From Candidatus Multivoradales bacterium (lineage in GTDB: Bacteria; Acidobacteriota; Thermoanaerobaculia; Multivoradales; JAHEKO01): a stretch of DNA of 64,000 bases. Made by a program: the position numbers and the translations under genes. The notes beneath the pieces are model-generated. The model had not been told where the DNA came from, did not search any database, and saw nothing but the letters and a program-made list of their open reading frames with translations. The stretch is taken from positions 320,001-384,000 of the forward strand of contig CBDCVR010000013.1 of NCBI GenBank assembly GCA_965223155.1. The letters are read 5' to 3'. This document shows, one piece after another, positions 1 through 64,000 of this stretch; the stretch's first letter is position 1; each line of letters starts with the position of its first letter.

Positions 1-1
1 G

Positions 2-793
2 CGCGGCCTGACCGGTGAAAGCCTCGCAGCCTACACGCCGGGTGGCTTCGTGGGCGCTCTCGCCGCCGCCGTGGCGGCGGAGACTCCGGCCTACCTCCTC
101 TTCCCGCACACCTACCAGTCAGTTGATTTTGTGCCTCGCCTGGCGCAGGCGGTGGCCGGAGCGCTGGTGCCCGAAGCGATCGGTTTTCGGGTCGAAGATG
201 GCGGCCCGGTCTTCCGGCGCCCGGTCTTCGGTGGCAAGCTCCAGGCCGACGTCCGGGCCACCGGCGCTCCCGTGCTGGTCACCGTGCAGTCCGGAGCGTT
301 TTCGGTCAAGGAGAAGGCGGCCGGGGCGGCCGAGGTCTCGGCACTGGATTTCGCCGCCGCGGCGAAACCCGATCGCGAGATTCTGGGGGTCGAAGAAGTC
401 GCCGGGGAACAGGTCGATCTGTCCGCGGCCGAGCGCGTGATCGCGGTCGGCCGGGGGATCGGCGGCGAGGACAAGATGGCGATCGTGGAAGAGCTGGCCG
501 AAGTGCTGGGCGCCGAGATTGGCGCCTCGCGTCCGGTGATCGACAGTGGCTGGCTGCCACGGGACCGTCAGATCGGCTCGAGTGGGCAGACGGTGGCGCC
601 GAAGCTCTACGTCGCGATCGGGATCTCGGGCGCGATCCAGCACCTGGTCGGCATGAAGGGCTCCCAGACGGTCGTCGCGATCAACAAGGACGCCAGCGCC
701 CCGATTTTCAGCGTTGCCGACTACGGCATCGTGGGCGACTTGCACGAAGTGGTGCCGGTGCTCTCGAGCGCCATCCGCGAAGCCAAGGGCTAG
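2..793 (+). CDS. etfA: Electron transfer flavoprotein alpha subunit (5'-truncated by window edge)
   Basis: FAD-binding motifs [47 protein letters not shown]; frame is open to the window start. Confidence 0.96.
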
Positions 794-907
794 GGTCTGG
801 CCACACAACCCCGTCTACACAGCCGGGTAGGCGCTGCCGGGCGGGATCGTCTCGACCGGCAGAATGCCCAGGGTGCGATGGGTGCGATGGGGGGTGCGGT
901 GAGACGG

Positions 908-1801
908 TCAGGCCGGAGATTCGGTACCGGCGGCTCGCCGGCGCCGGATCTCGAACAGGGTCACGGCGGCGGCGACCGTGACATTCAAGGACTCGACCGG
1001 CGCGGCTAACGGGATCGAGACCGCGATGTCCGCCAGGGCGCGAGTGTCGCTCGAAAGGCCCTGTCCCTCGGCGCCGAGGAGAAGGAGCAACGGGCCCTCG
1101 AGAGGGGCTTGCCAAAGTGGCGTTCCGGCGTCGCCGGCAAGTGCTAGCAGCCTCGGCCTGGGCGATCCCGAAGCCTCGACCAAGGAGACTGCTTTCTCGA
1201 GTCCGGGAACAGGGAGCGCCGGGATACGGAGCAGGCTTCCCGCCGAGGCGCGAAGCGCGCGTGGGTGGTTGGGGTGGGCGCAACCCGGTCCGAGGAAGAG
1301 CTCGCGGCAGCCGGCAGCCTCGGCGGTGCGGGCGATGGCGCCGAGGTTGATCGGGTCCTGAATGCCATCGAGATAGAGGGAGATCAGTTGGGTATCTGAC
1401 TTCACGTCGGCAGGCCTCGCATCGGCGGGGCCCGAGGCGGTTCGCGCCGAAGCCCCGCCTCGAGGCAGCTCGGCGATCGCCACGATGCCGGTGGGATTCG
1501 TCGTTTGGGCAAGCTCGCGGAAGAGGCCGCGAGTGATGACCAGGACTTCGCGGTCGATCTGGAGCAGCAGCCGGCGCCCGGCCGCCGACTCCTGGAACTC
1601 GGCAGTGACCAGCACCTCCTCGAGCGGGATGTCCGCGGCCAGCGCCTCCTCGATCAGGTGGACGCCCTCCAGGAGGGCGATACGGTCGCGGCCAGCTTTA
1701 CTTCGCAGGAGCCGGCGAATAGCCTTGATGCGTCGGTTGTTCCGGCTAACGATCACGTCGATCTCGAGATCCAGGGCGCCCGGATGCCCGGCGCCGTTCA
1801 T
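908..1801 (-). CDS. TrmH/SpoU family RNA 2'-O-methyltransferase
   Basis: SPOUT motifs LDGIQDPINLGAIART, GAEGQGL, SIPL...VESLNVTVAA. Confidence 0.92.
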   Translation of the reverse strand: MNGAGHPGALDLEIDVIVSRNNRRIKAIRRLLRSKAGRDRIALLEGVHLIEEALAADIPLEEVLVTAEFQESAAGRRLLLQIDREVLVITRGLFRELAQTTNPTGIVAIAELPRGGASARTASGPADARPADVKSDTQLISLYLDGIQDPINLGAIARTAEAAGCRELFLGPGCAHPNHPRALRASAGSLLRIPALPVPGLEKAVSLVEASGSPRPRLLALAGDAGTPLWQAPLEGPLLLLLGAEGQGLSSDTRALADIAVSIPLAAPVESLNVTVAAAVTLFEIRRRRAAGTESPA

Positions 1802-1819
1802 CGTGTCCAGCCAAGACTA

Positions 1820-2494
1820 ATGCACCGTGCCGCTCCGGAAACCGCGAACGTCCCAGGTGCGCCGGGAGAGGTGGCGGTAGCGGTGGCGAGCGCATCATCG
1901 GCGGTACTCCTCGGCGTCCGGGACGGTTTCGCTCGCGCTCTTCGTGCCGCGTTCCACCGAGAGGTGGCGCTGGCCGTGGTGCCGCATCCGGAAGCCGATC
2001 CCTCGGTCGGTGACGCGGAAGCGAGCGCCGGCCTCGGGCTCCCGTTTTCGGACACCGAAACCCTGGTTCGCGCCCGCGGCGCGGCTCGATCTCTGGCGAG
2101 CCGGCTGGGGTCCGAGTACGGGTTTCATGTTGGTGTCGAGGGAGGCTTCCACACGCTCGAACTGGAAGGCAACCAAGGCGAGCGCGAGACGCACACGTTC
2201 ATCCATTGCTGGGCGGCGGTGTGCGGGTTCGGGATCGAGTCGGGCTCTGAGCGGCCGCTCATCGAAACCTACGGCTCCAGCGGCTCTGTGCAGATTCCCG
2301 AGCAGGCCGATAGCCCGGAAGCGGGCCGACTGGACAAGCTCCTGGCCGAGCCGGCCAAGCGCCGTCACGGCGGCATCTTGAGCGGCCTTACCCGGGGCGC
2401 CGAGACCCGCCGCACTGCGGTCAGCCAGGCGGTCTTGCACGCGCTCTCCACCCAGTTCTTTCGGCTCTTGGGAGGGCGTCTGGCGGAGCGCTGA
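1820..2494 (+). CDS. DUF84/YjjX-like (non-canonical purine NTP phosphatase-like) protein, divergent
   Basis: PFSDTETLVRARGAA, HVGVEGG and GILSGLTRGAETRRTAVSQAVLHAL resemble YjjX family blocks; ATG at 1820 avoids overlap with the divergent trmH gene. Confidence 0.6.
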   Translation: MHRAAPETANVPGAPGEVAVAVASASSAVLLGVRDGFARALRAAFHREVALAVVPHPEADPSVGDAEASAGLGLPFSDTETLVRARGAARSLASRLGSEYGFHVGVEGGFHTLELEGNQGERETHTFIHCWAAVCGFGIESGSERPLIETYGSSGSVQIPEQADSPEAGRLDKLLAEPAKRRHGGILSGLTRGAETRRTAVSQAVLHALSTQFFRLLGGRLAER

Positions 2495-2575
2495 CGTGCT
2501 AGGATCCGGCTTTCGCCCGGGTCCGGGCCGGGTGCCCTCCGGCCGCCCATCACAACCTCCAGCAGGAACCTCTCC

Positions 2576-3742
2576 ATGGCAAACGAACTTCGCTTGTTTT
2601 CGTCCGAATCCGTGACCGAAGGCCACCCCGACAAGGTGGCGGATCAGATCTCGGATGGCATTTTGGACGCCGCCCTCGAACTGGATCCCAAGAGCCGAGT
2701 CGCTTGCGAGACTCTGGTCTCGACCGGCTTGGTGCTCATGGCCGGTGAGATCACCACCGGCGGAATCATCGACTACGCGGGCATTGCCCGGAAGGTGGTC
2801 GAGGACATCGGCTACACGGATCCGACCTACGGATTCGATTTCGACAGCTGTTCCGTCTTGAGCTCGATTGATCCGCAGTCGGGCGACATCGCCATGGGTG
2901 TGGACACTGGCGGGGCTGGCGATCAGGGCCTGATGTTCGGCTACGCCTGCCGCGAGACGCCGCAGCTCATGCCCCTTCCGATCATGCTGGCTCATGCGTT
3001 GACCGAACGCCTGGCCGACGTGCGGCGCTCGGGCGAGGTGGCGCACCTGCGGCCCGACGGCAAGAGCCAGGTCACGGTCGCCTACGACGAAGCCGGAAAT
3101 CCGGTTCGTGTCCACACGGTCGTGATCTCGACCCAGCACGATCCCGAGGTCACCAACGAAGAGCTCCGGCGGAATCTCATCGAGCACGTTATCCGGCCCT
3201 CGATTCCCGCCGAGCTGCTGGATGACGACACCATCATCCACATCAATCCCACCGGCCGGTTCGTGACCGGTGGTCCCAAGGGCGATTGCGGCCTGACGGG
3301 GCGCAAGATCATCGTCGATACGTACGGCGGCGTCGGCAGCCACGGTGGCGGAGCGTTCTCCGGCAAGGACCCGACCAAGGTCGATCGGTCGGCATGCTAC
3401 ATGGCGCGCCACATCGCCAAGAACCTGGTTGCCGCCGGTCTGGCCGACCGGGTTTCGGTTCAGCTTGCCTACGCCATTGGCGTGGCCGATCCGGTGTCAG
3501 TGCTCGTCGACGGTTTCGGTACCGAGACCGTGCCCACCGCCCATCTGGAAGCCGCGGTGCGCGAGGTCTTCGAGCTGACCCCCGCGGGCATCATCGCTTC
3601 CCTGAATCTCCGGCGGCCGATCTACCGCAAGACCGCCGCCTACGGCCACTTCGGCCGAGAGCTGGACGAGTTCACCTGGGAAGGGACGGGCGCGGCCGAG
3701 AGCCTCAAGGAAGCCGCCGGAGCGGCGACCGTTACCGCCTAG
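2576..3742 (+). CDS. metK: S-adenosylmethionine synthetase
   Basis: [47 protein letters not shown]. Confidence 0.99.
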
Positions 3743-3935
3743 GGCCGTTCCAGCGAGCGCACGTGTAGGCGCGGGGCGCTCCTCCGCCCGCTTGAGTTGC
3801 CATGGTTCCGCTGTAGCAGCAAGCCATGGGCGCGCGGCCGGTGCCTTGTCGGGTGAGGACTCGATGCGTGCCGGCGTTCGCGCTGGTGGTGGTTGGAGCC
3901 TGGCCGTGGCCGCCGCGGCGAGCCTCACCCGCCGG

Positions 3936-4397
3936 CTAGTGGTGATGCGGATTGTTGCCGTCGGCGTCCAGCTCCTGCCAGCTCTTGCCGTACTTCAGGA
4001 CGTCGTGCTTGAGGAGATCGAACTCGGCCTGGCGCTCGGTGGGCCGAGCGTCCCGGAACACCGTGTCGCACTTGTAGCAGACCACGGACATGGGCAGTCG
4101 GTAGTAGAGCCACAGATCGACCAGCCCGAGACTGATGAGAGACAAGCCGTAGGTCCAGGGCACGAAGGCCGCGCCCAAGGCCACTAGAGCGCAGCCGGCG
4201 CCGCGGTTGACGTCCCGCTGGCAGTAGAGGTGTTCCGAGCCGCAAAGCGTGCAGTTCTGGAGGCGCTCGCCGTCGGCCGGCTCGCCTTCGAGCGGGCGTT
4301 CAGCGGAGCAATTGGGACAGACCAGCGAGTCGGTCGACGCGGCCAGCTCGGTCTTGTACGGATACCCGCAGGGGCGGCACTGGGTCCGGATCCTCAT
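3936..4397 (-). CDS. Hypothetical membrane protein with four CxxC motifs (zinc-ribbon type)
   Basis: CRPC, CPNC, CTLC, CYKC flanking a two-helix hydrophobic hairpin. Confidence 0.75.
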   Translation of the reverse strand: MRIRTQCRPCGYPYKTELAASTDSLVCPNCSAERPLEGEPADGERLQNCTLCGSEHLYCQRDVNRGAGCALVALGAAFVPWTYGLSLISLGLVDLWLYYRLPMSVVCYKCDTVFRDARPTERQAEFDLLKHDVLKYGKSWQELDADGNNPHHH

Positions 4398-4452
4398 CAG
4401 TTGCCGTCTCGTCCTCGCGCTTGGCTCGGGTAGCTCCGCTGGCTCAGATAGC

Positions 4453-5268
4453 TCAGATCGGAACGCCCACAGTCAGCGTGAGGTAGAGGGCGGTGATCTC
4501 GCCGATGAACGTGCCGACCACCAAGACATACAAGATGCCGGTGGCGGACTGGTTTGAGCGCTGGCGGGCGCAGTGGAGCGAAAGCACGGCCAGGACCACT
4601 GGGATCGCCAAGCCCCAGAAGAGCCGGAACCAGAAGAACATGCCCTGACCGGCGAATCCGGTCAACAGGCGCATGGGGTGGGGGTTCGTCATCGCCTCGA
4701 CGGTCGCCGCCGCGCCCAGGCTGGCTCCGACCGCGACCGTGCGCAGGGCAACGATCGCCAGCAGGATCCAGCAGAAGGTGACCAGGTAGCGAAATGTGAG
4801 CCTGGGCGCGATCAGGTACCAGTGGCCGAGGAGCATGGTGACGAGCGACCAGCCCAGGGTCAGGGCGCTCAGGGCCAGACCGATCGCCAGAAGCCAGGAG
4901 CGGCCGGGCAGCGGAGTCAGCGCGTGCAGCGATCCGTGCCCGGCGGCGAGCAGAGCGGCGGTGGAAGCGACCAGGGATACGAATGCGGCGACCCGCCCCG
5001 CTCCCCAGCGCTCGCGCCAGATGCAGGCGTAGTAGCCAAAAGCCGCGACCAGCGCCGCCACGAGGGCCGTGTGACCCAAGGTGCTCAGCTCTCCGAAGTA
5101 GGGGAGGGGCTTGGCAAAGACCACGGTCACGGCGAGGCCGAGGAGCCCCAGGACGACGAGCGCGTTCATCTGGAAGTAGCCGCGTCCCAGGTCGTCTTCT
5201 GGGATCCAGAAGAGGGTCGATAGGGAGCCCGCGGAAGTCGCCAGGAGGAAGAGGAGGAAGACCGCCAT
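4453..5268 (-). CDS. Hypothetical polytopic membrane protein (~8 TM)
   Basis: Continuous hydrophobic helices; motifs MLLGHWYL and NQSATGILY; ATG at 5268 preceded by a TAAGAT -10-like box. Confidence 0.8.
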   Translation of the reverse strand: MAVFLLFLLATSAGSLSTLFWIPEDDLGRGYFQMNALVVLGLLGLAVTVVFAKPLPYFGELSTLGHTALVAALVAAFGYYACIWRERWGAGRVAAFVSLVASTAALLAAGHGSLHALTPLPGRSWLLAIGLALSALTLGWSLVTMLLGHWYLIAPRLTFRYLVTFCWILLAIVALRTVAVGASLGAAATVEAMTNPHPMRLLTGFAGQGMFFWFRLFWGLAIPVVLAVLSLHCARQRSNQSATGILYVLVVGTFIGEITALYLTLTVGVPI

Positions 5269-5429
5269 GAGCCGGTGGATCTTACCTCCATTTCCGGGGG
5301 GTAGAGCGCGGGGCGAAGTCTCCCGAGGAAACGGCCCAAAGGCCGATCCTGGGATTGATAGCATCCGGCGGCCCGGAGGGACCCAGCCGCTTGCGTTTCC
5401 GATCTTGCCGCCAGCTTCCAGTTGCCCCG

Positions 5430-6806
5430 ATGCTGGCGCTCGGGTTGTGCGCGCTGGTCGTTCCCGGTTGCCGGAACGCCAATGAGGCCGGCGCTCGGCG
5501 TCCGAACGTTCTGCTGGTCACGATCGACACCTTGAGTTTCCGAGAGGTCGGGTTCCTGGGTGGAGGAGAGGCGACACCGAATCTGGACCGATTCGCGAGC
5601 GAGAGCGTCGTCTTCCGGAACGCCTACTCGACGAGCTCGTGGACGCAACCCGCGATCGCCTCTATGTTCACCGGGCTTTATCCAACCCGGCACGGCATCG
5701 ACCAGGTGTTCGAAGCATTGCCCGAAGAGGCCGGGACTCTGGCCGAAAGCCTGTCCGAGGCCGGCTATCGCACCGCCGGAGTGGTCAGCAACTTCCTGCT
5801 ACGACGGGAGTTCGGACTGGCCCAGGGTTTCGCCGGCTGGGAGCAGGAACCCAGCCGCCTGGTCGGAGGCCGATCGTCGCCGGAGGTGACCGACCGCGCG
5901 ATTCATCGGCTCAGAAACGCTCCTCGGGACGCTCCCTGGTTTCTCTACGTCCACTATATGGATCCTCACTTCCCATACCTCCCGCACACGGAGTTCGACC
6001 GCTCCTCGGGCTACGAAGGGGCTCTGGCTCCGACCACGTCGCGCAAGGACCTGAAGCGCCTGCTGCCCGAGCTCGAAGCGGCCGACTACGAGTACCTGCG
6101 GAACCTTTACCGGGAGGAGGTCGCCTTCACCGATCATCACCTAGGCCGGCTGCTGGAGGCTCTGGACGGATCCGGTGCCGCGGAGGACACTCTCGTGATC
6201 ATCACCTCGGACCACGGCGAGGAGTTCTTCGAGCACGGCTGGTTCGAGCACATCCGAACCCTGTACGACGAGCTGGTACGGATGGTACTGGTAGTCCGCT
6301 GGCCGGGAACGCCGGCCGCGGTCGTCGAGGACCCGGTTTCCGTGGTTTCGGTCCCAGCCACGGTCCTGGAGGCGGCGGGAGTTCGCCCCGAGTTTCGCTT
6401 CGATGGCCGCCCGCTGCCACGCGGTCCGCGCCCGCGCTCTTCAGACCCAACTGTACCGATCGCACCGGACCGCCCCGGCCGCGCCTTCCTGGAGGTGGAC
6501 TTCGTGCCGACACCGCACATGGGCGATGCCTTCGATCCGATCCTGAACGTCTCCAAGACCGGGCTCGTGGTGGATGGTCTGAAACTGGTGCGCGATCTCA
6601 AGGTGGGGCGCTACGAGCTTTTCGACCTGGCTCGCGACCCCTTCGAGACCGACAACCTCTATCCCGGCCACGCCGCGGCCAGCGATCTCGTCGCCGAGTT
6701 GTCGGCCTGGGAAGCGTGGAAGGACGCGAGCGCCGGCGCGAGCCAGGAGGTCGAGTTAGACCAGCAGGGGCTCGACGCGCTTCGGAAGCTGGGCTACGTC
6801 GAGTAG
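5430..6806 (+). CDS. Sulfatase-like hydrolase/transferase, probable lipoprotein
   Basis: PNVLLVTIDTL, TPNLD, HYMDPHFPY, TSDHGEEF.EHG, ELFDL..DPFE, LRKLGYVE; N-terminal hydrophobic stretch ending PGC. Confidence 0.9.
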   Translation: MLALGLCALVVPGCRNANEAGARRPNVLLVTIDTLSFREVGFLGGGEATPNLDRFASESVVFRNAYSTSSWTQPAIASMFTGLYPTRHGIDQVFEALPEEAGTLAESLSEAGYRTAGVVSNFLLRREFGLAQGFAGWEQEPSRLVGGRSSPEVTDRAIHRLRNAPRDAPWFLYVHYMDPHFPYLPHTEFDRSSGYEGALAPTTSRKDLKRLLPELEAADYEYLRNLYREEVAFTDHHLGRLLEALDGSGAAEDTLVIITSDHGEEFFEHGWFEHIRTLYDELVRMVLVVRWPGTPAAVVEDPVSVVSVPATVLEAAGVRPEFRFDGRPLPRGPRPRSSDPTVPIAPDRPGRAFLEVDFVPTPHMGDAFDPILNVSKTGLVVDGLKLVRDLKVGRYELFDLARDPFETDNLYPGHAAASDLVAELSAWEAWKDASAGASQEVELDQQGLDALRKLGYVE

Positions 6807-6820
6807 GTCGAGCAAGACCA

Positions 6821-9277
6821 CTACGTCTCGACGCCGAGGAAGGTATAGAGCGACAGGAGGACGAAGGCCAGGGCCGGGGTCCACACCGCCAGCGGCGCGG
6901 GTAGGGCGCCGGTTTCGCCCAGGGTGGTGCAGAACGCCACCGTGGCCATGAAGATCATGCCCAGGATGAGGCCGATGCCGACGCCGTAGAGGGCTCCCTT
7001 GCGGCCCAGGCGGAACGCGAAGGGCAAGGCCACCAGCGCCATGACCGCGAAGGTGGCGGGCCGGCTGACCTTGGATTGGAGCTGGGTTTTCAAGTCGGGC
7101 ACCGCTTGACCGCTGGATTCGAGCTCGCCGATGTAGCGTTTGAGAGCGGGGTAGGAGAGGGTGTCCGGAGTTCGGATCTCGGACTCGAAGAACTCCGGCG
7201 ACTCGGGGAAGTCCACGATGACCGGCCGGTCGAAGCGTTGATAGGTGGTGGTCTCGAGCCCGTCGAAGGAGCGGATCCAGGTGTCGTGAAAGAGCCAGCC
7301 GTCGCCGACCCAGCGCGCTCGCTCGGAGTAGAGACGGCTTTCCAGACGGTGATTCGAGTCGAACTCGAAGACCTGGAGCTTGTGCAGCTCTTTGCGCTCG
7401 CCGTCGTAGTTCAGGTAGTTGTAGATGTAGCGGTCCTGCCCGAAGAGCCAGTTGCGATCGCCGCGCCGGTAGGTCCGGACCACCTTCTTGCCGCGAATGA
7501 CGTCGTTCAACTGGGCGGCCCGCTGATTGGCGGCGGGCAGGATGCGTTCTTGCACCCAGGCTCCCAGAACCGAGATCACCAGGGCCGCGGCCAGGGCCGG
7601 CAGCGCCAGGCGGTACAGGCTCACTCCGGAAGCCTTGGCTGCGACCACCTCGTTGCGCTTCGCGAGCACGCCGAAGACCGCCAGCGTGGTCAGGAGCACC
7701 GAGATCGGGGTCACCTCGTAGGCGATCTGGAGAGACTGGTACTTGAAGTAGTCGAGCACCACCTCGAGCGGCACGTTGTTGTCCAAGATCTCGTCGATGA
7801 GTTCGGTCAGATTCGAGACCGAAAAGACGGCCAGGGCCGAGAGCAGGACCAAAGCAAACGTGCTGGCGAAGTGGCGGATGACGTAGCGGTCGAGCCGGTT
7901 CGGAAAGCGCATGGTCCAGCGGGGGAGACGGAGCACGACGCCGCCGTTGGCCGCATCTTCAGGGGCCGCCCCGGAAGGGCCTTCGGAACCCGGGGAGGCC
8001 ATGGAAACCGTGGAATCCAGGGTCCGGCGGGCCGCCTGCCGGGCCCGTTGGCGGCGGCTGGCACGCCGATCGGCGCGGCGAATGCGCAGGGCGCCGAGCA
8101 GCTTTCCGAAGAGCGGCGCCACCCGAGTCCTCAAGGCCAGGTCCAGTTTCTTGGGCAAGAGCGGCAGGTCGTCATTCTTGCGAAAGAGCAGCACCAGCCC
8201 GAGTGTCGCGAGGACCAGGTTGGGCAGCCACATGGCGAGCCACGCCGGCATGCGGTCGAACCGGGCCGCCTCCTCGCCATTGCTGAGCAGAACGTAGTAG
8301 ACGATGATGACCAAGATCGACAGCGCGAATCCGGTGGCGCGGCCGCCGCGCACCCGTTGGATTCCGAGCGGTACCGCCAAAAGGCCGAAGACCAGGCAAG
8401 CGACCGGGATCGAGAACTTCTTGTGGATCTCGACGTTCGAGAGGTTGCGGAGCTCGTCGGGCAGGTTGGGATCCGTTCGCCGTTGGCGCAGCTCCGAGAT
8501 CGTCAGCTCGCGTAGACCCTTGGTCGCTTGGCGACGGAGATTCAACTCGGCGAGAGGGTCTTCCAGGACCTGATCGACCTCGTCGTAGCGGCTGGTGTCG
8601 TACTGGTCGGGCGTCTGGAAATCCACCTTGTGGCTGACCACGTCCTCGAGCTCCAGAACCAATTGGTGCGGGTTGTCGGGATCGGCACGAATGATGCCGC
8701 GGTCGGCGACGCTGGTTTCGTTGTCGAGCCCGGCTTGAGTCCGGGCGACGAAGACGCCCTCCCAGGGATCAGTGCTTCCCGGTACCGATTCGAAGACGTA
8801 GACGATAAGGCCGATCCATTCCTCGTAGAAGACCCGGGGCTCGACCTGTTCGGCTACCGAACGGGCGATGATCTCGCGTCGCAGCTCCTGGAGGGCGGCG
8901 TTGCCGCGAGGCAGGAGATAGAGGGTTAGGGCCATGTTGATGAGCGTCAGGAAGGCGCCGACCCAGAGGACGGGCTTGAGCACGGCGAAATAGCTGATTC
9001 CGGTCGAGCGCATGGCGGTGAGCTCGCTGTCGCCCGAGAGCCGTCCGGTCGAGACCAGAACCGCGAACAGAAAGGCCATGGGGATGGTCAGGACCACGAT
9101 GTTCGGCAAGGTGGCGACCAAGAGCTTGCCGACCAGCTCGGCGGGCACCCCTCGCCGGATGATCATCTCGGCCGACGAAAACAGGAAGTTCGTCAGGAGC
9201 AGAAAGGTATAGGCCAGAAGACCCAGCGCCAGCGGGCCCGAGATCTCGGAGACGAGGTAGCGGTCGAGTCGCTTCAT
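6821..9277 (-). CDS. Fused LptF-LptG LPS export ABC permease
   Basis: Two tandem YjgP/YjgQ units (MKRLDRYL...DSELTAMRSTG; RLDRYVIR...NEVVAAKASG) in one 818-aa ORF. Confidence 0.92.
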   Translation of the reverse strand: MKRLDRYLVSEISGPLALGLLAYTFLLLTNFLFSSAEMIIRRGVPAELVGKLLVATLPNIVVLTIPMAFLFAVLVSTGRLSGDSELTAMRSTGISYFAVLKPVLWVGAFLTLINMALTLYLLPRGNAALQELRREIIARSVAEQVEPRVFYEEWIGLIVYVFESVPGSTDPWEGVFVARTQAGLDNETSVADRGIIRADPDNPHQLVLELEDVVSHKVDFQTPDQYDTSRYDEVDQVLEDPLAELNLRRQATKGLRELTISELRQRRTDPNLPDELRNLSNVEIHKKFSIPVACLVFGLLAVPLGIQRVRGGRATGFALSILVIIVYYVLLSNGEEAARFDRMPAWLAMWLPNLVLATLGLVLLFRKNDDLPLLPKKLDLALRTRVAPLFGKLLGALRIRRADRRASRRQRARQAARRTLDSTVSMASPGSEGPSGAAPEDAANGGVVLRLPRWTMRFPNRLDRYVIRHFASTFALVLLSALAVFSVSNLTELIDEILDNNVPLEVVLDYFKYQSLQIAYEVTPISVLLTTLAVFGVLAKRNEVVAAKASGVSLYRLALPALAAALVISVLGAWVQERILPAANQRAAQLNDVIRGKKVVRTYRRGDRNWLFGQDRYIYNYLNYDGERKELHKLQVFEFDSNHRLESRLYSERARWVGDGWLFHDTWIRSFDGLETTTYQRFDRPVIVDFPESPEFFESEIRTPDTLSYPALKRYIGELESSGQAVPDLKTQLQSKVSRPATFAVMALVALPFAFRLGRKGALYGVGIGLILGMIFMATVAFCTTLGETGALPAPLAVWTPALAFVLLSLYTFLGVET

Positions 9278-9396
9278 CGCAGGCCGGACTATACGAAAGC
9301 CGGGTACTTGAGGTCAGAACGAGCGGCAGTGAGAGATCGCACAGTCGCTCCGCAAGCAGCATCCATGGAGAAGCTACTCGCGAGGACTAGCGGGCT

Positions 9397-10131
9397 TCAA
9401 CTAGAAGTTTGCCTTTCCGGTCCGGCAGCGCGTTCGCCCCGCCGCCCAGACGCTACGTGTGCGAAATCCTGAAAGCCGATGAACTTGACCGCCCAGAAGA
9501 GAGTCAGGCCGATGAAGAACCAGACATCGAAAAGCCAGACGAAGAGCGGCGACGCGGAGTAGAGGCAGCGGACGGCCAAGGTGTATCGATTCGAAGCGCG
9601 ATTGACAAGGGTGGAAAAGTAGTCGACGGGTTCCCCTTCGCGCTCGGCGACCAGCTCGGGGTCCGCGCCGATCACGAGGTTGAAGTGGCCGAGATGCCGA
9701 AGGGAGGTCATGCAGTACGAGAACGCTACGGCGAAGACAAGAATCAGCAAGAACAGCTTGACCGCCTGGGCGTCTGGGTGTTGGGACCACCGCACGGGTT
9801 CGGTGATCGCTTCGCTGAAGTGCGGATACCGGATCAGGACGTTCGCCGTTACGCCCATGAGAATCAGGGCGGAGGAAGCCAGCAAGGAGTTGACCATGGT
9901 CAGATTCCTGGTCTGCTGGGCCGCCGCGATGATGTCCCGACGCTCGAGGATCCCCTCGATCCACGAGCGCCGAAAGGCGTCGACACGCGCTTTCGCGGAG
10001 TGTCTCGGAAACAGTCGCATCAGCGAGGGATAGACGGAATGGTAGACGGGAAAGACCAGCAAAAAGAGAATGAGGCCTAGCGTGTCGAGAGGGTTCTCGA
10101 AGAGGGCAAACCAGTGCAGGGTCGTGCGCAT
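9397..10131 (-). CDS. DUF599 family membrane protein
   Basis: RRSW, QQTRN..MVNSLLASSALI, AFSYCMTSLRHLGH, NRYTLAVRCLY pattern with about 4 TM helices. Confidence 0.75.
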   Translation of the reverse strand: MRTTLHWFALFENPLDTLGLILFLLVFPVYHSVYPSLMRLFPRHSAKARVDAFRRSWIEGILERRDIIAAAQQTRNLTMVNSLLASSALILMGVTANVLIRYPHFSEAITEPVRWSQHPDAQAVKLFLLILVFAVAFSYCMTSLRHLGHFNLVIGADPELVAEREGEPVDYFSTLVNRASNRYTLAVRCLYSASPLFVWLFDVWFFIGLTLFWAVKFIGFQDFAHVASGRRGERAAGPERQTSS

Positions 10132-10322
10132 AGAAAGCCAAGTGTATAGGGATCCTTGGCGTAGAAGACACAAGCTGCTCGCCCCACGTTGAGTCCGATA
10201 AGATAGATTATGTCAACTTCAGCCCCAATCGGATGCTGGCTCCGCCTTCCGGCTTATGCCCTGCCGCACCATTCTGGATAGGCACCCCCTCCCCTGGGCA
10301 CACGGGCCAGTCCCACACGCGT

Positions 10323-10911
10323 CTACGAATAGAGATCGCCGGACAGGTAGCGCAGGCCGGAATCGACGATCACGGTGACGACGATCTTGCCCGGTCCGAG
10401 AGCGCGTGCTCGCTCCAGTGCGGCCCACACGTTCGCTCCGGAAGTGCTGCCGCCGAGAATCCCTGTTGACCTGGTCTGGCCAAAAGGTGCCCGGCTCCCC
10501 GACGAAGTCTCGCGTGCGGGCGATCATGCGATCGATGACGCCGGCAGTCAGGATCCCACCCTCGGCCGGCACAATCTCCACTGTGGCGCCGAAAGCGCGC
10601 ATGGTTTGGAGCTTTTCGGCCGAAAAGCCGTCCGAGGACACGAAATACGCACGATAACCCCGCTGGGCGCAGACCATAGCCAGGGAACTCCCGGTGCTGC
10701 CGCCTGTGTACTCGATGACTCGACCGCCGGCTGCCAGCTCGCCTCGGCTCTCGGCTCCTCGAATCATGGAGAGCGCCATGCGGTCCTTCATGCTGCCGGT
10801 GGGATTCGCTCCTTCGAGCTTGACGTATACGCTCGCCGACTCCGGCCCGGCCAGCCGTCGCAGCTTCACCATGGGCGTGCTGCCGATGCTCTGGAGTCGT
10901 CCGCCGCTCAC
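10323..10911 (-). pseudogene. Cysteine synthase (CysK/CysM family) with internal deletion and frameshift
   Basis: N-terminal 149 aa (KLEGANPTGSMKDR, TGGSTG) joins out of frame at ~10464 to the C-terminal GILGGSTSGANVWAA...VIVDSGLRYLSGDLYS*; the GTGGT region is missing. Confidence 0.85.
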
Positions 10912-10965
10912 TTGAAGTCCCTGGTGCCGCGCGCGTCGACCGGTGCGGACGGCTTCCCCGTCCGC

Positions 10966-11841
10966 TTAGGACTCGTCTTCGCTCTTCAGCCGATCCAGAA
11001 TCGTTTCGAGCGCCTGGATCACGTCCGCCTTCTCCACGTCCTGCTGCCGGAACTTGAGCGACACCCGGAAGTTCTTGTCCGGGTCGCGGAAGGTGAAGCT
11101 GGGGGTGGACGGACCGCCTCGTCTCTGCGGCTGGCGCTTCCGGGCCCGCACCTGGTCCCGGAGCCCCTCGCGGTCGATCTCACGGGCGGCAAAGGCTTCG
11201 ACGAGATGGATCTGGTCGGCTTCGGAGGCGCCGGCCTTCTCGATCTCGAGGAGGACCGACTTCGTCGTCACCCCCAGGGCATCAGCGGCGTCCCGCACAC
11301 GCTGTCCGAGCTTCAAGAGCTGAAGGCTCTCGGTCACCGAGCTCCGCGACTTGCTGATCGCGGAGGCGATTTGCTCGTGGGTATAGCCGTGGATCTCCCC
11401 CAACGCACGGTAGCCTTCGGCTTCCTCGAACGGAGTCAGGTCCTTGCGCTGGAGGTTTTCGATGAGAGCGATCTCCAGGGCTTCGTCTTCCTCGACGTCC
11501 ATGATGATGGCAGGGATCTCGTCACTCTCCAGAGCCTGGGCGGCCTGGAACCGGCGCTCGCCGGAGATGATCCGGTAACGTCGGCCGTGGCGAGCTTCCA
11601 GCTCCTCCAGAGGCCGGACCAGAATCGGCTCCAAGACACCCTTGTCCCGGATGGATTCGACCAGCTCGTGCAGGTCTCCCATCGTGCTTCGCGGCTGGTT
11701 GGGGTCGGGCTCGATGGCCGACATCGGCAGCATGCGGCCGATGCTTTCGCTCGGCGTGCGCTCGACCAGCTCGTCAACGAAATGTTGGTCGTGCCGCATC
11801 TTGACGCGGAGCGGCAGGCCGCGCTTGCTGGTTTCAGACAC
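10966..11841 (-). CDS. parB: ParB/Spo0J family CTP-dependent partition protein
   Basis: PNQPR, GVLEPILVR, ISGERRFQAA (CTP motif), ALIENLQRKDL, HTH HEQIASAISKSRSSVTESL. Confidence 0.93.
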   Translation of the reverse strand: MSETSKRGLPLRVKMRHDQHFVDELVERTPSESIGRMLPMSAIEPDPNQPRSTMGDLHELVESIRDKGVLEPILVRPLEELEARHGRRYRIISGERRFQAAQALESDEIPAIIMDVEEDEALEIALIENLQRKDLTPFEEAEGYRALGEIHGYTHEQIASAISKSRSSVTESLQLLKLGQRVRDAADALGVTTKSVLLEIEKAGASEADQIHLVEAFAAREIDREGLRDQVRARKRQPQRRGGPSTPSFTFRDPDKNFRVSLKFRQQDVEKADVIQALETILDRLKSEDES

Positions 11842-12592
11842 GGCTCAGAACCTCCTCGGACAGCTTGTAGTACTCGAAGGCCCCGCTCGAGCGGGGCGAA
11901 AACGTGAAGATCGATTCCCGGTAGGCCGGGCTCTCTTCCAGCCGGACGCTCTTCGAGATGACGGTATCGAAGAGCTTCTTGCCGAAAACCTGCGAGACCT
12001 GCTCGCGAATGTCCCTGGAGAGCTTGGTGCGCTTGTCGAAGAGGGTCAGCACCGCCCCCAGAAGCTGAAGCTGGGGGTTGGTGCGGTACTTGATCTTGTC
12101 GATGGTCTCGAGCAGGTCGTCCGTGCCTTCGAGCGCGTAGTAGCTCGACTGGATCGGGATCAAGACGTGGGTCGCGGCCGCGAGCGCGTTGACCGTGATG
12201 ATTCCCAGCGTCGGGGGCGTGTCGATGACGATGTGCTCCCAGCGCCGGCGAACGGGCTTGATCGAGTCCTTGAGACGGTAGAAGCTGTCGATCTCGCCCA
12301 TGAGCTTGGCTTCCACCTTGGCCAGGCTGATTGAAGCCGGGGCGACCCAGAGGTTCGAGACGCTATCGACCTCCTGCACGACCTCGGGAAAGCCGATGTC
12401 CGGATCGGTCAGGACGTGGTAGACGGAGCGTTCGGTGCCGTCGAGATCCAGAAATGACAGGGAGCTGTTGGCCTGCGGGTCCAAGTCGATCAGCAGGGTT
12501 TTCTGCCCCTTGGAAGCGAACGCCGCGGCCAAGTTGATGGCGGTCGTGGTCTTCCCCACCCCGCCTTTTTGGTTGGTAATCGCGACGATCAT
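11834..12592 (-). CDS. parA: ParA/Soj family ATPase
   Basis: Deviant Walker A NQKGGVGKTT, DLDPQAN, IDTPP, SVRLEESP; overlaps the parB start. Confidence 0.96.
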   Translation of the reverse strand: MIVAITNQKGGVGKTTTAINLAAAFASKGQKTLLIDLDPQANSSLSFLDLDGTERSVYHVLTDPDIGFPEVVQEVDSVSNLWVAPASISLAKVEAKLMGEIDSFYRLKDSIKPVRRRWEHIVIDTPPTLGIITVNALAAATHVLIPIQSSYYALEGTDDLLETIDKIKYRTNPQLQLLGAVLTLFDKRTKLSRDIREQVSQVFGKKLFDTVISKSVRLEESPAYRESIFTFSPRSSGAFEYYKLSEEVLSRV

Positions 12593-12603
12593 CCGTCGGG
12601 CGC

Positions 12604-12632
12604 AGTGTATGGAACCGGCCCGAACGGGTCAA
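12604..12632 (-). promoter_or_regulatory. sigma70-type promoter of parAB
   Basis: TTGACC-17 bp-TACACT, 11 nt before the parA ATG, no Shine-Dalgarno. Confidence 0.7.
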
Positions 12633-12681
12633 CTGGCAATAGGCGCGACTGCGTGGGCGCTCGAACGGGCTCGGTCGTGCC

Positions 12682-12701
12682 AATGTCGGCATGCCGACAT
12701 T
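12682..12701. promoter_or_regulatory. Perfect 20-bp palindrome AATGTCGGCATGCCGACATT, candidate parS-like or operator site
   Basis: Exact dyad symmetry with no spacer, intergenic, about 50 bp upstream of the parAB -35 box; function inferred. Confidence 0.6.
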
Positions 12702-12744
12702 CGAGCCAAGCCGCTGACCCGGAGGGACTTGCGGCTTGCCGGGA

Positions 12745-13257
12745 CTACATTTCGTACTTGCCGAAGTCCTCGGGCTTGGCTTCTTCGAGCCACTTCTTGA
12801 GACGCTCTTCGTCGGCGACGCGCTCGCTCAAGCCTTCGACTTGGGCCTTTTCGAAGACGTCTTCGTCCACGAAGAGCGGCGCGTCGGCTCGCAGCGCAAG
12901 GGCGATGGCGTCGGACGGGCGAGAATCCACGGTGCGGGCCCCGAACGACCCGTCAAGGTGGATTTCGGCAAAGAATGTGCTGTCTCGAAGATCGGTCACG
13001 ACGACCTTCGAGACCGAGGCGTCCACCTCCACAAGCAAATTGCGCAGCAGATCGTGAGTCAGCGGCCGGGGCGCATCGACGTCTTCGAGGAAGAGGGCAA
13101 TTGCCTGGGCCTCGAAGACGCCGATCCAGATCGGCAAATAGCGCTCGCCGTCGGCGTCATGGAGCACGACGATCGGGAGGTTGCTGCTGGGATCCAGCAT
13201 CAGGCCGCGAACCTCGACCAGGACTCGATCGTGGGAGCTGCCGCCGTCGTCGGTCAT
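12745..13257 (-). CDS. Bifunctional nuclease family protein (DUF151)
   Basis: LPIWIGVFEAQAI, RPLTHDL, DSRPSDAIALALR. Confidence 0.93.
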   Translation of the reverse strand: MTDDGGSSHDRVLVEVRGLMLDPSSNLPIVVLHDADGERYLPIWIGVFEAQAIALFLEDVDAPRPLTHDLLRNLLVEVDASVSKVVVTDLRDSTFFAEIHLDGSFGARTVDSRPSDAIALALRADAPLFVDEDVFEKAQVEGLSERVADEERLKKWLEEAKPEDFGKYEM

Positions 13258-13317
13258 GCCCGGGCATTGTGCGACGGGGCGGCGTCTCGGTCAAGCGAGC
13301 GCGCCTCAGGACAGTGG

Positions 13318-14739
13318 TCAGCAGGCGATGACGGCAAGCGCCGGTGCAGGCCGCTCGCTCAAGCGGCCAATCAAGCTGTGCGGCAGCGCCTGCTCGATGC
13401 GCACCGGCACGATCTCGCCCACCGGGATGGCGCTTCCTCCGTCGAGGGGAAAGTGCGCGACCCGATGGCAGGGAGTCCGTCCGGTCTGGGTGCCCGGGCG
13501 CTTGCCCCAGCCGGTGACCAGGACCTCCAGGGTGGAGCCGACGAGCGCCTGGTTCAGTCGGAGCTGGATCGGTTCCTGGGCCCGGAACAGTTTCTGGAGT
13601 CGGCGATCCGCGACCTCGGCCGCGACCGGAGGCCCCAGCTTGGGGGCCGCGGTTCCCGGACGGGGCGAGTACTTGAAGGCGAAGATGGAGCTGAACTCGA
13701 GCTCGTGGACCAGGGCCAGGGTGCGTTCGAACTCGGCTTCAGTCTCCCCCGGAAATCCCACGATGAGGTCGGTCGAGAGCGCCAGGTCCGGCCGAGCCGC
13801 GCGCAGGTCCGCCACCAGCTCCCGGTAGCTCTCGATGGTGTAACCCCGTCCCATCCGGTGCAGGACCTCGTTCGAGCCCGACTGGACGGGCAAGTGGAGA
13901 TAGGGACTGATATTGGCGTGGCGGCCCACCTGCTCCACCATGCGCGGCGTGAAGTCGCGTGGGTACGAGGTGACGAAGCGCAGGCGGTCGACACCCGGAA
14001 TGGTGGCCACCCGGTCCAGGAGATCCGCGAAGTCGCCGGCGCCGTCGGGATCGACCCAGTGGTTCACGGTCTGGCCCAGGAGCTCGATCTCCCGGAAGCC
14101 GAACTCCACCAGGTGCCGAACCTCGGCGAGTACGTCGCTCATGGTCCGGCTCAGCTCTGGACCCCGCGTCTGGGGCACGATGCAGAACGTGCAGTTCTTG
14201 TTGCAGCCCTCGATGATCGTAACCATGCCCTTGAAGGAGCCGTCCCGGGCAATCGCATTCAGGTCGTAGTCGCGATCCTCGGGAAAGCCGACCGCCACCA
14301 CCCGCTCGCCGGCACGGCGGCGGTCCAGCACGTCCAGAATCTCCCCGACCCGGGCGGGACCCAGGACGAAGTCCAGATCGGGCACTCGCCGCAGGGCACG
14401 CTCCCCCGCCTCCTGGGCGACGCATCCGCACAGGCCGATGGCGAGGTGCGGCCGATCGGCCTTCAAACGCCGGTACTCGCCCAGCCGGGAATAGACCTTC
14501 TGCTCGGCCTTCTCGCGGACGCTACAGGAATTGAGCAGGATGAGATCGGCATCGGCCGGGGCGCGCGTCGGCAGGAATCCCGCCTCCATCAGCTTGCCCG
14601 CCAGGCGCTGGCTGTCGAGCTCGTTCATCTGGCAGCCCCAGGTCTCGACGAAAAAGCGCCGGCCGCTACTCGGGACCGCGTCCGACGGAACCTGGTCCGA
14701 TTCGGGGCTGGCCGGGCGAGCCTGCTGGTCAGTCTCCAT
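13318..14739 (-). CDS. miaB: tRNA-2-methylthio-N6-dimethylallyladenosine synthase
   Basis: ETWGCQMNELDS, NSCSVREKAE, radical-SAM GCNKNCTFCIVP, HLPVQSGS, C-terminal TRAM domain. Confidence 0.96.
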   Translation of the reverse strand: METDQQARPASPESDQVPSDAVPSSGRRFFVETWGCQMNELDSQRLAGKLMEAGFLPTRAPADADLILLNSCSVREKAEQKVYSRLGEYRRLKADRPHLAIGLCGCVAQEAGERALRRVPDLDFVLGPARVGEILDVLDRRRAGERVVAVGFPEDRDYDLNAIARDGSFKGMVTIIEGCNKNCTFCIVPQTRGPELSRTMSDVLAEVRHLVEFGFREIELLGQTVNHWVDPDGAGDFADLLDRVATIPGVDRLRFVTSYPRDFTPRMVEQVGRHANISPYLHLPVQSGSNEVLHRMGRGYTIESYRELVADLRAARPDLALSTDLIVGFPGETEAEFERTLALVHELEFSSIFAFKYSPRPGTAAPKLGPPVAAEVADRRLQKLFRAQEPIQLRLNQALVGSTLEVLVTGWGKRPGTQTGRTPCHRVAHFPLDGGSAIPVGEIVPVRIEQALPHSLIGRLSERPAPALAVIAC

Positions 14740-15709
14740 CGGGATCCTCGGCGATCGTCGGCTCCCCCACGACGTGTTCCCTGGGCTTCGGAGCGGAGGT
14801 GACCGCCTCCACCTCGAACTCGGGTTCGAGCTCACGGCCTTCCCGCAGCCAACCCGGCAGCGCTCCTGCCCGGCGGCCTTCCTCGAGAATCTGCCCGACG
14901 GCGCGCTCGAACTCCAGGGCCGCGCTTCGCGCCTCTTCCAGCCGGTCCAGAGCTCGATCCCACTGCGGCTTGATGCGTCGATCCCGGTAGTAGGGATCGT
15001 CCTCTTCGTAGAACTGGGTGCGCAGCTCGGTAATGCGCCGCTGGAGATGCAGGATTTCTTCCGCCGCGTTGTGCCAGTTGGTCCGGGCCTCCAGGATTCG
15101 ACGGCGCCAGAATTGCTCGACCGTCTCCGGGTCGCCGGGCTCTGCCGAGGGTCCGGTTGCGGCGCTCTCGGACTCGCCTTGGGCCGGAGTGCCGTCGGGC
15201 GCCGCATCCGAGCCGGCCACGGCGCCGCCGACGGTCATTTCGGTCAACTGGCCCTTCGACCAGTTCTTCAGATTCTTGTCGGTGATGACCGCGATCTGCT
15301 CACTGCTCCCCTTGCGCCGTTCGCGTTCGGCTCTGGCTGCTTCGACCAGGGCGCGCCGCCGATCCTGGGCGGGCATCTCGGTGGCGCTGTCCTCCAGGAC
15401 CACGGTCTTGGCATCGGAGACCGAGGCGGCCGCGGCCTCCGAGGCCGAGCCCGAGCTCGATTCGGAGCCCGAATCCGAAGGCGTGGTGGCGGTTCGAGTG
15501 CCATCGGACGCAGCAGGGGCCGGGCTCTCAGATGCGGCCGCCGCCGTTGCCGGGTCGGTGGGCGGCGCGGTCGAGGCCATGGTCTGGGGCGGCAGGCGGT
15601 CGGTCTTGGGCTGGCTGGCGCAGCCGCTGATGCCGGCCCAGAGCATGAGTGCGCAAACGGCGGCCACCAGGGACGGCGCAATCTGAACTGGGTTGCACGA
15701 GGTTGCCAC
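14729..15709 (-). CDS. Hypothetical lipoprotein with Ala/Ser/Pro-rich linker and coiled coil (start uncertain; 15778 alternative)
   Basis: Lipobox ISGC after a hydrophobic stretch; co-oriented between ptsI and miaB. Confidence 0.7.
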   Translation of the reverse strand: MATSCNPVQIAPSLVAAVCALMLWAGISGCASQPKTDRLPPQTMASTAPPTDPATAAAASESPAPAASDGTRTATTPSDSGSESSSGSASEAAAASVSDAKTVVLEDSATEMPAQDRRRALVEAARAERERRKGSSEQIAVITDKNLKNWSKGQLTEMTVGGAVAGSDAAPDGTPAQGESESAATGPSAEPGDPETVEQFWRRRILEARTNWHNAAEEILHLQRRITELRTQFYEEDDPYYRDRRIKPQWDRALDRLEEARSAALEFERAVGQILEEGRRAGALPGWLREGRELEPEFEVEAVTSAPKPREHVVGEPTIAEDPDGD

Positions 15710-15714
15710 GGCGT

Positions 15715-17490
15715 TCAGCCTCCGGGGCTTGGGTCCGGCAGGGCTCGCACCGTATCCGGGATCAGGGGCTTCAGGCATTCTAGAACCTCGTCGGCGGTGG
15801 CGGCGTCCAGCAGATCGTCCCGAGCGGCTTCGAGGCGGTGGATCTCGCCGGCGCGAATCGCGCTCTTGACGTCCGGGATGGCGCACGGATTGAGCGACAG
15901 CCTGCGGATACCGAGTCCGGCCAGCAGCAACGCCGCCCGGGGTTCCGAAGCCATCTCGCCACAGACCGAGACGTCGATGCCGGCCCGCTCCCCTGCCTCG
16001 ACGACGAATCGTACCATGCGCAAGATCGCCGGATGGAGGGGCTGGTAGAGGTACGAGACGTCTTCATTATTGCGATCGACCGCCATCGAATACTGGATCA
16101 GATCGTTGGTTCCGATGGCGAAGAACGACACTTCGCGGGCCAATTCCGGAGCCAGCCAGACCGCGACCGGGACTTCGATCATGACGCCCAGCTCGAAGTC
16201 GAGGGAGTGTTCGATGCCCTGGCGCTTCAGAGCGGCGGCCTCCTCGGCGATCATCGCTCGGAAGGCCCGGATCTCGTCAACCGTGGCCACCAGCGGCACC
16301 ATGACCCGCAGCGGTCCCCGCGACGCCGCCCGCAAGAGCGCGCGCGTCTGGACCGCGAAAATGTCGGGCTGAGAGAGCGTCAGCCGGATGCCGCGCATGC
16401 CCAGCACGGGATTTTCCTCGACGCGATGGACAAGCTCCTGAGCCAGTTTGCGGCCGCCCAGGTCGAACGTCCGCACCGTGACCGGCCGCGGTGCCATTGC
16501 CGTCAGCATGCGCTCGTAAAGCTCGACGTGCTCGTCCTCGGACGGGATCTCAGGGCTCTTCTCGATGTACAGGAACTCCGACCGGTAGAGGCCGATGCCC
16601 TCGGCCCCGAACTCTCGAGCCTCGTCGATCTCTTCTGGGAGGTCGATGTTGGCGGCGAGCTGGACCACGACGCCGTCCTCGGACTCGGCTCGCAGCGATC
16701 GGGACTCGACGGCCTTGGCCCGGCGTGCCCGCCGACGGGTCTCGCCGGCTCGGTAGGCCTCGCGGGCGGCGCTTCGTGGGTGGAGGACGACCTGGCCCGT
16801 GTCGCCGTCCACGATCAGCGGATCGTCGTCGATGACGCGCTCGGTCAGGCCCTTGAGGCCCGCCACCATCGGGATGTGGAGGGAGCGCGCGATGATCGCG
16901 GTATGCGACGTCCGGCTGCCGGTCTCGATGGCAAAGCCGATGACCCGCTCCCGGCCCAACCGCACCGCTTCGGAGGGCGTCAGGTCGTGGGCGACGATCA
17001 CCATCGCCTCCTGGAGCTCCGAGAGATCGTGGTGATCGATGCCGGCGAGCGCCCGCTGTAGGTACCGGGTCACGTCCCAGACGTCCTCGCTACGCTCGCG
17101 CAGGTGAGCCACGTCCAGCGCGCGAAACTGCTCGGCGATCTCGTTGGCGGTCTCATGAACCGCCCACTCGGCATTGACCTGCTCGGAGCGGATCCGGCTC
17201 GCGATGCGGCCGGTGAAGGCGTCGTCGGCGAGCAACAGGGCGTGCGCGTCGAAGATCGCGGCCATCTCGCTTCCGGCCTCGGCTTCGGCCTTGCGGCGAG
17301 TCTTTGCGAGGTCGGACTGGGCCTTGGCCACGGCCTCGCCGAAGCGAGCGAGCTCGGCCTCGAGCTTGCCGGGCGAGAGCGGCAGCCGGAAGACCTCGAT
17401 CTGGTGGGGAGCGATGCACACGGCACGTCCCATTGCGGCTCCGGGCGCCGCGGCCAGGCCTTGAACGATCTCCTCCTGGGCCCGCGCCAC
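15715..17490 (-). CDS. ptsI: PTS enzyme I (PEP-protein phosphotransferase), no GAF domain
   Basis: GSRTSHTAIIARS phospho-His motif, GLYRSEFLY, ENPVLGMRGIR, IGTNDLIQY, VCGEMA. Confidence 0.96.
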   Translation of the reverse strand: MARAQEEIVQGLAAAPGAAMGRAVCIAPHQIEVFRLPLSPGKLEAELARFGEAVAKAQSDLAKTRRKAEAEAGSEMAAIFDAHALLLADDAFTGRIASRIRSEQVNAEWAVHETANEIAEQFRALDVAHLRERSEDVWDVTRYLQRALAGIDHHDLSELQEAMVIVAHDLTPSEAVRLGRERVIGFAIETGSRTSHTAIIARSLHIPMVAGLKGLTERVIDDDPLIVDGDTGQVVLHPRSAAREAYRAGETRRRARRAKAVESRSLRAESEDGVVVQLAANIDLPEEIDEAREFGAEGIGLYRSEFLYIEKSPEIPSEDEHVELYERMLTAMAPRPVTVRTFDLGGRKLAQELVHRVEENPVLGMRGIRLTLSQPDIFAVQTRALLRAASRGPLRVMVPLVATVDEIRAFRAMIAEEAAALKRQGIEHSLDFELGVMIEVPVAVWLAPELAREVSFFAIGTNDLIQYSMAVDRNNEDVSYLYQPLHPAILRMVRFVVEAGERAGIDVSVCGEMASEPRAALLLAGLGIRRLSLNPCAIPDVKSAIRAGEIHRLEAARDDLLDAATADEVLECLKPLIPDTVRALPDPSPGG

Positions 17491-17492
17491 GC

Positions 17493-17762
17493 TCAGGCTC
17501 CTTCTCCGAAGCGGCCGTCGATGAGGGTCGCGATGGCGGCCATCGCTTCCCCCTCGTCGCGGCCATCGCAGCGCACCGTGACCGAGCTACCCTGGGCTGC
17601 CGCCAAGAGCAAGACGCCCAGAATGCTCTTGGCATCGACCTCTTGTCCGTCCTTGGCGAGGGTGATGTGGGCGTCGAAGCGGCCGGTGGTATGGACGAGT
17701 TTGGCGGCCGCGCGAGCGTGAAGACCCAGCTCGTTGACGATCTCGAGGGTGCGTTCGATCAC
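17493..17762 (-). CDS. ptsH: HPr phosphocarrier protein
   Basis: GLHARAAA (His15) and DAKSILG (Ser46). Confidence 0.96.
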   Translation of the reverse strand: MIERTLEIVNELGLHARAAAKLVHTTGRFDAHITLAKDGQEVDAKSILGVLLLAAAQGSSVTVRCDGRDEGEAMAAIATLIDGRFGEGA

Positions 17763-18205
17763 GGCCGCCCCGGCTCCGCGGGGTCTGTCTTGCCGGCTCT
17801 ACCGCCACTGCCGGTTTCGACGCCCGGGGCGCGACACACACTGGCCCGTCCCTTGGATTCGAGCCAGGAGGCCAGCTCGTCGACCGACTTGTCGTCACAG
17901 CCTGGGCAACAGAGGCGCACCGCCATCGGCACATTGACTCCGGCCAGAACCGCGACTTTGCCTGGCGCCACGAATTCGCTGGCGACGTTAAAGGGCGTGC
18001 CGCCCGGGACGTCGGTCAGGATCAGAAGGCCCTCGTCGGCGTAACGCTCGACCAGTCCGGCGAGGGTCTGCCGGATTGCGGAACGAGTCGCTTCCCAATC
18101 CAGCTCCACGACTTCGAGAGGCTCGCCGTGGCCGGTGATGCGGGCGGCGGCCGCGGCCAGGGCCCGGCCGAAGCCGCCCTGGGCCAGAACCACGGTATGG
18201 ATCAC
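17759..18205 (-). CDS. PTS EIIA, mannose/fructose family (phospho-His replaced by Gln)
   Basis: LILTDVPGGTPFN and VLAGVNVPM; GTG start overlaps the rapZ stop (GTGA); VLAQG where THG is expected. Confidence 0.85.
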   Translation of the reverse strand: MIHTVVLAQGGFGRALAAAAARITGHGEPLEVVELDWEATRSAIRQTLAGLVERYADEGLLILTDVPGGTPFNVASEFVAPGKVAVLAGVNVPMAVRLCCPGCDDKSVDELASWLESKGRASVCRAPGVETGSGGRAGKTDPAEPGRP

Positions 18206-19080
18206 GACCGGGCTTCCCGGCCCTCGCGACGGGCGATGTCGCGGTGATTGAGTTGCACCGGCCAGTTCGCGGCGCGCAGGCGCGAAGCGAGCCATTCTGC
18301 CGTGGCCACCGAGCGATGACGGCCGCCCGTGCAGCCAACGGCTAGGGTCAGATAGCTTCGGTTCTCGCGGCGGTACTTGGGCAGTACCCAGGCCACGAAG
18401 TCGTCCATCCGCCGGCAGAGCTCGCCGAACTCGTCCTCGGCCTCCAAGAAGTCGCGCACCGGGGCGTCGGCTCCGGTCAGCTCCCGCAGGCCGTCTACGA
18501 AGTGCGGATTGGGCAGGAAGCGGACGTCGAAGAGGAGATCGGTTCCCTTGGGGATCCCGAACTTGAAGCCGAAGCTCACGACCGAAACCGTCAAGCGGCC
18601 GCGGCCGTCGGGTCCGACCGCGGCGTACTCGCGCAAGACGTGCTGGCGCAGGTCGTGGACCGACCACTCGCCGGTGTCGATGACGAGATCGGCCCGCGCC
18701 CGCAGCGGAGCGAGGAGCTCGCGCTCTTCCCGGATGCCGTCGATGACCATCCGATCGAGGGCCAGAGGATGAGGGCGGCGGGTCTCCGAGAAACGCCGCA
18801 CCAGGACGTCGTCCGACGCCTCGAAGAAGATCAGGACGGCGGAGTCGATTTGGTCCAGGACGGCCGGAAAGTCGTCCAGAAAACCCGGCGAGCGGACGTC
18901 AGCCACGATCGCAATGCGGTGCCGCTCGGGAGCCAGCTCGGCGCGCTTCTCCACCAGCTGCTCGACCAGCGCCGGCGGCAGGTTGTCGACGCAGTAGTAG
19001 CCAGCGTCTTCGAAACACTTAGCGGCCGTGCTTTTGCCCGAGCCCGAGAGGCCGGTAATCAGAACGATCCGGTCGCTCAT
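18202..19080 (-). CDS. rapZ: RNase adapter RapZ (P-loop protein)
   Basis: ITGLSGSGKS, CVDNLP, RRFSETRRPHPL, SFGFKFG, DVRFLPNP, GCTGGRHRSV. Confidence 0.96.
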   Translation of the reverse strand: MSDRIVLITGLSGSGKSTAAKCFEDAGYYCVDNLPPALVEQLVEKRAELAPERHRIAIVADVRSPGFLDDFPAVLDQIDSAVLIFFEASDDVLVRRFSETRRPHPLALDRMVIDGIREERELLAPLRARADLVIDTGEWSVHDLRQHVLREYAAVGPDGRGRLTVSVVSFGFKFGIPKGTDLLFDVRFLPNPHFVDGLRELTGADAPVRDFLEAEDEFGELCRRMDDFVAWVLPKYRRENRSYLTLAVGCTGGRHRSVATAEWLASRLRAANWPVQLNHRDIARREGREARS

Positions 19081-19087
19081 CCCGTCC

Positions 19088-20098
19088 TCAACTTTCGGGT
19101 TTCTCGGCGCTGGAGCTTGCCGCGGGCTCGGCCGACCGCTCGCTGCCACGCGAATCGCGCCCACCGGTCATGGCCTCCTCGAGCCGTCGGGCGAACTCCT
19201 GAGCGGAGTTGTGACCCTGTAACTTAAGAACATGATTGCGAGCGGCAACCTCGACCAGGATCGACAAGTTCCTCCCCAGAGCTACGGGCATCTTGATGTA
19301 CGGCACCGGTGTCTCCAGGATGTGGTGCACGGACTCGTCCAGGCCCAGCCGGTCATAGGCCCGGGTCTCGTCCCAGGACTCGAGCTCGATCACCAGGTCG
19401 ATCGACTTGCGCTCGCGCACCGCCGCGAGACCGAAGAGATCCTGTACGTTGACGATGCCCAGCCCGCGCAGCTCCATGTGATGATGCAGCGGCCCCTCGG
19501 ACGAGCCCAAGAGCTCGCCCCGCGGGTAGCGCTTGACCGTGACGCGGTCGTCGGCGACCAGGGAGTGCCCTCGAGTGATGAGGTCGAGGGCGCATTCGCT
19601 CTTGCCTACCCCGCTCTCGCCGATCAAGAGCACGCCCAACCCGTAGACGTCCAGGAGCACGCCGTGGACGAAGGTCGAGGGCACCAGGTGTTCTTCCAGG
19701 AAGTTGCTGACGCTCTTGATGACGGTCGAGGACAAGGCCGTAGATGACATCACAGCCCGGCGATGCTCGCGGCAGGCCTCGATGAGGCCCGGAACCGGCT
19801 CGAGGCCCTTGGTGATGATGAAGACCGGCACTTCCAGTCCAGCGATCGAGTCCAGGCGCTCGGCGCGGGTTTCGGCATCAAGAGTCTCCAGGAACCTGAT
19901 CTCGCTCTCGCCGACGATCTGAACCCGGCCGGGTTTGATGTAGCGATAGAAACCGGCGAAGGCGAGGCCGGGCTTCTGCACCCGGGGATTCAGGATACGA
20001 GCGTCCAGCACGTCCTCGCCGCAGACGACGGAGAACTCGAGGCGAGCCAGATCGCTGCCGAGCAGCTCGCGAACCAAGACGTGGGAGTTTCCCGCCAT
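19088..20098 (-). CDS. hprK: HPr kinase/phosphorylase
   Basis: HGVLLDVYGLGVLLIGESGVGKSE, LVADD, MELRGLGI, GRNL. Confidence 0.97.
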   Translation of the reverse strand: MAGNSHVLVRELLGSDLARLEFSVVCGEDVLDARILNPRVQKPGLAFAGFYRYIKPGRVQIVGESEIRFLETLDAETRAERLDSIAGLEVPVFIITKGLEPVPGLIEACREHRRAVMSSTALSSTVIKSVSNFLEEHLVPSTFVHGVLLDVYGLGVLLIGESGVGKSECALDLITRGHSLVADDRVTVKRYPRGELLGSSEGPLHHHMELRGLGIVNVQDLFGLAAVRERKSIDLVIELESWDETRAYDRLGLDESVHHILETPVPYIKMPVALGRNLSILVEVAARNHVLKLQGHNSAQEFARRLEEAMTGGRDSRGSERSAEPAASSSAEKPES

Positions 20099-20133
20099 GG
20101 CGGTATTCTCTCAGAGGCGGCGGGCCGCGGCGC

Positions 20134-20583
20134 TCAGGAATCGCCCAGGCGCGCGAAGATGGCCTCGACCGAAGTCTCTTCCAACAGAGCCTCGACGTGG
20201 CCGTCGTCCTGAACCCAGCGCGAGATCGCCGCCAACGACTGTAGATGAGCGGCGGGCTTCTTCTCGGGCGCGAGCACCAGGAAAACCAGCCGGACGGCCT
20301 CGCCGTCGGCGGCGTCGAAATCGACTCCGGTACGGTGAAGGCCGACGCAGAGAATCACCTCGTCGAGCTCGCGCAGCCGGCAGTGCGGGACCGCGACTGC
20401 TTTGCCGATGCCGGTCGTGCCGAGTTCCTCGCGCTCGCGTAGCTTGGCGCACAGAAGCTCGGTCTTGGTGGCGAGTCCGGCTTCGGCGACGCGCGCAGCC
20501 AGGGCTTGAAGCAGCGAGTCGCGATCGGTCCCCGGGAGGTCCGGGAAAATCAGCTCCTGCCGGGTCAGAGATTGGAGAGTCAT
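20134..20583 (-). CDS. ptsN: PTS EIIA nitrogen-regulatory (Ntr/Fru-type) protein
   Basis: REELGTTGIGKAVAVPHC, FDAADG; located in the rpoN operon. Confidence 0.88.
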   Translation of the reverse strand: MTLQSLTRQELIFPDLPGTDRDSLLQALAARVAEAGLATKTELLCAKLREREELGTTGIGKAVAVPHCRLRELDEVILCVGLHRTGVDFDAADGEAVRLVFLVLAPEKKPAAHLQSLAAISRWVQDDGHVEALLEETSVEAIFARLGDS

Positions 20584-20614
20584 CGCTGGAGACGGGTCCG
20601 GGAGGCGCCGCGCG

Positions 20615-21172
20615 CTACCCTTCGGGCGCGATCAATCCGTAGTTCTGATCGTGCCGCTTGTAGAGCACGTGGACGCGGTCGGACTCGGCGTCGCGATAGA
20701 CGACGAAGTCGTTCCGCGAGTCTCGCAGGGCCAGGGACGCTTCTTCGAGGCTCATCGGCTTGATCGGAAACTCGGCTGACTTGATGACGCGGGGCTGGCC
20801 GTCGCCGGCGAGAGACTCCGCGGCGAGAACATCCACGGGCCAGGCGCTTTCGGTCAGGCGGGCCTTGGCCTTGCCGCCGCGCCGCTTCTTGCCCTTGGCC
20901 TTCTCGCGCGAACGCCGGGCCTGCTTTTCAACCTTGTCCACGGCCTGACGGATCGCCTCCTTCAGGTCGCCAGTCTCCTCTTTGGCGTGGAGCGATCCGA
21001 AGCGGTGGCTCGCATGCACCTCGGCGGTCTTGCGATGCTCCTCGTCTTCGAGAGTGAGGCGGATCTCGATCGGCTCCTCCAGAAACCGGGCCACCTTGCC
21101 GAGGCGGCGCTCGGCGTAGGCGCGGAGCTTGTCTTCCAGGTCGAAATGACGGGCGGCGAATTCGACGTTCAT
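20615..21172 (-). CDS. hpf: Ribosome hibernation promoting factor (long HPF)
   Basis: RaiA N-terminal domain plus KPMSLEEA...VLYKRHDQNYGLI C-terminal domain; downstream of rpoN. Confidence 0.93.
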   Translation of the reverse strand: MNVEFAARHFDLEDKLRAYAERRLGKVARFLEEPIEIRLTLEDEEHRKTAEVHASHRFGSLHAKEETGDLKEAIRQAVDKVEKQARRSREKAKGKKRRGGKAKARLTESAWPVDVLAAESLAGDGQPRVIKSAEFPIKPMSLEEASLALRDSRNDFVVYRDAESDRVHVLYKRHDQNYGLIAPEG

Positions 21173-21221
21173 CAGACTTTGGGTCTCCCGAGTAGGTTGG
21201 TGAATTGGGGTCCGCCTCCGG

Positions 21222-22670
21222 TCAGAAGATCTTCTTTCGCTGGGTCGAGGACGGGATCATCAACTCGTCCCGATACTTTGCAACCGTTCGACGGGCGATA
21301 TTGATTCCCTCGCGCTTCAAGATTCGAGTCAGCTCACTGTCGGACAGCGGGCGCTCCGTGTCTTCGTTCTCAATCAGGCGCTGGATCTTGCGCTTGACGG
21401 TGAGCGACGAGATGTCGGCGCCGTACTCGCTCTCGATTCCCGAGTGGAAGAAGAACTTCATCGGGAAGACGCCGCGAGGGGTGTGGATATACTTGTTGGA
21501 AACGACGCGGCTGACCGTGGACTCGTGCATGCCGATGTCGTCGGCCACGTCACGCAGCACCATCGGGCGCAGCCGCTCGATGCCGTGGTCTAGAAAGGCC
21601 CGTTGCTGCTTGACGATCGACTCCGCCACCTTGTAGATGGTGCGCTGTCGCTGGTCCAAGCTCTTGATCAGCCAGAGCGCCGAGCGCAGCTTCTCCTTGA
21701 GGAAATTCTTGGCATCGACCTGCGACTTGTCGGCCTGAAACGAGCGAAGCATGCGCCGGTAGGCGTGGCTCACGCGTAAACGCGGCAAGCCGTCGTCGTT
21801 GAGCTGGATGACGTACTTGCCGGAGACCTTGAGGACGTAGACGTCCGGCTCGACGTAGTCGGCGCGCTCTACGCTGAAGGCCCGGCCGGGCCGGGTGTCC
21901 AGGGTCTTGACCTGATCGACCACCGGCCTCAGCTCTTCGAGCTCGATCTCGAGCGCCTTGGCGATGGCCGGGAACTGCCGCTTCAGGAACAGGTCCCAGT
22001 GGTGCTCGACGACGACCCGCACCAGGGATTCTTCGGGCTCGCCGGTGTGGTCGAGCTGGGCCAGGAGGCACTCGCGGAGTGTCGACCAGGCGACACCCGG
22101 CGGATCCAGCCCGCGCACCAGCTCCAAGGCCTCGGCCACCTCCTCGGGGGAGTAGGGCTCCACCCCGATCAGGCCGTCGCCCATCTCGCGAATCTCCTCG
22201 GGCGTCGCCACCAGGAAGCCATCCGGACTCAGGTTGCCAACGATCAGCTCGGCGATCTCTCGAGCTCGGGGCGCGAGCTCCAGCATGTGGAGCTGCCAGA
22301 GCAAGTGGTCGTAGAGATCCGGCTCGTTGCGAAGGGTGTTCTCGAGGGGCGGGGCCTCCCGGACCTCGGGCCGGCTGTCCGACGGCAGCCCCGGCCCAGC
22401 GTCGAGGTACTCGCTGAAGTAGGCCTCGATATCGATGTCGTCGAGCGGATCGGACTCTTCTTCGGCTTCTTGGTCCTCCTCGCCTTCCTCGGCCGTGGGA
22501 CCTTCCTCGAACTCGCCTTCTTCCAGAACCGGATTCTCCACCAGCTCTTGGGTGATGGTGTTCTGGAGCTCCAGCCGCGTCATTTGCAGCAGCTTGATCG
22601 CCTGCTGCAGCGACGGCGTCATGACCAGCTTCTGCGCTAGTCGGAGCTGAAGCTTTTGTTCTAAGGCCAT
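21222..22670 (-). CDS. rpoN: RNA polymerase sigma-54 factor
   Basis: MTPSLQQAIKLLQM, MHESTVSRV, RpoN box ARRTVAKYR. Confidence 0.99.
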   Translation of the reverse strand: MALEQKLQLRLAQKLVMTPSLQQAIKLLQMTRLELQNTITQELVENPVLEEGEFEEGPTAEEGEEDQEAEEESDPLDDIDIEAYFSEYLDAGPGLPSDSRPEVREAPPLENTLRNEPDLYDHLLWQLHMLELAPRAREIAELIVGNLSPDGFLVATPEEIREMGDGLIGVEPYSPEEVAEALELVRGLDPPGVAWSTLRECLLAQLDHTGEPEESLVRVVVEHHWDLFLKRQFPAIAKALEIELEELRPVVDQVKTLDTRPGRAFSVERADYVEPDVYVLKVSGKYVIQLNDDGLPRLRVSHAYRRMLRSFQADKSQVDAKNFLKEKLRSALWLIKSLDQRQRTIYKVAESIVKQQRAFLDHGIERLRPMVLRDVADDIGMHESTVSRVVSNKYIHTPRGVFPMKFFFHSGIESEYGADISSLTVKRKIQRLIENEDTERPLSDSELTRILKREGINIARRTVAKYRDELMIPSSTQRKKIF

Positions 22671-22709
22671 GGTTCTAGAGGCGTTGTTCGTGAGGCATGG
22701 CGCATCGAG

Positions 22710-23510
22710 CTAGAGGACGAAATCTTCCCCGAGGTAGATCTTGCGGACTTCGGGATCCTGGGACAGCGTGGAGGGATCGCCGGAGCGGAGGATCTCACCG
22801 TTGTTGATGATATAGGCGCGGTCGGTGATCTTCAAAGTATCGCGCACGTTGTGGTCGGTGATGAGGACTCCGATTCCCATGTCGCGCAGATGCCGCACGA
22901 TGTTCTGGATGTCGCGCACCGCGATCGGGTCGATGCCGGCGAAGGGCTCGTCGAGCAGGATGAAGGACGGATCGATTACCAGCGCGCGGGCGATCTCCAC
23001 CCGCCGCCGCTCGCCGCCCGACAGGGCGTAGGCCGGACTACGCCGGACCTTCGCGAGGCCGAACTGATCGATGAGCTGTTCCAGCCGGCCGTGCCGCTCG
23101 GTCTGCGACAGATCGGGGATGGTCTCGAAAATCGAGCGCAGGTTGTCCTCGACCGACATCTTCTTGAAAACCGAAGGCTCCTGCGGCAGGTAACTGATGC
23201 CCTTGCGGGCGCGCAGGTACATGGGCACGGCGGTGATGTCCTCGCCCCCCAGAAAGACCCGCCCCGCATCGGGTCGAGTCACGCCCACCACCATGTAGAA
23301 GACTGTAGTTTTGCCAGCGCCGTTGGGACCCAAGAGCCCGACGATGTCGCCGGCGGCGACGTCGATCGAGACGTTCTGGACGACCGCGCGACCGCTGTAG
23401 ACCTTGCGCAGGTTGCGAGCTCCAAGGGTGGTTCGCCCGTCCTGGGTCTGAGGCGGCGACAGACTGTCCTCGTCGAGCGGCATGGCGGGTGTGAGGTCCC
23501 TATCGCTCAC
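22710..23510 (-). CDS. lptB: LPS export ABC transporter ATPase (start approximate)
   Basis: [55 protein letters not shown]. Confidence 0.96.
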
Positions 23511-25659
23511 GGGTGCCCTCTTCTTCTTGGCTGGATTCGTCGCCGCCGGCCGACTCTGGGCCAACTCCGGATTCGGCCTCGGTGCTGGTGGCGGATTCGG
23601 TCTCGAGGCCCGCGCTGCCCGCGCTCTGGAGCTCGGCTTCGGCGCGTTCGAGGTCGTACACCACGGTCTGGCCGCGCACCACCATGCCGTTGGGCCGCTC
23701 CAGGGTGACCGGCGACCCCGTCACCGTGACGCTCGAGTCTTCGGGCCGGTAGACGGCTTCGCGGCCGCGTACCTTGTGCCCACCCTGGGGGTCGTCGATG
23801 AGTACGTTGGTGCGGCACACCAAGCGATCCAGGTCGGAGTCCTCGCCCAGGAAGACTTCGAGGTCGGAGCATTCCATGAGTCGTCCCGCCTGGCGCATCT
23901 TCGGAGAGTCAGTGTAGTGCACCCTCCCCTGCCGCCGTTGGTACCGAAACTCGCCGGCGGTGACCTCGACCGGAGCGTCGGAGGCGAAGAGGCCTTCTCC
24001 GCTCTGGACTTCTCCTCCGGCCTCCCCTTCGACCGCTTCGGGTGCCGCTGCTGCCACGCCGTTGTCCTCCGGAGCGCCCGCTGCGGCGCCCGCATCCGGC
24101 TCACGAACCAGCACGGTCTTGATCTTGCCGATCCCCGTGAGATCACCGCCCGCCTCCCCCACCAGGCGATTGGCGGTCAGAAAGCTCTCGCCTTGCCAGG
24201 CGCGGACGGCGCCCACGAAGGTGAACTCGCCGTCGGCCCGGCTCCAGGTGGCGTCTTCCGAGGTCAGCTCCACCGGCCGGCGGCGGGACTCGGTTCCGGT
24301 CGATACCAGGGCGACGTCGCCGCCCGGTGGAAATACCGCGCGGATGCCGCCGGAGGCTTCCAGGTCGCCGCTCCGGGCGGCGTACTCGATCGACGGCGCC
24401 GCGAGCTCGCCCTGGGCCGTGTAGACCGATGCCGGCTTGCCCCGGACGGTCACCCGCGAGGAGCTGCCGCCCGTAGCTTCCAGGACATCGCCCGAGGCTT
24501 GCCAGCCGGGCCGGTGGAGATCCACCCGGCCTTCCAGCTCGAGCCGATCGAGGTCTCCCTGCCGGTCGAAGGTGAGGACCGCGTCGGCGCCACAGGTTCG
24601 GCTCAGCTCCACGCCCGGTTGAAAGCTCAGGAACTCGGTCACCGTCACCGGCCGAGCCGTGTTGGCGCGGTGCAGCACGCCGTTCCGAAACCGGGCCACG
24701 ATCCGAGGGGTCACGACCCGTCGCACCCAGCCGGTGTCGTCTTCTTGGTCCAGGCGGGCCAGGCCGCCGGCCGGTGCCTGGATCTCGACCAGCCGGGGCT
24801 CCTCGCCGGCGTCGTCATAGCGTAGCGAGACCTCGGCGCCCAAAAAGCCGATGCGCTGGGTGAAGCCGCGCTCGTCGTCGCGGACCACGAGCCCCTGGAC
24901 GTCCCAGCGCGCGCGCACGAAGGCGGGCTTCGAGCCATCTGCGGACAGGGTCACGGCCAGGCGGCGGCAGGCCATGCGGTCCCGGTCTCGGGCCAGGGTG
25001 ACGCCGCCTTCGGCGTGGATCATTCCGGCCGGCTCGTCGTAGGTAATCCGATCCGCGCGGAGCTCCATCGGTCCGGCGACGCCCTGGAGCTGGACGCGGC
25101 CCGAGAGGACGTAGAGGTCCTTCGTGAGATGGACGTTGAGCTCGCGCGCGCTGCCCGTCAGGCGCCCGTCCACGGCGAGACGTACCGGGCCGCGGCTGGT
25201 GAGAAAACGGCCCTTGCGGGTGAGATCGAAACGCCGGCCGCGGAGCTCGACGCCGTTGGTCCCGGTCAGGACCACGTTGCCCTCCACGACAGCGGTCTTG
25301 GTCTCGGTGCGGTAGGTGCCGCTCTCGGCGGTGAGCTCGTAGACGTCGCCCGAGTCCCGCTCCACCTTGATGCGGATTCCTTCGAGCGTGGCGATGTTCT
25401 GCTTGTCGGTCACCACCCGGTCGGCCGAGATATGAAACAGGCGTTGGTCGCCGTCCGTGACCTCGTAGTCGAAGCCCTTGCCTGAGGTCAGAATGTCGGC
25501 GATGCCGTCGAGCGGCGACTCGGCCGGGGTGTCGAGCGACGAAGGCGTGGCCAGCCGCTTCGAGATGAAGAGGGTTACGACAATGCCCAGAAACAGCGCC
25601 AGGGCCAAGAGTAGCCCGCGCCGGATGAGCTGAATCGGCCGATATCCGGTGCCACCCAC
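23500..25659 (-). CDS. Long LptC/LptA (OstA-like beta-jellyroll) LPS bridge protein, 719 aa
   Basis: One N-terminal TM anchor followed by repeated beta-strand motifs (AEGGVTL, LEGRVDL, ASGGIRA, TGSPVTL); directly upstream of lptB. Confidence 0.8.
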
Positions 25660-25668
25660 CGATGCATT

Positions 25669-27384
25669 CTAGCTCGCGCTTCCCGCCGGCCGGGCATCCA
25701 CCAGTTCGACCGCCGGCCGCCCCAGAAAGCGGTCCATCGTGAGGCGGCCCAGGATCTCGAACGGGCGCTCGAAGGTCTCGCGCCGATCCGCCCAGCGCCA
25801 GGCGGTGACGTCCACCCACGCTCCCGCCGCCGAGCGGGCCCGCAGACCCAGGTGCCCCGAGCCGAACTCCCGGGGCGCGCCGGGCAGCTCGAGCGGCCCC
25901 AGGTGGAAGAGCGGCCGCCGGTTGCCGACACCGAAGGGCTCCAGCCGCTCGACCTCGGCCACCAGCTCGGGAGTCAGCTCTTCCGGCTGGAGATGCTCCT
26001 CGAAGACGTGCTCGCGAACGAGCTGCTCGGGGTCCCAGGCGGCCGCGCCCTCCAAGATCGCCGCGTAGACCGCCTCCAGCTCGGCGGCCGGAAGGGAGAG
26101 CCCCACCGCCTGGGAGTGGCCTCCGAACCGATCCAGGCGCTCTTCGTAGCCCATCAGGAAGTCGTGGAGGTGCACTCCCGGTACGCTCCTCCCTGATCCG
26201 GTCGCGACCTCGCCGTCCAAGTTGAGCAGAACCGTCGGCCGGTGGAATTCCCGTGCGATCCTGCCGGCGGCGATGCCCAGGACCCCCTTGTGCCAATCGG
26301 GCGACCAGGCCATGAGGAAGCGGGGCACGCCCGCCGTCGCTTCTCCGTCTCCCTCGCCTCCCTCCACGACTGCCGCGCGGGCCTCTTCGACGACCCGGAG
26401 CTCTTCCTGGCGGCGCTCGTCGTTCCATGCGTTGAGACGCTCGGCCACGGCGCGGGCACGGGCGGCATCCCGCGCCAGCAGCAGCTCCAGCGCCGCGTCG
26501 GGAGCGTCCATCCGTCCGGCGGCATTGAGCCGCGGCGCCAGCCGGAAGCCGACATCCGAGGCGCGAATCGGAGCGCTGACGTTCGAAACCTCCAGAAGCG
26601 CCTTGAGGCCCGGTGAGCGGGCGGTCTCGAGGGCGCGCAGTCCCAGGGCCGCGATCGCCCGGTTCTCTCCGGTCAGCGGCACGAGGTCCGCGATTGTGCC
26701 CAGGCAAGCGACCCGCAGAAGGACGCCCGGATCGACCGGTCGCTGTGCCGCTTCCGCCAGCGCCAGAGCCAGCTTGAAGGCCACTCCGGCACCGCAGAGC
26801 TGACCGTAGGGATACTCGCAGCCGGGCTGATGCGGGTTGATCAGAACCACTCGCGGGTCGAGCGGTTCTCCGGGAAGGTGGTGGTCGGTGACGATCACCG
26901 CGATGCCTTCGGCCAGGGCGGCGCCGGCCGCTGCATGCGACTTGGTGCCGCAGTCGGCGGTCACCAGGACGCGGACTCCTTCGGCCGCCGCCCGCTCGAC
27001 ATGAACCGGCTGGAAGCCGTAGCCCTCGGCCATGCGATGCGGCAGGATCGGTATCGAGTCGATGCGGCAGGCCCGGAACACCGCGGTCAGAATCGCGGTG
27101 GCGCTCACCCCGTCGGCGTCGTAGTCGCCGACGATCGCCACCCGCTCGCCAGCGGTCCGGGCCGCCAGCAGCCGTTCGACGGCGGCATCGACCCCGAGCA
27201 AGAGCCGTGGGTCGTGGAGATCCTCGGTCGCCGGCTCCAAGAAGCGCCGGACGGCCTCTGGATCTTCGATGCCTCGCCGTGCCAGGAGGCGCGCCAGCCG
27301 CGGGGAGAGGTCGGCGTCGACCAGAGCTTCGAGCTCCGACGACGGCACCGGCGGAGCTTCGCGCCAGCGCGCCCGAACGCTCAA
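25669..27384 (-). CDS. recJ: Single-stranded-DNA-specific exonuclease RecJ
   Basis: GDYDADG, TADCG, TDHH, GTIADLVPL.GENR, APRLNAAGR, GGHSQA, EPFGVGN; TTG start overlaps the accA stop. Confidence 0.96.
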   Translation of the reverse strand: MSVRARWREAPPVPSSELEALVDADLSPRLARLLARRGIEDPEAVRRFLEPATEDLHDPRLLLGVDAAVERLLAARTAGERVAIVGDYDADGVSATAILTAVFRACRIDSIPILPHRMAEGYGFQPVHVERAAAEGVRVLVTADCGTKSHAAAGAALAEGIAVIVTDHHLPGEPLDPRVVLINPHQPGCEYPYGQLCGAGVAFKLALALAEAAQRPVDPGVLLRVACLGTIADLVPLTGENRAIAALGLRALETARSPGLKALLEVSNVSAPIRASDVGFRLAPRLNAAGRMDAPDAALELLLARDAARARAVAERLNAWNDERRQEELRVVEEARAAVVEGGEGDGEATAGVPRFLMAWSPDWHKGVLGIAAGRIAREFHRPTVLLNLDGEVATGSGRSVPGVHLHDFLMGYEERLDRFGGHSQAVGLSLPAAELEAVYAAILEGAAAWDPEQLVREHVFEEHLQPEELTPELVAEVERLEPFGVGNRRPLFHLGPLELPGAPREFGSGHLGLRARSAAGAWVDVTAWRWADRRETFERPFEILGRLTMDRFLGRPAVELVDARPAGSAS

Positions 27385-28334
27385 GTCTCGGTCAGAAAGC
27401 CGATCCTGCGGAAGCGCTCGTAGCGCTCGGCCAGCAACCGGTCGCTCGGCGTGCCATCCAGGTCGGCAAGCGCTTCGGCGATCGTGCCGCCCACGTTCTG
27501 GATCGCCTCGCTGGAGTTGGCGTGGGCTCCGCCCAGGGGCTCGGGGATGACGCCGTCCACCACGCCCAGCTCGAAGATGTCGGGCGCGGTCAAGCGCAAG
27601 GCCTCGGCGGCGGTCTCCTTCTTGTTCTGGTCCTTCCAAAGAATCGCGGCACAGCCTTCGGGCGAGATCACCGAATAGACCGAGTACTCGAGCATGTAGA
27701 CCCGGTCGCCGATGGCGATTCCCAGGGCCCCGCCGCTGCCGCCCTCGCCGGTGATCGTGACCACGATCGGCGTCTCAAGAGCCGCCATCTCCACCAGGTT
27801 GCGGGCGATGGCTTCAGCCTGGCCCCGCTGTTCCGCGCCCAGGCCGGGAAAGGCTCCGGGAGTGTCCACGAAACACAGGATCGGAAGATGGAAGCGTTCG
27901 GCCAGGTGCATCAGGCGCAAGGCCTTGCGGTAGCCCTCGGGCCGGGCCTGTCCGAAATTGCGTTGAATCCGAGACTTGGTGCTGCGCCCCTTTTGGTGTC
28001 CGACCACCGCGACCGAGCGGCCCATGAAGCGCGCGAAGCCGGTCACGATCGCCGGATCGTCCGCAAAGGTACGGTCGCCGTGGATCTCCACCCAGTCGCT
28101 CATCAGCGTTTCGACGTAGTCGAGGGCGTGCGGACGCTCGGAGTGCCGCGCGACCAGGGTCTTTTCCCAGCGGGAGAGCTTCCGGTAGACCTCCTGCGTG
28201 GCCTTGTCGAGCTTGACCCGCAGCCGGCCGATCTCGCGCTGGCGGCCGGCGGCTTCGGGATAGGACTCCAGCTCTTCGATGCGGCTCCGGAGCTCCACCA
28301 GCGGCGCTTCGAAGGGAATCTCGGGCGTGCGCAT
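27381..28334 (-). CDS. accA: Acetyl-CoA carboxylase carboxyltransferase alpha subunit
   Basis: HGDR, PEGYRKALR, DTPGAFPG, GEGGSGGALG, YSVISPEGCAAILW. Confidence 0.98.
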   Translation of the reverse strand: MRTPEIPFEAPLVELRSRIEELESYPEAAGRQREIGRLRVKLDKATQEVYRKLSRWEKTLVARHSERPHALDYVETLMSDWVEIHGDRTFADDPAIVTGFARFMGRSVAVVGHQKGRSTKSRIQRNFGQARPEGYRKALRLMHLAERFHLPILCFVDTPGAFPGLGAEQRGQAEAIARNLVEMAALETPIVVTITGEGGSGGALGIAIGDRVYMLEYSVYSVISPEGCAAILWKDQNKKETAAEALRLTAPDIFELGVVDGVIPEPLGGAHANSSEAIQNVGGTIAEALADLDGTPSDRLLAERYERFRRIGFLTET

Positions 28335-28383
28335 GGGCTCGCCAACGTAGCAAAGCCCCGGCCCGGGCGCAACGAGGCGGCCC

Positions 28384-31092
28384 TTACAAGAGCTCCAGAG
28401 GATCCACGTCCAGGATGATCTCGCTCGGACTGCGCTCGGGCACGGCCTCGCGCGCCAACCGTTTGAGAGCCGATGCCGACCGGCCCCGGATCAGGATCTG
28501 GAAGCGCCACTTGCCCCGGAGTCGCTCGAACGGCGCCGGTGCCGGCCCGGCCAGCCGGATTCCCGCCTCGGGCTCCCGCCCGGCCAGGACTCCCAGATCG
28601 TTGGCCAGACGCTCGGCGGTGGCCGCTCCCCGCTCGCGCCGGGCGTCCCGGATCAGGAGTTGGATCATCCGGGTGTAAGGCGGATAGTGAAAGATACGGC
28701 GGAAGCGCATCTCCTCGGCGGCGAATCCGGCATCGTCGTGGCTCAGGGCGGCGCGGATGCCGTAGTGGTCGGGATGGTAGGTCTGGACCACGACCCGGCC
28801 GGGCCGATCACCCCGTCCGGCGCGGCCGGCGAGCTGGGTCAGGAGGTTGTAGGTGCGCTCCACCGCCCGGAAATCCGGGAAGCTGAGATAGGTGTCGGCC
28901 TGAAGCACGGCGGCCAGCGCCACCTTGGGAAAGTGGTGGCCCTTGGCGACCATCTGGGTGCCGATCAGGACCTGGGCGTCGCCGCGGCCGAAGCGCTCCA
29001 GCACCGCAGGCACGCCACCCGGGCTTCGCACCGTGTCGCGATCCAGGACCGCCGTCTCGATCTCCGGGAAGAGCTCGCGGAACTGCTCATCCACTCGCTC
29101 GGTACCGCTGCCGATGGGCTCCAGGGCGGGCTCGGAGCAGGCCGGGCAGCGCTCGGGCCGGGGACGCTTCGAGCCGCAATAGTGGCACTGCAACTCGCCG
29201 AATCGCTTGTGGAAGGTCCTGGGCAGGCCGCAGTCGTCGCAGCGCAGATCCTCCCCGCACGCTCGGCACAGCAACACCGGCGAATAGCCGCGGCGGTTGC
29301 GCAGCACGATCGCCTGGTCTCCCGCCCGGAAGGCGTCTTCGAGGGCGGCCATCAGGGGCTCCGAGATGTGGATCTCACCGGGCCGCCGCGGGCCCTCGAC
29401 CGTTCTCAGATCCACGACCTCGGCCTCGGGCAGCCGCCCTACCCCCACCCGCTCGGTCAGCTCGAGCTGCCTGAGGCGCCCGCGCTGGAGATTGAGCCGG
29501 CTCTCCAGACTGGGCGTGGCCGAAACCAGAACCACCGTCGCCGCGGAATCCCGCCCGCGCCACAGGGCCACGTCCCGAGCGTTGTACCGGGGTGTCACTT
29601 CCTGCTTGTAGGCGGTGTCGTGTTCTTCATCCACGACGATCAGGCGCAGGTTCTGGACCGGCGCGAAGATCGCCGAGCGCGGTCCCAAGACCAAGCGCGC
29701 GGAGCCGGCGCGGAGGCGTTCCCACTCCTGCTGGCGCTCGCCCGGACTCAACGCCGAATGAAGGATCGCGGCGTCGGTTCCAAAGCGCCGGCGCAGGGTT
29801 TCGGCGAGCGCCGGGACGAGCGCGATCTCGGGCACGAGAATGATGGCCGAGCCGCCCTCGTCCAAGACCGCCTGGACCGCGCGCAGGTAGACCTCGGTCT
29901 TGCCGCTGCCGGTCATGCCGCCGAGAAAACAAGGCGCGAACTCGCGTCGTCCGACCGAATCGACCAGGGCCGTGGCGGCCAGGTCCTGATCCGGCCGGAG
30001 CACGATCGGCGCCGGCGGCTTGGTCGCCATGCGGTGGTGGTCGAGATCCAGGCGGGCCACCTGCGTGAACGTGCGCACGGCTCCCAGCTTTGCCAGACGC
30101 CGAAGTACCGACGGCGAGCAACCCAGCTCCTCTTCCAGCTCGCTCCGCAGCATAGGCCGGCCGGCCGCGGCCAGGTGCTCGATCGCCCGCCGACCCGGGC
30201 CGGAGCGTCCCGCCTTTTCGAGCAGCGACTCCTTCGAGCCAGGCCCCAGCTCGACCGCGGTCACGTAGCGAGCTCCCGAGGTGCGCGATTCGGCAACCGT
30301 CAGCCAACCCCGGCTGCGAAGGGTCTCCACCGTTCGATAGAAGTCCGGGTCCGCCAGCGCTGCCTCGAGCTCGCCCAACGTCGAGCGGCCGGCCTGGGTC
30401 AGGGCCTCGAGAACGGTCCGTTCCGCCTCGCTCCGGCCGCGGGCAAGAGCTCCCCGGTCGGTCAGCCAGATTCGTTGATTGCCCCACCCTTCGAGCCGGC
30501 TGGGCAGCATGGCTCGGAAGACCTCGCCCGGCGCCGCCAGGTAGTAATCGCTGACGAAGCGGCCGAGATCCAAGAGCTCGGCCGGCAGCACCGGCGCTTG
30601 GTCGACCATCGCCTCGATCGGCTTCAGCCGACCCTCGAGCGCGGGATCCACCCGGTCGTGCCGTTCGACCACCAGACCGGTCAGGCGCCGCCGGCCCAGG
30701 GGCACCCGCACCCGGGCTCCGGGCAGCGCCCGGTGGCGAAGCGAGGGCGGCACCAGATAGTCAAGCGGCTCGGGCAACGGCGCCGGCACTGCCACGGCGG
30801 CCAGGGCACCGGTGCCCGGGTCGATGGGGTTCGAGTCTGTCCGACTCAGGTCTGTCGCGCTCGGGTCTGTCGGACTCGGGTCTGTTCGACTCGGGTCTGT
30901 TCGACTCGGGTCTAGCCGATCTGGGCCTATCCGGCTCGGGTCTGTCCCACCTGGTTCTGTCCGACCTGGGTCGTCTGTCGGGCTCCGTTCCGGCGAGCTC
31001 GGGTCGTTCGGACGAGCCTCCCCCGCCCCGCTTCCCTCCGCGTCGTCGAGATTCAGATCGGCCTGGCCGCGCTGGTCGGATTCCTCAGACAC
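28384..31092 (-). CDS. priA: Primosomal protein N' (start uncertain; N-terminal repeat extension)
   Basis: GMTGSGKTEVY, LVPEI, DEEHD.YKQE, SATPSLES, NRRGY, four CxxC, GTQMVAKG, QLAGRAGR, DVDP. Confidence 0.96.
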   Translation of the reverse strand: MSEESDQRGQADLNLDDAEGSGAGEARPNDPSSPERSPTDDPGRTEPGGTDPSRIGPDRLDPSRTDPSRTDPSPTDPSATDLSRTDSNPIDPGTGALAAVAVPAPLPEPLDYLVPPSLRHRALPGARVRVPLGRRRLTGLVVERHDRVDPALEGRLKPIEAMVDQAPVLPAELLDLGRFVSDYYLAAPGEVFRAMLPSRLEGWGNQRIWLTDRGALARGRSEAERTVLEALTQAGRSTLGELEAALADPDFYRTVETLRSRGWLTVAESRTSGARYVTAVELGPGSKESLLEKAGRSGPGRRAIEHLAAAGRPMLRSELEEELGCSPSVLRRLAKLGAVRTFTQVARLDLDHHRMATKPPAPIVLRPDQDLAATALVDSVGRREFAPCFLGGMTGSGKTEVYLRAVQAVLDEGGSAIILVPEIALVPALAETLRRRFGTDAAILHSALSPGERQQEWERLRAGSARLVLGPRSAIFAPVQNLRLIVVDEEHDTAYKQEVTPRYNARDVALWRGRDSAATVVLVSATPSLESRLNLQRGRLRQLELTERVGVGRLPEAEVVDLRTVEGPRRPGEIHISEPLMAALEDAFRAGDQAIVLRNRRGYSPVLLCRACGEDLRCDDCGLPRTFHKRFGELQCHYCGSKRPRPERCPACSEPALEPIGSGTERVDEQFRELFPEIETAVLDRDTVRSPGGVPAVLERFGRGDAQVLIGTQMVAKGHHFPKVALAAVLQADTYLSFPDFRAVERTYNLLTQLAGRAGRGDRPGRVVVQTYHPDHYGIRAALSHDDAGFAAEEMRFRRIFHYPPYTRMIQLLIRDARRERGAATAERLANDLGVLAGREPEAGIRLAGPAPAPFERLRGKWRFQILIRGRSASALKRLAREAVPERSPSEIILDVDPLELL
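30811..30978. repeat. Tandem array of ~11 degenerate 15-bp units (consensus NCGACTCGGGTCTGT), encoding TDPSR-like pentapeptides
   Basis: Units end at 30840, 30855, 30870, 30885, 30900 and onward with 15-bp period; last unit is 18 bp. Confidence 0.9.
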
Positions 31093-31315
31093 CTGCCGAG
31101 CGTAAACCAAAGTCCTGGGATTCCGTCGGTGACTCCTGCCGCCGTAGCCGTCTCGTCCACGCCGCCTTGACCGGGTCCGAGCCTCCGGGCGCCTAGCCAC
31201 CTGGATTCGCAAGCCGTCTGGCTTCCGTACAGGTGTAGCCATGGGTTCTCGGCTCCGGCCGTCGAGCGTTGGGGCTCTTCGCGAACTCGGTGGCTTGGGC
31301 CGGCCGGCGGGCCAG

Positions 31316-31345
31316 AAAAAAGGGCCGCCCACGAAGGGCGGCCCT
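31316..31345 (-). terminator. Intrinsic terminator of carD
   Basis: Minus strand AGGGCCGCCC-TTCGT-GGGCGGCCCT followed by TTTTT. Confidence 0.9.
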
Positions 31346-31379
31346 GCTCGGCTCGTTGTGCGCTAGGCGCAACTGGTCG

Positions 31380-31901
31380 TCAAACGGCCTCGGCGGACGC
31401 CTCCCCGTTCTTCTCGAGCGCCGTCACCAGCGCCTTCTCCACCTGCTTGTCCGCGGCCTCCTCGTCAATCTTCTTGACGTGGGCGACCTCGCTGACGATG
31501 AAGTACTTGGCGCGCTCGTACATCTTCTTCTCGCGGAAGGAGAGGCTCTTCTTGGTGCTCACCAGGCGCAGGTTCTTTAGCACCTGAGCGACCTCGATCA
31601 GCTCGCCGGTCTTCATCTTGTCCAGATTCTGCTTGTAGCGGCCCTTCCAATCCTTGTAGGTGTCGATGTGGCCGTCCCGGAGGGTCTTGAAGAGACTCCG
31701 GATCTCCTTCTGCTGGCAGAGAGGCCGAAGGCCCACGAGATCCAGGTTGGCCTTGGGAACCATGACCTTGGAGTCATTCGAGAGCAGCCGCAGGTAGTAG
31801 TAGGTCTGCTGCTGGCCGTCGATCTCGCTGTCTTCGATCTTCTCCACCACGGTGACACCGTGATTCGGATACACCACTTTCTGTCCAATTCGAAATGCCA
31901 A
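31380..31901 (-). CDS. carD: CarD/CdnL family transcriptional regulator
   Basis: FRIGQKVVYPNHG, VMVP...GLR, conserved W in DWKGRY, LSFREKKM; TTG start after AGGGAG. Confidence 0.93.
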   Translation of the reverse strand: MAFRIGQKVVYPNHGVTVVEKIEDSEIDGQQQTYYYLRLLSNDSKVMVPKANLDLVGLRPLCQQKEIRSLFKTLRDGHIDTYKDWKGRYKQNLDKMKTGELIEVAQVLKNLRLVSTKKSLSFREKKMYERAKYFIVSEVAHVKKIDEEAADKQVEKALVTALEKNGEASAEAV

Positions 31902-32018
31902 AATTCTGAGTCTCCCTTGGTTCGGTTCGCTTGACGCGGATGCCGGTGAGCGGAAAGCCGTGGCCGGCCCTGTCACCACACCCGTAAGTCGCATAAAACC
32001 AGCGACTTACGTTGCAAT

Positions 32019-32047
32019 ACCATACACGAAACAGGGCTGGATGTCAA
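32019..32047 (-). promoter_or_regulatory. sigma70-type promoter of carD
   Basis: TTGACA-17 bp-TATGGT. Confidence 0.75.
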
Positions 32048-32135
32048 GGCCTCTAGGGCGGCATGTGAGCGCAACTCCAGCGCAATCGACCCCTGATTGG
32101 GACAAAACGGCCAGGTTGTTACCGATCGCCACATA

Positions 32136-32165
32136 TTGACAGCTTCTCCAAGCCGCACATACCAT
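32136..32165 (+). promoter_or_regulatory. sigma70-type promoter of tRNA-Leu
   Basis: TTGACA-18 bp-TACCAT followed by a GC-rich discriminator. Confidence 0.75.
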
Positions 32166-32183
32166 CGCTCCCCGCTCGCACCG

Positions 32184-32269
32184 GCCGGAGTGGCGGAATG
32201 GCAGACGCGACGGACTCAAAATCCGTTGTCCGCAAGGGCGTGGGGGTTCGAGTCCCCCCTCCGGCACCA
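32184..32269 (+). tRNA. tRNA-Leu (anticodon CAA)
   Basis: Acceptor stem GCCGGAG/CTCCGGC, D-loop GGAATGGCAGAC, ACGGA-CTCAAAA-TCCGT anticodon arm, long variable arm, GTTCGAGTC, encoded CCA. Confidence 0.98.
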
Positions 32270-32279
32270 GAGAGCTCCT

Positions 32280-32480
32280 TCAGGCGACGGTCGAACGGCC
32301 TGCCTCGTGTTCCCAAAGAGCCTTCTTCCCTAGGCTGTCCAAGCGGCCCGCCTTGACGTCCTCTTCAAACTCCTCATCCCAAACCTTGGCTTCGAACTCG
32401 GCGAACCACTCGCGAAAAGCGGGCTAGGTCGTCCCTGGGAAGCTCGGCGACGGCGTTTTCGTCTTCTTCGATCCTTGATG
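32280..32480 (-). pseudogene. Frameshifted remnant of a small putative antitoxin-like protein
   Basis: SRIEEDENAVAELPRDDLARF, one extra T near 32416, then REWFAEFEAKVWDEEFEEDVKAGRLDSLGKKALWEHEAGR; no start codon; family assignment from memory of similar small proteins. Confidence 0.6.
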
Positions 32481-32690
32481 GAATCCCCTGGCACCTCGCC
32501 TCTGGGCATGGTGACCCGCGGTTCGAAAGCCTGTGTCGGAGTGACAGGCATGGTGGCTAGCGTGCCGTGGGAGGTCGAAGTGTGACGTGGACGCGATCGG
32601 TCTCCGGGCTGCCTGTCCGGCGTCCGACGCGCCCCTGTGCCAAGCAGAGCGGAGAGACACGCCGCACTCGATCAAGGCGCCCCAGGGTGC

Positions 32691-33566
32691 CTATGCGCTA
32701 GCTGGTTGTATCTCGTCGGGATCCAACTCGTCGTCAGCATCGTCTTCGCCGTAGCCAACTTTCCAGGCAGTCATCGCCGCCAGTCCGAACCACAGGAGAT
32801 CCCAGAGCGTCAGGGTAGTGGCGGTAAGTGGCAGGAGCTGTGGCTGTGCTCCGCCAGTCGCCAACACAGGTGCGACTCGGTTCTCCTCGAAGGCGTACTG
32901 CTCTTCCGAGGACAGCTCTCGCCACTGTTCCGTTGCTTCCTGCCAGAGAGCCTCGGGATAGTCGTCCCGGTTCATCGGAACCTCCTTGCGGTTCTCCGGC
33001 CAATCGAGCTCGTGGCCTAGTGTTTCGTACTTCTGGACCAAGTCGTCGGCCAAGAAGGAGATGACCCACTCCCGATCGAGCAGGCTCGCGTGCCCTTGGT
33101 CTTGCTTGTATCGCTCCTGGTCGGCTAACGGGATGGCAGCCCAACGGCGCTCTGCCTCTCCCCAAATCTCCGGCGGATAGTCGCTCTCCGCGGCTGCAAT
33201 TTCCGGAGTGATGCCCTCCGGCCAAGTCAACTCGCTTCCCTCTCGCTCGGCCTCTCGAACCAGTGAATCAGCCAAGTACACCAGTGGCCAATCTGGACTC
33301 TCGCGGCTGCCCTGGTCGAGCAGCGCAGCAACGGTTCCCACCTTGCCGACCCCAACGCAAAGCAGAGCCGCCAGAACGGCTATCACCGCTGGCCCAGGCC
33401 CCGCGGCATGCCGGTCTAGGATCCGGGCGCCGTATCCTGCCAGCAATCCAATGGCCCAAGCGACGATTCCGAGCTCGTATTCCGCGAAGTAGGCGACGGC
33501 CACCCAAACGGCCGCCCCGAGGATTCCACCCAGAAACGCGCCTACAAACCAACGTCCTACCTTCAT
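32691..33566 (-). CDS. Hypothetical membrane protein with internally duplicated soluble domain
   Basis: Three N-terminal TM helices, two ~60-aa repeats (LAD.LV...G.EL.WPE...DYP...W.EA...W), C-terminal TM; AAGGAG RBS. Confidence 0.8.
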   Translation of the reverse strand: MKVGRWFVGAFLGGILGAAVWVAVAYFAEYELGIVAWAIGLLAGYGARILDRHAAGPGPAVIAVLAALLCVGVGKVGTVAALLDQGSRESPDWPLVYLADSLVREAEREGSELTWPEGITPEIAAAESDYPPEIWGEAERRWAAIPLADQERYKQDQGHASLLDREWVISFLADDLVQKYETLGHELDWPENRKEVPMNRDDYPEALWQEATEQWRELSSEEQYAFEENRVAPVLATGGAQPQLLPLTATTLTLWDLLWFGLAAMTAWKVGYGEDDADDELDPDEIQPASA

Positions 33567-33643
33567 GGCGATTCTCCTTTGGTGCCTGGCCTGAGCGCTC
33601 GGCTCTTACTGCCTCCGGACCACTTCCGATCTTGTGCGGGCTA

Positions 33644-34458
33644 GGGCCTGTTAACACTTAAGGGTTAGGATCGTATAAGCTCCGTGCATGGAAATCACGG
33701 AGAAACAGTACGAGCGCATTGCAGATTGCTTTCCAGTGCAGCGAGGCAACGTCAGCGTGCCGAATGTTCAAGTGCTGAACGCAATTCTCTACGTTGCCGA
33801 ACACGGCTGCAAGTGGCGCGGGCTCCCGAAACGATTCGGGAATTGGCACACGATCTACACTCGCATGAACCGTTGGTCCAAGAACGGCGTGTTGGATCGG
33901 GTGTTCGCGCGGCTCCAAGAGGAGCAGATCGTGCGAGTCAAGATCGAGGCCGTGTCACTTGACAGCACGATCGTGCGGGTTCACCCCGACGGTACGGGAG
34001 CATTAAAAAAAACGGCCCCCAGGCCATTGGAAAGTCCCGCGGTGGATGGACCACCAAGATTCATATGGTTGCCGCAGATGCTCGAACAGCCATCACCTTC
34101 TGCCTCTCGCCCGGCCAAGCGCACGATGCGCCCGTCGGCCGATGCTTGCTGAAAGACCTGGGCCGACCGAAGCAACCGATCGCGCTTGTCATGGACCGAG
34201 CCTACGAAGGCAACGAAACCCGACAACTCGCTCTGAATCTCGGCTATACCCCTGTCGTGCCACCCTTGAGCACTCGCCTTCGGCCCTGGGCCTACGACCG
34301 GCTCCTCTACAAACGTCGCAACGAGATCGAACGGCTCTTTCGCCGGCTCAAAGGCTACCGGCGCATCTTTTCCAGATTCGAGAAGCTCGACGTCATGTAC
34401 ATCGCCTTCATCCATTTCGCCCTCATCGCTGATGCACTGCGACAGTGTTAACACGCCC
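33644..34458 (+). mobile_element. IS5-family insertion sequence (IS427-like two-ORF type), 815 bp
   Basis: Terminal IRs GGGCCTGTTAACACT / AGTGTTAACACGCCC (14 of 15 match), TA duplication within a CTAG target, lower GC. Confidence 0.95.
33688..34451 (+). CDS. IS5-family transposase expressed by a -1 frameshift at the A8 run (34005-34012)
   Basis: ORF A (GCKWRGLP, W.TIY.R..RW, LDST) continues in the -1 frame as KNGPQAIGKSRGGWTTKIH...MDRAY...YKRRNEIER.F..LK. Confidence 0.92.
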
Positions 34459-34598
34459 TAGTCTATCTCCCAAAACAGTCGTTTGGTCTGTGACGAACTC
34501 AAGGGCTGTCGGACACGACCAGCAGCTTGGGAGGAGCACGATCGACCGAGACGCTCTGGCCAGGCCGATATACTGCTTTTGGCTAGCGGCGAGTGGAC

Positions 34599-35222
34599 AT
34601 GGCGGAAGAGCCCCAGAGCAAGGTCAAGGGTTTCCTGAGCAAGCTGGTCGTGCCCCTGGCGACCGCGCTGTTGCTCGGCGGCACCGCTCCTTGGTGGTAC
34701 CAGGAGTTCTTCAAGAAGGCTGAGCCCCAGCCCGTGACTCAGGCTGTCAAGAAGGATGAGCCGGAGCCCAAGGTTCAGCCCGAGACCCAGCCTGAGACCC
34801 AGCCCAAGACTCAGCCTGAGACTCAGTCTGAGTCCGAGGACGAGACGGTGCCCCTGGAGCCTCGGCCGCGAGATGGGATGCGCTCCAGCTTTGAAGCGAT
34901 CCCGCTTCGGCAAATTGCTCCGGACGGCTCTGTCCTCATCGGCTCGGATCCGCGAGCCGTTGCTTTCGATGCCTTTGGCATCCAGCATCTGGAAGAGGGC
35001 GGCTCGCCTTCGTCGGAACCGGAAATCGAGCACTACGACGGCTACGCGGTTGTCAGCCTCGTGAGCAGTACCGGTGGGGATGACTCCGTCCGGGGCAGCC
35101 GCTACCGCCTCGAGTTCGAGCCGATCGACGACCGGCGGTGGCAGCTCGTCTGGGCCGGCCAGCAGTGGCAGTGCTACCGGGGGGATGACGCCGGCCAGTG
35201 GACGACGAAGCTCTGCATCTAA
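34599..35222 (+). CDS. Membrane-anchored hypothetical protein with a QPET-repeat stalk
   Basis: N-terminal TM, Pro/Gln/Glu/Thr linker, C-terminal DDSVRGSRYRLEF...WQLVWAGQQWQC...C domain. Confidence 0.8.
   Translation: MAEEPQSKVKGFLSKLVVPLATALLLGGTAPWWYQEFFKKAEPQPVTQAVKKDEPEPKVQPETQPETQPKTQPETQSESEDETVPLEPRPRDGMRSSFEAIPLRQIAPDGSVLIGSDPRAVAFDAFGIQHLEEGGSPSSEPEIEHYDGYAVVSLVSSTGGDDSVRGSRYRLEFEPIDDRRWQLVWAGQQWQCYRGDDAGQWTTKLCI
34776..34835 (+). repeat. Five 12-bp tandem units (CAGCCYRAGACY) encoding QPET/QPKT
   Basis: cagcccgagacc cagcctgagacc cagcccaagact cagcctgagact cagtctgagtcc. Confidence 0.85.
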
Positions 35223-35296
35223 GGGCTCAAGAGAGCCGGCCAGCCCGGCCGGCACGCGCTTCGAAACCCGCTCCCAATCGGCGCTAGAATGGCGCC

Positions 35297-35761
35297 ATGT
35301 TCACTCGCCGCCCGCAGACCGATGGCCAGAAGATGGAACGGATCAACGATCTCTACTCGCGCTCGAAGAGCGGGCACTTCCCCAACGTCGAGGACGTAAC
35401 GATGGAGGGCCTCGCGGCGTTGCGGGAAGCCGAGGAGGTGGTTCTGGTGGACGTCCGCAATCCTCCGGAGCAAGAGGTGTCGATGATCCCGGGCGCCATC
35501 ACCGCGGCCGAGCTCGAGGCCGACCCGGAACCGTACAGCGGCAAGACCTTCGTCACCTACTGCACGGTCGGGCATCGGAGCGGCCTCTACGCCCAGAAAC
35601 TCGCGGCGGAGGGCCACCGGGCCGTCAATCTCGCCGGGGCCATCCTGGCTTGGACTCACGCCGGAGGCGAGCTGATCGACGGCAACGGTCCCACCCAGCG
35701 AGTCCACGTCGGCGGGCCCAAGTGGAGCCTCGAGGCCGACGGCTACGAACCCGTCTGGTAG
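35297..35761 (+). CDS. Rhodanese-like domain protein
   Basis: LVDVR..E..S.IPGA, YCTVGHRS, NLAGAILAW; TAGAAT 6 nt before the ATG. Confidence 0.9.
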   Translation: MFTRRPQTDGQKMERINDLYSRSKSGHFPNVEDVTMEGLAALREAEEVVLVDVRNPPEQEVSMIPGAITAAELEADPEPYSGKTFVTYCTVGHRSGLYAQKLAAEGHRAVNLAGAILAWTHAGGELIDGNGPTQRVHVGGPKWSLEADGYEPVW

Positions 35762-35774
35762 GCGCGGCGTTTCG

Positions 35775-36218
35775 ATGGGCCGCGTCCTCCTGGTTTTCGC
35801 TCTCGGCCTGGGCGCCTATCTGGCCTGGACCGAGGTCGTAGCACCTCGGGTAGCAGCTCGCGGCGAGGAGCATCAGTCCGACGAGGCCTCGCTGGCTTGT
35901 GTCGAAGCTGCCGAGGGCGTCGATGTGCTGTTTGACGCGGAGTCAGCGGCTCTGGTCGCCAACTCGAAGGCCTTGGAACAGGGCGCCTGGGCAGAGAGCC
36001 TGGTGCGGCTTAGCTCGGCCCTGGCTCACGCCGACAGCGCCTGCCGGTGTCCGACCGAGGCCTGCGCCAGCGCAACCGGAGCTCTCTACGAGTTGAGGCG
36101 GCTGCTCGGGCAGATGGATCGAACCGCCCGCGGACACTACCTGGCGCTCTCCGGCGCCGAGGGTCGGCGCCAACTCGTGCGGCGGCTCTTGAAGGAGGCC
36201 CGGGCCGGCTTGGATTAG
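35775..36218 (+). CDS. Hypothetical exported helical protein
   Basis: N-terminal hydrophobic anchor, four Cys; 13 bp after the rhodanese stop. Confidence 0.65.
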   Translation: MGRVLLVFALGLGAYLAWTEVVAPRVAARGEEHQSDEASLACVEAAEGVDVLFDAESAALVANSKALEQGAWAESLVRLSSALAHADSACRCPTEACASATGALYELRRLLGQMDRTARGHYLALSGAEGRRQLVRRLLKEARAGLD

Positions 36219-36375
36219 GGCGCTCTCGAACCGTCGGCTTTCGAATCGGACAGAGCTCGGACCGTCGGCAACTTCCCAGCAACCGGCCGCTCCTTCATGG
36301 GTCGGCTCCACGGACTGACGAGCGCCGGCTCGACGCCCACCTACCCCACCTCCTGGGGAACGATGCTCTCGCGCC

Positions 36376-36690
36376 TTAGAGGACGCCGCCGAGCGATCCG
36401 GTCAGGACCGTGCGGCAGCCCGAGCAGATCAAAAGCTGGCCGCGGCGCGGCAGCACCGAGACGAAATTGACTCGGCTGCGGAGCGCCCGGACCACCTGCA
36501 CGCGCTCGACATCGCGCTTGCATCCCGGGCAGCGGACGGCGGCCTCGAGGGTGTATTCGGCTTCGATACCGGAATCGGTGGTTCCTGCTTCGTTGTCGTA
36601 GGTCACCGGTACCGGGCCAGTGCCCCTCGGTTCGACTGCTTGGACGTCTTCGGGTTGTGCCGGGGTTTGTGATGGATCCTGGAGAGCCAT
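36376..36690 (-). CDS. Small zinc-ribbon protein
   Basis: CPGC...CSGC after an acidic disordered N-terminus; AAGGAG RBS. Confidence 0.7.
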   Translation of the reverse strand: MALQDPSQTPAQPEDVQAVEPRGTGPVPVTYDNEAGTTDSGIEAEYTLEAAVRCPGCKRDVERVQVVRALRSRVNFVSVLPRRGQLLICSGCRTVLTGSLGGVL

Positions 36691-36767
36691 GAGCGGGAGC
36701 TCCTTATTCGAGTCTTGGGGGCCGCGGGAGGGTCGGAATGCGGCCCGGAACGTTCGCTCTCAGCGAG

Positions 36768-36783
36768 AGCAGATACCGTGCCA
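36768..36783 (-). promoter_or_regulatory. Candidate sigma54 (-24/-12) promoter
   Basis: TGGCACGGTATCTGCT = GG-N10-GC with TGGCAC, about 78 bp upstream of the 36690 start. Confidence 0.6.
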
Positions 36784-36949
36784 CCCGAGGAAGCTCCGCA
36801 CCCAGATGGAATTCCAAGGGCGCGCACCCTCGCGGGCGCCCGGGATGGTCAAAAAGTGGCGTTTTGGTTGACGGAAACCGACGAGCGGAAGGGGTTGTGG
36901 CGGCCGTGCCTACTGGCTCTCCCTCGGCAGTCCGCCGCTCCCGGAACGC

Positions 36950-39172
36950 CTAGGGAACGGAAGCCTGGTCCGCCGCAGGTGCGGCGAAGACGCGGAGCTC
37001 ATGGAGCCGGGCCGGCGGCGCCAGGAAGACGCGAAAGAGGTACTTCTCGTCGGCTGGAAGCTCGAAGGCGATCGGCTCCAGAACATCGAACGTGCCGACC
37101 TCCCGATTCCGGCGGTCCACTACGTGGAGGTACCCCTCGTTCGGCATCGGATCCATCACGAGTTTCGCCCGATGGCTGCCGGCCCGGAAGGAATCCTTGA
37201 ACACCGCGTACTGCCAGCGGTACGTGAATTGGAGCGGCGTGCCGGGACCGTCCCGCAGGAGCTCCGGGCTCGAGACAAAGGTCGCCGCCGCCGGGGCGAA
37301 GCGGCGCTGCCGGCGAAAGCGCGGCGGCTCCGTGCCGAGTGCGTGCACGGTCAGCAGCGGGCCCGCCCGGAGGAGGCTCGGCGTGAAGCGGGCGACTTCC
37401 TCGAACTCGAACATGCGCCGGTAGCGGCGCTGGTACTCGAGCTCGTGCTCGGCCGCCCCGTCGCCCAGCTCGACGAAGCGCAAGTACGCTGGTCGCGCCA
37501 GCAGGAGGTAGTCATACCGTGGCTCCAGCATCTCCTCCGGATCCTGCCAGGCGGCGAAACGGTGGCTGATAAAGGCGTACTTCTTGGGATCCAGCTTCGA
37601 GGTGTAGCGCTCTCGAATGAGGGTGGCGCCCTCGGGAACGTTCTCCTCGATCCAGGCGCGCGCGAGTTGGCGGGTTCCGGGCCGGCTCCGGGAGATGTCC
37701 CAGCCGACGGTGCGGACCACGGGCATCGCTAGAACCACGCCGCCGAGCGCTAGCCAGACGAGCGTGCCACGGGCAGTTCGGCTCGCGGCGGCCGGCTCCT
37801 TTCCCACCCCGCCCCGCGAGCCGAGACGGGTTGCCAGGGCGGCAACCGCGCTTGCGCCCAGCAAGGCCACCCCGGGCAGCGCGGGTTGCAGGTTCCGGTG
37901 GACCACCATGCTCATCGAGGCGATGAGCGCCAGGTAGCCGAGCGGAAACGCCGCCAGCACCATCCAGCGCCGGCGTTCGGGCTTCGTAAGGCAGAACACC
38001 CCCGCGACCGCCGCCGCCAGGGCCGGCCACCCGAGATCGATCGCCACCTCACGCGCGTACCAAGCGGGGATGCTCTCCGGCTGCACCCCGAGCCAGCCGC
38101 CGCGGGCGTACTGCCGGTAGCCGAAGAAGATGTCCAGCCCCTCGCCCGAAAAGGCCGAGCCAGAGCGGAGCACGAGAGCCGGCATCACCGCCAGCATGGC
38201 TCCGATCGAGGCCAGGGCCGCGAGGCCGAGCGACCAGGAAAATCGGCGGGTGCGCAAGCGCCAGAAGAGCCAGACCGCGACGATCGCCAGAGCCGAGACT
38301 CCGCCCGGGTACTTGCTGCCGGCGGCGAGACCGGCCATGACACCCGCTAGGAGGTAGTCCCGCAGGCTCTCGCGCTCCACCAGACGGGCGGCGAAATAGA
38401 GCACGAAGGCGGCAAAGGCCCCTGCGGCCACGTCCGAGATCGCCTGGTGGGCAACGCTGTTGTAGAGGGCCGAAAACACACTCAGGAGCCCGGCGAGGAG
38501 CCCGGCGGCGAGCTTGGTGGCCGCACTCCCGCCGATGCGATAGGCGGCGCCGAACACCGCCCCGGCGGCAAGCGCGGCCAGCAGCGCGTTGACCGACTTG
38601 AGGAGCAGCCGCTGGAGGGCGTAGCCCTCCGGAATCGTGTAGATCGTGCCGTAGAGCTTGGTGAGCCCCTCCGGGAAGAGCTCCCGCAGCCACATGGCGT
38701 AGGCCCCGGCGTAGTACAGGAAGTGCCCGTAGTTGAAGGTCTTGGGCAGAAGCTCGCCCTGATTGATGGCCTCTGAGACCTCGTGGTACACGCCTTCGTC
38801 GCCCACTGGATGGTCCATGAGCTCGAAGTCGAGGCCGGCGAAGCGGATGGCAAGGGCCAGGGCGAGAACCAGCGCGAGCGCCAGGCGCCGCCGGCGCTCC
38901 ACGCCGCCAACTCGCCAGGCTCGTATAAGCCAGAGGACGATGGCGAGGATGACGGCCAGCGCTGTCGCGGCGACGGCGACTCGAGCCAGGGCATGGCTCT
39001 CGAAACGCCCGGCGGCTTCCAGGAGCCAGAGAACGAGGCTCGCTCCGAAGCCGGCCACCGCGACCCACCGCGTGATCCGCTCCAGACGCGTGCGCGCGCG
39101 CACGTCGGCGCCAGGACCGGAGTCGGCACCGGAGTCGGCACCGGAGTCGGAAGGGGCGGCCGTGGGTTCCAT
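36950..39172 (-). CDS. GT-C fold glycosyltransferase (ArnT/PMT, GT39/GT83-like)
   Basis: Multiple TM helices, DE motif (VGDEGVY), AGVMAGLAAGSKYPG, C-terminal periplasmic domain AWIEENVPEG. Confidence 0.85.
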   Translation of the reverse strand: MEPTAAPSDSGADSGADSGPGADVRARTRLERITRWVAVAGFGASLVLWLLEAAGRFESHALARVAVAATALAVILAIVLWLIRAWRVGGVERRRRLALALVLALALAIRFAGLDFELMDHPVGDEGVYHEVSEAINQGELLPKTFNYGHFLYYAGAYAMWLRELFPEGLTKLYGTIYTIPEGYALQRLLLKSVNALLAALAAGAVFGAAYRIGGSAATKLAAGLLAGLLSVFSALYNSVAHQAISDVAAGAFAAFVLYFAARLVERESLRDYLLAGVMAGLAAGSKYPGGVSALAIVAVWLFWRLRTRRFSWSLGLAALASIGAMLAVMPALVLRSGSAFSGEGLDIFFGYRQYARGGWLGVQPESIPAWYAREVAIDLGWPALAAAVAGVFCLTKPERRRWMVLAAFPLGYLALIASMSMVVHRNLQPALPGVALLGASAVAALATRLGSRGGVGKEPAAASRTARGTLVWLALGGVVLAMPVVRTVGWDISRSRPGTRQLARAWIEENVPEGATLIRERYTSKLDPKKYAFISHRFAAWQDPEEMLEPRYDYLLLARPAYLRFVELGDGAAEHELEYQRRYRRMFEFEEVARFTPSLLRAGPLLTVHALGTEPPRFRRQRRFAPAAATFVSSPELLRDGPGTPLQFTYRWQYAVFKDSFRAGSHRAKLVMDPMPNEGYLHVVDRRNREVGTFDVLEPIAFELPADEKYLFRVFLAPPARLHELRVFAAPAADQASVP

Positions 39173-39277
39173 GTCGCGGGCGAGTCTAGCCTGCATCGCA
39201 CGTCTCGGTGACGGGTGTTGGGAACAGCGACGAGTTCCTGGAGCGTGCCTCAAGCGACGCGCTATGTCCGCGCGGGA

Positions 39278-40501
39278 CTATTCGTAGCGGAGCGCTTCGA
39301 TCGGGTCCAGCGAGGCCGCCTTCCCCGCCGGGTAGATGCCGAAGAAGACCCCGACCAGGGTCGAGAAGCCGAAGGCCAGGGCCACCGCCCAGAGCGGCAC
39401 GTGCGCCGCCGGCCAGTCCCCGGGCAACATCCCCGCCACCAGGACTCCAATTCCGTAGCCCGCGGCCAGGCCCAAGGCACCGCCGACGAGGGACAAGCTG
39501 ATCGCCTCGATCAAGAACTGCACCAGGATGTCCTGGCGCCGGGCCCCCACGGACTTGCGGATGCCGATCTCGCGCGTGCGCTCGGTGACCGAGACCAGCA
39601 TGATGTTCATGATGCCGATGCCGCCCACCAGGAGGGCCACGCCGACGACCGCGCCCACGACCGCGGTGACGCTGCCCAGAACGCTGTTGACGGTGTCCAG
39701 GATCTCGTCCTGGAGCATGACCTGGAAGTCGTCGGGCTGGCCTTCAGGAATCCGGTGGCGGCGCCGAAGAAGCCGGATGATGCCGTCCTTGACTTGCTCG
39801 ACCACCTCGGCGCTCTCGGCCTGGAGGCGGAGCTGAACCTGGTCGGCCGCGTCGCGTCCGAAGAGCGTCAGAGAGGTCTCGAAAGGCACGAAGACCAGAT
39901 CGTCGATGTCCGTTCCCAAGGACTGGCCGCGCCGCTCCATGACTCCGATCACGGTGGCCGGAACCGAGCCGACATAGATCTCCTTGCCCAGGGGCCGCTC
40001 TCCGAGCCGCAGCTCCTCGACCGTCTTGTACCCGACCACCGCGACTTTGCGGCGGCGCTCCAGATCCAGGCGCGAGAAGAACCGTCCCTGGTCGACCGCG
40101 TGGTTCGAGACCTCGACCCAGTCGTCGGTGACCCCCAGAATCAGGCCTCGGTGGCGCCGGTCGCGGTACTTGAGCTGCTCGTTGCCGACGATGACCGGAG
40201 TGATGAGATCGACCCCCGGAACACTCTCGGCAATCGCCTGCCCATCTTCCCAGGTCAGCTTGACCTGTTTGGTGATGACCCCGGGGCCGCTCTGGCTGGA
40301 CTGGTCCGGCAGGACCATGATGTAGGTCGCGCCCACGCCCTGAAGCTGCTGGGTGAGCATGAACTGCAAACCCTGAACGATCGACACCACCGCGATCACG
40401 GCGGCGACGCCGATGACGATGCCGAGGGTGGTCAGGAGGGAGCGGAGCTTGTTGGCCCAGAGCGCGCGAAAGGCGATGCGGAAGTTCTCGGTCAGGACCA
40501 C
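39278..40501 (-). CDS. MacB/FtsX-type ABC transporter permease
   Basis: [56 protein letters not shown]. Confidence 0.96.
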
Positions 40502-41289
40502 TGGGAGTCCTTTCCGGCTGCGGTCTGGGACCCATCGCCCACCGTGGCCTCCGGTCCGGCCGGTGGTGAGGGGGCCGGGTCGTTGCCGTCTCTCGGGGTC
40601 CCGGGACCGGGGATCTGGCGGTCCTCGACCACGAGCCCGTCCCGCAGCACGACCTGGCGCCGGGCGTGCTCGGCGATGTCGGGCTCATGGGTCACCAGGA
40701 TGACCGTATTGCCGGCGGCGTGAAGCTCGTCGAAAAGAGCCATGATCTCGCGCGAGGTGGTGGTATCGAGGTTACCGGTGGGCTCGTCGGCAAGCAGCAG
40801 AGAGGGCCGGTTGACCAAGGCTCGGGCCACGGCGACGCGCTGGCGCTGTCCGCCCGAGAGCTCGCTCGGGTCATGGCCCATGCGATCGCCCAACCCCACC
40901 CTCTCCAGGGCCTCCCGGGCCCGTTCCTGCCGTTCCTTGCGGGCCGCGCCGGCGTAGATCAGAGGCAGCTCGACGTTGTGGAGAGCCGAGGTGCGGGCCA
41001 GGAGGTTGAAGGTCTGGAAGACGAAACCGATCTCCCGATTGCGGATCGCGGCCAGCTCCTCGTCGTTCAGCTCCTCGACCGCGACGCCGTTCAGATGGTA
41101 CGAACCGGCGGTCGGCCGGTCCAGGCAGCCGATGACGTTCATCAAGGTGGACTTGCCGCTGCCGGAAGCGCCCATGATGGCGACGTATTCCCCGTGGTCG
41201 ATGGCCAGCGTCAATCCGGCCAGGGCGTGCACGGTCTCAGCACCCATCTCGTAGACCTTGGTGACCCGATCGAGGTCGATGAGAGGCAT
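40492..41289 (-). CDS. MacB/LolD-type ABC transporter ATP-binding protein
   Basis: [39 protein letters not shown]. Confidence 0.96.
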
Positions 41290-41376
41290 CGGATGGTCTC
41301 GGGGTGGACGCGGCGCGGGAGGCGGTCGGTGACGATCGAAGTCGCTCCGGGCCGGTCCTGAGCCGGGCGCGAACGC

Positions 41377-42600
41377 CTAGCTGTCGTCTCCCTCGTCGTC
41401 GTCGCCCTCGCGGCGGAGGCGCACGTCGCCGTCGTGTTCGAGCTCCTTGAGCGAGCGGTAGGGCCCTGTGACGACGGTCTCGCCCTCGGACAGGCCCGAG
41501 GCGATCTCGACGTGGGTCGGGTCGGTCAAGCCGGTCGTGACCGCTCGCTGGTGCGCTTGCTCGTCCTCGACGACGAACACGACTTCGATCTCCTCGGCGT
41601 CCGGGTCGGGCCCGCCGTCCTCGCCCTCGCCGAGCGGCGGCCGGTCCACGACCGCCTGGACGGGAATCACCACGACGTCCGATCGTTCGGCCGTGCGGAT
41701 CTCGGCCCGCACCGACATGCCCGGACGCAGGTCGTCGTCTGGTTCGTCGAGTAGCACCTTGACCTTGAAGAAGGTCACGTCGGGCTTGCCGGGTTGCTCG
41801 AAGCCCGAGCTGCCGATCTCGACGACTCGACCGGCGTAGCTGCGCTCGGCCAACGCGTCCACCTTGAGCTCCGCTTCTTGCTCCAACTCCAAATACGCCA
41901 CCTCGGTCTCGTCGACGTCCACCTCGGCCAGGATCTCCGAAAGATCGGCGATGACGCCGATCACGGAGGCGGGATTGTTCATGGTGCCGGAGACCACGAC
42001 CTCGCCTTGTTCGGCGTTGAGCTCGATCACGCGTCCGGTGAGCGGCGCGAAGATCGTCGTCTTCTGGAGGTCGTCGCGCGCCTTGACCAGGGCGGCGCGG
42101 GCCTGGAGTACCGACTCGCGCGCCTGCTCGAGAGCCAGCTCGGTCGAGGTGTGCTGGAGCTCGACTTGCTCGAGCTGCTCGGCCGAAGCGATCTTCTCCG
42201 AGGCGAGCCGGCGCATGCGCTCCAGCTTGAGGCCCGAGTCGCGCAGGTTGATCTCGGCCTGGCGCATGCGGGACTGGGCGATCGCGAGCTGGGCAGCGGC
42301 CTGGTCGCGGGCGGCCACGAAGGCCTCCTTCTCGAGCTCCAGAAAGGGCTCGCCGGCCGCGATCTCATCACCCTCTTCGACATACAGGGTTTCGATCTTG
42401 CCGATGACGTGGGCGGAGATATTGACCTTCACCCGCGGGTCGATGGCACCGCTCGCCTTGACGATCCGCGCGATCGAGCGGCGCTCGGCCTCGACGCCGT
42501 ACACGCGGGTGCCCTTCTTCTTGCCGCCGCCACGCATGCTGAGGAACAGCACTGCCCCGAGAACCGCGGCGATGCCGACGCCGATCAGGATCTTCTTCAT
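41377..42600 (-). CDS. Efflux periplasmic adaptor (MacA/HlyD-type membrane fusion protein)
   Basis: N-terminal anchor, lipoyl/hairpin pattern, IFAPLTG, VDETEV, LRPGMS, GLSEGETVV. Confidence 0.93.
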   Translation of the reverse strand: MKKILIGVGIAAVLGAVLFLSMRGGGKKKGTRVYGVEAERRSIARIVKASGAIDPRVKVNISAHVIGKIETLYVEEGDEIAAGEPFLELEKEAFVAARDQAAAQLAIAQSRMRQAEINLRDSGLKLERMRRLASEKIASAEQLEQVELQHTSTELALEQARESVLQARAALVKARDDLQKTTIFAPLTGRVIELNAEQGEVVVSGTMNNPASVIGVIADLSEILAEVDVDETEVAYLELEQEAELKVDALAERSYAGRVVEIGSSGFEQPGKPDVTFFKVKVLLDEPDDDLRPGMSVRAEIRTAERSDVVVIPVQAVVDRPPLGEGEDGGPDPDAEEIEVVFVVEDEQAHQRAVTTGLTDPTHVEIASGLSEGETVVTGPYRSLKELEHDGDVRLRREGDDDEGDDS

Positions 42601-42618
42601 TGCCCGGCTCGCTCGACC

Positions 42619-43323
42619 CTAGCCGCCCAGAGTCGCCAGCCCGGCCTTGCCCAGGACGTAGACCAGCCAGACTACGATCACGCCGCCGGCGGCTGCCCCT
42701 CGGGACACCCGGGCGACGACCGAGTAGCCCAGGATCAGCAGGACCAGGGCCCAGATCGAAAAGACATCGACGCTCGAAAGCAAGGACACCACCGCCGGGC
42801 TGGCTCCCTCGGGTGCCAGGGAGGCGAGATTCGAGGTCAAGACGCTTCCCGTCTGTAGCTCCTCGGCACTGAAGCCGTCCCGACCCAGGATGACCGGCAC
42901 CGAAAGGAGCCCGCCAACCGCCCTCGGCATCAAGCCGTGGACGAAGGTCGCGAGGCTCTGCTGAAAGGCCAGCTCACCCCCGAGCATCTTGGAGACCACC
43001 ATGAAGATCAGGGAGGCCAGCATGAAGCCGAGCGGCGCCACGACCAGCGGTCCGACCATCAGCATGATCGGCCCCATCTTCTCTTGCAGGTCGATGACCC
43101 GCTCCACGTCCTCTTCGGACATCTGGGTGCCCCGGGCTTCGATGGCGTCGCGGGTGACCTCGACCCAGTCGATCTTGCCGCTCATCAAGACGCCCAGGCC
43201 CACGCCCAGACCGATCAGCACCAGCAGGGCCACCACCCAGGAGGGCTTCTCACGGAGGACGGTAAAGGTGCGTGTGGGCGCGACCAGCGCGCCGAGCAAA
43301 CGGCCGAATGCAGACGATTCCAT
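42619..43323 (-). CDS. Yip1-domain membrane protein (YknW-like)
   Basis: LVAPTRTF..LREKPSW start and about 5 TM helices; inside the exporter operon. Confidence 0.8.
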   Translation of the reverse strand: MESSAFGRLLGALVAPTRTFTVLREKPSWVVALLVLIGLGVGLGVLMSGKIDWVEVTRDAIEARGTQMSEEDVERVIDLQEKMGPIMLMVGPLVVAPLGFMLASLIFMVVSKMLGGELAFQQSLATFVHGLMPRAVGGLLSVPVILGRDGFSAEELQTGSVLTSNLASLAPEGASPAVVSLLSSVDVFSIWALVLLILGYSVVARVSRGAAAGGVIVVWLVYVLGKAGLATLGG

Positions 43324-43387
43324 GACGAACTCCTTCCGGCCCGAGGATCGAAGGCCCGAATCTGGGCCGGGAGAAGGCCCCGCGCGG

Positions 43388-45034
43388 CTAGGAGTCTACG
43401 ATCTCGATGCCGCTTTCCTCGATCAACCGGCCGATGGCGCGATAGTACTGCATCAGGGCCTTGCGGTAGCCGGTGATGGCCGACACCTCACGGCTGCGGG
43501 CCGAGGTCAGATCTTCCTGAATTTCGAGCACTCGGAAGCTGGTGGACATGCCGTTCTCGTAGCGCTTCTGCTCGGCGTTGAGGTTCTCTTGCTCGAGCCG
43601 GCGCGAGACGCGCGCGGAGGCCAGGGCCTGCTCGGCGGTACGTACCAGGCGAGCGATCCGGCGAACCTCGGTAGCGACGCCCAACTCCAGGTCACGCAGC
43701 TCGGCGGCGCCGCGCTCGTGGGCGACGTCTGCAAGCGCCCGCTGTGCCTTGAGGCTGCGGTTGCCGATCGGATAGGCCACGTTGAGCGCCACCCGCCAAC
43801 CCTCGAAGTCCAGCTCGGAGATCTGGTCGAGGGCGTCCTGGTAGCTCCCGGGGATCTCGCGCAAGAGCTCGCCGGTGAAGAAATCCCGCTCCGTGAGGTC
43901 ACCGCCCAGGCCGTTGTACCCGTAGGTCACGTCCAGATTGACGCTAGGCAGAGCCTGGTTGCGGAAGTAGCGGCTATCCAGCTCCAGATTGTCCTGAGCG
44001 AGACGCTTGCTACGCAGGGACGGACGCTCGGCGAGCGCGATCTCGATCGCCTGGTCAACGTCGATTTCGACAGGTTCCCGCTCGGCTTCGGTCTCGAGAA
44101 CCAGAGGCGTGTCCCAAAGGCTGCCCGAGTCGAGATTCATGAGCTGGCGCAAAGCGTCCTCGGAGTCTCCGACGAGCGCCCGCGCGCGAATGATCTGCTC
44201 TTCCCGGGTGGCGATTCCGGCCTCGCTCTGCACCAACTCGAGCGGCGCCAGGGTGCCGACGTCAACCCGGATCTCGTTCTGTTCATGGAGCTGCCGTGCC
44301 AGGGCCAAGCTCTCTTCGGCGACCTCGAGCTGTGCCCGAGCCTCGACCAGGGTCCAGTAGGAGTCCTCGACCAATTGCAGGGTCGCGATGACTTGTTGCT
44401 CGAAAGTCTCGCGGCTGATGTCGATGTTGGTCCGAGCAATCCGGATCTGCCGGTTGGTCGCGAGCCGGCCGAAGTTCCGGAGCAACGGCTGGCTGAAAAG
44501 CAGGTCGAAATCGGTGCGATAGCTGGGATTCAGAGTCGCGAACTGCGAGTTGGTCTTGAAGCGGCTGTTGTTGAAGCGGATCGATCCGGTACCGCCCGTC
44601 GAGAACAGGCGGTCGAGCCCCAAGTCCCAGCGCAGGTTCTCCTGGAACTGCACATCGGCGCCGTCCAGGTTCGAAGCCGAAGGCGTGGTCTCCTCGAACG
44701 CCGACAGGTTGAGAGAGATCGCCGGGTCGTAGATCCCCTGGCTCTGCCACAGCCGAAGCTCGGACTCCGAGTGGCGCAGCCGGTCCACGACCAGGGCCAG
44801 GTTGCGCTCGAGAGCCAAGCTCCGCACTTCGTCCAGGGAAAGATGGAGCTCACCGTCAATGAGCCTGACGTCGGAAGCGGCCAGCTCGTCGGCTACCTGC
44901 GTGGTCACCGGGGTCATCTCAGCCCACGCCGGAACCGGGCTCAGGAGAGCCAGCGTCGCGGCCCCTAGCGTTGCCAGAAGGGCCAGAGTTCGTCCCGCCC
45001 TGCGGGCGCGGCGCGTCCAGATTTTCGTCATCAT
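43388..45034 (-). CDS. TolC family outer membrane protein
   Basis: Signal peptide, LSL.E...LALERN, SQPLLRNFG, E.KRYENG.ST.F.VL..Q.DL. Confidence 0.92.
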   Translation of the reverse strand: MMTKIWTRRARRAGRTLALLATLGAATLALLSPVPAWAEMTPVTTQVADELAASDVRLIDGELHLSLDEVRSLALERNLALVVDRLRHSESELRLWQSQGIYDPAISLNLSAFEETTPSASNLDGADVQFQENLRWDLGLDRLFSTGGTGSIRFNNSRFKTNSQFATLNPSYRTDFDLLFSQPLLRNFGRLATNRQIRIARTNIDISRETFEQQVIATLQLVEDSYWTLVEARAQLEVAEESLALARQLHEQNEIRVDVGTLAPLELVQSEAGIATREEQIIRARALVGDSEDALRQLMNLDSGSLWDTPLVLETEAEREPVEIDVDQAIEIALAERPSLRSKRLAQDNLELDSRYFRNQALPSVNLDVTYGYNGLGGDLTERDFFTGELLREIPGSYQDALDQISELDFEGWRVALNVAYPIGNRSLKAQRALADVAHERGAAELRDLELGVATEVRRIARLVRTAEQALASARVSRRLEQENLNAEQKRYENGMSTSFRVLEIQEDLTSARSREVSAITGYRKALMQYYRAIGRLIEESGIEIVDS

Positions 45035-45131
45035 CCCAACACTCCTCGATCGGTGTCTGAATTGTTCGTTTGGATCCTAGCAGCCGGCTCGAAGCACTCG
45101 CTCACGGAAGCATTCCGGCCCTGTTGAGTCG

Positions 45132-45157
45132 TACGTAGCCCTTCTGAAAAAGTTCCA
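45132..45157 (-). promoter_or_regulatory. Candidate ECF-sigma promoter of the tolC-yip1-macAB-like operon
   Basis: TGGAAC-TTTTT(N16 spacer)-CGTA, one mismatch from the SigW-type TGAAAC-N16-CGTA. Confidence 0.55.
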
Positions 45158-45205
45158 TGGCGGACCGCCTTTGGAGGCCCGGACCGCCAAGCCGTCCGGA
45201 AACGA

Positions 45206-46222
45206 TCAGGCCCCTTGCCCCGCGCGGACGGCTCCTGCCGCCTCGGCCTCGAGCTCCCCGGGATGGTGGCAGGCCACGGTCGTGCCAGTCGGGTTCGTGA
45301 GCAGAGGCGGATCCTCCGCGCGGCAGCGCTCGGTCGCAATCGGACAGCGAGGGTGGAAGGCGCAGCCGGCTGGGGGCGAGAGCGGGCTCGGCGGCTCACC
45401 GGGAAGCACGATCCGGCGCCTGCCGGTGTCGGGATCCGGCACGGGCACGGCCGAGAGCAAGCTCACCGTGTACGGGTGGCGAGGGTTGGCGAAAACCTCG
45501 GCCGTGGGGCCCTCCTCCACGATCCGGCCCAGGTACATGACGCCGACGCGCTCGGAGATCTCCGAGACCACGGCCAGGTCGTGGGCGATCAGGAGCAAGC
45601 CGAGATCCAGCTCTTCCTGGAGGTCCTTCAGCAGGTTGACGACCTGCGCCTGGACCGAAACGTCGAGAGCCGAGACCGGCTCGTCGGCGATGACTAGCTC
45701 CGGACAGGTCGCCAGGGCCCTGGCGATGCCCACTCGCTGACGCTGACCTCCGGAGAACTCATGGGGAAAGCGCCCGGCGGCGGAGGTCGGTAGACCCACC
45801 ATCCCGAGCAGGCGCTCCACCTCGGCGCCGACCTCGGCCTTGGCCGCGACAGCGTGCAGCCGCACCGGCTCGGCCAAGATCGTGCCGACGCGCATGCGCG
45901 GGTTGAGCGAGCCATACGGATCTTGAAACACCATCTGGAAATGACGTCGATGGCGGCGAAGCTCCCGGCGGTTCAGGGCAAGAACGTCCCGGCCGCGAAA
46001 GAAGACGCTGCCGCCGCTGGGCTCCAGCAGCCGGATCAGGCACCGTCCCAAGGTGGTCTTGCCGCTGCCGGACTCCCCGACCAAGGCGTAGGTCTCGCCC
46101 CGCTCGAGCTCGAGATCGACTCCCCGGACCGCCTGCACCGTGCCGACGGTGCGCTGAAGGAGTCCCCGCCGCACCGGGAAGTTCTTGAGCAGGCCTCGGG
46201 CCTCGAGCAGAGGTTTCTGCAT
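45206..46222 (-). CDS. Oligopeptide/dipeptide ABC transporter ATPase (OppF/DppF-like)
   Basis: [44 protein letters not shown]...VACH. Confidence 0.95.
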   Translation of the reverse strand: MQKPLLEARGLLKNFPVRRGLLQRTVGTVQAVRGVDLELERGETYALVGESGSGKTTLGRCLIRLLEPSGGSVFFRGRDVLALNRRELRRHRRHFQMVFQDPYGSLNPRMRVGTILAEPVRLHAVAAKAEVGAEVERLLGMVGLPTSAAGRFPHEFSGGQRQRVGIARALATCPELVIADEPVSALDVSVQAQVVNLLKDLQEELDLGLLLIAHDLAVVSEISERVGVMYLGRIVEEGPTAEVFANPRHPYTVSLLSAVPVPDPDTGRRRIVLPGEPPSPLSPPAGCAFHPRCPIATERCRAEDPPLLTNPTGTTVACHHPGELEAEAAGAVRAGQGA

Positions 46223-47304
46223 CAGCTCTCAGAATGAAGAAAGCAGGCCACTCGCCGGCCGACATCCAGCTCGGCCAAGCCCGGAGCCCGCTGCGAGCAG
46301 GGATCGAAGCGCTCCGGACAGCGCGGATGGAAGCGACATCCGGCGGGCCAGGAGGCCAGGTCTGGAACCTGGCCGGGAATCGCCTGGAGGCGGCCCCTCC
46401 CAAGATCCGGACCGGACTCTGGCGCTCGGCCCAGGCGCGGCAAGGAGGCCAGAAGGCCCCGCGTATAGGGATGAGCGGGCGCCTCGAAGAGATTCTGGAC
46501 GGGAGCCTCCTCGACGATCCGACCGGCATACATGACCAGCACCCGGGAGCAGGTCTCGGCCACCACCGCCAGATCATGGGTAATCAAGAGCACGGCGAGC
46601 CCTAGCCGCGAACGGAGATCTTCGAGGAGCTCCAGGATCTGGGCCTGGACGGTGACGTCGAGGGCGGTCGTGGGCTCGTCCGCGATCAAGAGGTCCGGTT
46701 CCGAGGCGAGAGCGATCGCGATCATCACCCGCTGGCGCTGACCGCCGGAGAGGTTGTGCGGGTACTCCTTGAGGCGCAGGTGCGGTTCGGGCATGGCGAC
46801 CAGTTCGAGGAGCTCGAGGGCCCTTCCTCGCGCCTGTCGCCGGGATACCTGGGCGTGGGCTCGGATGGCCTCGACGATCTGGTTGCCGATGGTAAAGACC
46901 GGATTCAAGGCGGTCATCGGCTCCTGGAACACGAAGCCGATGCGGGCGCCGCGAATCGAGGTCATGGTGCGCTCGGGACGGTCCAGGAGATCCTCGCCGT
47001 CGAGCAGGATCCGGCCGGACCGGATCCGGCCCGGGGGAGGTACCAGCCGCAACAGGGCCAGGGCGGTGACCGTCTTGCCGGAGCCGGACTCCCCCACCAG
47101 GCCCACGAACTCCCGGCGGTCCACCGTGAAACTTGCCTCCTCGACGACATCCACGAGACCGCCGCCGGCCGGGAAGGCGATACGCAGGCTATCGACCGCG
47201 AGAAGCGGCGCCGTGCCGGCCTCGCTGGTTCCGACCGGGGCGCTCTGGGTGCCCCCGGCGGAGGCTACGCCGGCGGGGCGACCGGCCTCGCGATCAGCCG
47301 GCAC
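46222..47304 (-). CDS. Oligopeptide/dipeptide ABC transporter ATPase (OppD/DppD-like)
   Basis: [47 protein letters not shown]. Confidence 0.95.
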
Positions 47305-48772
47305 GATCCATCAGCCAGCGCACGGTCAGGGCGACGCCGTAGCCGGTCGCGCCGAAGGTGCCCTTCTTCCCGCGCCCGACGTAGGCCGGCCCCGCGATGT
47401 CCAGATGAGCCCAGGCGCGATTCTTGACGAAGTTGGCTAGAAAGGCCGCCGCCGTGGAGGCTCCGCCCCAGCGTCCCCCGGTATTTCGCAGATCGGCGTG
47501 GCGGCCCTTCATGGCCCGGCTGAACTCGGGCCACAGCGGCAAGCGCCAGAGGTGTTCGCCGGCGGCGTCGGCCGCGGCCAAGAGCTCGGCGGCGAGATCG
47601 TCGTCGTGCGAGAAGATGCCGGCGCCGTCGGTTCCGAGGGCGACCACGCAGGCTCCCGTAAGGGTCGCGTAGTCCAGAATGACGTCCGCGCCCTCTTCGT
47701 CGGCGAGCGCCAGGGCGTCGGCCAGGAGCATCCGCCCTTCGGCGTCGGTATTGGTGATCTCGACCGTGGTGCCGCTGTAGCAGCGAACCACGTCTCCGGG
47801 GCGGTAGGCAGCCCCGTCGGGCATGTTCTCGGCGAGCGGCAGATAGGCCCGGAACCGGTACGGAAGCTCGAGGAGCGAAGCGGCCTTGGCCACACCCAGG
47901 ACGGTGCAGGCGCCGGTCTTGTCGAATTTCATCTCATCCATGGCCGCGGAGGGTTTGATCGAGATGCCGCCGGTGTCAAAGGTCACGCCCTTCCCCACCA
48001 GCGCCACGCTCGAGCTGCCTTCGCCCCACTCCAGGATGGCCAGACGGGGCGCGTTGCGCGAGCCCTTGCCGACGGCGAGGATGCCGCCCATGCCCTGTTC
48101 GTCGAGCTCTTCCGGCCCCAGAATGCGACAGCTCATACCCGCGGACTCGGCCAGGGCCCGGGCGGACTCGGCCATCCACTCGGGAGTGGCCTCGTTGGGG
48201 GGCGTGTTGGCGAGATCCCGGGTCAGGGCCATGCCCTCGGCGACGGCCATGGCGGTGCTTCGCGCCCGGACGTGGAGCGCCTCGTCGTCCGGATGGCCCA
48301 GGATGCGGACCCGGGCGAGCGGGCGCGGCCGGGTCCGGTCGGGCTTGGAGCGGAACTCCTCGAACCGGTACCGCGAGGCGGCAACGGCCCGAAAGGCGCT
48401 CTCCACCGCCGACTCGCGCCGGCAGACGTCGTGAGACGGGAACTGGACCAGCGCCGAGCGGTATCCGTCCCGGGCCGCGCGGCTGAGAGCCGTTCGGAAG
48501 TGGCGGACCAGCTTGGCGCGATCGAAGGCCTTGGCCGAGCCCAGCCCCTGGACCACCACGGTCGGTGTGCCCGGAGCCGAGGTGCGCGACTCGGTTCGCT
48601 GTCCCAGCCGGCCCGAGAAGCCCTTGCGCTCGGCCAGCCGGATCGCGGCCCGGCCGATCGCCTTGGGCAGACCGGCGACATTCGGCGCCTTCCGCTCGAA
48701 ACAGCCTACGACGTAGACGTCGGCCTTGGTGTCGTTGGGCTTGGCGATTTGGATCTTGGTTACCTTGGACAT
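47294..48772 (-). CDS. pepA: Leucyl aminopeptidase (M17)
   Basis: VGKGVTFDTGG, MKFDK, NTDAEGRMLLAD, ATLTGA, WAHLDIAG. Confidence 0.96.
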   Translation of the reverse strand: MSKVTKIQIAKPNDTKADVYVVGCFERKAPNVAGLPKAIGRAAIRLAERKGFSGRLGQRTESRTSAPGTPTVVVQGLGSAKAFDRAKLVRHFRTALSRAARDGYRSALVQFPSHDVCRRESAVESAFRAVAASRYRFEEFRSKPDRTRPRPLARVRILGHPDDEALHVRARSTAMAVAEGMALTRDLANTPPNEATPEWMAESARALAESAGMSCRILGPEELDEQGMGGILAVGKGSRNAPRLAILEWGEGSSSVALVGKGVTFDTGGISIKPSAAMDEMKFDKTGACTVLGVAKAASLLELPYRFRAYLPLAENMPDGAAYRPGDVVRCYSGTTVEITNTDAEGRMLLADALALADEEGADVILDYATLTGACVVALGTDGAGIFSHDDDLAAELLAAADAAGEHLWRLPLWPEFSRAMKGRHADLRNTGGRWGGASTAAAFLANFVKNRAWAHLDIAGPAYVGRGKKGTFGATGYGVALTVRWLMDRAG

Positions 48773-49025
48773 CGAAGGGATCTCCTATTGGGTGCTCTGG
48801 CTGAAGGCCTCCTGGCGATCCATCGCGGACGGTCCCGGCCGCTCGTCAACGCCGCAATACCGAGGCGCGAAACCGGCCCGTCGTGAGGTCGATCGCCGGG
48901 CGCAGTCTAGCAGCCGCACAGGCCAGGTTCCTCGGTGTCGCAGCCGTCAGGTCGAGCCCCGGGGCGCCGTTTCGGCAGCGAGCGTTATAGAGTCCGGTGG
49001 GCGCCCCAACCGTCCCCCCTCAGCC

Positions 49026-51098
49026 ATGTACACGAAGGAGCTCGACCGGCTGTTCCTGGGCCACCGGACATTTCTGTCCGCCGGTACCGAGGACTTCGGC
49101 CTGGTGATCGGAGTCCAGGACCGGCGGCTGCCGTTGCCGCTCAGGATCTTCCTGGATGACGAGGAAGCCACGCCGGTACGCGGCTTTCCGGTGCTCCACA
49201 ACGCCAAGACCGTGCTGCTCCGCTCCGGCTTCGAGCGCTTTGTCGCCACCATGATCGATTACGAGGCGGCGCGGGCGCAGGGCGCCCCGCTAGGCTCCGG
49301 CAGTGCCACCGCGGGCTGGAGCGAGTACCGCGATGAGCTGCGGCTGGCTCTTTCGAACGCCGTCCGATCCAGTTTCGGGCGTGGGTACCCCAGCATCTTC
49401 TGGCTTTACCACTCGATTGTGGTCTCCCGGGGCATGAAGGAGATTCCCCGGCGGCTCCTCCAGTCCCATCCGGCGATCGGCAAGACCCAGGGCCCGGCGA
49501 TCAAGTACCGGGTCTTCCAGCGCTATCTCGATCTGGTGCTGAACGAGACCTACGACATCGTCAACCAGGTGGCCGTCGATCTGGAAGAGCCTGAAGAAGA
49601 GCTCTTCCCCAACGTCCTCGAGCGCATGCGCGACAACGTGCTGATCCTCACCGAGGACCACATCAGCCCCGATCTGCGCGAGCTGGACACTTACTTCAGC
49701 GGCTATCTCAATGCCGACGGATTGGACTTTCGGAAGCGCTTTTCACGGCTCACCGAGTGGCACTTGCGGGCGCTCGAAAAGGATCCGGATCTTCGCGGCA
49801 TGGTGCGCAGCTTCCTCGGCATCGACGAGTTCGCCAACCCCTGGACTCTGCTCATCCGTCCGGGCTACGTCAAATTCCTGTCAACCCGGCCCAGGTACAC
49901 CGCCGACAAGCTGCTGCGTCCGCGAGATCTGGAGCTTTGGGACCACCTGCTCGAGCGCTTGAAGGAGTTCGAGATCCTGGCGGGCCTGCGCCGCTACGTG
50001 GTTCCGGTCAGCACCCGCGGTCACGAGCTGACGGCCCCTGCCGCGACCCTGCGCAGTCGGACGGCGGGCTCGCGAGAGGTGACCCTGTCGGGGACCACCC
50101 GGCCGATGGATTTCGCCTCCTCCTGGGTTGTGGACCCGCTGGTCCATCGTTTCGGTCTCATCTACGACATCACCGATTTTTCGTTCGTGGTCTCGGTGCT
50201 GCGCCGATCCGGCTCGGCCGACCAGGATGCCTCCTTCCGGCGCATCTACAGCTTCCAGCGCCAGATCGACAAGCTCGCCAGCAGCCGCCGGCTAAAGCTC
50301 GAAAAGTACCTGGGGGACGGGGCCTTCTATTCTGGCCGGCATCCCACCCTGCTGGTAGGCGCGGCGCTGCGTCTTCAGCGCTTCTACAAGGAAGTGCTGG
50401 ACGAAGACTTCCCCTTCGACCGGGGCCTGCGCATCGCCCTCAACCACGGTCCGTACCGGCTGCTGCCCATCCAGGGCGCGGGCCGGCGCCGCCAGTACGA
50501 GTTCTTCGGTCACGGCATCGTCGAGCTGAGCCGCCTGGTGAGCGGCAAGACCACCCACGAGATCGACGAGATGAAGGCGCTGCTGGTGCAGAACGGATAC
50601 CCCGCCCGCGAGGTGGACCGCTTCTTCGCTCCGGTGATGCGCAAGACGGGCGCGACCCTGACGCCGTCGGCCCAGCGCAGCGACTTCCGGGCCTTCATCA
50701 ACGCCTCCGGCGAGCTCATCAACGAAGGCATCGTGATGACCGAGGCTTTTGTGACCGAGATCGCCGCCAAGGCGGAGAGCGGTCTTCTCGGAATCCTCGG
50801 CGTCGCTCGCAGCGTCGAGGCCGAGTATCTGGTGTGCGAGGTGGAAGATCCCCAAGGGGCTCTGCGCTTCGGCTTGAGGCGGTTGGGCAAGGCCCGGCTG
50901 AAGGGCCTCGGAGACGTGGTCGTCTTCGAGGTCCGCGACGCAACCGACTTTGCCGGTACCGACCTCCAGGCTCCACCTGAGGCCGGTCTTCTCGATACAC
51001 TCGCGCGCCTGTACGCCGACGCCGCCCGCGGCGCGGCCTCTAGCAACCAGCCCGGACCCGGTTCCGGTCCAGAATCCGAGGAGATCTCCGTACGATGA
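49026..51098 (+). CDS. 690-aa protein with a divergent C-terminal class III nucleotidyl-cyclase-like domain
   Basis: Ordered motifs LIYDITDFS, EKYLGDG, LRIALNHG, YEFFGHGIVELSRL, GIVMTE, LKGLG..VVFEV; stop overlaps the purC ATG. Confidence 0.7.
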   Translation: MYTKELDRLFLGHRTFLSAGTEDFGLVIGVQDRRLPLPLRIFLDDEEATPVRGFPVLHNAKTVLLRSGFERFVATMIDYEAARAQGAPLGSGSATAGWSEYRDELRLALSNAVRSSFGRGYPSIFWLYHSIVVSRGMKEIPRRLLQSHPAIGKTQGPAIKYRVFQRYLDLVLNETYDIVNQVAVDLEEPEEELFPNVLERMRDNVLILTEDHISPDLRELDTYFSGYLNADGLDFRKRFSRLTEWHLRALEKDPDLRGMVRSFLGIDEFANPWTLLIRPGYVKFLSTRPRYTADKLLRPRDLELWDHLLERLKEFEILAGLRRYVVPVSTRGHELTAPAATLRSRTAGSREVTLSGTTRPMDFASSWVVDPLVHRFGLIYDITDFSFVVSVLRRSGSADQDASFRRIYSFQRQIDKLASSRRLKLEKYLGDGAFYSGRHPTLLVGAALRLQRFYKEVLDEDFPFDRGLRIALNHGPYRLLPIQGAGRRRQYEFFGHGIVELSRLVSGKTTHEIDEMKALLVQNGYPAREVDRFFAPVMRKTGATLTPSAQRSDFRAFINASGELINEGIVMTEAFVTEIAAKAESGLLGILGVARSVEAEYLVCEVEDPQGALRFGLRRLGKARLKGLGDVVVFEVRDATDFAGTDLQAPPEAGLLDTLARLYADAARGAASSNQPGPGSGPESEEISVR

Positions 51099-51985
51099 GC
51101 GCCGTCTCGAGCACTGCTCTGCCCGGCCTGCCCGCTCCCAAGCGCGGCAAGGTCCGCGACATCTACGACCTGGGCGACACCCTGCTTCTGGTCGCGTGCG
51201 ACCGCATCTCCGCCTACGATCATGTCTTGAGCCCGGCCATCCCGGGTAAGGGCAAGATCTTGAACCAGCTCAGCAACTTCTGGTTCGAGCGCCTGAGGGA
51301 GACCGTGCCGAACCATCTCCTGGCGACGGAGTGGTCCGACTTCCCCGGCGAGCTCGCGGCCCACCGCGAGGTGCTCGAGGACCGCGCCGTGGTCGTGCGC
51401 AAGGCCGAAGTGGTTCCCTTCGAATGCGTGGTGCGCGGGTATCTGGCCGGCAGCGGCTTCAAGGAGTACGGCAACTCGGGCTCGGTCTGCGGGGTACCGC
51501 TGCCGGAGGGCTTGGTGCGGGCGGCAAAGCTCCCAGAGCCCATCTTCACTCCGGCCACCAAGGCCGAGACCGGTCACGATGAGAACGTCTCCTTCGAGGT
51601 CATGGCCGGAGCCCTTGGCGACGAGCTCGCCGAAGACCTGCGCTCCAAGTCCCAGGCGATCTTCGCCGCTGGCAGCGAGGTCCTCGAGGCTTGTGGCCTC
51701 ATCCTGGCGGACACCAAGTTCGAGTTCGGCCATGTCGGCGAGGAGATCGTCCTGATCGATGAAGTGCTGACACCCGACTCGTCGCGCTTCTGGGAAGGTG
51801 TCGAGTGGCAGCCCGGCACCGAGCCGGTCTCGTTCGACAAGCAGTTCGTGCGCAACTGGCTGGACAAGAGCGGTTGGGACCACGAGTCGCCGCCGCCCGA
51901 GCTCCCGGACGAGATCGTCCAGGGCACGCTCGATCGCTACGTCGCCGCCTTCCGGCGAGTGACCGGCCGCGATCCCGTGCTGTAG
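51095..51985 (+). CDS. purC: Phosphoribosylaminoimidazole-succinocarboxamide (SAICAR) synthase
   Basis: GKVRDIY, DRISAYD, ECVVRGYLAGS, FTPATKA, ADTKFEFG, DEVLTPDSSRFW, SFDKQFVR. Confidence 0.99.
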   Translation: MSAVSSTALPGLPAPKRGKVRDIYDLGDTLLLVACDRISAYDHVLSPAIPGKGKILNQLSNFWFERLRETVPNHLLATEWSDFPGELAAHREVLEDRAVVVRKAEVVPFECVVRGYLAGSGFKEYGNSGSVCGVPLPEGLVRAAKLPEPIFTPATKAETGHDENVSFEVMAGALGDELAEDLRSKSQAIFAAGSEVLEACGLILADTKFEFGHVGEEIVLIDEVLTPDSSRFWEGVEWQPGTEPVSFDKQFVRNWLDKSGWDHESPPPELPDEIVQGTLDRYVAAFRRVTGRDPVL

Positions 51986-52101
51986 CCTGACGGTCTTCTC
52001 CTCCCATCGTTACCGCGAGGCCGCATCTTGCTGAGATCTACTGGGGTGTCTTGGCGCTCTGCTCCTCAACGTAACGACAGTTGCGCCCGCGGTCCTCGCT
52101 C

Positions 52102-52246
52102 CAGGCTCGGCCGGATTGTCGAGATGCGGTTCTTCGCGGGTCTCTCGGTCGAGGAGACGGCGAGGCTCCTGGACGCCTCACCGAGCAACGTCGAGCACGA
52201 CTAGCGCAAGCCGCGTGCCTTTCTCATCATCTACCGGGAGCTGTGA
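52102..52246 (+). pseudogene. Region-4 remnant of an ECF sigma factor (TIGR02999-like)
   Basis: RIVEMRFFAGLSVEETARLLDASPSNVEHD*RKPRAFLIIYREL*; in-frame TAG at 52202 where Trp is expected; no region 2. Confidence 0.75.
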
Positions 52247-52390
52247 GTCTTTGGCGAGAATCCAGAGGGTCGTTGGTGAATCTGAACGCTCAGGGTCTCG
52301 CCATTTCGTAATGCTAGACTTTTTCAGACCTCGTTTCCGTTGCTCGAACAGCACGCCGGCCTCGAAGCCGGCTCTCGGCTCTCGGCTCTG

Positions 52391-54820
52391 ATGATCGGTT
52401 CGACCGTCTCTCATTACAAGATCCTCGCCAAGCTCGGAGGCGGCGGCATGGGGGTGGTCTACGAGGCCGAAGACCAGGTGCTCGGCCGCAAGGTGGCGCT
52501 CAAGTTTCTGCCCGACGAGCTGGCCGAGGACACGGACGCTCTGGCGCGGTTCGAGCGCGAGGCGCGAGCGGCCTCGGCGCTCAACCATCCCCACATCTGC
52601 GTCATCCATGCCATGGGAGAGGAGGACGGCCGGTCTTTTATCGTCATGGAGCTGATGGAGGGGCAGACCCTCAAATACCTGTCCGCGGGTGAGCCCATGG
52701 AGATCGGCCGGCTGGTACGGATCGGCGCCCAGGTGGCGGATGCCCTCGAAGCCGCCCACGGCGCGGGGGTCATCCACCGGGACATCAAGCCGGCCAACCT
52801 TTTTGTCACTTCCCGCGGTGACGCCAAGATGCTGGATTTCGGCCTCGCCAAGGTCAGCGAAGAGCGGGCGCGCCGCGAGTCGCGGGAGGCCGAGACCGAC
52901 CTCGAGACCATGCTGGCACCGGATGACTTGACCGCCCCCGGAACGTCGATGGGCACGATCGGCTACATGTCGCCCGAGCAGGTGCGGGGCGAGGAGATCG
53001 ATCACCGAACCGATCTCTTCTCGCTGGGTGTGGTGCTCTACGAGCTCGGCACCGGCAAGCCGCCGTTTGCCGGCACGACCTCCGGGGTGGTCTTCGATCA
53101 GATCCTCAACAAGGCCCCGATCCCGGCCGGGCGCATCAACCCCGAGCTGCCCGACGAGCTCGGGCACATCCTCGACAAGGCTCTGGAGAAGGACAAGTCA
53201 CTCCGCTACCAGAGCGCCTCCGAGCTCAAGGCGGACCTGCTGCGCCTCGAACGGGACTCGACCGTGGCGATCACGGCGCCGGTCACCGTGGCGGCCGAGC
53301 CGTCGCGCGCGCCCTCGCGCAAGGGCCTCTGGATAGCTCTCGGCGCGGCAGCGTTGGCCGCGGTCCTGGCGGGGGGGCTGTTTTTGGGTAGGAAGACCGA
53401 CCCGGCCGGCGGAACCAGAGATCAGCCGGCAGTTGCCGCACCCTCGCCGGCTTATAGCGATTCCGCGTCTATCGCGGTGTTGCCCTTTGTCGACATGAGC
53501 CCGGCCAAGGACCAGGAGTACTTTGCCGACGGCCTCACCGAGGAGTTGTTGAACGTCCTGGTTCAGATTCGCGACCTCAAGGTAGCCGGACGGACGTCGT
53601 CGTTTCACTACAAGGGGCGCACCGAGGATCTGCGGGTGATCGGTGAGACGCTGGGCGTGGCGTCGATCCTCGAGGGGAGCGTGCGCAAGGCCGGCGACCG
53701 GATTCGCATCACCGCCCAGCTCATCAATGCGGCTGATGGTTTCCACCTCTGGTCCGAGAGCTACGATCGGACGCTCGACGACATCTTTGCGGTCCAGGAC
53801 GACATCGCCGCCTCGGTGGCGGAGGCGCTCGAGGTCGAGCTGTTCGGCGGTGGGACGAGCGAGTCCGAAAAGAGCACCCCGAGCGCCGAGGTCCACAACC
53901 TCGTTCTGCAGAGCGTGCACTTCGCAAGGCGCTTTACCGAGCCCAGCCTGGCCAAGGCGGCCGAGTACTTGGAAGAAGCACTGGCGCTCGACTCCGAACA
54001 CGCCCCGGCTTGGGCCGCTCTGGCGAGCGTTCGGCATCTCCAGGCCGGCCAGGCATACATCCCCATGGGCGAAGGCGTCCGGCTGGCGCGGCAAGCGGCC
54101 ACCCGCGCGGTCGAGCTGGACCCGGACCTGGCCGAGGGCTGGCTCGCTCTGGGCGAGCTCAAGACGAGTTTTGACTGGGATTGGGCCGGCGCCGAGTCGG
54201 CGTTTGACCGAGCCCGCTCGCTGGCCCCCGGCAACGCGGATGTTCTCACCGGAGCCGCCAGTCTTCTCGCGAAGCTGGGCCGTCTCGAGGAAGCGATCGA
54301 GATCGGCCGGCGAGCGGTCGAGCTCGACCCGCTCAACGGCGGACCCCGCTTCCGGCTGGCGGCGATCTTGAGCGGCGCGCGGCGCTGGGAGGGAGCGGAA
54401 ACCCAGTACCGAAAGCTCCTGGAGCTGAACCCGGACGTCCCGGTTGTTCACACCAGCCTGGCCGCCATCGAGCTGGGGCGGTCGCGTCCCGAGGCGGCGC
54501 TCGAGGAAGTCGAGCAGGAGACCTCGCCGGTATGGCGAACGATCGGGTTGGCGTTTGTCTACCATGACTTGGGGCGCTCGGAAGAGGCCGATACGGCGTT
54601 GGAGCAAATCAAGGAAGAGCACGGAGATAACGCGGCGTTTCAGATCGCGGCGGTCCACGCATACCGCAACGAGCCCGACGCGGCCTTCGAGTGGCTCGAG
54701 CGCGGGTACGTGCACCGCGACCCCGGGGTGGCGTCGGTCAAAACGGCTCCGGCTCTCGCGAGCCTCCACGACGATCCCCGCTGGGCGGCTTTTCTCCGCA
54801 AGATGGGTCTGCCGGAGTAA
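52391..54820 (+). CDS. Hanks-type Ser/Thr kinase with TM, TolB-N-like and TPR domains
   Basis: [38 protein letters not shown]; [11 protein letters not shown]...[11 protein letters not shown]; TPR helices. Confidence 0.95.
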
Positions 54821-55150
54821 GAGCCAGTCCGGGCCGCTCTGTCCGCTACTCGCCGGCTTCGCCCAGTTCGGAGCGGAGCTCCTGGAACGTGGCGACGCCT
54901 ACTTGATCTTCTCCGGCGAGACCGAAGTGGAATAGCGGTGGCGGCCAGCTTTCGGAGGCCTCGGACGGCGGGTATGTCCTGCTCGACCCGGAGAGTGGTG
55001 ACGAAGTGTCATTGCGAGGCCAGGAGGCGGCTCTCGCCGAGTACTTGGGATCCGCGGTCGCCGTGACCGGCTGCCGGGTCGAAGACGACGAGGCCGGTCC
55101 GTACTTCGCGGTCTCGGCGGCCGAGGCTCAAGAGGCCTGCCAGAAAGGCC

Positions 55151-56611
55151 CTAGCCGGGCGGCCGGATCGAGCCCAGCAGGAACTTCAAGTCGTCATCGT
55201 TCCAGCGCAGGCCCGCGCCCAGGAACACGGACTCCCGATCCTCCTCCAAGAGATCGTCCACGCCGCCGACGATGTAGGCGTTGGGATGGACGTTCCAGCG
55301 GGTGGTCAGGCGCAGGCGTGGCTCCAGGTCGTCCTCCCGGCTGAACTGGAAGGCCTCGACCGAGAACAGCACGCGCTCGTCGAAGAGCTTGTAGTCGAAG
55401 GCGGCGCCGCCGCTCGACTCGAACAGGCCGGCGCGGAACTGGCTCTTGCCCAGCTCGAAGCCGACCTGGGCCGAGATCACCTCATCGTCGTCGCTGGTCA
55501 CGGTCTTGCGGGTCGTGGTCTCGCTCATCCCGGCGGCGTCGGTCACCGTGATCTCTTCCGTCCGGGTCGAGACGTCGCCGCGCGGATCGTCCACCAGACC
55601 CAAGCGATAGAAACGATTCGTGCTGGCTGAGTCCAGCCGGATCGCGAACTCGGTGCGGGAGTCCTCGGGCTCTTCGAGATAGTAGGCGTTGAGGTCGAGC
55701 TCGAGGCCGATACGGTTGACCCGGTCCAGGGTCTCCGAGAGTTGGCTCACTCCGGATTCGACGCTGTCGAGCGTTGCCACGAGCTGCTGGTGGGCCTCTT
55801 CGCTGTTCAGAAGCTTGCCGATCGTGCCCTCGCCCCGGGCGATCTTGTCGCTTACGCCCTCGAAGTCCTCGAGCGTGCTGCGCAGGCTTTCGCTGGCGGC
55901 GGCGAGTTGGCTCATGGCGCCCCGGGCGTCGCCGCGATTCTCTGCCAGCATGGTCTCGATCGTGGTCAGGACGTCGGCGGTCTGCTGGGAGATGCGCGGC
56001 AGCTCTTCGGCAAGCGCCAGGCTGAAGCGCTCGAAATTGGCCACCGTCCCGGCGATCTGGGCTTGATTGGCGAGCACCATTGCACGGATGGTCTCGGTGG
56101 TGGACTCGAGCGAGCGCACCAAATTCTTGACCGTGGCGCCTGTGGTCTCCGGATCCATGGCCTCGAGGGCCTCCCCCACCGCCAGGCTGATGTCGTTCAA
56201 ACGGGCCATGGCGTCGTCCCAACCCACGGGTGTCGAACCGGGCAGCACGATCGGCGGAGACAGCGGCATGGCGTCCACCGGACCGGGATCCAGCTCAACG
56301 TACTTGTCTCCGAGAAGTCCCATGTTGGCGATGGTCGCGGTCGCGCCCTGGCGCAGATCCACGGGACGCTCCAGGAGCAGCGATGCGTACGCTCGGTCGG
56401 CCTCGAGCCGAATGCCATCGACCCTGCCCACGCGCACGCCGGCGACCCGGACCGCGGCCTTGTCGTCGAGCCCGGCGACCGAATCGAAAGCCGCCTCGAT
56501 CCGGGTCTCGCCCTTGCGCAAGAGGTTCAGGTCTTCGATTCGAAGGATGAAATAGCCCAGGAGCACGAGCGCTACCGTGGCGAAGATTCCGACCTTGGCG
56601 GTGTTGGACAT
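55151..56611 (-). CDS. MlaD/MCE family lipid transport protein with long helical region and beta-rich C-terminus
   Basis: FDSVAGL..KAAVRVAGVRVGRV, GLLGDKYVEL, GEGTIGKLL. Confidence 0.92.
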   Translation of the reverse strand: MSNTAKVGIFATVALVLLGYFILRIEDLNLLRKGETRIEAAFDSVAGLDDKAAVRVAGVRVGRVDGIRLEADRAYASLLLERPVDLRQGATATIANMGLLGDKYVELDPGPVDAMPLSPPIVLPGSTPVGWDDAMARLNDISLAVGEALEAMDPETTGATVKNLVRSLESTTETIRAMVLANQAQIAGTVANFERFSLALAEELPRISQQTADVLTTIETMLAENRGDARGAMSQLAAASESLRSTLEDFEGVSDKIARGEGTIGKLLNSEEAHQQLVATLDSVESGVSQLSETLDRVNRIGLELDLNAYYLEEPEDSRTEFAIRLDSASTNRFYRLGLVDDPRGDVSTRTEEITVTDAAGMSETTTRKTVTSDDDEVISAQVGFELGKSQFRAGLFESSGGAAFDYKLFDERVLFSVEAFQFSREDDLEPRLRLTTRWNVHPNAYIVGGVDDLLEEDRESVFLGAGLRWNDDDLKFLLGSIRPPG

Positions 56612-56680
56612 GATGTTGGCTGTTCCTCCTGCTTGGGCTGCTGGGCCTGCAAGGCCCTGAATCGCCTGCCCGTTTCGATC

Positions 56681-57496
56681 CTACTGCGCCTCCGGCTCGA
56701 ACCCCTGATCGGAACCGGCGGCCAGCTCGGCTCCGACTTCCCGTCCACCAGCCGCGACCTGGCTCCGCCCCAGGAACGCCTGCACCCGGGGATCGTCGAG
56801 CCGGGCCAGCTCCTGAGGCGGCGCCCAGGCGATGACCTTGCCGCCATAGAGCATCCCCACCCGGTCGGCGATCTGGAAGACGCTCTCCATGTCGTGAGTG
56901 ATCGTGATCGTGGTCGAGCCCAGGGTCTCCTTGAGCTTGACGATAAGCTCGTCGATGACGTCCTTGGTCACCGGATCCAGTCCGGTCGTGGGCTCGTCGA
57001 AGAGGAGCACCGCGGGCCGGTGGGCAATGGCGCGCGCAAAGCCGACGCGACGGCGCATTCCGCCCGAGAGCTGTCCCGGAGTCTTGTGCTCGACCCCTTC
57101 GAGCCGCACCAGGGAGAGGCACTCTGCCACCCGCGCCCGACGCTCTTCGAGCGTGCCGATCTGCTGTCGCCGAAGCGGGAACTCGACGTTTTCGTAGACC
57201 GTCATCGAGTCGAACAGGGCCCCTTCTTGAAAGGCCATGCCGAAGCGCGAGCGGAAGCGGGTGAGCTCCTTGTTGTTGAGGCTGGCGAGATCCACCCGGT
57301 CCACCTCCACGGTCCCCTGGTCGGGCCGCAAGAGGCCGATCATGTGTTTCAGCAACACGCTCTTGCCGGTGCCGGAGCCGCCGATGATCACGGTCGCACG
57401 GCCGCGCGGGATGTCTAGATCCACCCCGTCCAGGACGACCTTGTCGCCGAAGGCCTTGTGGACGTCTCGCAGCCGGATGATGACGTCGTGGGGCAT
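56681..57496 (-). CDS. mlaF: MlaF-type ABC transporter ATPase
   Basis: GGSGTGKSV, FQEGALFDSMTV.ENV.FPL, LSGGMRRRV, DEPTTGLDP. Confidence 0.92.
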   Translation of the reverse strand: MPHDVIIRLRDVHKAFGDKVVLDGVDLDIPRGRATVIIGGSGTGKSVLLKHMIGLLRPDQGTVEVDRVDLASLNNKELTRFRSRFGMAFQEGALFDSMTVYENVEFPLRRQQIGTLEERRARVAECLSLVRLEGVEHKTPGQLSGGMRRRVGFARAIAHRPAVLLFDEPTTGLDPVTKDVIDELIVKLKETLGSTTITITHDMESVFQIADRVGMLYGGKVIAWAPPQELARLDDPRVQAFLGRSQVAAGGREVGAELAAGSDQGFEPEAQ

Positions 57497-58236
57497 CAGA
57501 ACAAGAGCTTCGTCAAGAAGAAATCCGAGACCAGGATCGCGACGCTGGCAATCACGACCGAGCGGGTCGTGGAGCGGCCCACCCCCTCTGCTCCGCCCCG
57601 GGTGAAGAATCCCTGCTGGCATCCGATGAGCGCGATCAGCATGCCGAAGACCGCGGCCTTGATCAGGCCCGAGGTCAGATCGGACATCTCCATGAACCGA
57701 AACGTGTTGTCCATGTGGGCGACCGGGTTGGCGCCCATCAACACCACCGCCACCAGATAGCCGCCGTAGATGCCCAGGCCATCGGCGACCAGGACCAGGA
57801 GCGGCAGCATGATGGTCGTCGCCCACACCCTCGGCACCATCAGGTAGTGCACGGGGTCCGTCGCCATGACTTCGAGCGCGTCGATCTGCTCCGTGACGCG
57901 CATCGTGCCGAGCTCGGCGCCCATCGCAGAGCCGGCGCGGCCCGCGATCACCAGCCCTCCCAGCACGCAGGACAGCTCGCGCACCATCGATAGCGAGACC
58001 AGCGAGCCGACGTAGCGCTCGGCGCCGAACCGGGCCAGGACGCTGAAGGTCTGCAGGGCCATGACCATGCCCGTGAACATGGCGGTCAGAGCCACTACCG
58101 GGAGCGAGTCCACACCCACCCGGACCATTTGCTGGAACAGCGCCCGAACGTCGTAGGGCGGGCGTGGCGTCCAGGCCACTACCCGCCAGGTGATGCGCGC
58201 GAAGCGCCCGACTTCTCGAAAGAAGGACTCGATCAT
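57496..58236 (-). CDS. mlaE: MlaE-type ABC transporter permease
   Basis: GVDSLPVV, REL, AELGTMRVTEQIDALEVM..DP, GAEGVG. Confidence 0.95.
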   Translation of the reverse strand: MIESFFREVGRFARITWRVVAWTPRPPYDVRALFQQMVRVGVDSLPVVALTAMFTGMVMALQTFSVLARFGAERYVGSLVSLSMVRELSCVLGGLVIAGRAGSAMGAELGTMRVTEQIDALEVMATDPVHYLMVPRVWATTIMLPLLVLVADGLGIYGGYLVAVVLMGANPVAHMDNTFRFMEMSDLTSGLIKAAVFGMLIALIGCQQGFFTRGGAEGVGRSTTRSVVIASVAILVSDFFLTKLLF

Positions 58237-58267
58237 CCGGCAGAGCTCGCCGAGCCGGCGGGCCGGC

Positions 58268-59698
58268 TCAGAACGGTGGCGGCGCCTCCGGCTCGCGGTG
58301 CCGGGCGAGAGTGCGGAAGCGCGTATTCTCGCCGAAGAAGACCAACTTGATGGTGCCGGTCTCGCCGTTTCGGTGCTTCGAGATGATGAGCTCGGCGATG
58401 CCCGGATCCTCGGTCTCTGGGTCGTAGACCTCGTCGCGGTAGATGAAGGCGACCAGATCCGCGTCTTGCTCGATCGAGCCAGACTCGCGCAGATCGGCGA
58501 GCTGAGGCCGGTGGTCGCTGCCCCGCCGCTCGGGCTGGCGAGAGAGCTGAGACAGCGCGATCACCGGGATGTCGAGCTCCTTGGCGAGCTGCTTCAAACC
58601 GCGGGTGATGGCCGCGATCTCCAGGTTCCGGTTCTCGTACCGGCCGCCGGCCTGCATCAGTTGGAGGTAGTCCAGAACGACGAGCTCGAGCCGATTCTCG
58701 GCGCGCAGGCGCCGGGCTTTGGAAGCCAGCTCCAGGAGCGTCGGGTTGGCCGAATCGTCGATGTAAAGCGGCGCGCCCGAGATGCTCCGTACCGTCTCGA
58801 CCACCTTGTTCCATTGGCGCTGAGACAGGTGGCCGGTGCGGAGCGAACCAAAGGGCACGTCCGACTCGGCCGAGATGATCCGCAGTGCCAGCTCGTGCTG
58901 GCTCATCTCGAGCGAGAAAACGCCGACGGTCTTCTTTTCGCGGATGGCCGCATGCTGGGCGATGTTGAGGGCGAGGCTGGTCTTGCCCATGCCCGGCCGG
59001 CCGGCCAGGATGATGAGATTGCCGGGGTTCAAGCCTCGGGTCTTCTCGTCGAAGTCGGTAAAGCCCGTCGGCACTCCGATGATGCCCGAGCTGGGGCGCT
59101 CCTCGAGGTCGGAGAGGGTCTCATTGAAGATCCGGGAGATCGGCACGAAGCCCTTCTGGATGGCCTCTTCGCCCAGGCCCAGGATGGCCTGCTCGGCCTG
59201 GCCCAGAGCTTCCTGGGCCATCAGACCGCCGTCGAAGCAATTGCGGGTGATCTCGCCGCAGGCATCGATCAGGCGGCGACGGACCGAGCGCTCCTTGACG
59301 ATCTCGATGTAGCTCTCCAGCCGGCCGATGTCCGGGAGATCCAGATCCAGGCTCACCAGATAGGCGACGCCGCCGACCTTGTCCAGAGTGCCGTGCTGCT
59401 CGAGCTGGGCCTGGACCGTGCGCAGATCGAGCTCCTGCTCACCATCCTGGAGCGCCAGCATGGCCTCATAGATCAACCGGTTCCGCTCGGAATAGAAATC
59501 CTCGGGCTCGAGACGACCCGAAAGCGAAGGAAAAACAGCCGGATCCACCAGCACGCCGGCCAGGACCGCGCGCTCGGACTCCTCGCTGTGCGGCAGCCTG
59601 GTCGAACTCCGGCCGTCGCCTCCGCCGCCTCCGCGACCTCTCCTGGCGCCGCGGCCATCCCGATCCGGGGACGAGGGCGATGCCAGTGTTTCGATCAT
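58268..59698 (-). CDS. dnaB: Replicative DNA helicase
   Basis: PHSEESERAVL, AGRPGMGKTS, FSLEM, DYLQLM, LSQLSR, DLRESGSIEQDAD, KHRNGETG; no intein visible. Confidence 0.98.
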   Translation of the reverse strand: MIETLASPSSPDRDGRGARRGRGGGGGDGRSSTRLPHSEESERAVLAGVLVDPAVFPSLSGRLEPEDFYSERNRLIYEAMLALQDGEQELDLRTVQAQLEQHGTLDKVGGVAYLVSLDLDLPDIGRLESYIEIVKERSVRRRLIDACGEITRNCFDGGLMAQEALGQAEQAILGLGEEAIQKGFVPISRIFNETLSDLEERPSSGIIGVPTGFTDFDEKTRGLNPGNLIILAGRPGMGKTSLALNIAQHAAIREKKTVGVFSLEMSQHELALRIISAESDVPFGSLRTGHLSQRQWNKVVETVRSISGAPLYIDDSANPTLLELASKARRLRAENRLELVVLDYLQLMQAGGRYENRNLEIAAITRGLKQLAKELDIPVIALSQLSRQPERRGSDHRPQLADLRESGSIEQDADLVAFIYRDEVYDPETEDPGIAELIISKHRNGETGTIKLVFFGENTRFRTLARHREPEAPPPF

Positions 59699-59724
59699 GC
59701 CAACGGGATGTTCAAGGGGTGGTG

Positions 59725-59753
59725 ATTGTGACGCACAAGCCCGATCAAGGCAA
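59725..59753 (-). promoter_or_regulatory. Candidate sigma70 promoter of dnaB-mlaEFD
   Basis: TTGCCT-17 bp-CACAAT. Confidence 0.5.
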
Positions 59754-59787
59754 ACGGTCCGGACCCGTCACAGGCGGGCCCGGACCG
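59752..59787 (-). terminator. Terminator-like hairpin after the secreted-protein gene
   Basis: CGGTCCGGGCCCG-7 nt-CGGGTCCGGACCG then TTT. Confidence 0.55.
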
Positions 59788-59831
59788 AATGGAAAACGCG
59801 AGTTGCAAGAAACCGAGATGGCCCGGGGGAC

Positions 59832-61664
59832 CTACTTCTTCTTGAGCTTGGTCACCACTTTGCCCTTGCCGCCGGTCTCCCGCTTGAAGTACGAGACCCA
59901 CAGCTTGCGGATCTTGTTGAGCTTGGCGATCGACGCCTGAGACACCTTCTCGCCGTCCAGGCTGACCAGGACGAAGGCCATCTTGAAGGTCTTGGGAGCG
60001 TCCTTGGCGGCCGGCACGCGCTCGCCTTCGGCGGCGATAATGTCGTCCACCGTGAAGTCGACCCTCTCGCCCACGAAGCTGGCACCGATCTGAGGAGCGG
60101 TCTCGGGCCGGAAGTTCGAGCCATTGCGCACGAAGAACATCGGTCCCACCTGGGACGACGGGATCAGGCCCATGATGTAGCGATCGAGAGCGCTGAAGGT
60201 GTTGGTGGCGTCGATCGTCTCGAAGTTGCCGCCACCGTTGTCCTGGATGTCGTTCCCCTCCATGTCCGATGCGTCGGAGTCCATGAAGAAGCTCCAGTGT
60301 GCGAGCTGTCGCCCCAGGATCTCATCGGTCACCTGGCCGTTGATGCGGGCGCGGACGAAGGCGAGCCAGCGGTGTCCCGCCTCCTGGCCCAAGACGTCCA
60401 GGGTACTGTTGGTGCCCAGAAAGACCTGGTTGGGGTTGTCGGGATACTGAGTGATCGGGCCCATCTGGACGAAACTTTCCAAGCGCCCGTCACTGCCTAC
60501 CAGATCCGTGAAATCCGCGATCGGCAGCCCGATGCCCCGCACCTGGTTCCTGACGTTAATCTCGTAGGCAAAGGCGCCGCCCAAGCTGGCGGCGAAGTCG
60601 AGCCAGACGATGACGTGATCGTAGTCGTCCACGAAGTGGTCGAGAAAGACCTTGGTGATGCCGAAATCGTCGGCCTGAGGTAACAGGCTAAAGACTTCGG
60701 CGATGGCGCCGGAAGTCGGGGCCACTGGGAAGTCGCTGCTCACGTCGACCAACTGCACGGCCGAACCACCGCCTGGCGACACGCCCACGGTCGCCGCAGG
60801 CTGTCCCTGGTCCTTGGGCGCTACGACGTCACCGAACGCGATCAAGACCTTGCCCGATCGGAAGACCGTGATCTGAAACGTGTTGACCTGTCCGGGCAGG
60901 CTGCCGAACTCGGGAACCTCGTTCCAGGTGATCTGGACGTTGTTGGAGCGTTGCTTGTAGAAAATACCTGCATCACCGCTGGTGACACTGGGATCCAGGT
61001 CTGCCAGAAGCCCGGCGATGCGGGGTGGACCGTTCAGCAACCGACTCAAGTCGCGCGCGGCCGTCTGGCCATCGGCGCGGCTGAAGGTCAGGTTGCCGTC
61101 CGAGTTGATGTGGAGGGTCTTGTACTTCTTGCCGTAGAACTTGACCGCGAAGGGCATCTGCCGGGAAACGCTGTCGTCGTCCCCGATGCTCAGGCGCTCG
61201 CCGAAGTCTTGGTTCATCTTTGCGCCGCTCTTCTTGGCGCGGACCTTCCTTTTCTTCTTCAGAAACTCGATCGACTTGTTCGAGAGGTCGAACGGATTCG
61301 TGTCACTGGTGACGGTGCCGTCGTCCTCGATGACCGCGACGTCACCCACCTTGCGAACGGTGGGGCCGTTCGACATCGGCTGCGCGGCGAAAGCCAAGCC
61401 GTCGGATGCGTTCCGAACGGCACCCAGCCGCCGCCGCTGAAAGTGCTCGTGCCGAGCTTGAGCTTTCTCGACGCCGAGGAAGTACCCCTCGGTGCCGCAC
61501 CATGGGTGGGCGCCGTTCAGATCGGTGGAGCCAGCGCTGCCGATGCCGAAGTCTCGCGGGACCGGCTTGGCCTCGGCGGGAACTGGCGCCAGGCTCAGGA
61601 CCGCGGCGAGGGCCAGAGCGAAAACGATGAAAAGGACCGGTCTCCCGGTGTTCCGTTGCGTCAT
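59832..61664 (-). CDS. Secreted protein with nidogen-like domain and zincin-like QExxH motif
   Basis: Signal peptide ending AEA; DDDSV...PFAVKFYG...INSDGNLTF, ADLDP, ITWNEVPEFG, NTFQ; LGQEAGHRW...AHWSFF...LDRYIMGL; GGAGG RBS. Confidence 0.75.
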   Translation of the reverse strand: MTQRNTGRPVLFIVFALALAAVLSLAPVPAEAKPVPRDFGIGSAGSTDLNGAHPWCGTEGYFLGVEKAQARHEHFQRRRLGAVRNASDGLAFAAQPMSNGPTVRKVGDVAVIEDDGTVTSDTNPFDLSNKSIEFLKKKRKVRAKKSGAKMNQDFGERLSIGDDDSVSRQMPFAVKFYGKKYKTLHINSDGNLTFSRADGQTAARDLSRLLNGPPRIAGLLADLDPSVTSGDAGIFYKQRSNNVQITWNEVPEFGSLPGQVNTFQITVFRSGKVLIAFGDVVAPKDQGQPAATVGVSPGGGSAVQLVDVSSDFPVAPTSGAIAEVFSLLPQADDFGITKVFLDHFVDDYDHVIVWLDFAASLGGAFAYEINVRNQVRGIGLPIADFTDLVGSDGRLESFVQMGPITQYPDNPNQVFLGTNSTLDVLGQEAGHRWLAFVRARINGQVTDEILGRQLAHWSFFMDSDASDMEGNDIQDNGGGNFETIDATNTFSALDRYIMGLIPSSQVGPMFFVRNGSNFRPETAPQIGASFVGERVDFTVDDIIAAEGERVPAAKDAPKTFKMAFVLVSLDGEKVSQASIAKLNKIRKLWVSYFKRETGGKGKVVTKLKKK

Positions 61665-61692
61665 GTCCATCCTCCGGAAACAGTATCGGGAC

Positions 61693-61729
61693 AAAAAACT
61701 CAAAGCGCCGGAGGGGCTCCAGCCGGCGC
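61693..61729 (-). terminator. Probable intrinsic terminator after the homoserine dehydrogenase gene
   Basis: GCGCCGG-11 nt-CCGGCGC then TTTGAGTTTTTT. Confidence 0.5.
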
Positions 61730-61748
61730 GGGTCTCCACCCGGCTACG

Positions 61749-62765
61749 CTACCACGGGCTGACAGGCCCGAAGAGCTGTACCGCGTCGCGCATCATGGCC
61801 GCCGCGGTCGGGACGGGTTCTCGCTCCCAGAGCTTGAGGGAGAGGACTCCGTAGATGTCCGTCTCGAGCTCGACCCCCATCTCCCAGCCGGCGCACGCGC
61901 CCAGAAAGTCCGTAAGCGGCAGGACCTGCGGCTCTACCCGGTAGCGTCCGTCCGCGGCTTCGGCCATGAGCCGCACCGCTCGACCGTTCGCCGCTTCCCG
62001 CGCGGGCAGCTCGGGATCGAGGTCTTCGAGGCCGGTCACCTCGACCTGGTCGAGGCCGATGCCGGCGTCGAGGAGGCTGTTGGCCACGATCGTCAGTTTG
62101 GCGGCCGTGTCCCAGCCGCCCAGGTCCAAGGAGGGATCGGCTTCGGCGATTCCCCGGCGCCGCGCTTCGCCGACCGCCCGCTCCAAGGACGCGCCCCGGC
62201 TCAAGCTCTCGAGCACGAAGTTGCTGGTGCTGTTGAAGATGCCCCGGAGGGACCGGATCTCTCCGGCGATCAGGTCCCGCCGGCCGACGGCAAGGACCGG
62301 CAAGCCGCCACAGACCGTGGCGCTGTAGGCAAGGCCGGCCTGATTCTGATGGGCAAGCTCTTCGAGCTCGGCGAAGGCCACAACCAGCGGCCCCTTGTTG
62401 GCCAGAACCACCGAGACTCCTCGCTCGAAGGCCGCGCGGGCGATCTCAAGTCCGACCCCACCTGTTTCGAGATTCAGAGGTGAGGCCTCGAAGACCAAGT
62501 CGCAGCCGAGATCAGGCAGCACTGCGGCCAGGCCGGTTTCCGCGCGGCCGTCCTCGAGGTCCCGGACCGCTCCGCCCGCCGATTTGGCCGCAAGCAGGCT
62601 CTCGAGATCGAAGCCCCCTTCCCGGGTCGCGCTACCGCTGCTGTCCGCCACGGCGAGGATCTCGAAGCGCAGACCGTAGTCGCGTGCCAAGCGCTCGCCC
62701 TTGTCGATCCATAGCCTCAGCAGGCTCCGGTGGACGGTGCCGAGTCCGTTGAGCGCCGCCCGCAG
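61749..62765 (-). CDS. hom: Homoserine dehydrogenase (short form, no ACT domain); start unresolved
   Basis: GLGTV, VADSSG, VVLANKGPL, YSATVCGGLP, GIFNSTSNFVL, GIAEADPSLDLGGWDTAAK. Confidence 0.85.
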   Translation of the reverse strand: MRAALNGLGTVHRSLLRLWIDKGERLARDYGLRFEILAVADSSGSATREGGFDLESLLAAKSAGGAVRDLEDGRAETGLAAVLPDLGCDLVFEASPLNLETGGVGLEIARAAFERGVSVVLANKGPLVVAFAELEELAHQNQAGLAYSATVCGGLPVLAVGRRDLIAGEIRSLRGIFNSTSNFVLESLSRGASLERAVGEARRRGIAEADPSLDLGGWDTAAKLTIVANSLLDAGIGLDQVEVTGLEDLDPELPAREAANGRAVRLMAEAADGRYRVEPQVLPLTDFLGACAGWEMGVELETDIYGVLSLKLWEREPVPTAAAMMRDAVQLFGPVSPW

Positions 62766-62790
62766 GGTGCGCGGCCGCGGGTTCGTACCG

Positions 62791-64000
<1,210 letters not shown>

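Follow-up and report, generated by a model that had tools for sequence, protein, structure and literature searches.

A candidate altered parS palindrome associated with the conserved parAB genes of Acidobacteriota

We analyzed a parAB pair and an adjacent perfect palindrome in a 64-kb stretch of acidobacterial DNA (hereafter the window). The pair is probably the chromosomal ParABS system that Acidobacteriota have inherited vertically, in which parS appears to have changed from the canonical TGTTNCACGTGAAACA to TGTCGGC-NN-GCCGACA. Comparative sequence analysis shows that the palindrome is a genuine cis-element, conserved in linkage with parAB, with ParB as its putative binder. We also lean, by a smaller measure, toward the broader reading that at least four Acidobacteriota classes have replaced their centromere and that their ParB, presumed to be the only chromosomal one, recognizes TGTCGGC-NN-GCCGACA with a new residue code of E178, K201, and no R204 (Caulobacter numbering).

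The parAB pair, its palindrome, and its genomic setting

Both genes are intact, in agreement with an earlier note made from the letters of this DNA, and they overlap by 8 nt (Table 1). The parA product matched the Pfam families AAA_31 (7.5e-54) and CbiA, and its best solved relatives are the chromosomal ParA/Soj proteins, including 8ray (9e-57) and Thermus Soj 1wcv (3e-52). ParB matched ParB_N (4e-26) and HTH_ParB (1.8e-13), passed the TIGR00180 model with 143.5 bits (cut-off 58.45), and scored 144 bits against the Noc model TIGR04285, below its cut-off of 315. By sequence, its nearest solved relatives are chromosomal Spo0J/ParB proteins. The AlphaFold2 model of ParB had a mean pLDDT of 80.4, and its top Foldseek matches were Noc, ParB, and Spo0J, the first being Noc 7nfu (4e-15). 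It was noted that no Pfam model matched the C-terminal third of the protein (residues 195-291), where chromosomal ParB/Spo0J proteins have their dimerization domain; AlphaFold2 gave this segment two strands and a long helix at 248-290 (pLDDT 67-80), and the segment is conserved among relatives. The ParB motifs listed in the earlier note (GERRFQA, ENLQRKDL, KSRSSVTESLQLLKL, TTKSVLL, and KRGLPLRVKMRHD) were all recovered in the translation.

Table 1. Positions of the parAB locus features within the 64-kb window.
Feature	Position	Strand	Description
parB	10966-11841	-	291 aa; ParB_N CTPase domain, ParB HTH, and lineage-specific C-terminal part
TTKSVLL codons	11248-11268	-	Residues 192-198; replaces the canonical GHARAL helix
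Recognition helix KSRSSVTESLQLLK codons	11311-11352	-	Residues 164-177; R166 = Caulobacter R173, E171 = N178
ENLQRKDL codons	11437-11460	-	Residues 128-135; CTP-binding motif, invariant in 33 relatives
GERRFQA codons	11542-11562	-	Residues 94-100; CTP-binding motif; G94, E95, R96, R97, and A100 invariant in 33 relatives
parA	11834-12592	-	Soj-type ParA ATPase, 252 aa; deviant Walker A KGGVGKT
parAB promoter, sigma-70-like	12604-12632	-	TTGACC-17-TACACT; parA ATG 11 nt past the end of the -10 hexamer
Perfect 20-bp palindrome AATGTCGGCATGCCGACATT	12682-12701	.	Candidate parS
16-bp core TGTCGGCATGCCGACA	12684-12699		TGTCGGC-AT-GCCGACA; proposed acidobacterial parS
BFN/DUF151 gene	12745-13257	-	BFN_dom, 9.7e-41; conserved upstream neighbor; palindrome in the BFN-parA spacer

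The palindrome was located where the earlier note had placed it, 44 nt 3' of the BFN/DUF151 stop codon and 90 nt 5' of the parA ATG (12592). It stands approximately 50 bp upstream of the sigma-70-like parAB promoter, likewise recovered as described, with about 59 nt between its center and the -35 hexamer. This was the one promoter-like site found, compared to a shuffle mean of 0.0, and the pair TTGACC...TA(C/G)ACT occurs directly 5' of the parA ATG in most of the related upstream regions displayed. The exact consensus TGTCGGCNNGCCGACA would be expected 0.0008 times in the window from base composition. When up to 3 mismatches were allowed, the core was the sole match in the window, which is unremarkable within the window alone, as at least one match appeared in 41 of 100 shuffles. 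Neither half-sites (18, compared to 15.5 +/- 3.4 expected) nor degenerate full sites with a free center (2, compared to 7.8 expected) were enriched in the window. An Rfam search of the window returned a single tRNA and nothing in the palindrome region.

The earlier note had named miaB and DUF151, rather than mnmG/rsmG/dnaA, as the neighbors of the pair, and both miaB and BFN (DUF151) were found. It had taken this setting as a sign of an extra, non-origin system, a conclusion that found no support, as miaB-BFN-parA-parB is the conserved arrangement in the Acidobacteriota loci. In a comparison set of 80 related loci from Acidobacteriota genomes (1,234,304 bp in total), the order BFN-parA-parB was present in all 68 that reach far enough upstream, the other 12 ending before the place of BFN, and these loci carry four class names. 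The unusual neighbors, together with a palindrome that differs from canonical parS, could be explained by a second, orthogonal ParABS-like clamp that stands beside a canonical origin-linked parAB/parS and serves a role other than origin segregation. We regard this explanation as improbable, since the synteny conserved across classes fits the vertical inheritance of a core system rather than an add-on. It is also disfavored by the closest solved relatives of ParA and ParB, which are chromosomal proteins, and by the core genes dnaB, priA, rpoN, accA, and metK in the window. No second ParA or ParB was found, either in the window or, to a distance of 10 kb, at any of the 80 loci. Canonical parS was absent from the window at up to 3 mismatches and from the 80 loci at up to 1 mismatch; at 2 mismatches the 80 loci gave two matches, which came from a pair of close relatives and occupied the same homologous place. 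The separate canonical parAB/parS that the earlier note had proposed looking for was therefore encountered neither in the window nor within the 80 loci. The window contained no dnaA, and its GC skew was flat and uninformative for the origin.

Conservation of the palindrome across Acidobacteriota

We then turned to the palindrome itself in the comparison set. The pattern TGTCGGC-NN-GCCGACA occurred at 59 exact sites in 50 of the 80 loci, compared to 0.013 expected from base composition, and this conservation led us to reject chance as its source. As a control, the 209 other permutations of the arm gave only 4 sites altogether. A blind count of all 7-2-7 palindromes in the same loci ranked the TGTCGGC arm first (50 loci), with the next arm in 13 loci. 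The 14 arm bases were invariant across classes. Retention of the site at orthologous loci, which the earlier note had proposed checking, was thus borne out.

The position of the site varied among clades. In the clade of the window it occupies the spacer between BFN and parA, 808-954 nt upstream of where parB starts and always upstream of the parA promoter. In Vicinamibacteria, Blastocatellia, and Thermoanaerobaculales it falls inside parB, at +510 to +531. The site still adjoins parA in a locus with a 3-kb insertion between BFN and parA (L001) and in two loci with rearranged neighbors (L020 and L025). It directly follows parB in L079, some sites sit between convergent accA and ssb, and a few loci carry it elsewhere within 10 kb of parAB. 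Nineteen loci with enough sequence, forming two clades (12 labelled Thermoanaerobaculia and 7 of Terriglobia type), had no site within 10 kb, and the site is therefore not always beside parAB. The ParBs of these 19 loci retain the same recognition residues. A tally of substitute palindromes in the two clades (arms of 6-8, spacers of 0-6) found nothing in Terriglobia and, in the other clade, only coding-conserved repeats at syntenic places.

Codon usage at the sites inside parB was informative. All 22 ParBs with a reading frame across the site encode C-R-x-A-D-I there, using TGT in 22/22 cases (9% of Cys codons in the background), CGG in 22/22 (background 25%), GCC in 21/22 (background 43%), and GAC in 22/22 (background 68%). 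The central codon is variable (CTG, CGC, or CAT). With these synonymous positions frozen, selection on the in-parB site appears to act on the DNA and not on the protein.

These distributions also bear on whether the palindrome could be an operator of the CRP/FNR family, with CooA-like specificity, that regulates parAB and is not bound by ParB. A published study (PMC545781) gives TGTCGGCnnGCCGACA as the CooA box consensus of Desulfovibrio and Rhodospirillum rubrum, CooA being a CRP/FNR-family activator, and the 16-mer consensus of our palindrome equals it letter for letter. The sequence can therefore be recognized by a helix-turn-helix protein of another kind, and the constant location 5' of the parA promoter in the window's clade would suit such an operator. 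However, the distance from the palindrome center to the -35 hexamer ranged over 10-95 nt in the 25 loci, out of 27, in which a -35 was found, with no preferred phase, unlike class I or II activator sites. An activator site would be useless at the places occupied in other classes, namely inside the parB frame with its frozen synonymous positions, after parB, or between convergent accA and ssb. A Pfam scan of 46 ORFs of the window detected no CRP-family or CO-dehydrogenase gene, and parAB is the only thing common to the sites. We consider an operator of this kind unlikely.

Alternatively, the palindrome could be no protein-binding site but a hairpin, serving as a transcription terminator or as a structural element in RNA or DNA. 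At 12 of 60 sites the perfect palindrome continues for 4 to 12 or more bp past the core, in flanking sequence that varies from genome to genome, an indication that some copies form hairpins; the longest of these (40 bp) lie between convergent accA and ssb. The short distance from the BFN stop codon to the window site would also be compatible with such an element. Yet 31 of the 60 sites lack any extension, a terminator role is impossible for the sites inside parB, and a structural hairpin would tolerate compensatory changes in arms that are instead invariant. No T-run terminator-like site was found at 12400-12900, and the palindrome forms no hairpin of its own when the spacer RNA is folded to its minimum free energy; the terminator reading was rejected on these two results. 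Overall, a purely structural role is very unlikely.

DNA-contact residues of ParB and a proposed mechanism

We assessed the segments of ParB that correspond to known DNA contacts. The recognition helix was aligned to those of Thermus Spo0J (KARSTVANALRLL) and Myxococcus ParB (KERSTVANALRLL), and the second segment was aligned by HMMER to the DNA-binding domain of B. subtilis Noc (6y93, TERHARALI), in which K194 falls on Noc R186 (ParB G201) and L197 on ParB R204. The canonical contacts N178, G201, and R204 (Caulobacter numbering) are replaced by E171, K194, and L197, and R173 is kept as R166. The 80 relatives share these replacements, apart from the exceptions to the K-centered motif given below. 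The N-terminal peptide reads KRGLPxRVKMRHD. Residues R166, T170, and E171 were invariant in 33 relatives. All 80 relatives carry KSR..(V/I)(T/A/S)E.(L/M/F) in place of the VAN type, with T in 75, and all 80 have a serine-rich motif without GHAR. This motif is K-centered (S/T/A/N-K-S/A/G, mostly SKS) in 78/80, with SPS or SRS as the exceptions in L020, L025, and L078.

According to work on ParB and Noc specificity (Jalal 2020, PMC7383237), R173 reads guanine 1 of the site, N178 and R204, which ParB and Noc have in common, touch DNA, and position 201 reads site position -6 in Noc. The palindrome TGTCGGC-NN-GCCGACA retains G1 and, like the Noc-binding site NBS, has C6:G-6. Given a conserved, parAB-linked palindrome and changed ParB contact residues, the best reading is therefore a parS-like site with new specificity. 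This much of the inference in the earlier note stood: the site recurs in 50 of the 80 loci, and the residues are changed across the 80 relatives in exactly the DNA-contact segments that the note had flagged as altered. Its second, orthogonal system was not supported, in view of the conserved synteny, the chromosomal relatives, and the lack of a second ParAB or a canonical parS in the window or the 80 loci.

We infer a mechanism in which a ParB dimer would dock one recognition helix on each 7-bp arm, leaving the central 2 bp unread. The retained R166 would read the G that is kept in the outer TGT. The inner CGGC, which replaces TTCA, would be read by E171 (for N178) and K194 (for G201), with R204 lost; the K194 position is where the Noc arginine reads a guanine. 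Once bound at the site, ParB would close into a clamp in a CTP-dependent step and slide, by means of its intact GERRxxA and ENLQR motifs, and the Soj-type ParA would move the ParB complex. As the parAB promoter begins just downstream of the site, the loading of ParB may also dampen expression of its own operon.

Comparison with known partition systems and site-specific binders

Chromosomal parS is regarded as near-invariant in bacteria and is used to locate origins and centromeres in new genomes, and Acidobacteriota are among the most abundant soil phyla. We found no report of an acidobacterial parS in the literature searched, and literature matches to the half-sites were discarded as they comprised only a cloning spacer, an attP sequence, and primers. 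If the proposed change of parS is correct, searches with the canonical motif would wrongly score Acidobacteriota as lacking parS. It would represent an ancient and complete natural specificity switch, in which an essential segregation protein and its sites changed together, and a natural end-point comparable to the laboratory paths from ParB to Noc, with three residues concerned. The switch would also have converged on a 16-mer read elsewhere by the CRP-family CooA, and it would provide a ready orthogonal ParB/parS pair for DNA labelling.

Compared to the canonical chromosomal ParABS of Bacillus subtilis, Caulobacter crescentus, and Thermus thermophilus, the acidobacterial system is alike in the order of ParB_N and HTH, in GERRxxA and ENLQR, in a KGGVGKT Soj-type ParA directly upstream and overlapping parB, and in a 16-bp palindrome with outer TGT...ACA beside or inside parB. 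In B. subtilis, too, one parS lies inside spo0J. The systems differ in the inner half-site, which is CGGC(N) here and TTCA(C) in canonical parS, and in the central 2 bp, which are free here. They differ as well in ParB, with E for N178, K for G201, L for R204, the N-terminal KRGLPxRVKMRHD, and a C-terminal third without a Pfam model.

Noc, which acts in nucleoid occlusion in Firmicutes and reads the NBS TATTTCCCGGGAAATA, is paralogous to ParB, and changes at a few residues of the same two helices reset its specificity. Both proteins have a basic residue at 201, and both sites have C at position 6. However, R173 is kept here and is Q in Noc, and the site has G1 here and A in NBS. The ParB described here stands in an operon with ParA and is the conserved parB of the lineage rather than an added paralogue, as examined within 10 kb. 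The CooA operator has the same 16-bp consensus, but CooA belongs to a different protein family and its sites hold a fixed position in coo promoters, whereas the spacing is free here, some sites lie within coding sequence or between convergent genes, and no coo genes are present in the window.

ParB-family proteins that read other palindromes of 13-16 bp include those of Burkholderia chromosomes 2 and 3, Vibrio parS2, repABC, and KorB-OB. KorB is itself a weak relative of the ParB studied here, both in sequence (8qa8, 1.7e-12) and in fold (8qa9, Foldseek). Such secondary-replicon and plasmid ParBs are found on extra replicons beside a canonical system, whereas the parAB pair described here lies among core chromosomal genes, in a synteny conserved across the sampled classes.

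Features of the parAB locus in the window

The window (66.7% G+C) was found to be ordinary core chromosome, and its other genes include metK, rpoN, lptB, recJ, accA, priA, carD, dnaB, and PTS genes. Downstream of parB, the minus strand continues with a PALP gene that looks truncated, a DUF599 gene, and a fused lptF-lptG. Neither dnaA nor a further ParA or ParB was detected in the window, and canonical parS had no match there even when 3 mismatches were allowed.

Coordinates of the parAB locus and associated features in the window
Feature	Position	Strand	Remarks
lptF-lptG	6821-9277	minus	single fused ORF of 818 aa; two LptF_LptG matches
PALP ORF	10219-10911	minus	cysteine-synthase-like; match limited to the first 136 of 295 profile positions; an Arg-rich tail follows, then the DUF599 gene
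parB	10966-11841	minus	ParB_N and HTH_ParB matches; TIGR00180 passed
parA	11834-12592	minus	Soj-type ATPase
Promoter-like element	12632-12604	minus	TTGACC-17-TACACT; 11 nt between its end and the parA ATG
Palindrome	12682-12701		perfect, 20 bp, in the BFN-parA spacer; AATGTCGGCATGCCGACATT
Separate hairpin	12702-12742	minus (transcript)	G+C-rich, between BFN stop codon and palindrome; GGCAAGCCGC...GCGGCTTGGC
BFN (DUF151)	12745-13257	minus
miaB	about 13318-14700	minus
tRNA-Leu(CAA)	32184-32269		sole RNA gene found in the window

It was noted that the PALP ORF may have been truncated or may carry a frameshift, and that the separate hairpin may act as the BFN terminator, though it lacks a T-run. 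Among the relatives, LptF and LptG gave one long match in several loci and two separate matches in others. No Shine-Dalgarno sequence was visible before parA, either on the minus strand of the window (12590-12632) or in the corresponding regions of the related acidobacterial loci L002-L030, and the parAB mRNA probably has little or no leader.

Conservation of the palindrome among related loci

From the window alone, whether the palindrome differs from chance was open, with 41 of 100 shuffles giving a match at up to 3 mismatches, although the exact 16-bp site is expected only 0.0008 times; the evidence from relatives was decisive. A search for ParB relatives placed 7850 of 8000 scored candidates at E <= 0.001, and the 119 closest with an organism name (57-76% identity) were all named Acidobacteriota or Thermoanaerobaculia. 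An alignment of 33 of these relatives was used as the query for a profile search of genome contigs, which yielded 80 loci, each flanked by up to 10 kb per side (1,234,304 bp in total). The record titles name Thermoanaerobaculia, Vicinamibacteria, Blastocatellia, Terriglobia, Holophagales, and Aminicenantes, the names of a few MAGs among them being plainly wrong.

The earlier note had suggested looking for the palindrome at orthologous loci, and there we found 59 copies of TGTCGGCNNGCCGACA in 50 of the 80 loci, compared to 0.013 expected from base composition in the same sequence. The remaining 209 permutations of the 7-base arm produced 4 such palindromes in all. When every 7-2-7 palindrome was tallied blindly, the arm of the site ranked first (50 loci) and the runner-up reached 13 loci. 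In three further loci (L011, L033, and L066), copies with a single mismatch in an arm occupied the same conserved positions. The central two bases vary by clade (GC, AT, CG, or TG), as expected if a symmetric dimer reads only the two arms.

No site was found within 10 kb in 19 loci with enough sequence, comprising 12 from one Thermoanaerobaculia-labelled clade and 7 Terriglobia. The recognition residues of their ParBs are unchanged, and a search of these two clades revealed no alternative shared palindrome. Either the sites lie further away in these genomes, or the link between site and parAB is looser than supposed. A near-canonical parS with 2 mismatches, TGTTGCACGTGAAATA, was encountered just upstream of miaB at the same place in two closely related Blastocatellia loci (L045, 6415-6430; L058, 6976-6991); it may be a chance match kept by close kinship, or a relic.

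The same loci bear on the proposal of the earlier note that this is a second, orthogonal system beside a canonical one elsewhere. On the evidence of these loci we consider this unlikely: the BFN-parA-parB order is the conserved acidobacterial arrangement and not an oddity of the window genome. It occurred in all 68 of the 80 loci that reach far enough, the remaining 12 ending before the expected place of BFN, and miaB precedes BFN in most loci. With this nuclease-domain gene always directly preceding parA, in those 68 loci and in the window, a functional link of BFN with partition is conceivable.

Placement of the site and alternative roles

Among members of the clade to which the window belongs, the spacer between BFN and parA always holds the site, 808-954 nt ahead of the parB start. 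A position within parB (+510 to +531) is used in Vicinamibacteria, in Thermoanaerobaculales, and in part of Blastocatellia, and four loci have both positions occupied. A Blastocatellia subgroup that has lost the internal copy carries one about 5 kb upstream, between convergent accA and ssb, and single copies were found directly 3' of parB (L079) and after lptG (L064). The site still adjoins parA where 3 kb has been inserted between BFN and parA (L001), and where miaB and lptFG have been relocated (L020 and L025). A TTTA or TTAC element, 8-11 nt before the palindrome core, was conserved in the left flank of the upstream sites of many Thermoanaerobaculia loci (among L003-L030) and is not present in the window.

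The internal copies read TGT CGG xxx GCC GAC ATx and encode C-R-x-A-D-I. In the window ParB the equivalent residues are 186-191, which come after the recognition helix and before the following helix in contact with DNA. Codon choice was nearly invariant among the 22 ParBs with an internal copy: TGT for Cys (22/22; background in the same genes 9%), CGG for Arg (22/22; 25%), GCC for Ala (21/22; 43%), and GAC for Asp (22/22; 68%), these ParBs being kin and so not 22 independent events, though their identity to the query is just 42-49% and they represent several classes. The middle codon varies (CTG, CGC, or CAT). The DNA of the internal copies is itself under selection.

A CRP-type regulator's operator is a real rival, because an identical consensus, TGTCGGCnnGCCGACA, is published as the operator of CooA, a CRP/FNR-family activator (PMC545781). 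However, some copies lie within coding sequence and others separate convergent genes, and no CRP or coo gene was found among the 46 window ORFs scanned. The spacing to the promoter is also free. TTGACC-N17-TA(C/G)ACT, 8-11 nt before the parA ATG, was well conserved in most upstream regions examined, with the palindrome upstream of it and 10 to 95 nt from palindrome centre to -35 start in 25 of 27 loci (about 59 nt in the window); a -35 was not found in the other two, L001 and L065. The site has no tie to promoter geometry, and we regard the operator explanation as improbable.

Hairpin formation is also probable for some copies, which may serve as terminators where genes converge, since 12 of 60 sites lie inside longer perfect palindromes (up to 40 bp) with flanks that vary from genome to genome. 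Palindromes of 32-40 bp centred on the site were observed in L048 (4780-4819) and near L051 4929, L060 4881, L076 3719, and L047 239. In L048, accA and ssb (Pfam) converge on the site, with dnaE and a recN-like gene next to them, and the L060 ORFs match in size and strand; to judge by this layout, the site would be the core of a hairpin or bidirectional terminator. As the sole explanation, a hairpin is very improbable, given that the arms are invariant and that some copies are intragenic.

ParB, ParA, and comparison with known systems

The best reading would be a ParABS system with a reprogrammed centromere. On the sequence evidence, it is fairly probable that ParB binds the site and that parAB is the lineage's chromosomal system. 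The closest solved relatives of ParA are chromosomal ParA/Soj proteins, and ParB scored far below the cut-off of the Noc model (144 versus 315 bits). In L067, parA falls into four tblastn pieces (9253-10005), with miaB and lptFG fragmented too, reflecting either MAG assembly frameshifts or a decayed gene. An AlphaFold2 model of ParB (mean pLDDT 80.4) has structural matches to Noc, ParB, and Spo0J. For the final third of the protein, which is conserved within the lineage, Pfam gave no match.

Every ParB motif quoted in the earlier note was present. A recognition helix of the form KSR..(V/I)(T/A/S)E.(L/M/F) is common to all 80 ParBs (T in 75), and a K-centred serine-rich motif, mostly SKS, replaces canonical GHAR in 78 of them. 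HMMER alignments place window T170-E171 opposite A-N of VAN in Thermus Spo0J and Myxococcus ParB, and TTKSVLLEI opposite TERHARALI in the B. subtilis Noc DNA-binding domain. By alignment, window R166, E171, K177, K194, and L197 are equivalent to Caulobacter R173, N178, A184, G201 (Noc R186), and R204.

According to Jalal et al. 2020 (PMC7383237), R173 hydrogen-bonds parS guanine 1, N178 and R204 make DNA contacts conserved in ParB and Noc alike, the Noc arginine at position 201 reads guanine -6, and specificity is set by positions 173, 179, 184, and 201. In the numbering given there, the new half-site is G1 T2 C3 G4 G5 C6 N7. Compared to canonical ParB and parS, G1 is kept in the site and R173 in the protein; site positions 3-5 are changed, and N178 and R204 are replaced. 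With Noc and its NBS, the site shares C6:G-6, and ParB here has a basic residue at 201. The residue changes would correspond coherently to the base changes of the site. No description of the site as a centromere was found in the paper library. The parts and presumed mechanism are those of known ParABS systems, while the site and the DNA-reading residues, conserved across several classes, are new.

Follow-up and report, generated by a model that had tools for sequence, protein, structure and literature searches.

The closest described relatives of the protein considered here are the class III adenylyl and guanylyl cyclase (AC/GC) domains (PF00211), the nearest structures being those of Mycobacterium avium Ma1120 (5d0e, 4wp8) and M. 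tuberculosis Rv1900c (1ybu). In guanylyl cyclases, the residue pair at the base is Glu with Cys. The Pycsar enzyme PycC also has a cyclase fold, with altered base-contacting residues, and tends to escape sequence models. In adenylyl cyclases, the base pair is Lys with Asp or Thr, and in several substrate complexes the canonical Asn makes no hydrogen bond to ribose, while the Ser of helix α4 contacts the ribose hydroxyls (as described in PMC7384201).

Here we describe a 690-aa protein encoded directly ahead of purC in a window of 64,000 nt, the whole stretch of DNA analysed, to which all coordinates refer. It belongs to a large unannotated family of one class of Acidobacteria (Thermoanaerobaculia), and the family databases miss the strongly diverged cyclase domain, of cAMP/cGMP type, that makes up its C-terminal half. 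It resembles Ma1120 and Rv1900c in fold (Z 18.6-19.2, rmsd 1.9-2.3 Å, with almost all of the target domain covered), and the metal Asp pair, base Lys, β4 Arg, α4 Ser and Arg, and Lys-Gly of the final hairpin line up with those of class III cyclases. Unlike these cyclases, it is not detected by PF00211, shares only 10-22 % identity with the listed cyclase chains, has Glu at the base position, replaces the Asn by a hydrophobic residue with an invariant Glu after it, and carries a 55-residue insertion after helix α4 and a 345-residue N-terminal domain without solved counterpart.

The locus also differs from Pycsar. No PADLOC defence model matches the 690-aa protein (best GajA, E 0.051), its neighbours are housekeeping genes (pepA, purC) with no effector gene among them, and the cyclase-fold gene is vertically conserved within the class and not patchy. 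The genome also encodes a canonical class III cyclase (contig C14, a 1187-aa open frame, PF00211 E 2.2e-20). Both proteins carry a cyclase homology domain, but they are not close paralogues, and a PF00211 search of the whole genome detects the C14 gene only.

The open reading frame and its family

The first-pass annotation, made from the letters alone, had described a soluble 690-aa ORF whose stop overlaps the start of purC. Both sets of coordinates were verified, as was the ATGA overlap, in which the purC ATG (51095) overlaps the TGA of the cyclase-fold gene (51096-51098), and purC was identified by NCBIfam and Pfam (Table 1). A longer frame could begin at TTG 48726, but 42 aligned homologues begin at the Met of ATG 49026. 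Solubility agrees with the hydropathy of the protein (maximum 1.24 in 19-residue Kyte-Doolittle windows, none above 1.6). The cyclase-fold gene is present in a single copy, and the genome has no second purC besides the one behind it.

Table 1. Features of the cyclase-fold gene and its surroundings (window coordinates)
Feature	Position	Strand	Remarks
AGTCTAGCAG element	48904..48913	-	Reverse complement resembles an extended -10; putative function for divergent pepA
AT-rich -10-like element GTTATAGA	48984..48991	+	Start codon follows after 42 nt; candidate promoter for the cyclase-fold gene-purC pair
690-aa ORF (P0001)	49026..51098	+	From an unannotated family of Thermoanaerobaculia
N-terminal mostly helical domain (residues 1-345)	49026..50060	+	No solved-structure match
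Class III cyclase homology domain (residues 369-640)	50130..50945	+	D381, K427, D431, R469, E492, V499, E500, S502, R503, K626
Family-specific insertion (residues 506-560) after helix α4	50541..50705	+	Begins with invariant G507-K508
purC (SAICAR synthetase)	51095..51985	+	NCBIfam NF010568, E 5.8e-118; Pfam PF01259 (SAICAR_synt), E 2e-72

The family comprises 1094 homologues at E<=0.001 (from 7999 scored candidates) and has 186 cluster representatives at 50 % identity. The 120 homologues listed are 520-720 aa long, and each source name given is 'hypothetical protein'. No Pfam family matches the 690-aa protein at E<=10, NCBIfam likewise returns nothing, and a sequence search of the PDB gives a best E of 0.28 with the single sequence and 1.3 with the profile. 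A whole-protein Atlas search retrieves Acidobacteriota clusters without names, together with a PF00211 cluster at rank 9 (score 0.94). No relative exceeds 1208 aa, a weak sign that fused forms are absent, and all 106 shorter matches have the look of family fragments, most of them lying on contigs 1-4 kb long. Among these, a fragment of 185 aa carries the JGI name 'class 3 adenylate cyclase'. Our literature search found no publication on the family. These more than 1000 sequence clusters ('hypothetical protein' among the matches listed) seem to constitute a branch of the cAMP/cGMP cyclase superfamily that has gone unrecognised, distinguished by an active-site signature both fixed and unusual and by a large N-terminal domain without solved-structure match.

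Cyclase fold of the C-terminal half

Fold comparison was carried out with an AlphaFold model of the 690-aa protein (pLDDT 84.4). In a Foldseek search, the top ranks listed are all class III AC/GC domains (E 6.6e-7 to 1.1e-5), with target TM scores of 0.59-0.76 for single-domain targets. The best VIA match is Ma1120 (5d0e_B; Z 19.2, rmsd 1.9 Å, 162 of 164 residues aligned), and 251 of 997 chains reach Z>=8. GGDEF domains were also considered: no such Pfam family appears at E<=10, and the best 50 structural rows are all class III AC/GC with no GGDEF among them.

Profile-profile alignment with hhalign leads to the same fold class. As reference we used 23 canonical PF00211 domains from related genomes, including the C14 cyclase of the same genome. 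Residues 365-512 (45-sequence family profile) align to these over 122 columns, from D381 to R503 (96.9 %, E 1.5e-10), and the whole C-terminal half (42 sequences) aligns at 80.8 % and E 1.3e-5. The class III fold proposed for this half in the first-pass annotation is borne out by Foldseek and VIA on the model. Three findings had been named there as counting against its reading as a whole, namely the lack of a palm fold, a metal Asp pair not conserved among homologues, and a purC adjacency not conserved; none was made, since the fold matches, both Asp are invariant, and purC is adjacent in 74 of 77 close loci.

Active-site residues

Residue conservation was assessed in 45 family members, down to about 30 % identity. 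D381, F385, K427, D431, R469, G495, E500, R503, G507, K508, K626 and G627 are present in all 45, and N473 in 44. They include residues of short motifs: Y380-D381 in YDITDFS, K427 and D431 in EKYLGDG, R469 and N473 in LRIALNHG, and K626-G627 in LKGLG; positions 492, 499 and 503 lie within YEFFGHGIVELSRL. Invariance across members this divergent argues that the motifs are not due to chance. The first half of the cyclase homology domain is the most conserved region of the protein (majority fraction 0.78, versus 0.62 in the N-terminal helices).

The residue positions first named from the sequence all proved correct, and the profile-profile alignment assigns them the roles then proposed. D381 and D431 align to the canonical metal Asp pair, and K427 to the base Lys, while E492 stands at the base Asp, V499 at the Asn and R503 at the transition-state Arg. 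For the phosphate ligands, R469 aligns to the Arg of RIGIHTG and K626-G627 to the canonical LKG, the hhalign alignment of K626 with the canonical Lys being weak by itself (35.8 %, E 3.8e-4). The partner of K427 at the base is Glu in 43 of the 45 members and Asp in the other two, so that the pair is neither the listed AC pair nor the listed GC pair. On helix α4, S502 is present and R503 invariant, while the canonical Asn position is hydrophobic throughout (Val in 40 members, Ile in three, Ala and Leu in one each). Since Glu492, the hydrophobic residue at 499 and Glu500 are kept across the members, they represent a fixed family signature rather than drift. As read from the alignments, this signature is Glu for the base Asp, a hydrophobic residue for the ribose-orienting Asn, an invariant Glu next to it, and a 55-residue helical insertion opening with Gly-Lys.

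The Asn, which is implicated in class III catalysis, is replaced in all 45 members, and the chemistry may be altered. Its loss need not abolish activity, because Ser rather than Asn bonds the ribose in several complexes (PMC7384201) and S502 is present. Alternatively, the NTP might be used without cyclisation (e.g. nucleotidyl transfer to another acceptor, or hydrolysis), as the ribose-orienting Asn is gone and an acidic E500 and a Gly-Lys loop have been added. The retention of the metal, phosphate and base ligands but not of the ribose ligand agrees with such a reaction, as does the position of the insertion with its invariant G507-K508, adjoining the catalytic helix. We nevertheless regard this as unlikely: the transition-state Arg is invariant, and to our knowledge no other chemistry occurs in the wider class III cyclase fold class. 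In addition, the Ser equivalent to S502 contacts the ribose hydroxyls in several complexes, and the passages of PMC7384201 consulted describe class III nucleotidyl cyclases solely as cyclases.

Loss of the Asn and the missing PF00211 match would also suit a catalytically dead, nucleotide-binding sensor (a pseudo-cyclase). This is highly improbable, since none of the 45 members, deeply diverged as they are, has lost either metal Asp, either Arg or either Lys, a pattern expected for catalysis and unneeded for binding alone.

Insertion and N-terminal domain

The insertion of about 55 aa noted after the SRL helix is real, as seen from extra helices in the model and from residues left unaligned. 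The model places three additional helices (508-522, 527-542 and 547-551) between helix 496-505 and the following strands. The insertion is unaligned in the extended hhalign comparison, and the cyclase-domain alignment covers 162-186 residues of the 270-residue span 370-640. Besides G507 and K508, residues L520, G524, Y525, V530, F533 and P536 are invariant in the 42-sequence core alignment.

The N-terminal domain was modelled with AF2 (pLDDT 86.1, pTM 0.85). It has no match in the PDB by Foldseek at E<=0.001 (best E 0.33), no VIA-align match at Z>=8 among 48,161 chains (best Z 7.8), and no Pfam or NCBIfam family, in agreement with the first impression that this part contains no recognised domain. 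T49, D169, D203, D211 and H212 are invariant in the core group and variable in distant members. The domain is probably a regulatory or sensor module.

Probable transcription with purC

Of 77 close loci, 74 have purC no more than 400 nt from the cyclase-fold gene and in the same orientation, with a median estimated gap of 34 nt. A -10-like pattern, which was defined post hoc, is present in 27 of 38 upstream regions of 150 nt and in none of 185 coding control windows; of 74 regions of 200 nt preceding purC, one contains it. The commonest 8-mer of the 38 upstream regions, TCTAGCAG, is present in nine. A generic scan for sigma-70 promoters and terminators returned no sites. Four sequencing runs of unrecorded kind, all from one study, contain positions 48700-52100, and none of them is on record as RNA. 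In a genome without the cyclase-fold gene (G113), the same pair of elements as in Table 1 stands directly before purC. The ATGA overlap, the adjacency in 74 of 77 loci, the element upstream of the gene but rarely before purC, and the G113 layout together suggest that the cyclase-fold gene and purC probably form a two-gene transcription unit led by the former.

Proposed function

We propose a soluble two-domain enzyme with a divergent but catalytically competent class III cyclase half, encoded by the first gene of a purC unit; the chances of this reading are about even. Judging from class III cyclases of solved structure, two copies of the cyclase domain would pair head-to-tail. One chain would bind two metal ions and the triphosphate through D381, D431 and R469, and the partner chain would complete the site, with K427 and E492 at the base, S502 and R503 at the ribose and in the transition state, and K626 at the γ-phosphate. 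A purine NTP, most likely ATP, would be converted to a 3',5'-cyclic NMP and pyrophosphate, with the 345-residue helical N-terminal half as the putative regulatory or sensor part. Lying between a conserved promoter-like element and purC, the gene would probably be co-transcribed with the latter.

Against an ordinary cyclase, the base position carries Glu where guanylyl cyclases have Cys. Further points against the cyclase reading are that the PF00211 model misses the protein, that the Asn is replaced, and that Glu is not the Asp or Thr of adenylyl cyclases (PMC7384201). If the enzyme is active, domain-based surveys under-count cyclic-nucleotide signalling in Thermoanaerobaculia, and Val/Glu in place of the canonical Asn would probe current ideas on ribose positioning.

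Persistence of the purC pairing

The first-pass annotation had expected the purC adjacency to be conserved among homologues, which holds for the close loci, though purC is directly behind the gene in only three of 13 distant loci. It had further tied the protein to de novo purine synthesis. Gene order is the only basis for this tie, which is weakened in several ways: the adjacency is lost in 10 of the 13 distant loci, 10 of 28 genomes sampled from the class yielded no cyclase-fold gene (both points also count against the function proposed above), and purC is present in all five genomes checked that lack the gene, in four of them in the same neighbourhood. The purE, purB and purH genes are canonical and lie elsewhere in the genome, and an Rfam scan of positions 47000-53000 found no ZTP or purine riboswitch and no other RNA family (sole match E 0.84). 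A role as substitute for a missing purine enzyme was rejected, because purE, purH and purB are present. The pairing offers a concrete, testable hypothesis but cannot yet be taken as evidence for a function.

If the cyclase had an unusual substrate or product, this would account for a long-lived pairing. The Lys/Glu pair and the loss of the Asn might fit the pocket to another base, such as hypoxanthine, xanthine or the AICA ring of ZTP, and the product might serve as a messenger of purine-pathway state. The fixed Glu492, hydrophobic 499 and Glu500 point in this direction, as does the purC adjacency, which at about 30-37 % identity is still seen in two of the three deep clades that make up the family tree. 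We consider it quite unlikely, as Lys with an acidic residue is the adenine-type pair (PMC7384201), in which Glu may simply stand in place of Asp; moreover, the 47000-53000 region contains no riboswitch, and gene and purC each occur without the other, as noted above. AICAR-triphosphate, which had been offered as an example of such a substrate, is unsupported, the Asp-to-Glu change being the only datum that bears on it. Very unlikely, too, is the broader idea of a de novo purine-flux reporter circuit formed by the gene pair, in which a cyclic nucleotide other than cAMP or cGMP is made from an NTP related to the purine pathway, such as ITP, XTP or ZTP, or a purine intermediate acts as switch via the N-terminal domain.

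Whatever the chemistry, the adjacency might be a gene order handed down at a common promoter, with the protein uncoupled in function from purine synthesis; the chances of this are about even. TolC/oppDF/pepA followed by the cyclase-fold gene and purC form a syntenic block in most of 80 loci, and the layout is the same minus the cyclase-fold gene in four genomes: pepA and purC are divergent and directly adjacent in G113 and G291, an outer-membrane efflux gene directly precedes purC in G248, and in G019 this gene is followed by a sulfate-permease gene and then purC. Three close and 10 distant loci have the gene without purC behind it, and the pur genes are otherwise scattered. On the other side, the tree requires at least 4-6 separate losses, not one; deep branches also contain the pair, its two genes overlapping or separated by a short junction (e.g. 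L120); and it survives altered upstream genes, being retained in seven loci that have a kinase-like match near the locus start (about 5 kb upstream) and no pepA match.

Gene product and family

X (protein P0001) is best read as a strongly diverged but active nucleotidyl cyclase of class III, with an active-site signature peculiar to its family and a regulatory domain whose fold has no match, its gene heading a purC unit; taken as a whole, this reading has in our view an even chance of being correct. The observation in the first-pass annotation, an ORF with class III cyclase motifs that overlaps purC, is confirmed, and its interpretation of fold and residues is supported; every motif and residue number it gave agrees with the X translation and a 45-member alignment.

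The + strand ORF ending at 51098 has two possible starts, TTG at 48726 (790 aa) or ATG at 49026 (690 aa). Because almost every sequence in a 42-homologue alignment begins at the Met of 49026, the 690-aa product, as originally read, is the right one. Its stop (TGA, 51096-51098) overlaps the ATG (51095) of the 296-aa purC, which is matched by both NCBIfam (NF010568, E 5.8e-118) and Pfam (SAICAR_synt, E 2e-72). The description of X as soluble fits the absence of any 19-residue hydropathy window above 1.6. Long antisense open frames (e.g. 50510-51883 (-), several hundred codons) lie opposite real genes and are rejected as genes; such frames are expected in DNA with the G+C content of the window (61-71 %).

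Searches with X return no Pfam family at E<=10 and no NCBIfam family at E<=1. The sole match among the PADLOC defence models is GajA, at only E 0.051, and the best PDB sequence match has E 0.28 (single sequence) or 1.3 (family profile). Despite this database silence, X is no orphan. Relatives at E<=0.001 comprise 1094 cluster representatives (90 % identity) among 7999 scored candidates, and 186 clusters at 50 % identity emerge when all 1.84 billion representatives are searched exhaustively, among them 750-870-aa forms at 30-35 % identity. The 120 matches listed are 520-720 aa long, and each source name given for them is 'hypothetical protein'. With one genome per species, a relative is encoded in 244 of 371 candidate stretches; 80 of these loci were kept, labelled almost all as Thermoanaerobaculia or Acidobacteriota. 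Literature searches found no paper on the family. JGI calls P0324, a 185-aa fragment of a family member, 'class 3 adenylate cyclase', the sole informative source name among ~226 matches listed. X and purC are each single-copy in the window's genome. One sampled genome, G060, carries two paralogues of the X family, of 778 and 838 aa (C5 and C110; loci L111, L122), neither adjoining purC, with a PilZ-domain gene near the second.

Class III cyclase fold and residue map

The AlphaFold2 model of X, built from the 42-sequence alignment (pLDDT 84.4, pTM 0.74), gives 150 Foldseek matches in the PDB at E<=0.001. Every top rank listed is the domain of a class III adenylyl or guanylyl cyclase, with E 6.6e-7 to 1.1e-5, 10-16 % identity and, where the target has a single domain, a target TM of 0.59-0.76. 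VIA-align, run on the 997 best Foldseek chains, gives Z>=8 for 251 of them over the model range 370-640, with the highest similarity to M. avium Ma1120 (5d0e_B; Z 19.2, rmsd 1.9 A, 162/164 residues aligned) and Rv1900c (Z 19.0). The predicted structure thus upholds the proposed class III fold of the C-terminal half.

The reference profile behind the residue map combines 23 canonical PF00211 domains, taken from 15 related genomes (unpublished G005 left out) and from the window's own genome. Against it, the 42-sequence profile of the entire C-terminal half reaches 80.8 % (E 1.3e-5), with EKYLGDG and RIALNHG as the confident core, and a more diverse 45-sequence profile restricted to residues 365-512 reaches 96.9 % (E 1.5e-10) across 122 columns, D381 through R503. 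The alignment from E492 to R503 is ungapped, but of low posterior confidence. Taken separately, the last hairpin (LKGLG, versus canonical LKG) gives only a weak alignment (35.8 %, E 3.8e-4). X shares the fold and matched residues of class III cyclases but lacks the Asn and has a fixed Glu at the base position. Because the PF00211 HMM does not match X and the Asn is absent, X is treated as a variant form of class III cyclase rather than as a member of that Pfam family.

Features of X and its surroundings (nucleotide positions in the window unless a locus is named)
Feature	Position	Counterpart or context	Basis
D381, F385, S386		D, F and T of canonical xLFxDLxGFT	45-sequence profile alignment
K427, D431		K and D of DKFIGD	45-sequence profile alignment
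R469		R of RIGIHTG	45-sequence profile alignment
E492		Asp of base pair	45-sequence profile alignment, low posterior confidence
G495		the Gly	45-sequence profile alignment, low posterior confidence
V499		the Asn	45-sequence profile alignment, low posterior confidence
S502		the Ser	45-sequence profile alignment, low posterior confidence
R503		Arg of TVNLAxR	45-sequence profile alignment, low posterior confidence
Glu500	50523-50525		
G507-K508	50544-50549	often followed by Ser or Thr	
AT-rich -10-like element GTTATAGA	48984-48991	upstream of X	-10-like pattern
Element AGTCTAGCAG	48904-48913	pepA/X intergenic region	
Element pair	L131 5060-5160	directly before purC, genome without X	
826-aa Ser/Thr protein kinase, C-terminal TPR repeats	52340-54820 (+)	downstream of purC	

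Conservation of the active site

The 45 members compared for conservation are the window protein, 31 representatives and 13 distant genes that belong to other families of the class, with identity reaching as low as ~30 %. D381, F385, K427, D431, R469, G495, E500, R503, G507, K508, K626 and G627 are identical in all 45, which includes both Asp residues assigned as metal ligands, and N473 is kept in 44. Position 492 is Glu in 43 and Asp in two, and position 499 is Val in 40, Ile in three, and Ala and Leu in one each, never Asn, so that the deviations first noted in X (Glu492, and loss of the Asn with Arg503 kept) belong to the family. The majority fraction is highest in the first half of the cyclase domain (0.78), falling to 0.62 in the N-terminal helices and 0.26 in the tail. 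Nothing in the canonical profile corresponds to E500 or to the Gly-Lys (507-508) that opens the insertion. The insertion itself, previously estimated at ~55-60 aa after the SRL helix, comprises 55 residues and is helical in the model (helices 508-551). Across the aligned family the conservation pattern is as catalysis predicts, which argues against a dead sensor.

In PMC7384201, class III cyclases are described as dimers arranged head to tail, their active sites lying at the interface. A Lys and an Asp or Thr, which contact adenine N1 and N6, are given there as the main determinants of ATP specificity; an Arg stabilises the transition state and a Lys holds the gamma-phosphate. A conserved alpha4 Asn and Ser are implicated in ribose orientation; X has the Ser but not the Asn. 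According to the same paper, in several substrate complexes the Ser, and not the Asn, forms a hydrogen bond with the sugar, so loss of the Asn alone does not predict inactivity. The Lys/Glu pair of X is closest to the adenine type, and another base is possible, given that the Glu is fixed in the family. AICAR-triphosphate as a substrate is speculation.

N-terminal domain

Residues 1-345, modelled alone from 31 sequences (pLDDT 86.1, pTM 0.85), begin with a small beta element, after which come long helices. With Foldseek, nothing in the PDB reaches E<=0.001 (best 0.33), and a Foldseek-independent scan of 48,161 chains finds none at Z>=8; the best (Z 7.8) are generic helical bundles, a score that the tool itself rates as background for a helical model. 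With neither a Pfam or NCBIfam family nor a PDB fold match, this part has, as first described, no recognisable domain. T49, D169, D203, D211 and H212, invariant in the core group, vary freely among distant members. We infer a putative regulatory module.

Linkage to purC

Of the 80 related loci, 77 extend 600 nt or more past the X stop, and in 74 of these purC follows on the same strand within 400 nt, a count that overstates independence because the loci are kin. The gap has an estimated median of 34 nt, with several overlaps; in the exceptions (L003, L011, L066) convergent genes take the place of purC. Most of the 80 loci share an upstream block of TolC-like, oppF, oppD and divergent pepA genes; seven have no pepA match and a kinase-like match ~5 kb upstream near the locus start, with X-purC still kept. 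Kinase-like matches lie upstream of X in these seven loci and downstream in two, so the kinase neighbour is not fixed.

In a phylum sample of 301 genomes (completeness >=80 %), X is matched in 18 of 28 genomes of the class Thermoanaerobaculia, window's genome counted, and in one of 273 outside it; three class families lack it (0/5, 0/2 including unpublished G044, and 0/3). The single outside match, G181 (L121), has the pepA/opp/TolC block upstream, a very long branch and no purC within ~4.7 kb downstream, and may reflect a misplaced genome or gene transfer.

The linkage to purC stands among close loci but extends to only 3 of 13 distant ones (L115, L120, L123). In the remaining distant loci the gene adjoins either an XPD/DinG-like helicase together with a DnaC/IstB-like ATPase in divergent orientation, or a ChlI/ComM-like ATPase. 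In one class family (L111-L114) a 770-810-aa form is followed by the helicase in 4/4 loci and preceded by the divergent DnaC/IstB-like ATPase in 3/4; this ATPase also occurs in L115 and L123, both with purC kept. In another family (L116, L117) the gene immediately upstream, in the same orientation, encodes a ChlI/ComM-like Mg-chelatase-type ATPase. The purC adjacency is present in two of the three deep clades of the unrooted family trees. On well-supported branches it changes at least four times in an IQ-TREE quick tree (33 rows, with 20 of the 80 close loci hand-chosen) and at least six times in a FastTree tree (93 rows, one close locus dropped for its short frame). The simplest reading of the trees is an old X-purC adjacency, a gene order that appears long-lived and repeatedly lost.

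X is dispensable for purC, which is kept in all five X-lacking genomes checked (G044 among them). In two of four X-lacking neighbourhoods inspected, pepA directly neighbours purC and is transcribed divergently from it; in the other two an outer-membrane efflux gene lies close upstream of purC, either directly (G248) or with a sulfate-permease gene between (G019). These neighbourhoods are the X-bearing neighbourhood minus X. That X supplies a missing purine step is ruled out, because purE, purH and purB are present and canonical elsewhere in the genome, and a functional tie of X to purine synthesis is speculation.

Promoter-like elements

The pair AGTCTAGCAG and GTTATAGA in the pepA/X intergenic region recurs upstream of X in related loci, the -10-like element elsewhere being of TATGCTAT or TATGTTATA type, and looks like a conserved divergent promoter pair. 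The -10-like pattern occurs in 27/38 regions upstream of X versus 0/185 coding controls, and in 1/74 regions of 200 nt before purC; it was defined after viewing the sequences, so these contrasts are indicative only. No riboswitch or other Rfam family is found in 47000-53000. In X-lacking G113 the same pair (AGTCTAGC and GTTACAAT) lies right before purC; X thus lies between purC and its putative promoter region. X is probably co-transcribed with purC, and its gene would then open a two-gene unit, encoding a predicted cyclase with a putative N-terminal regulatory domain.
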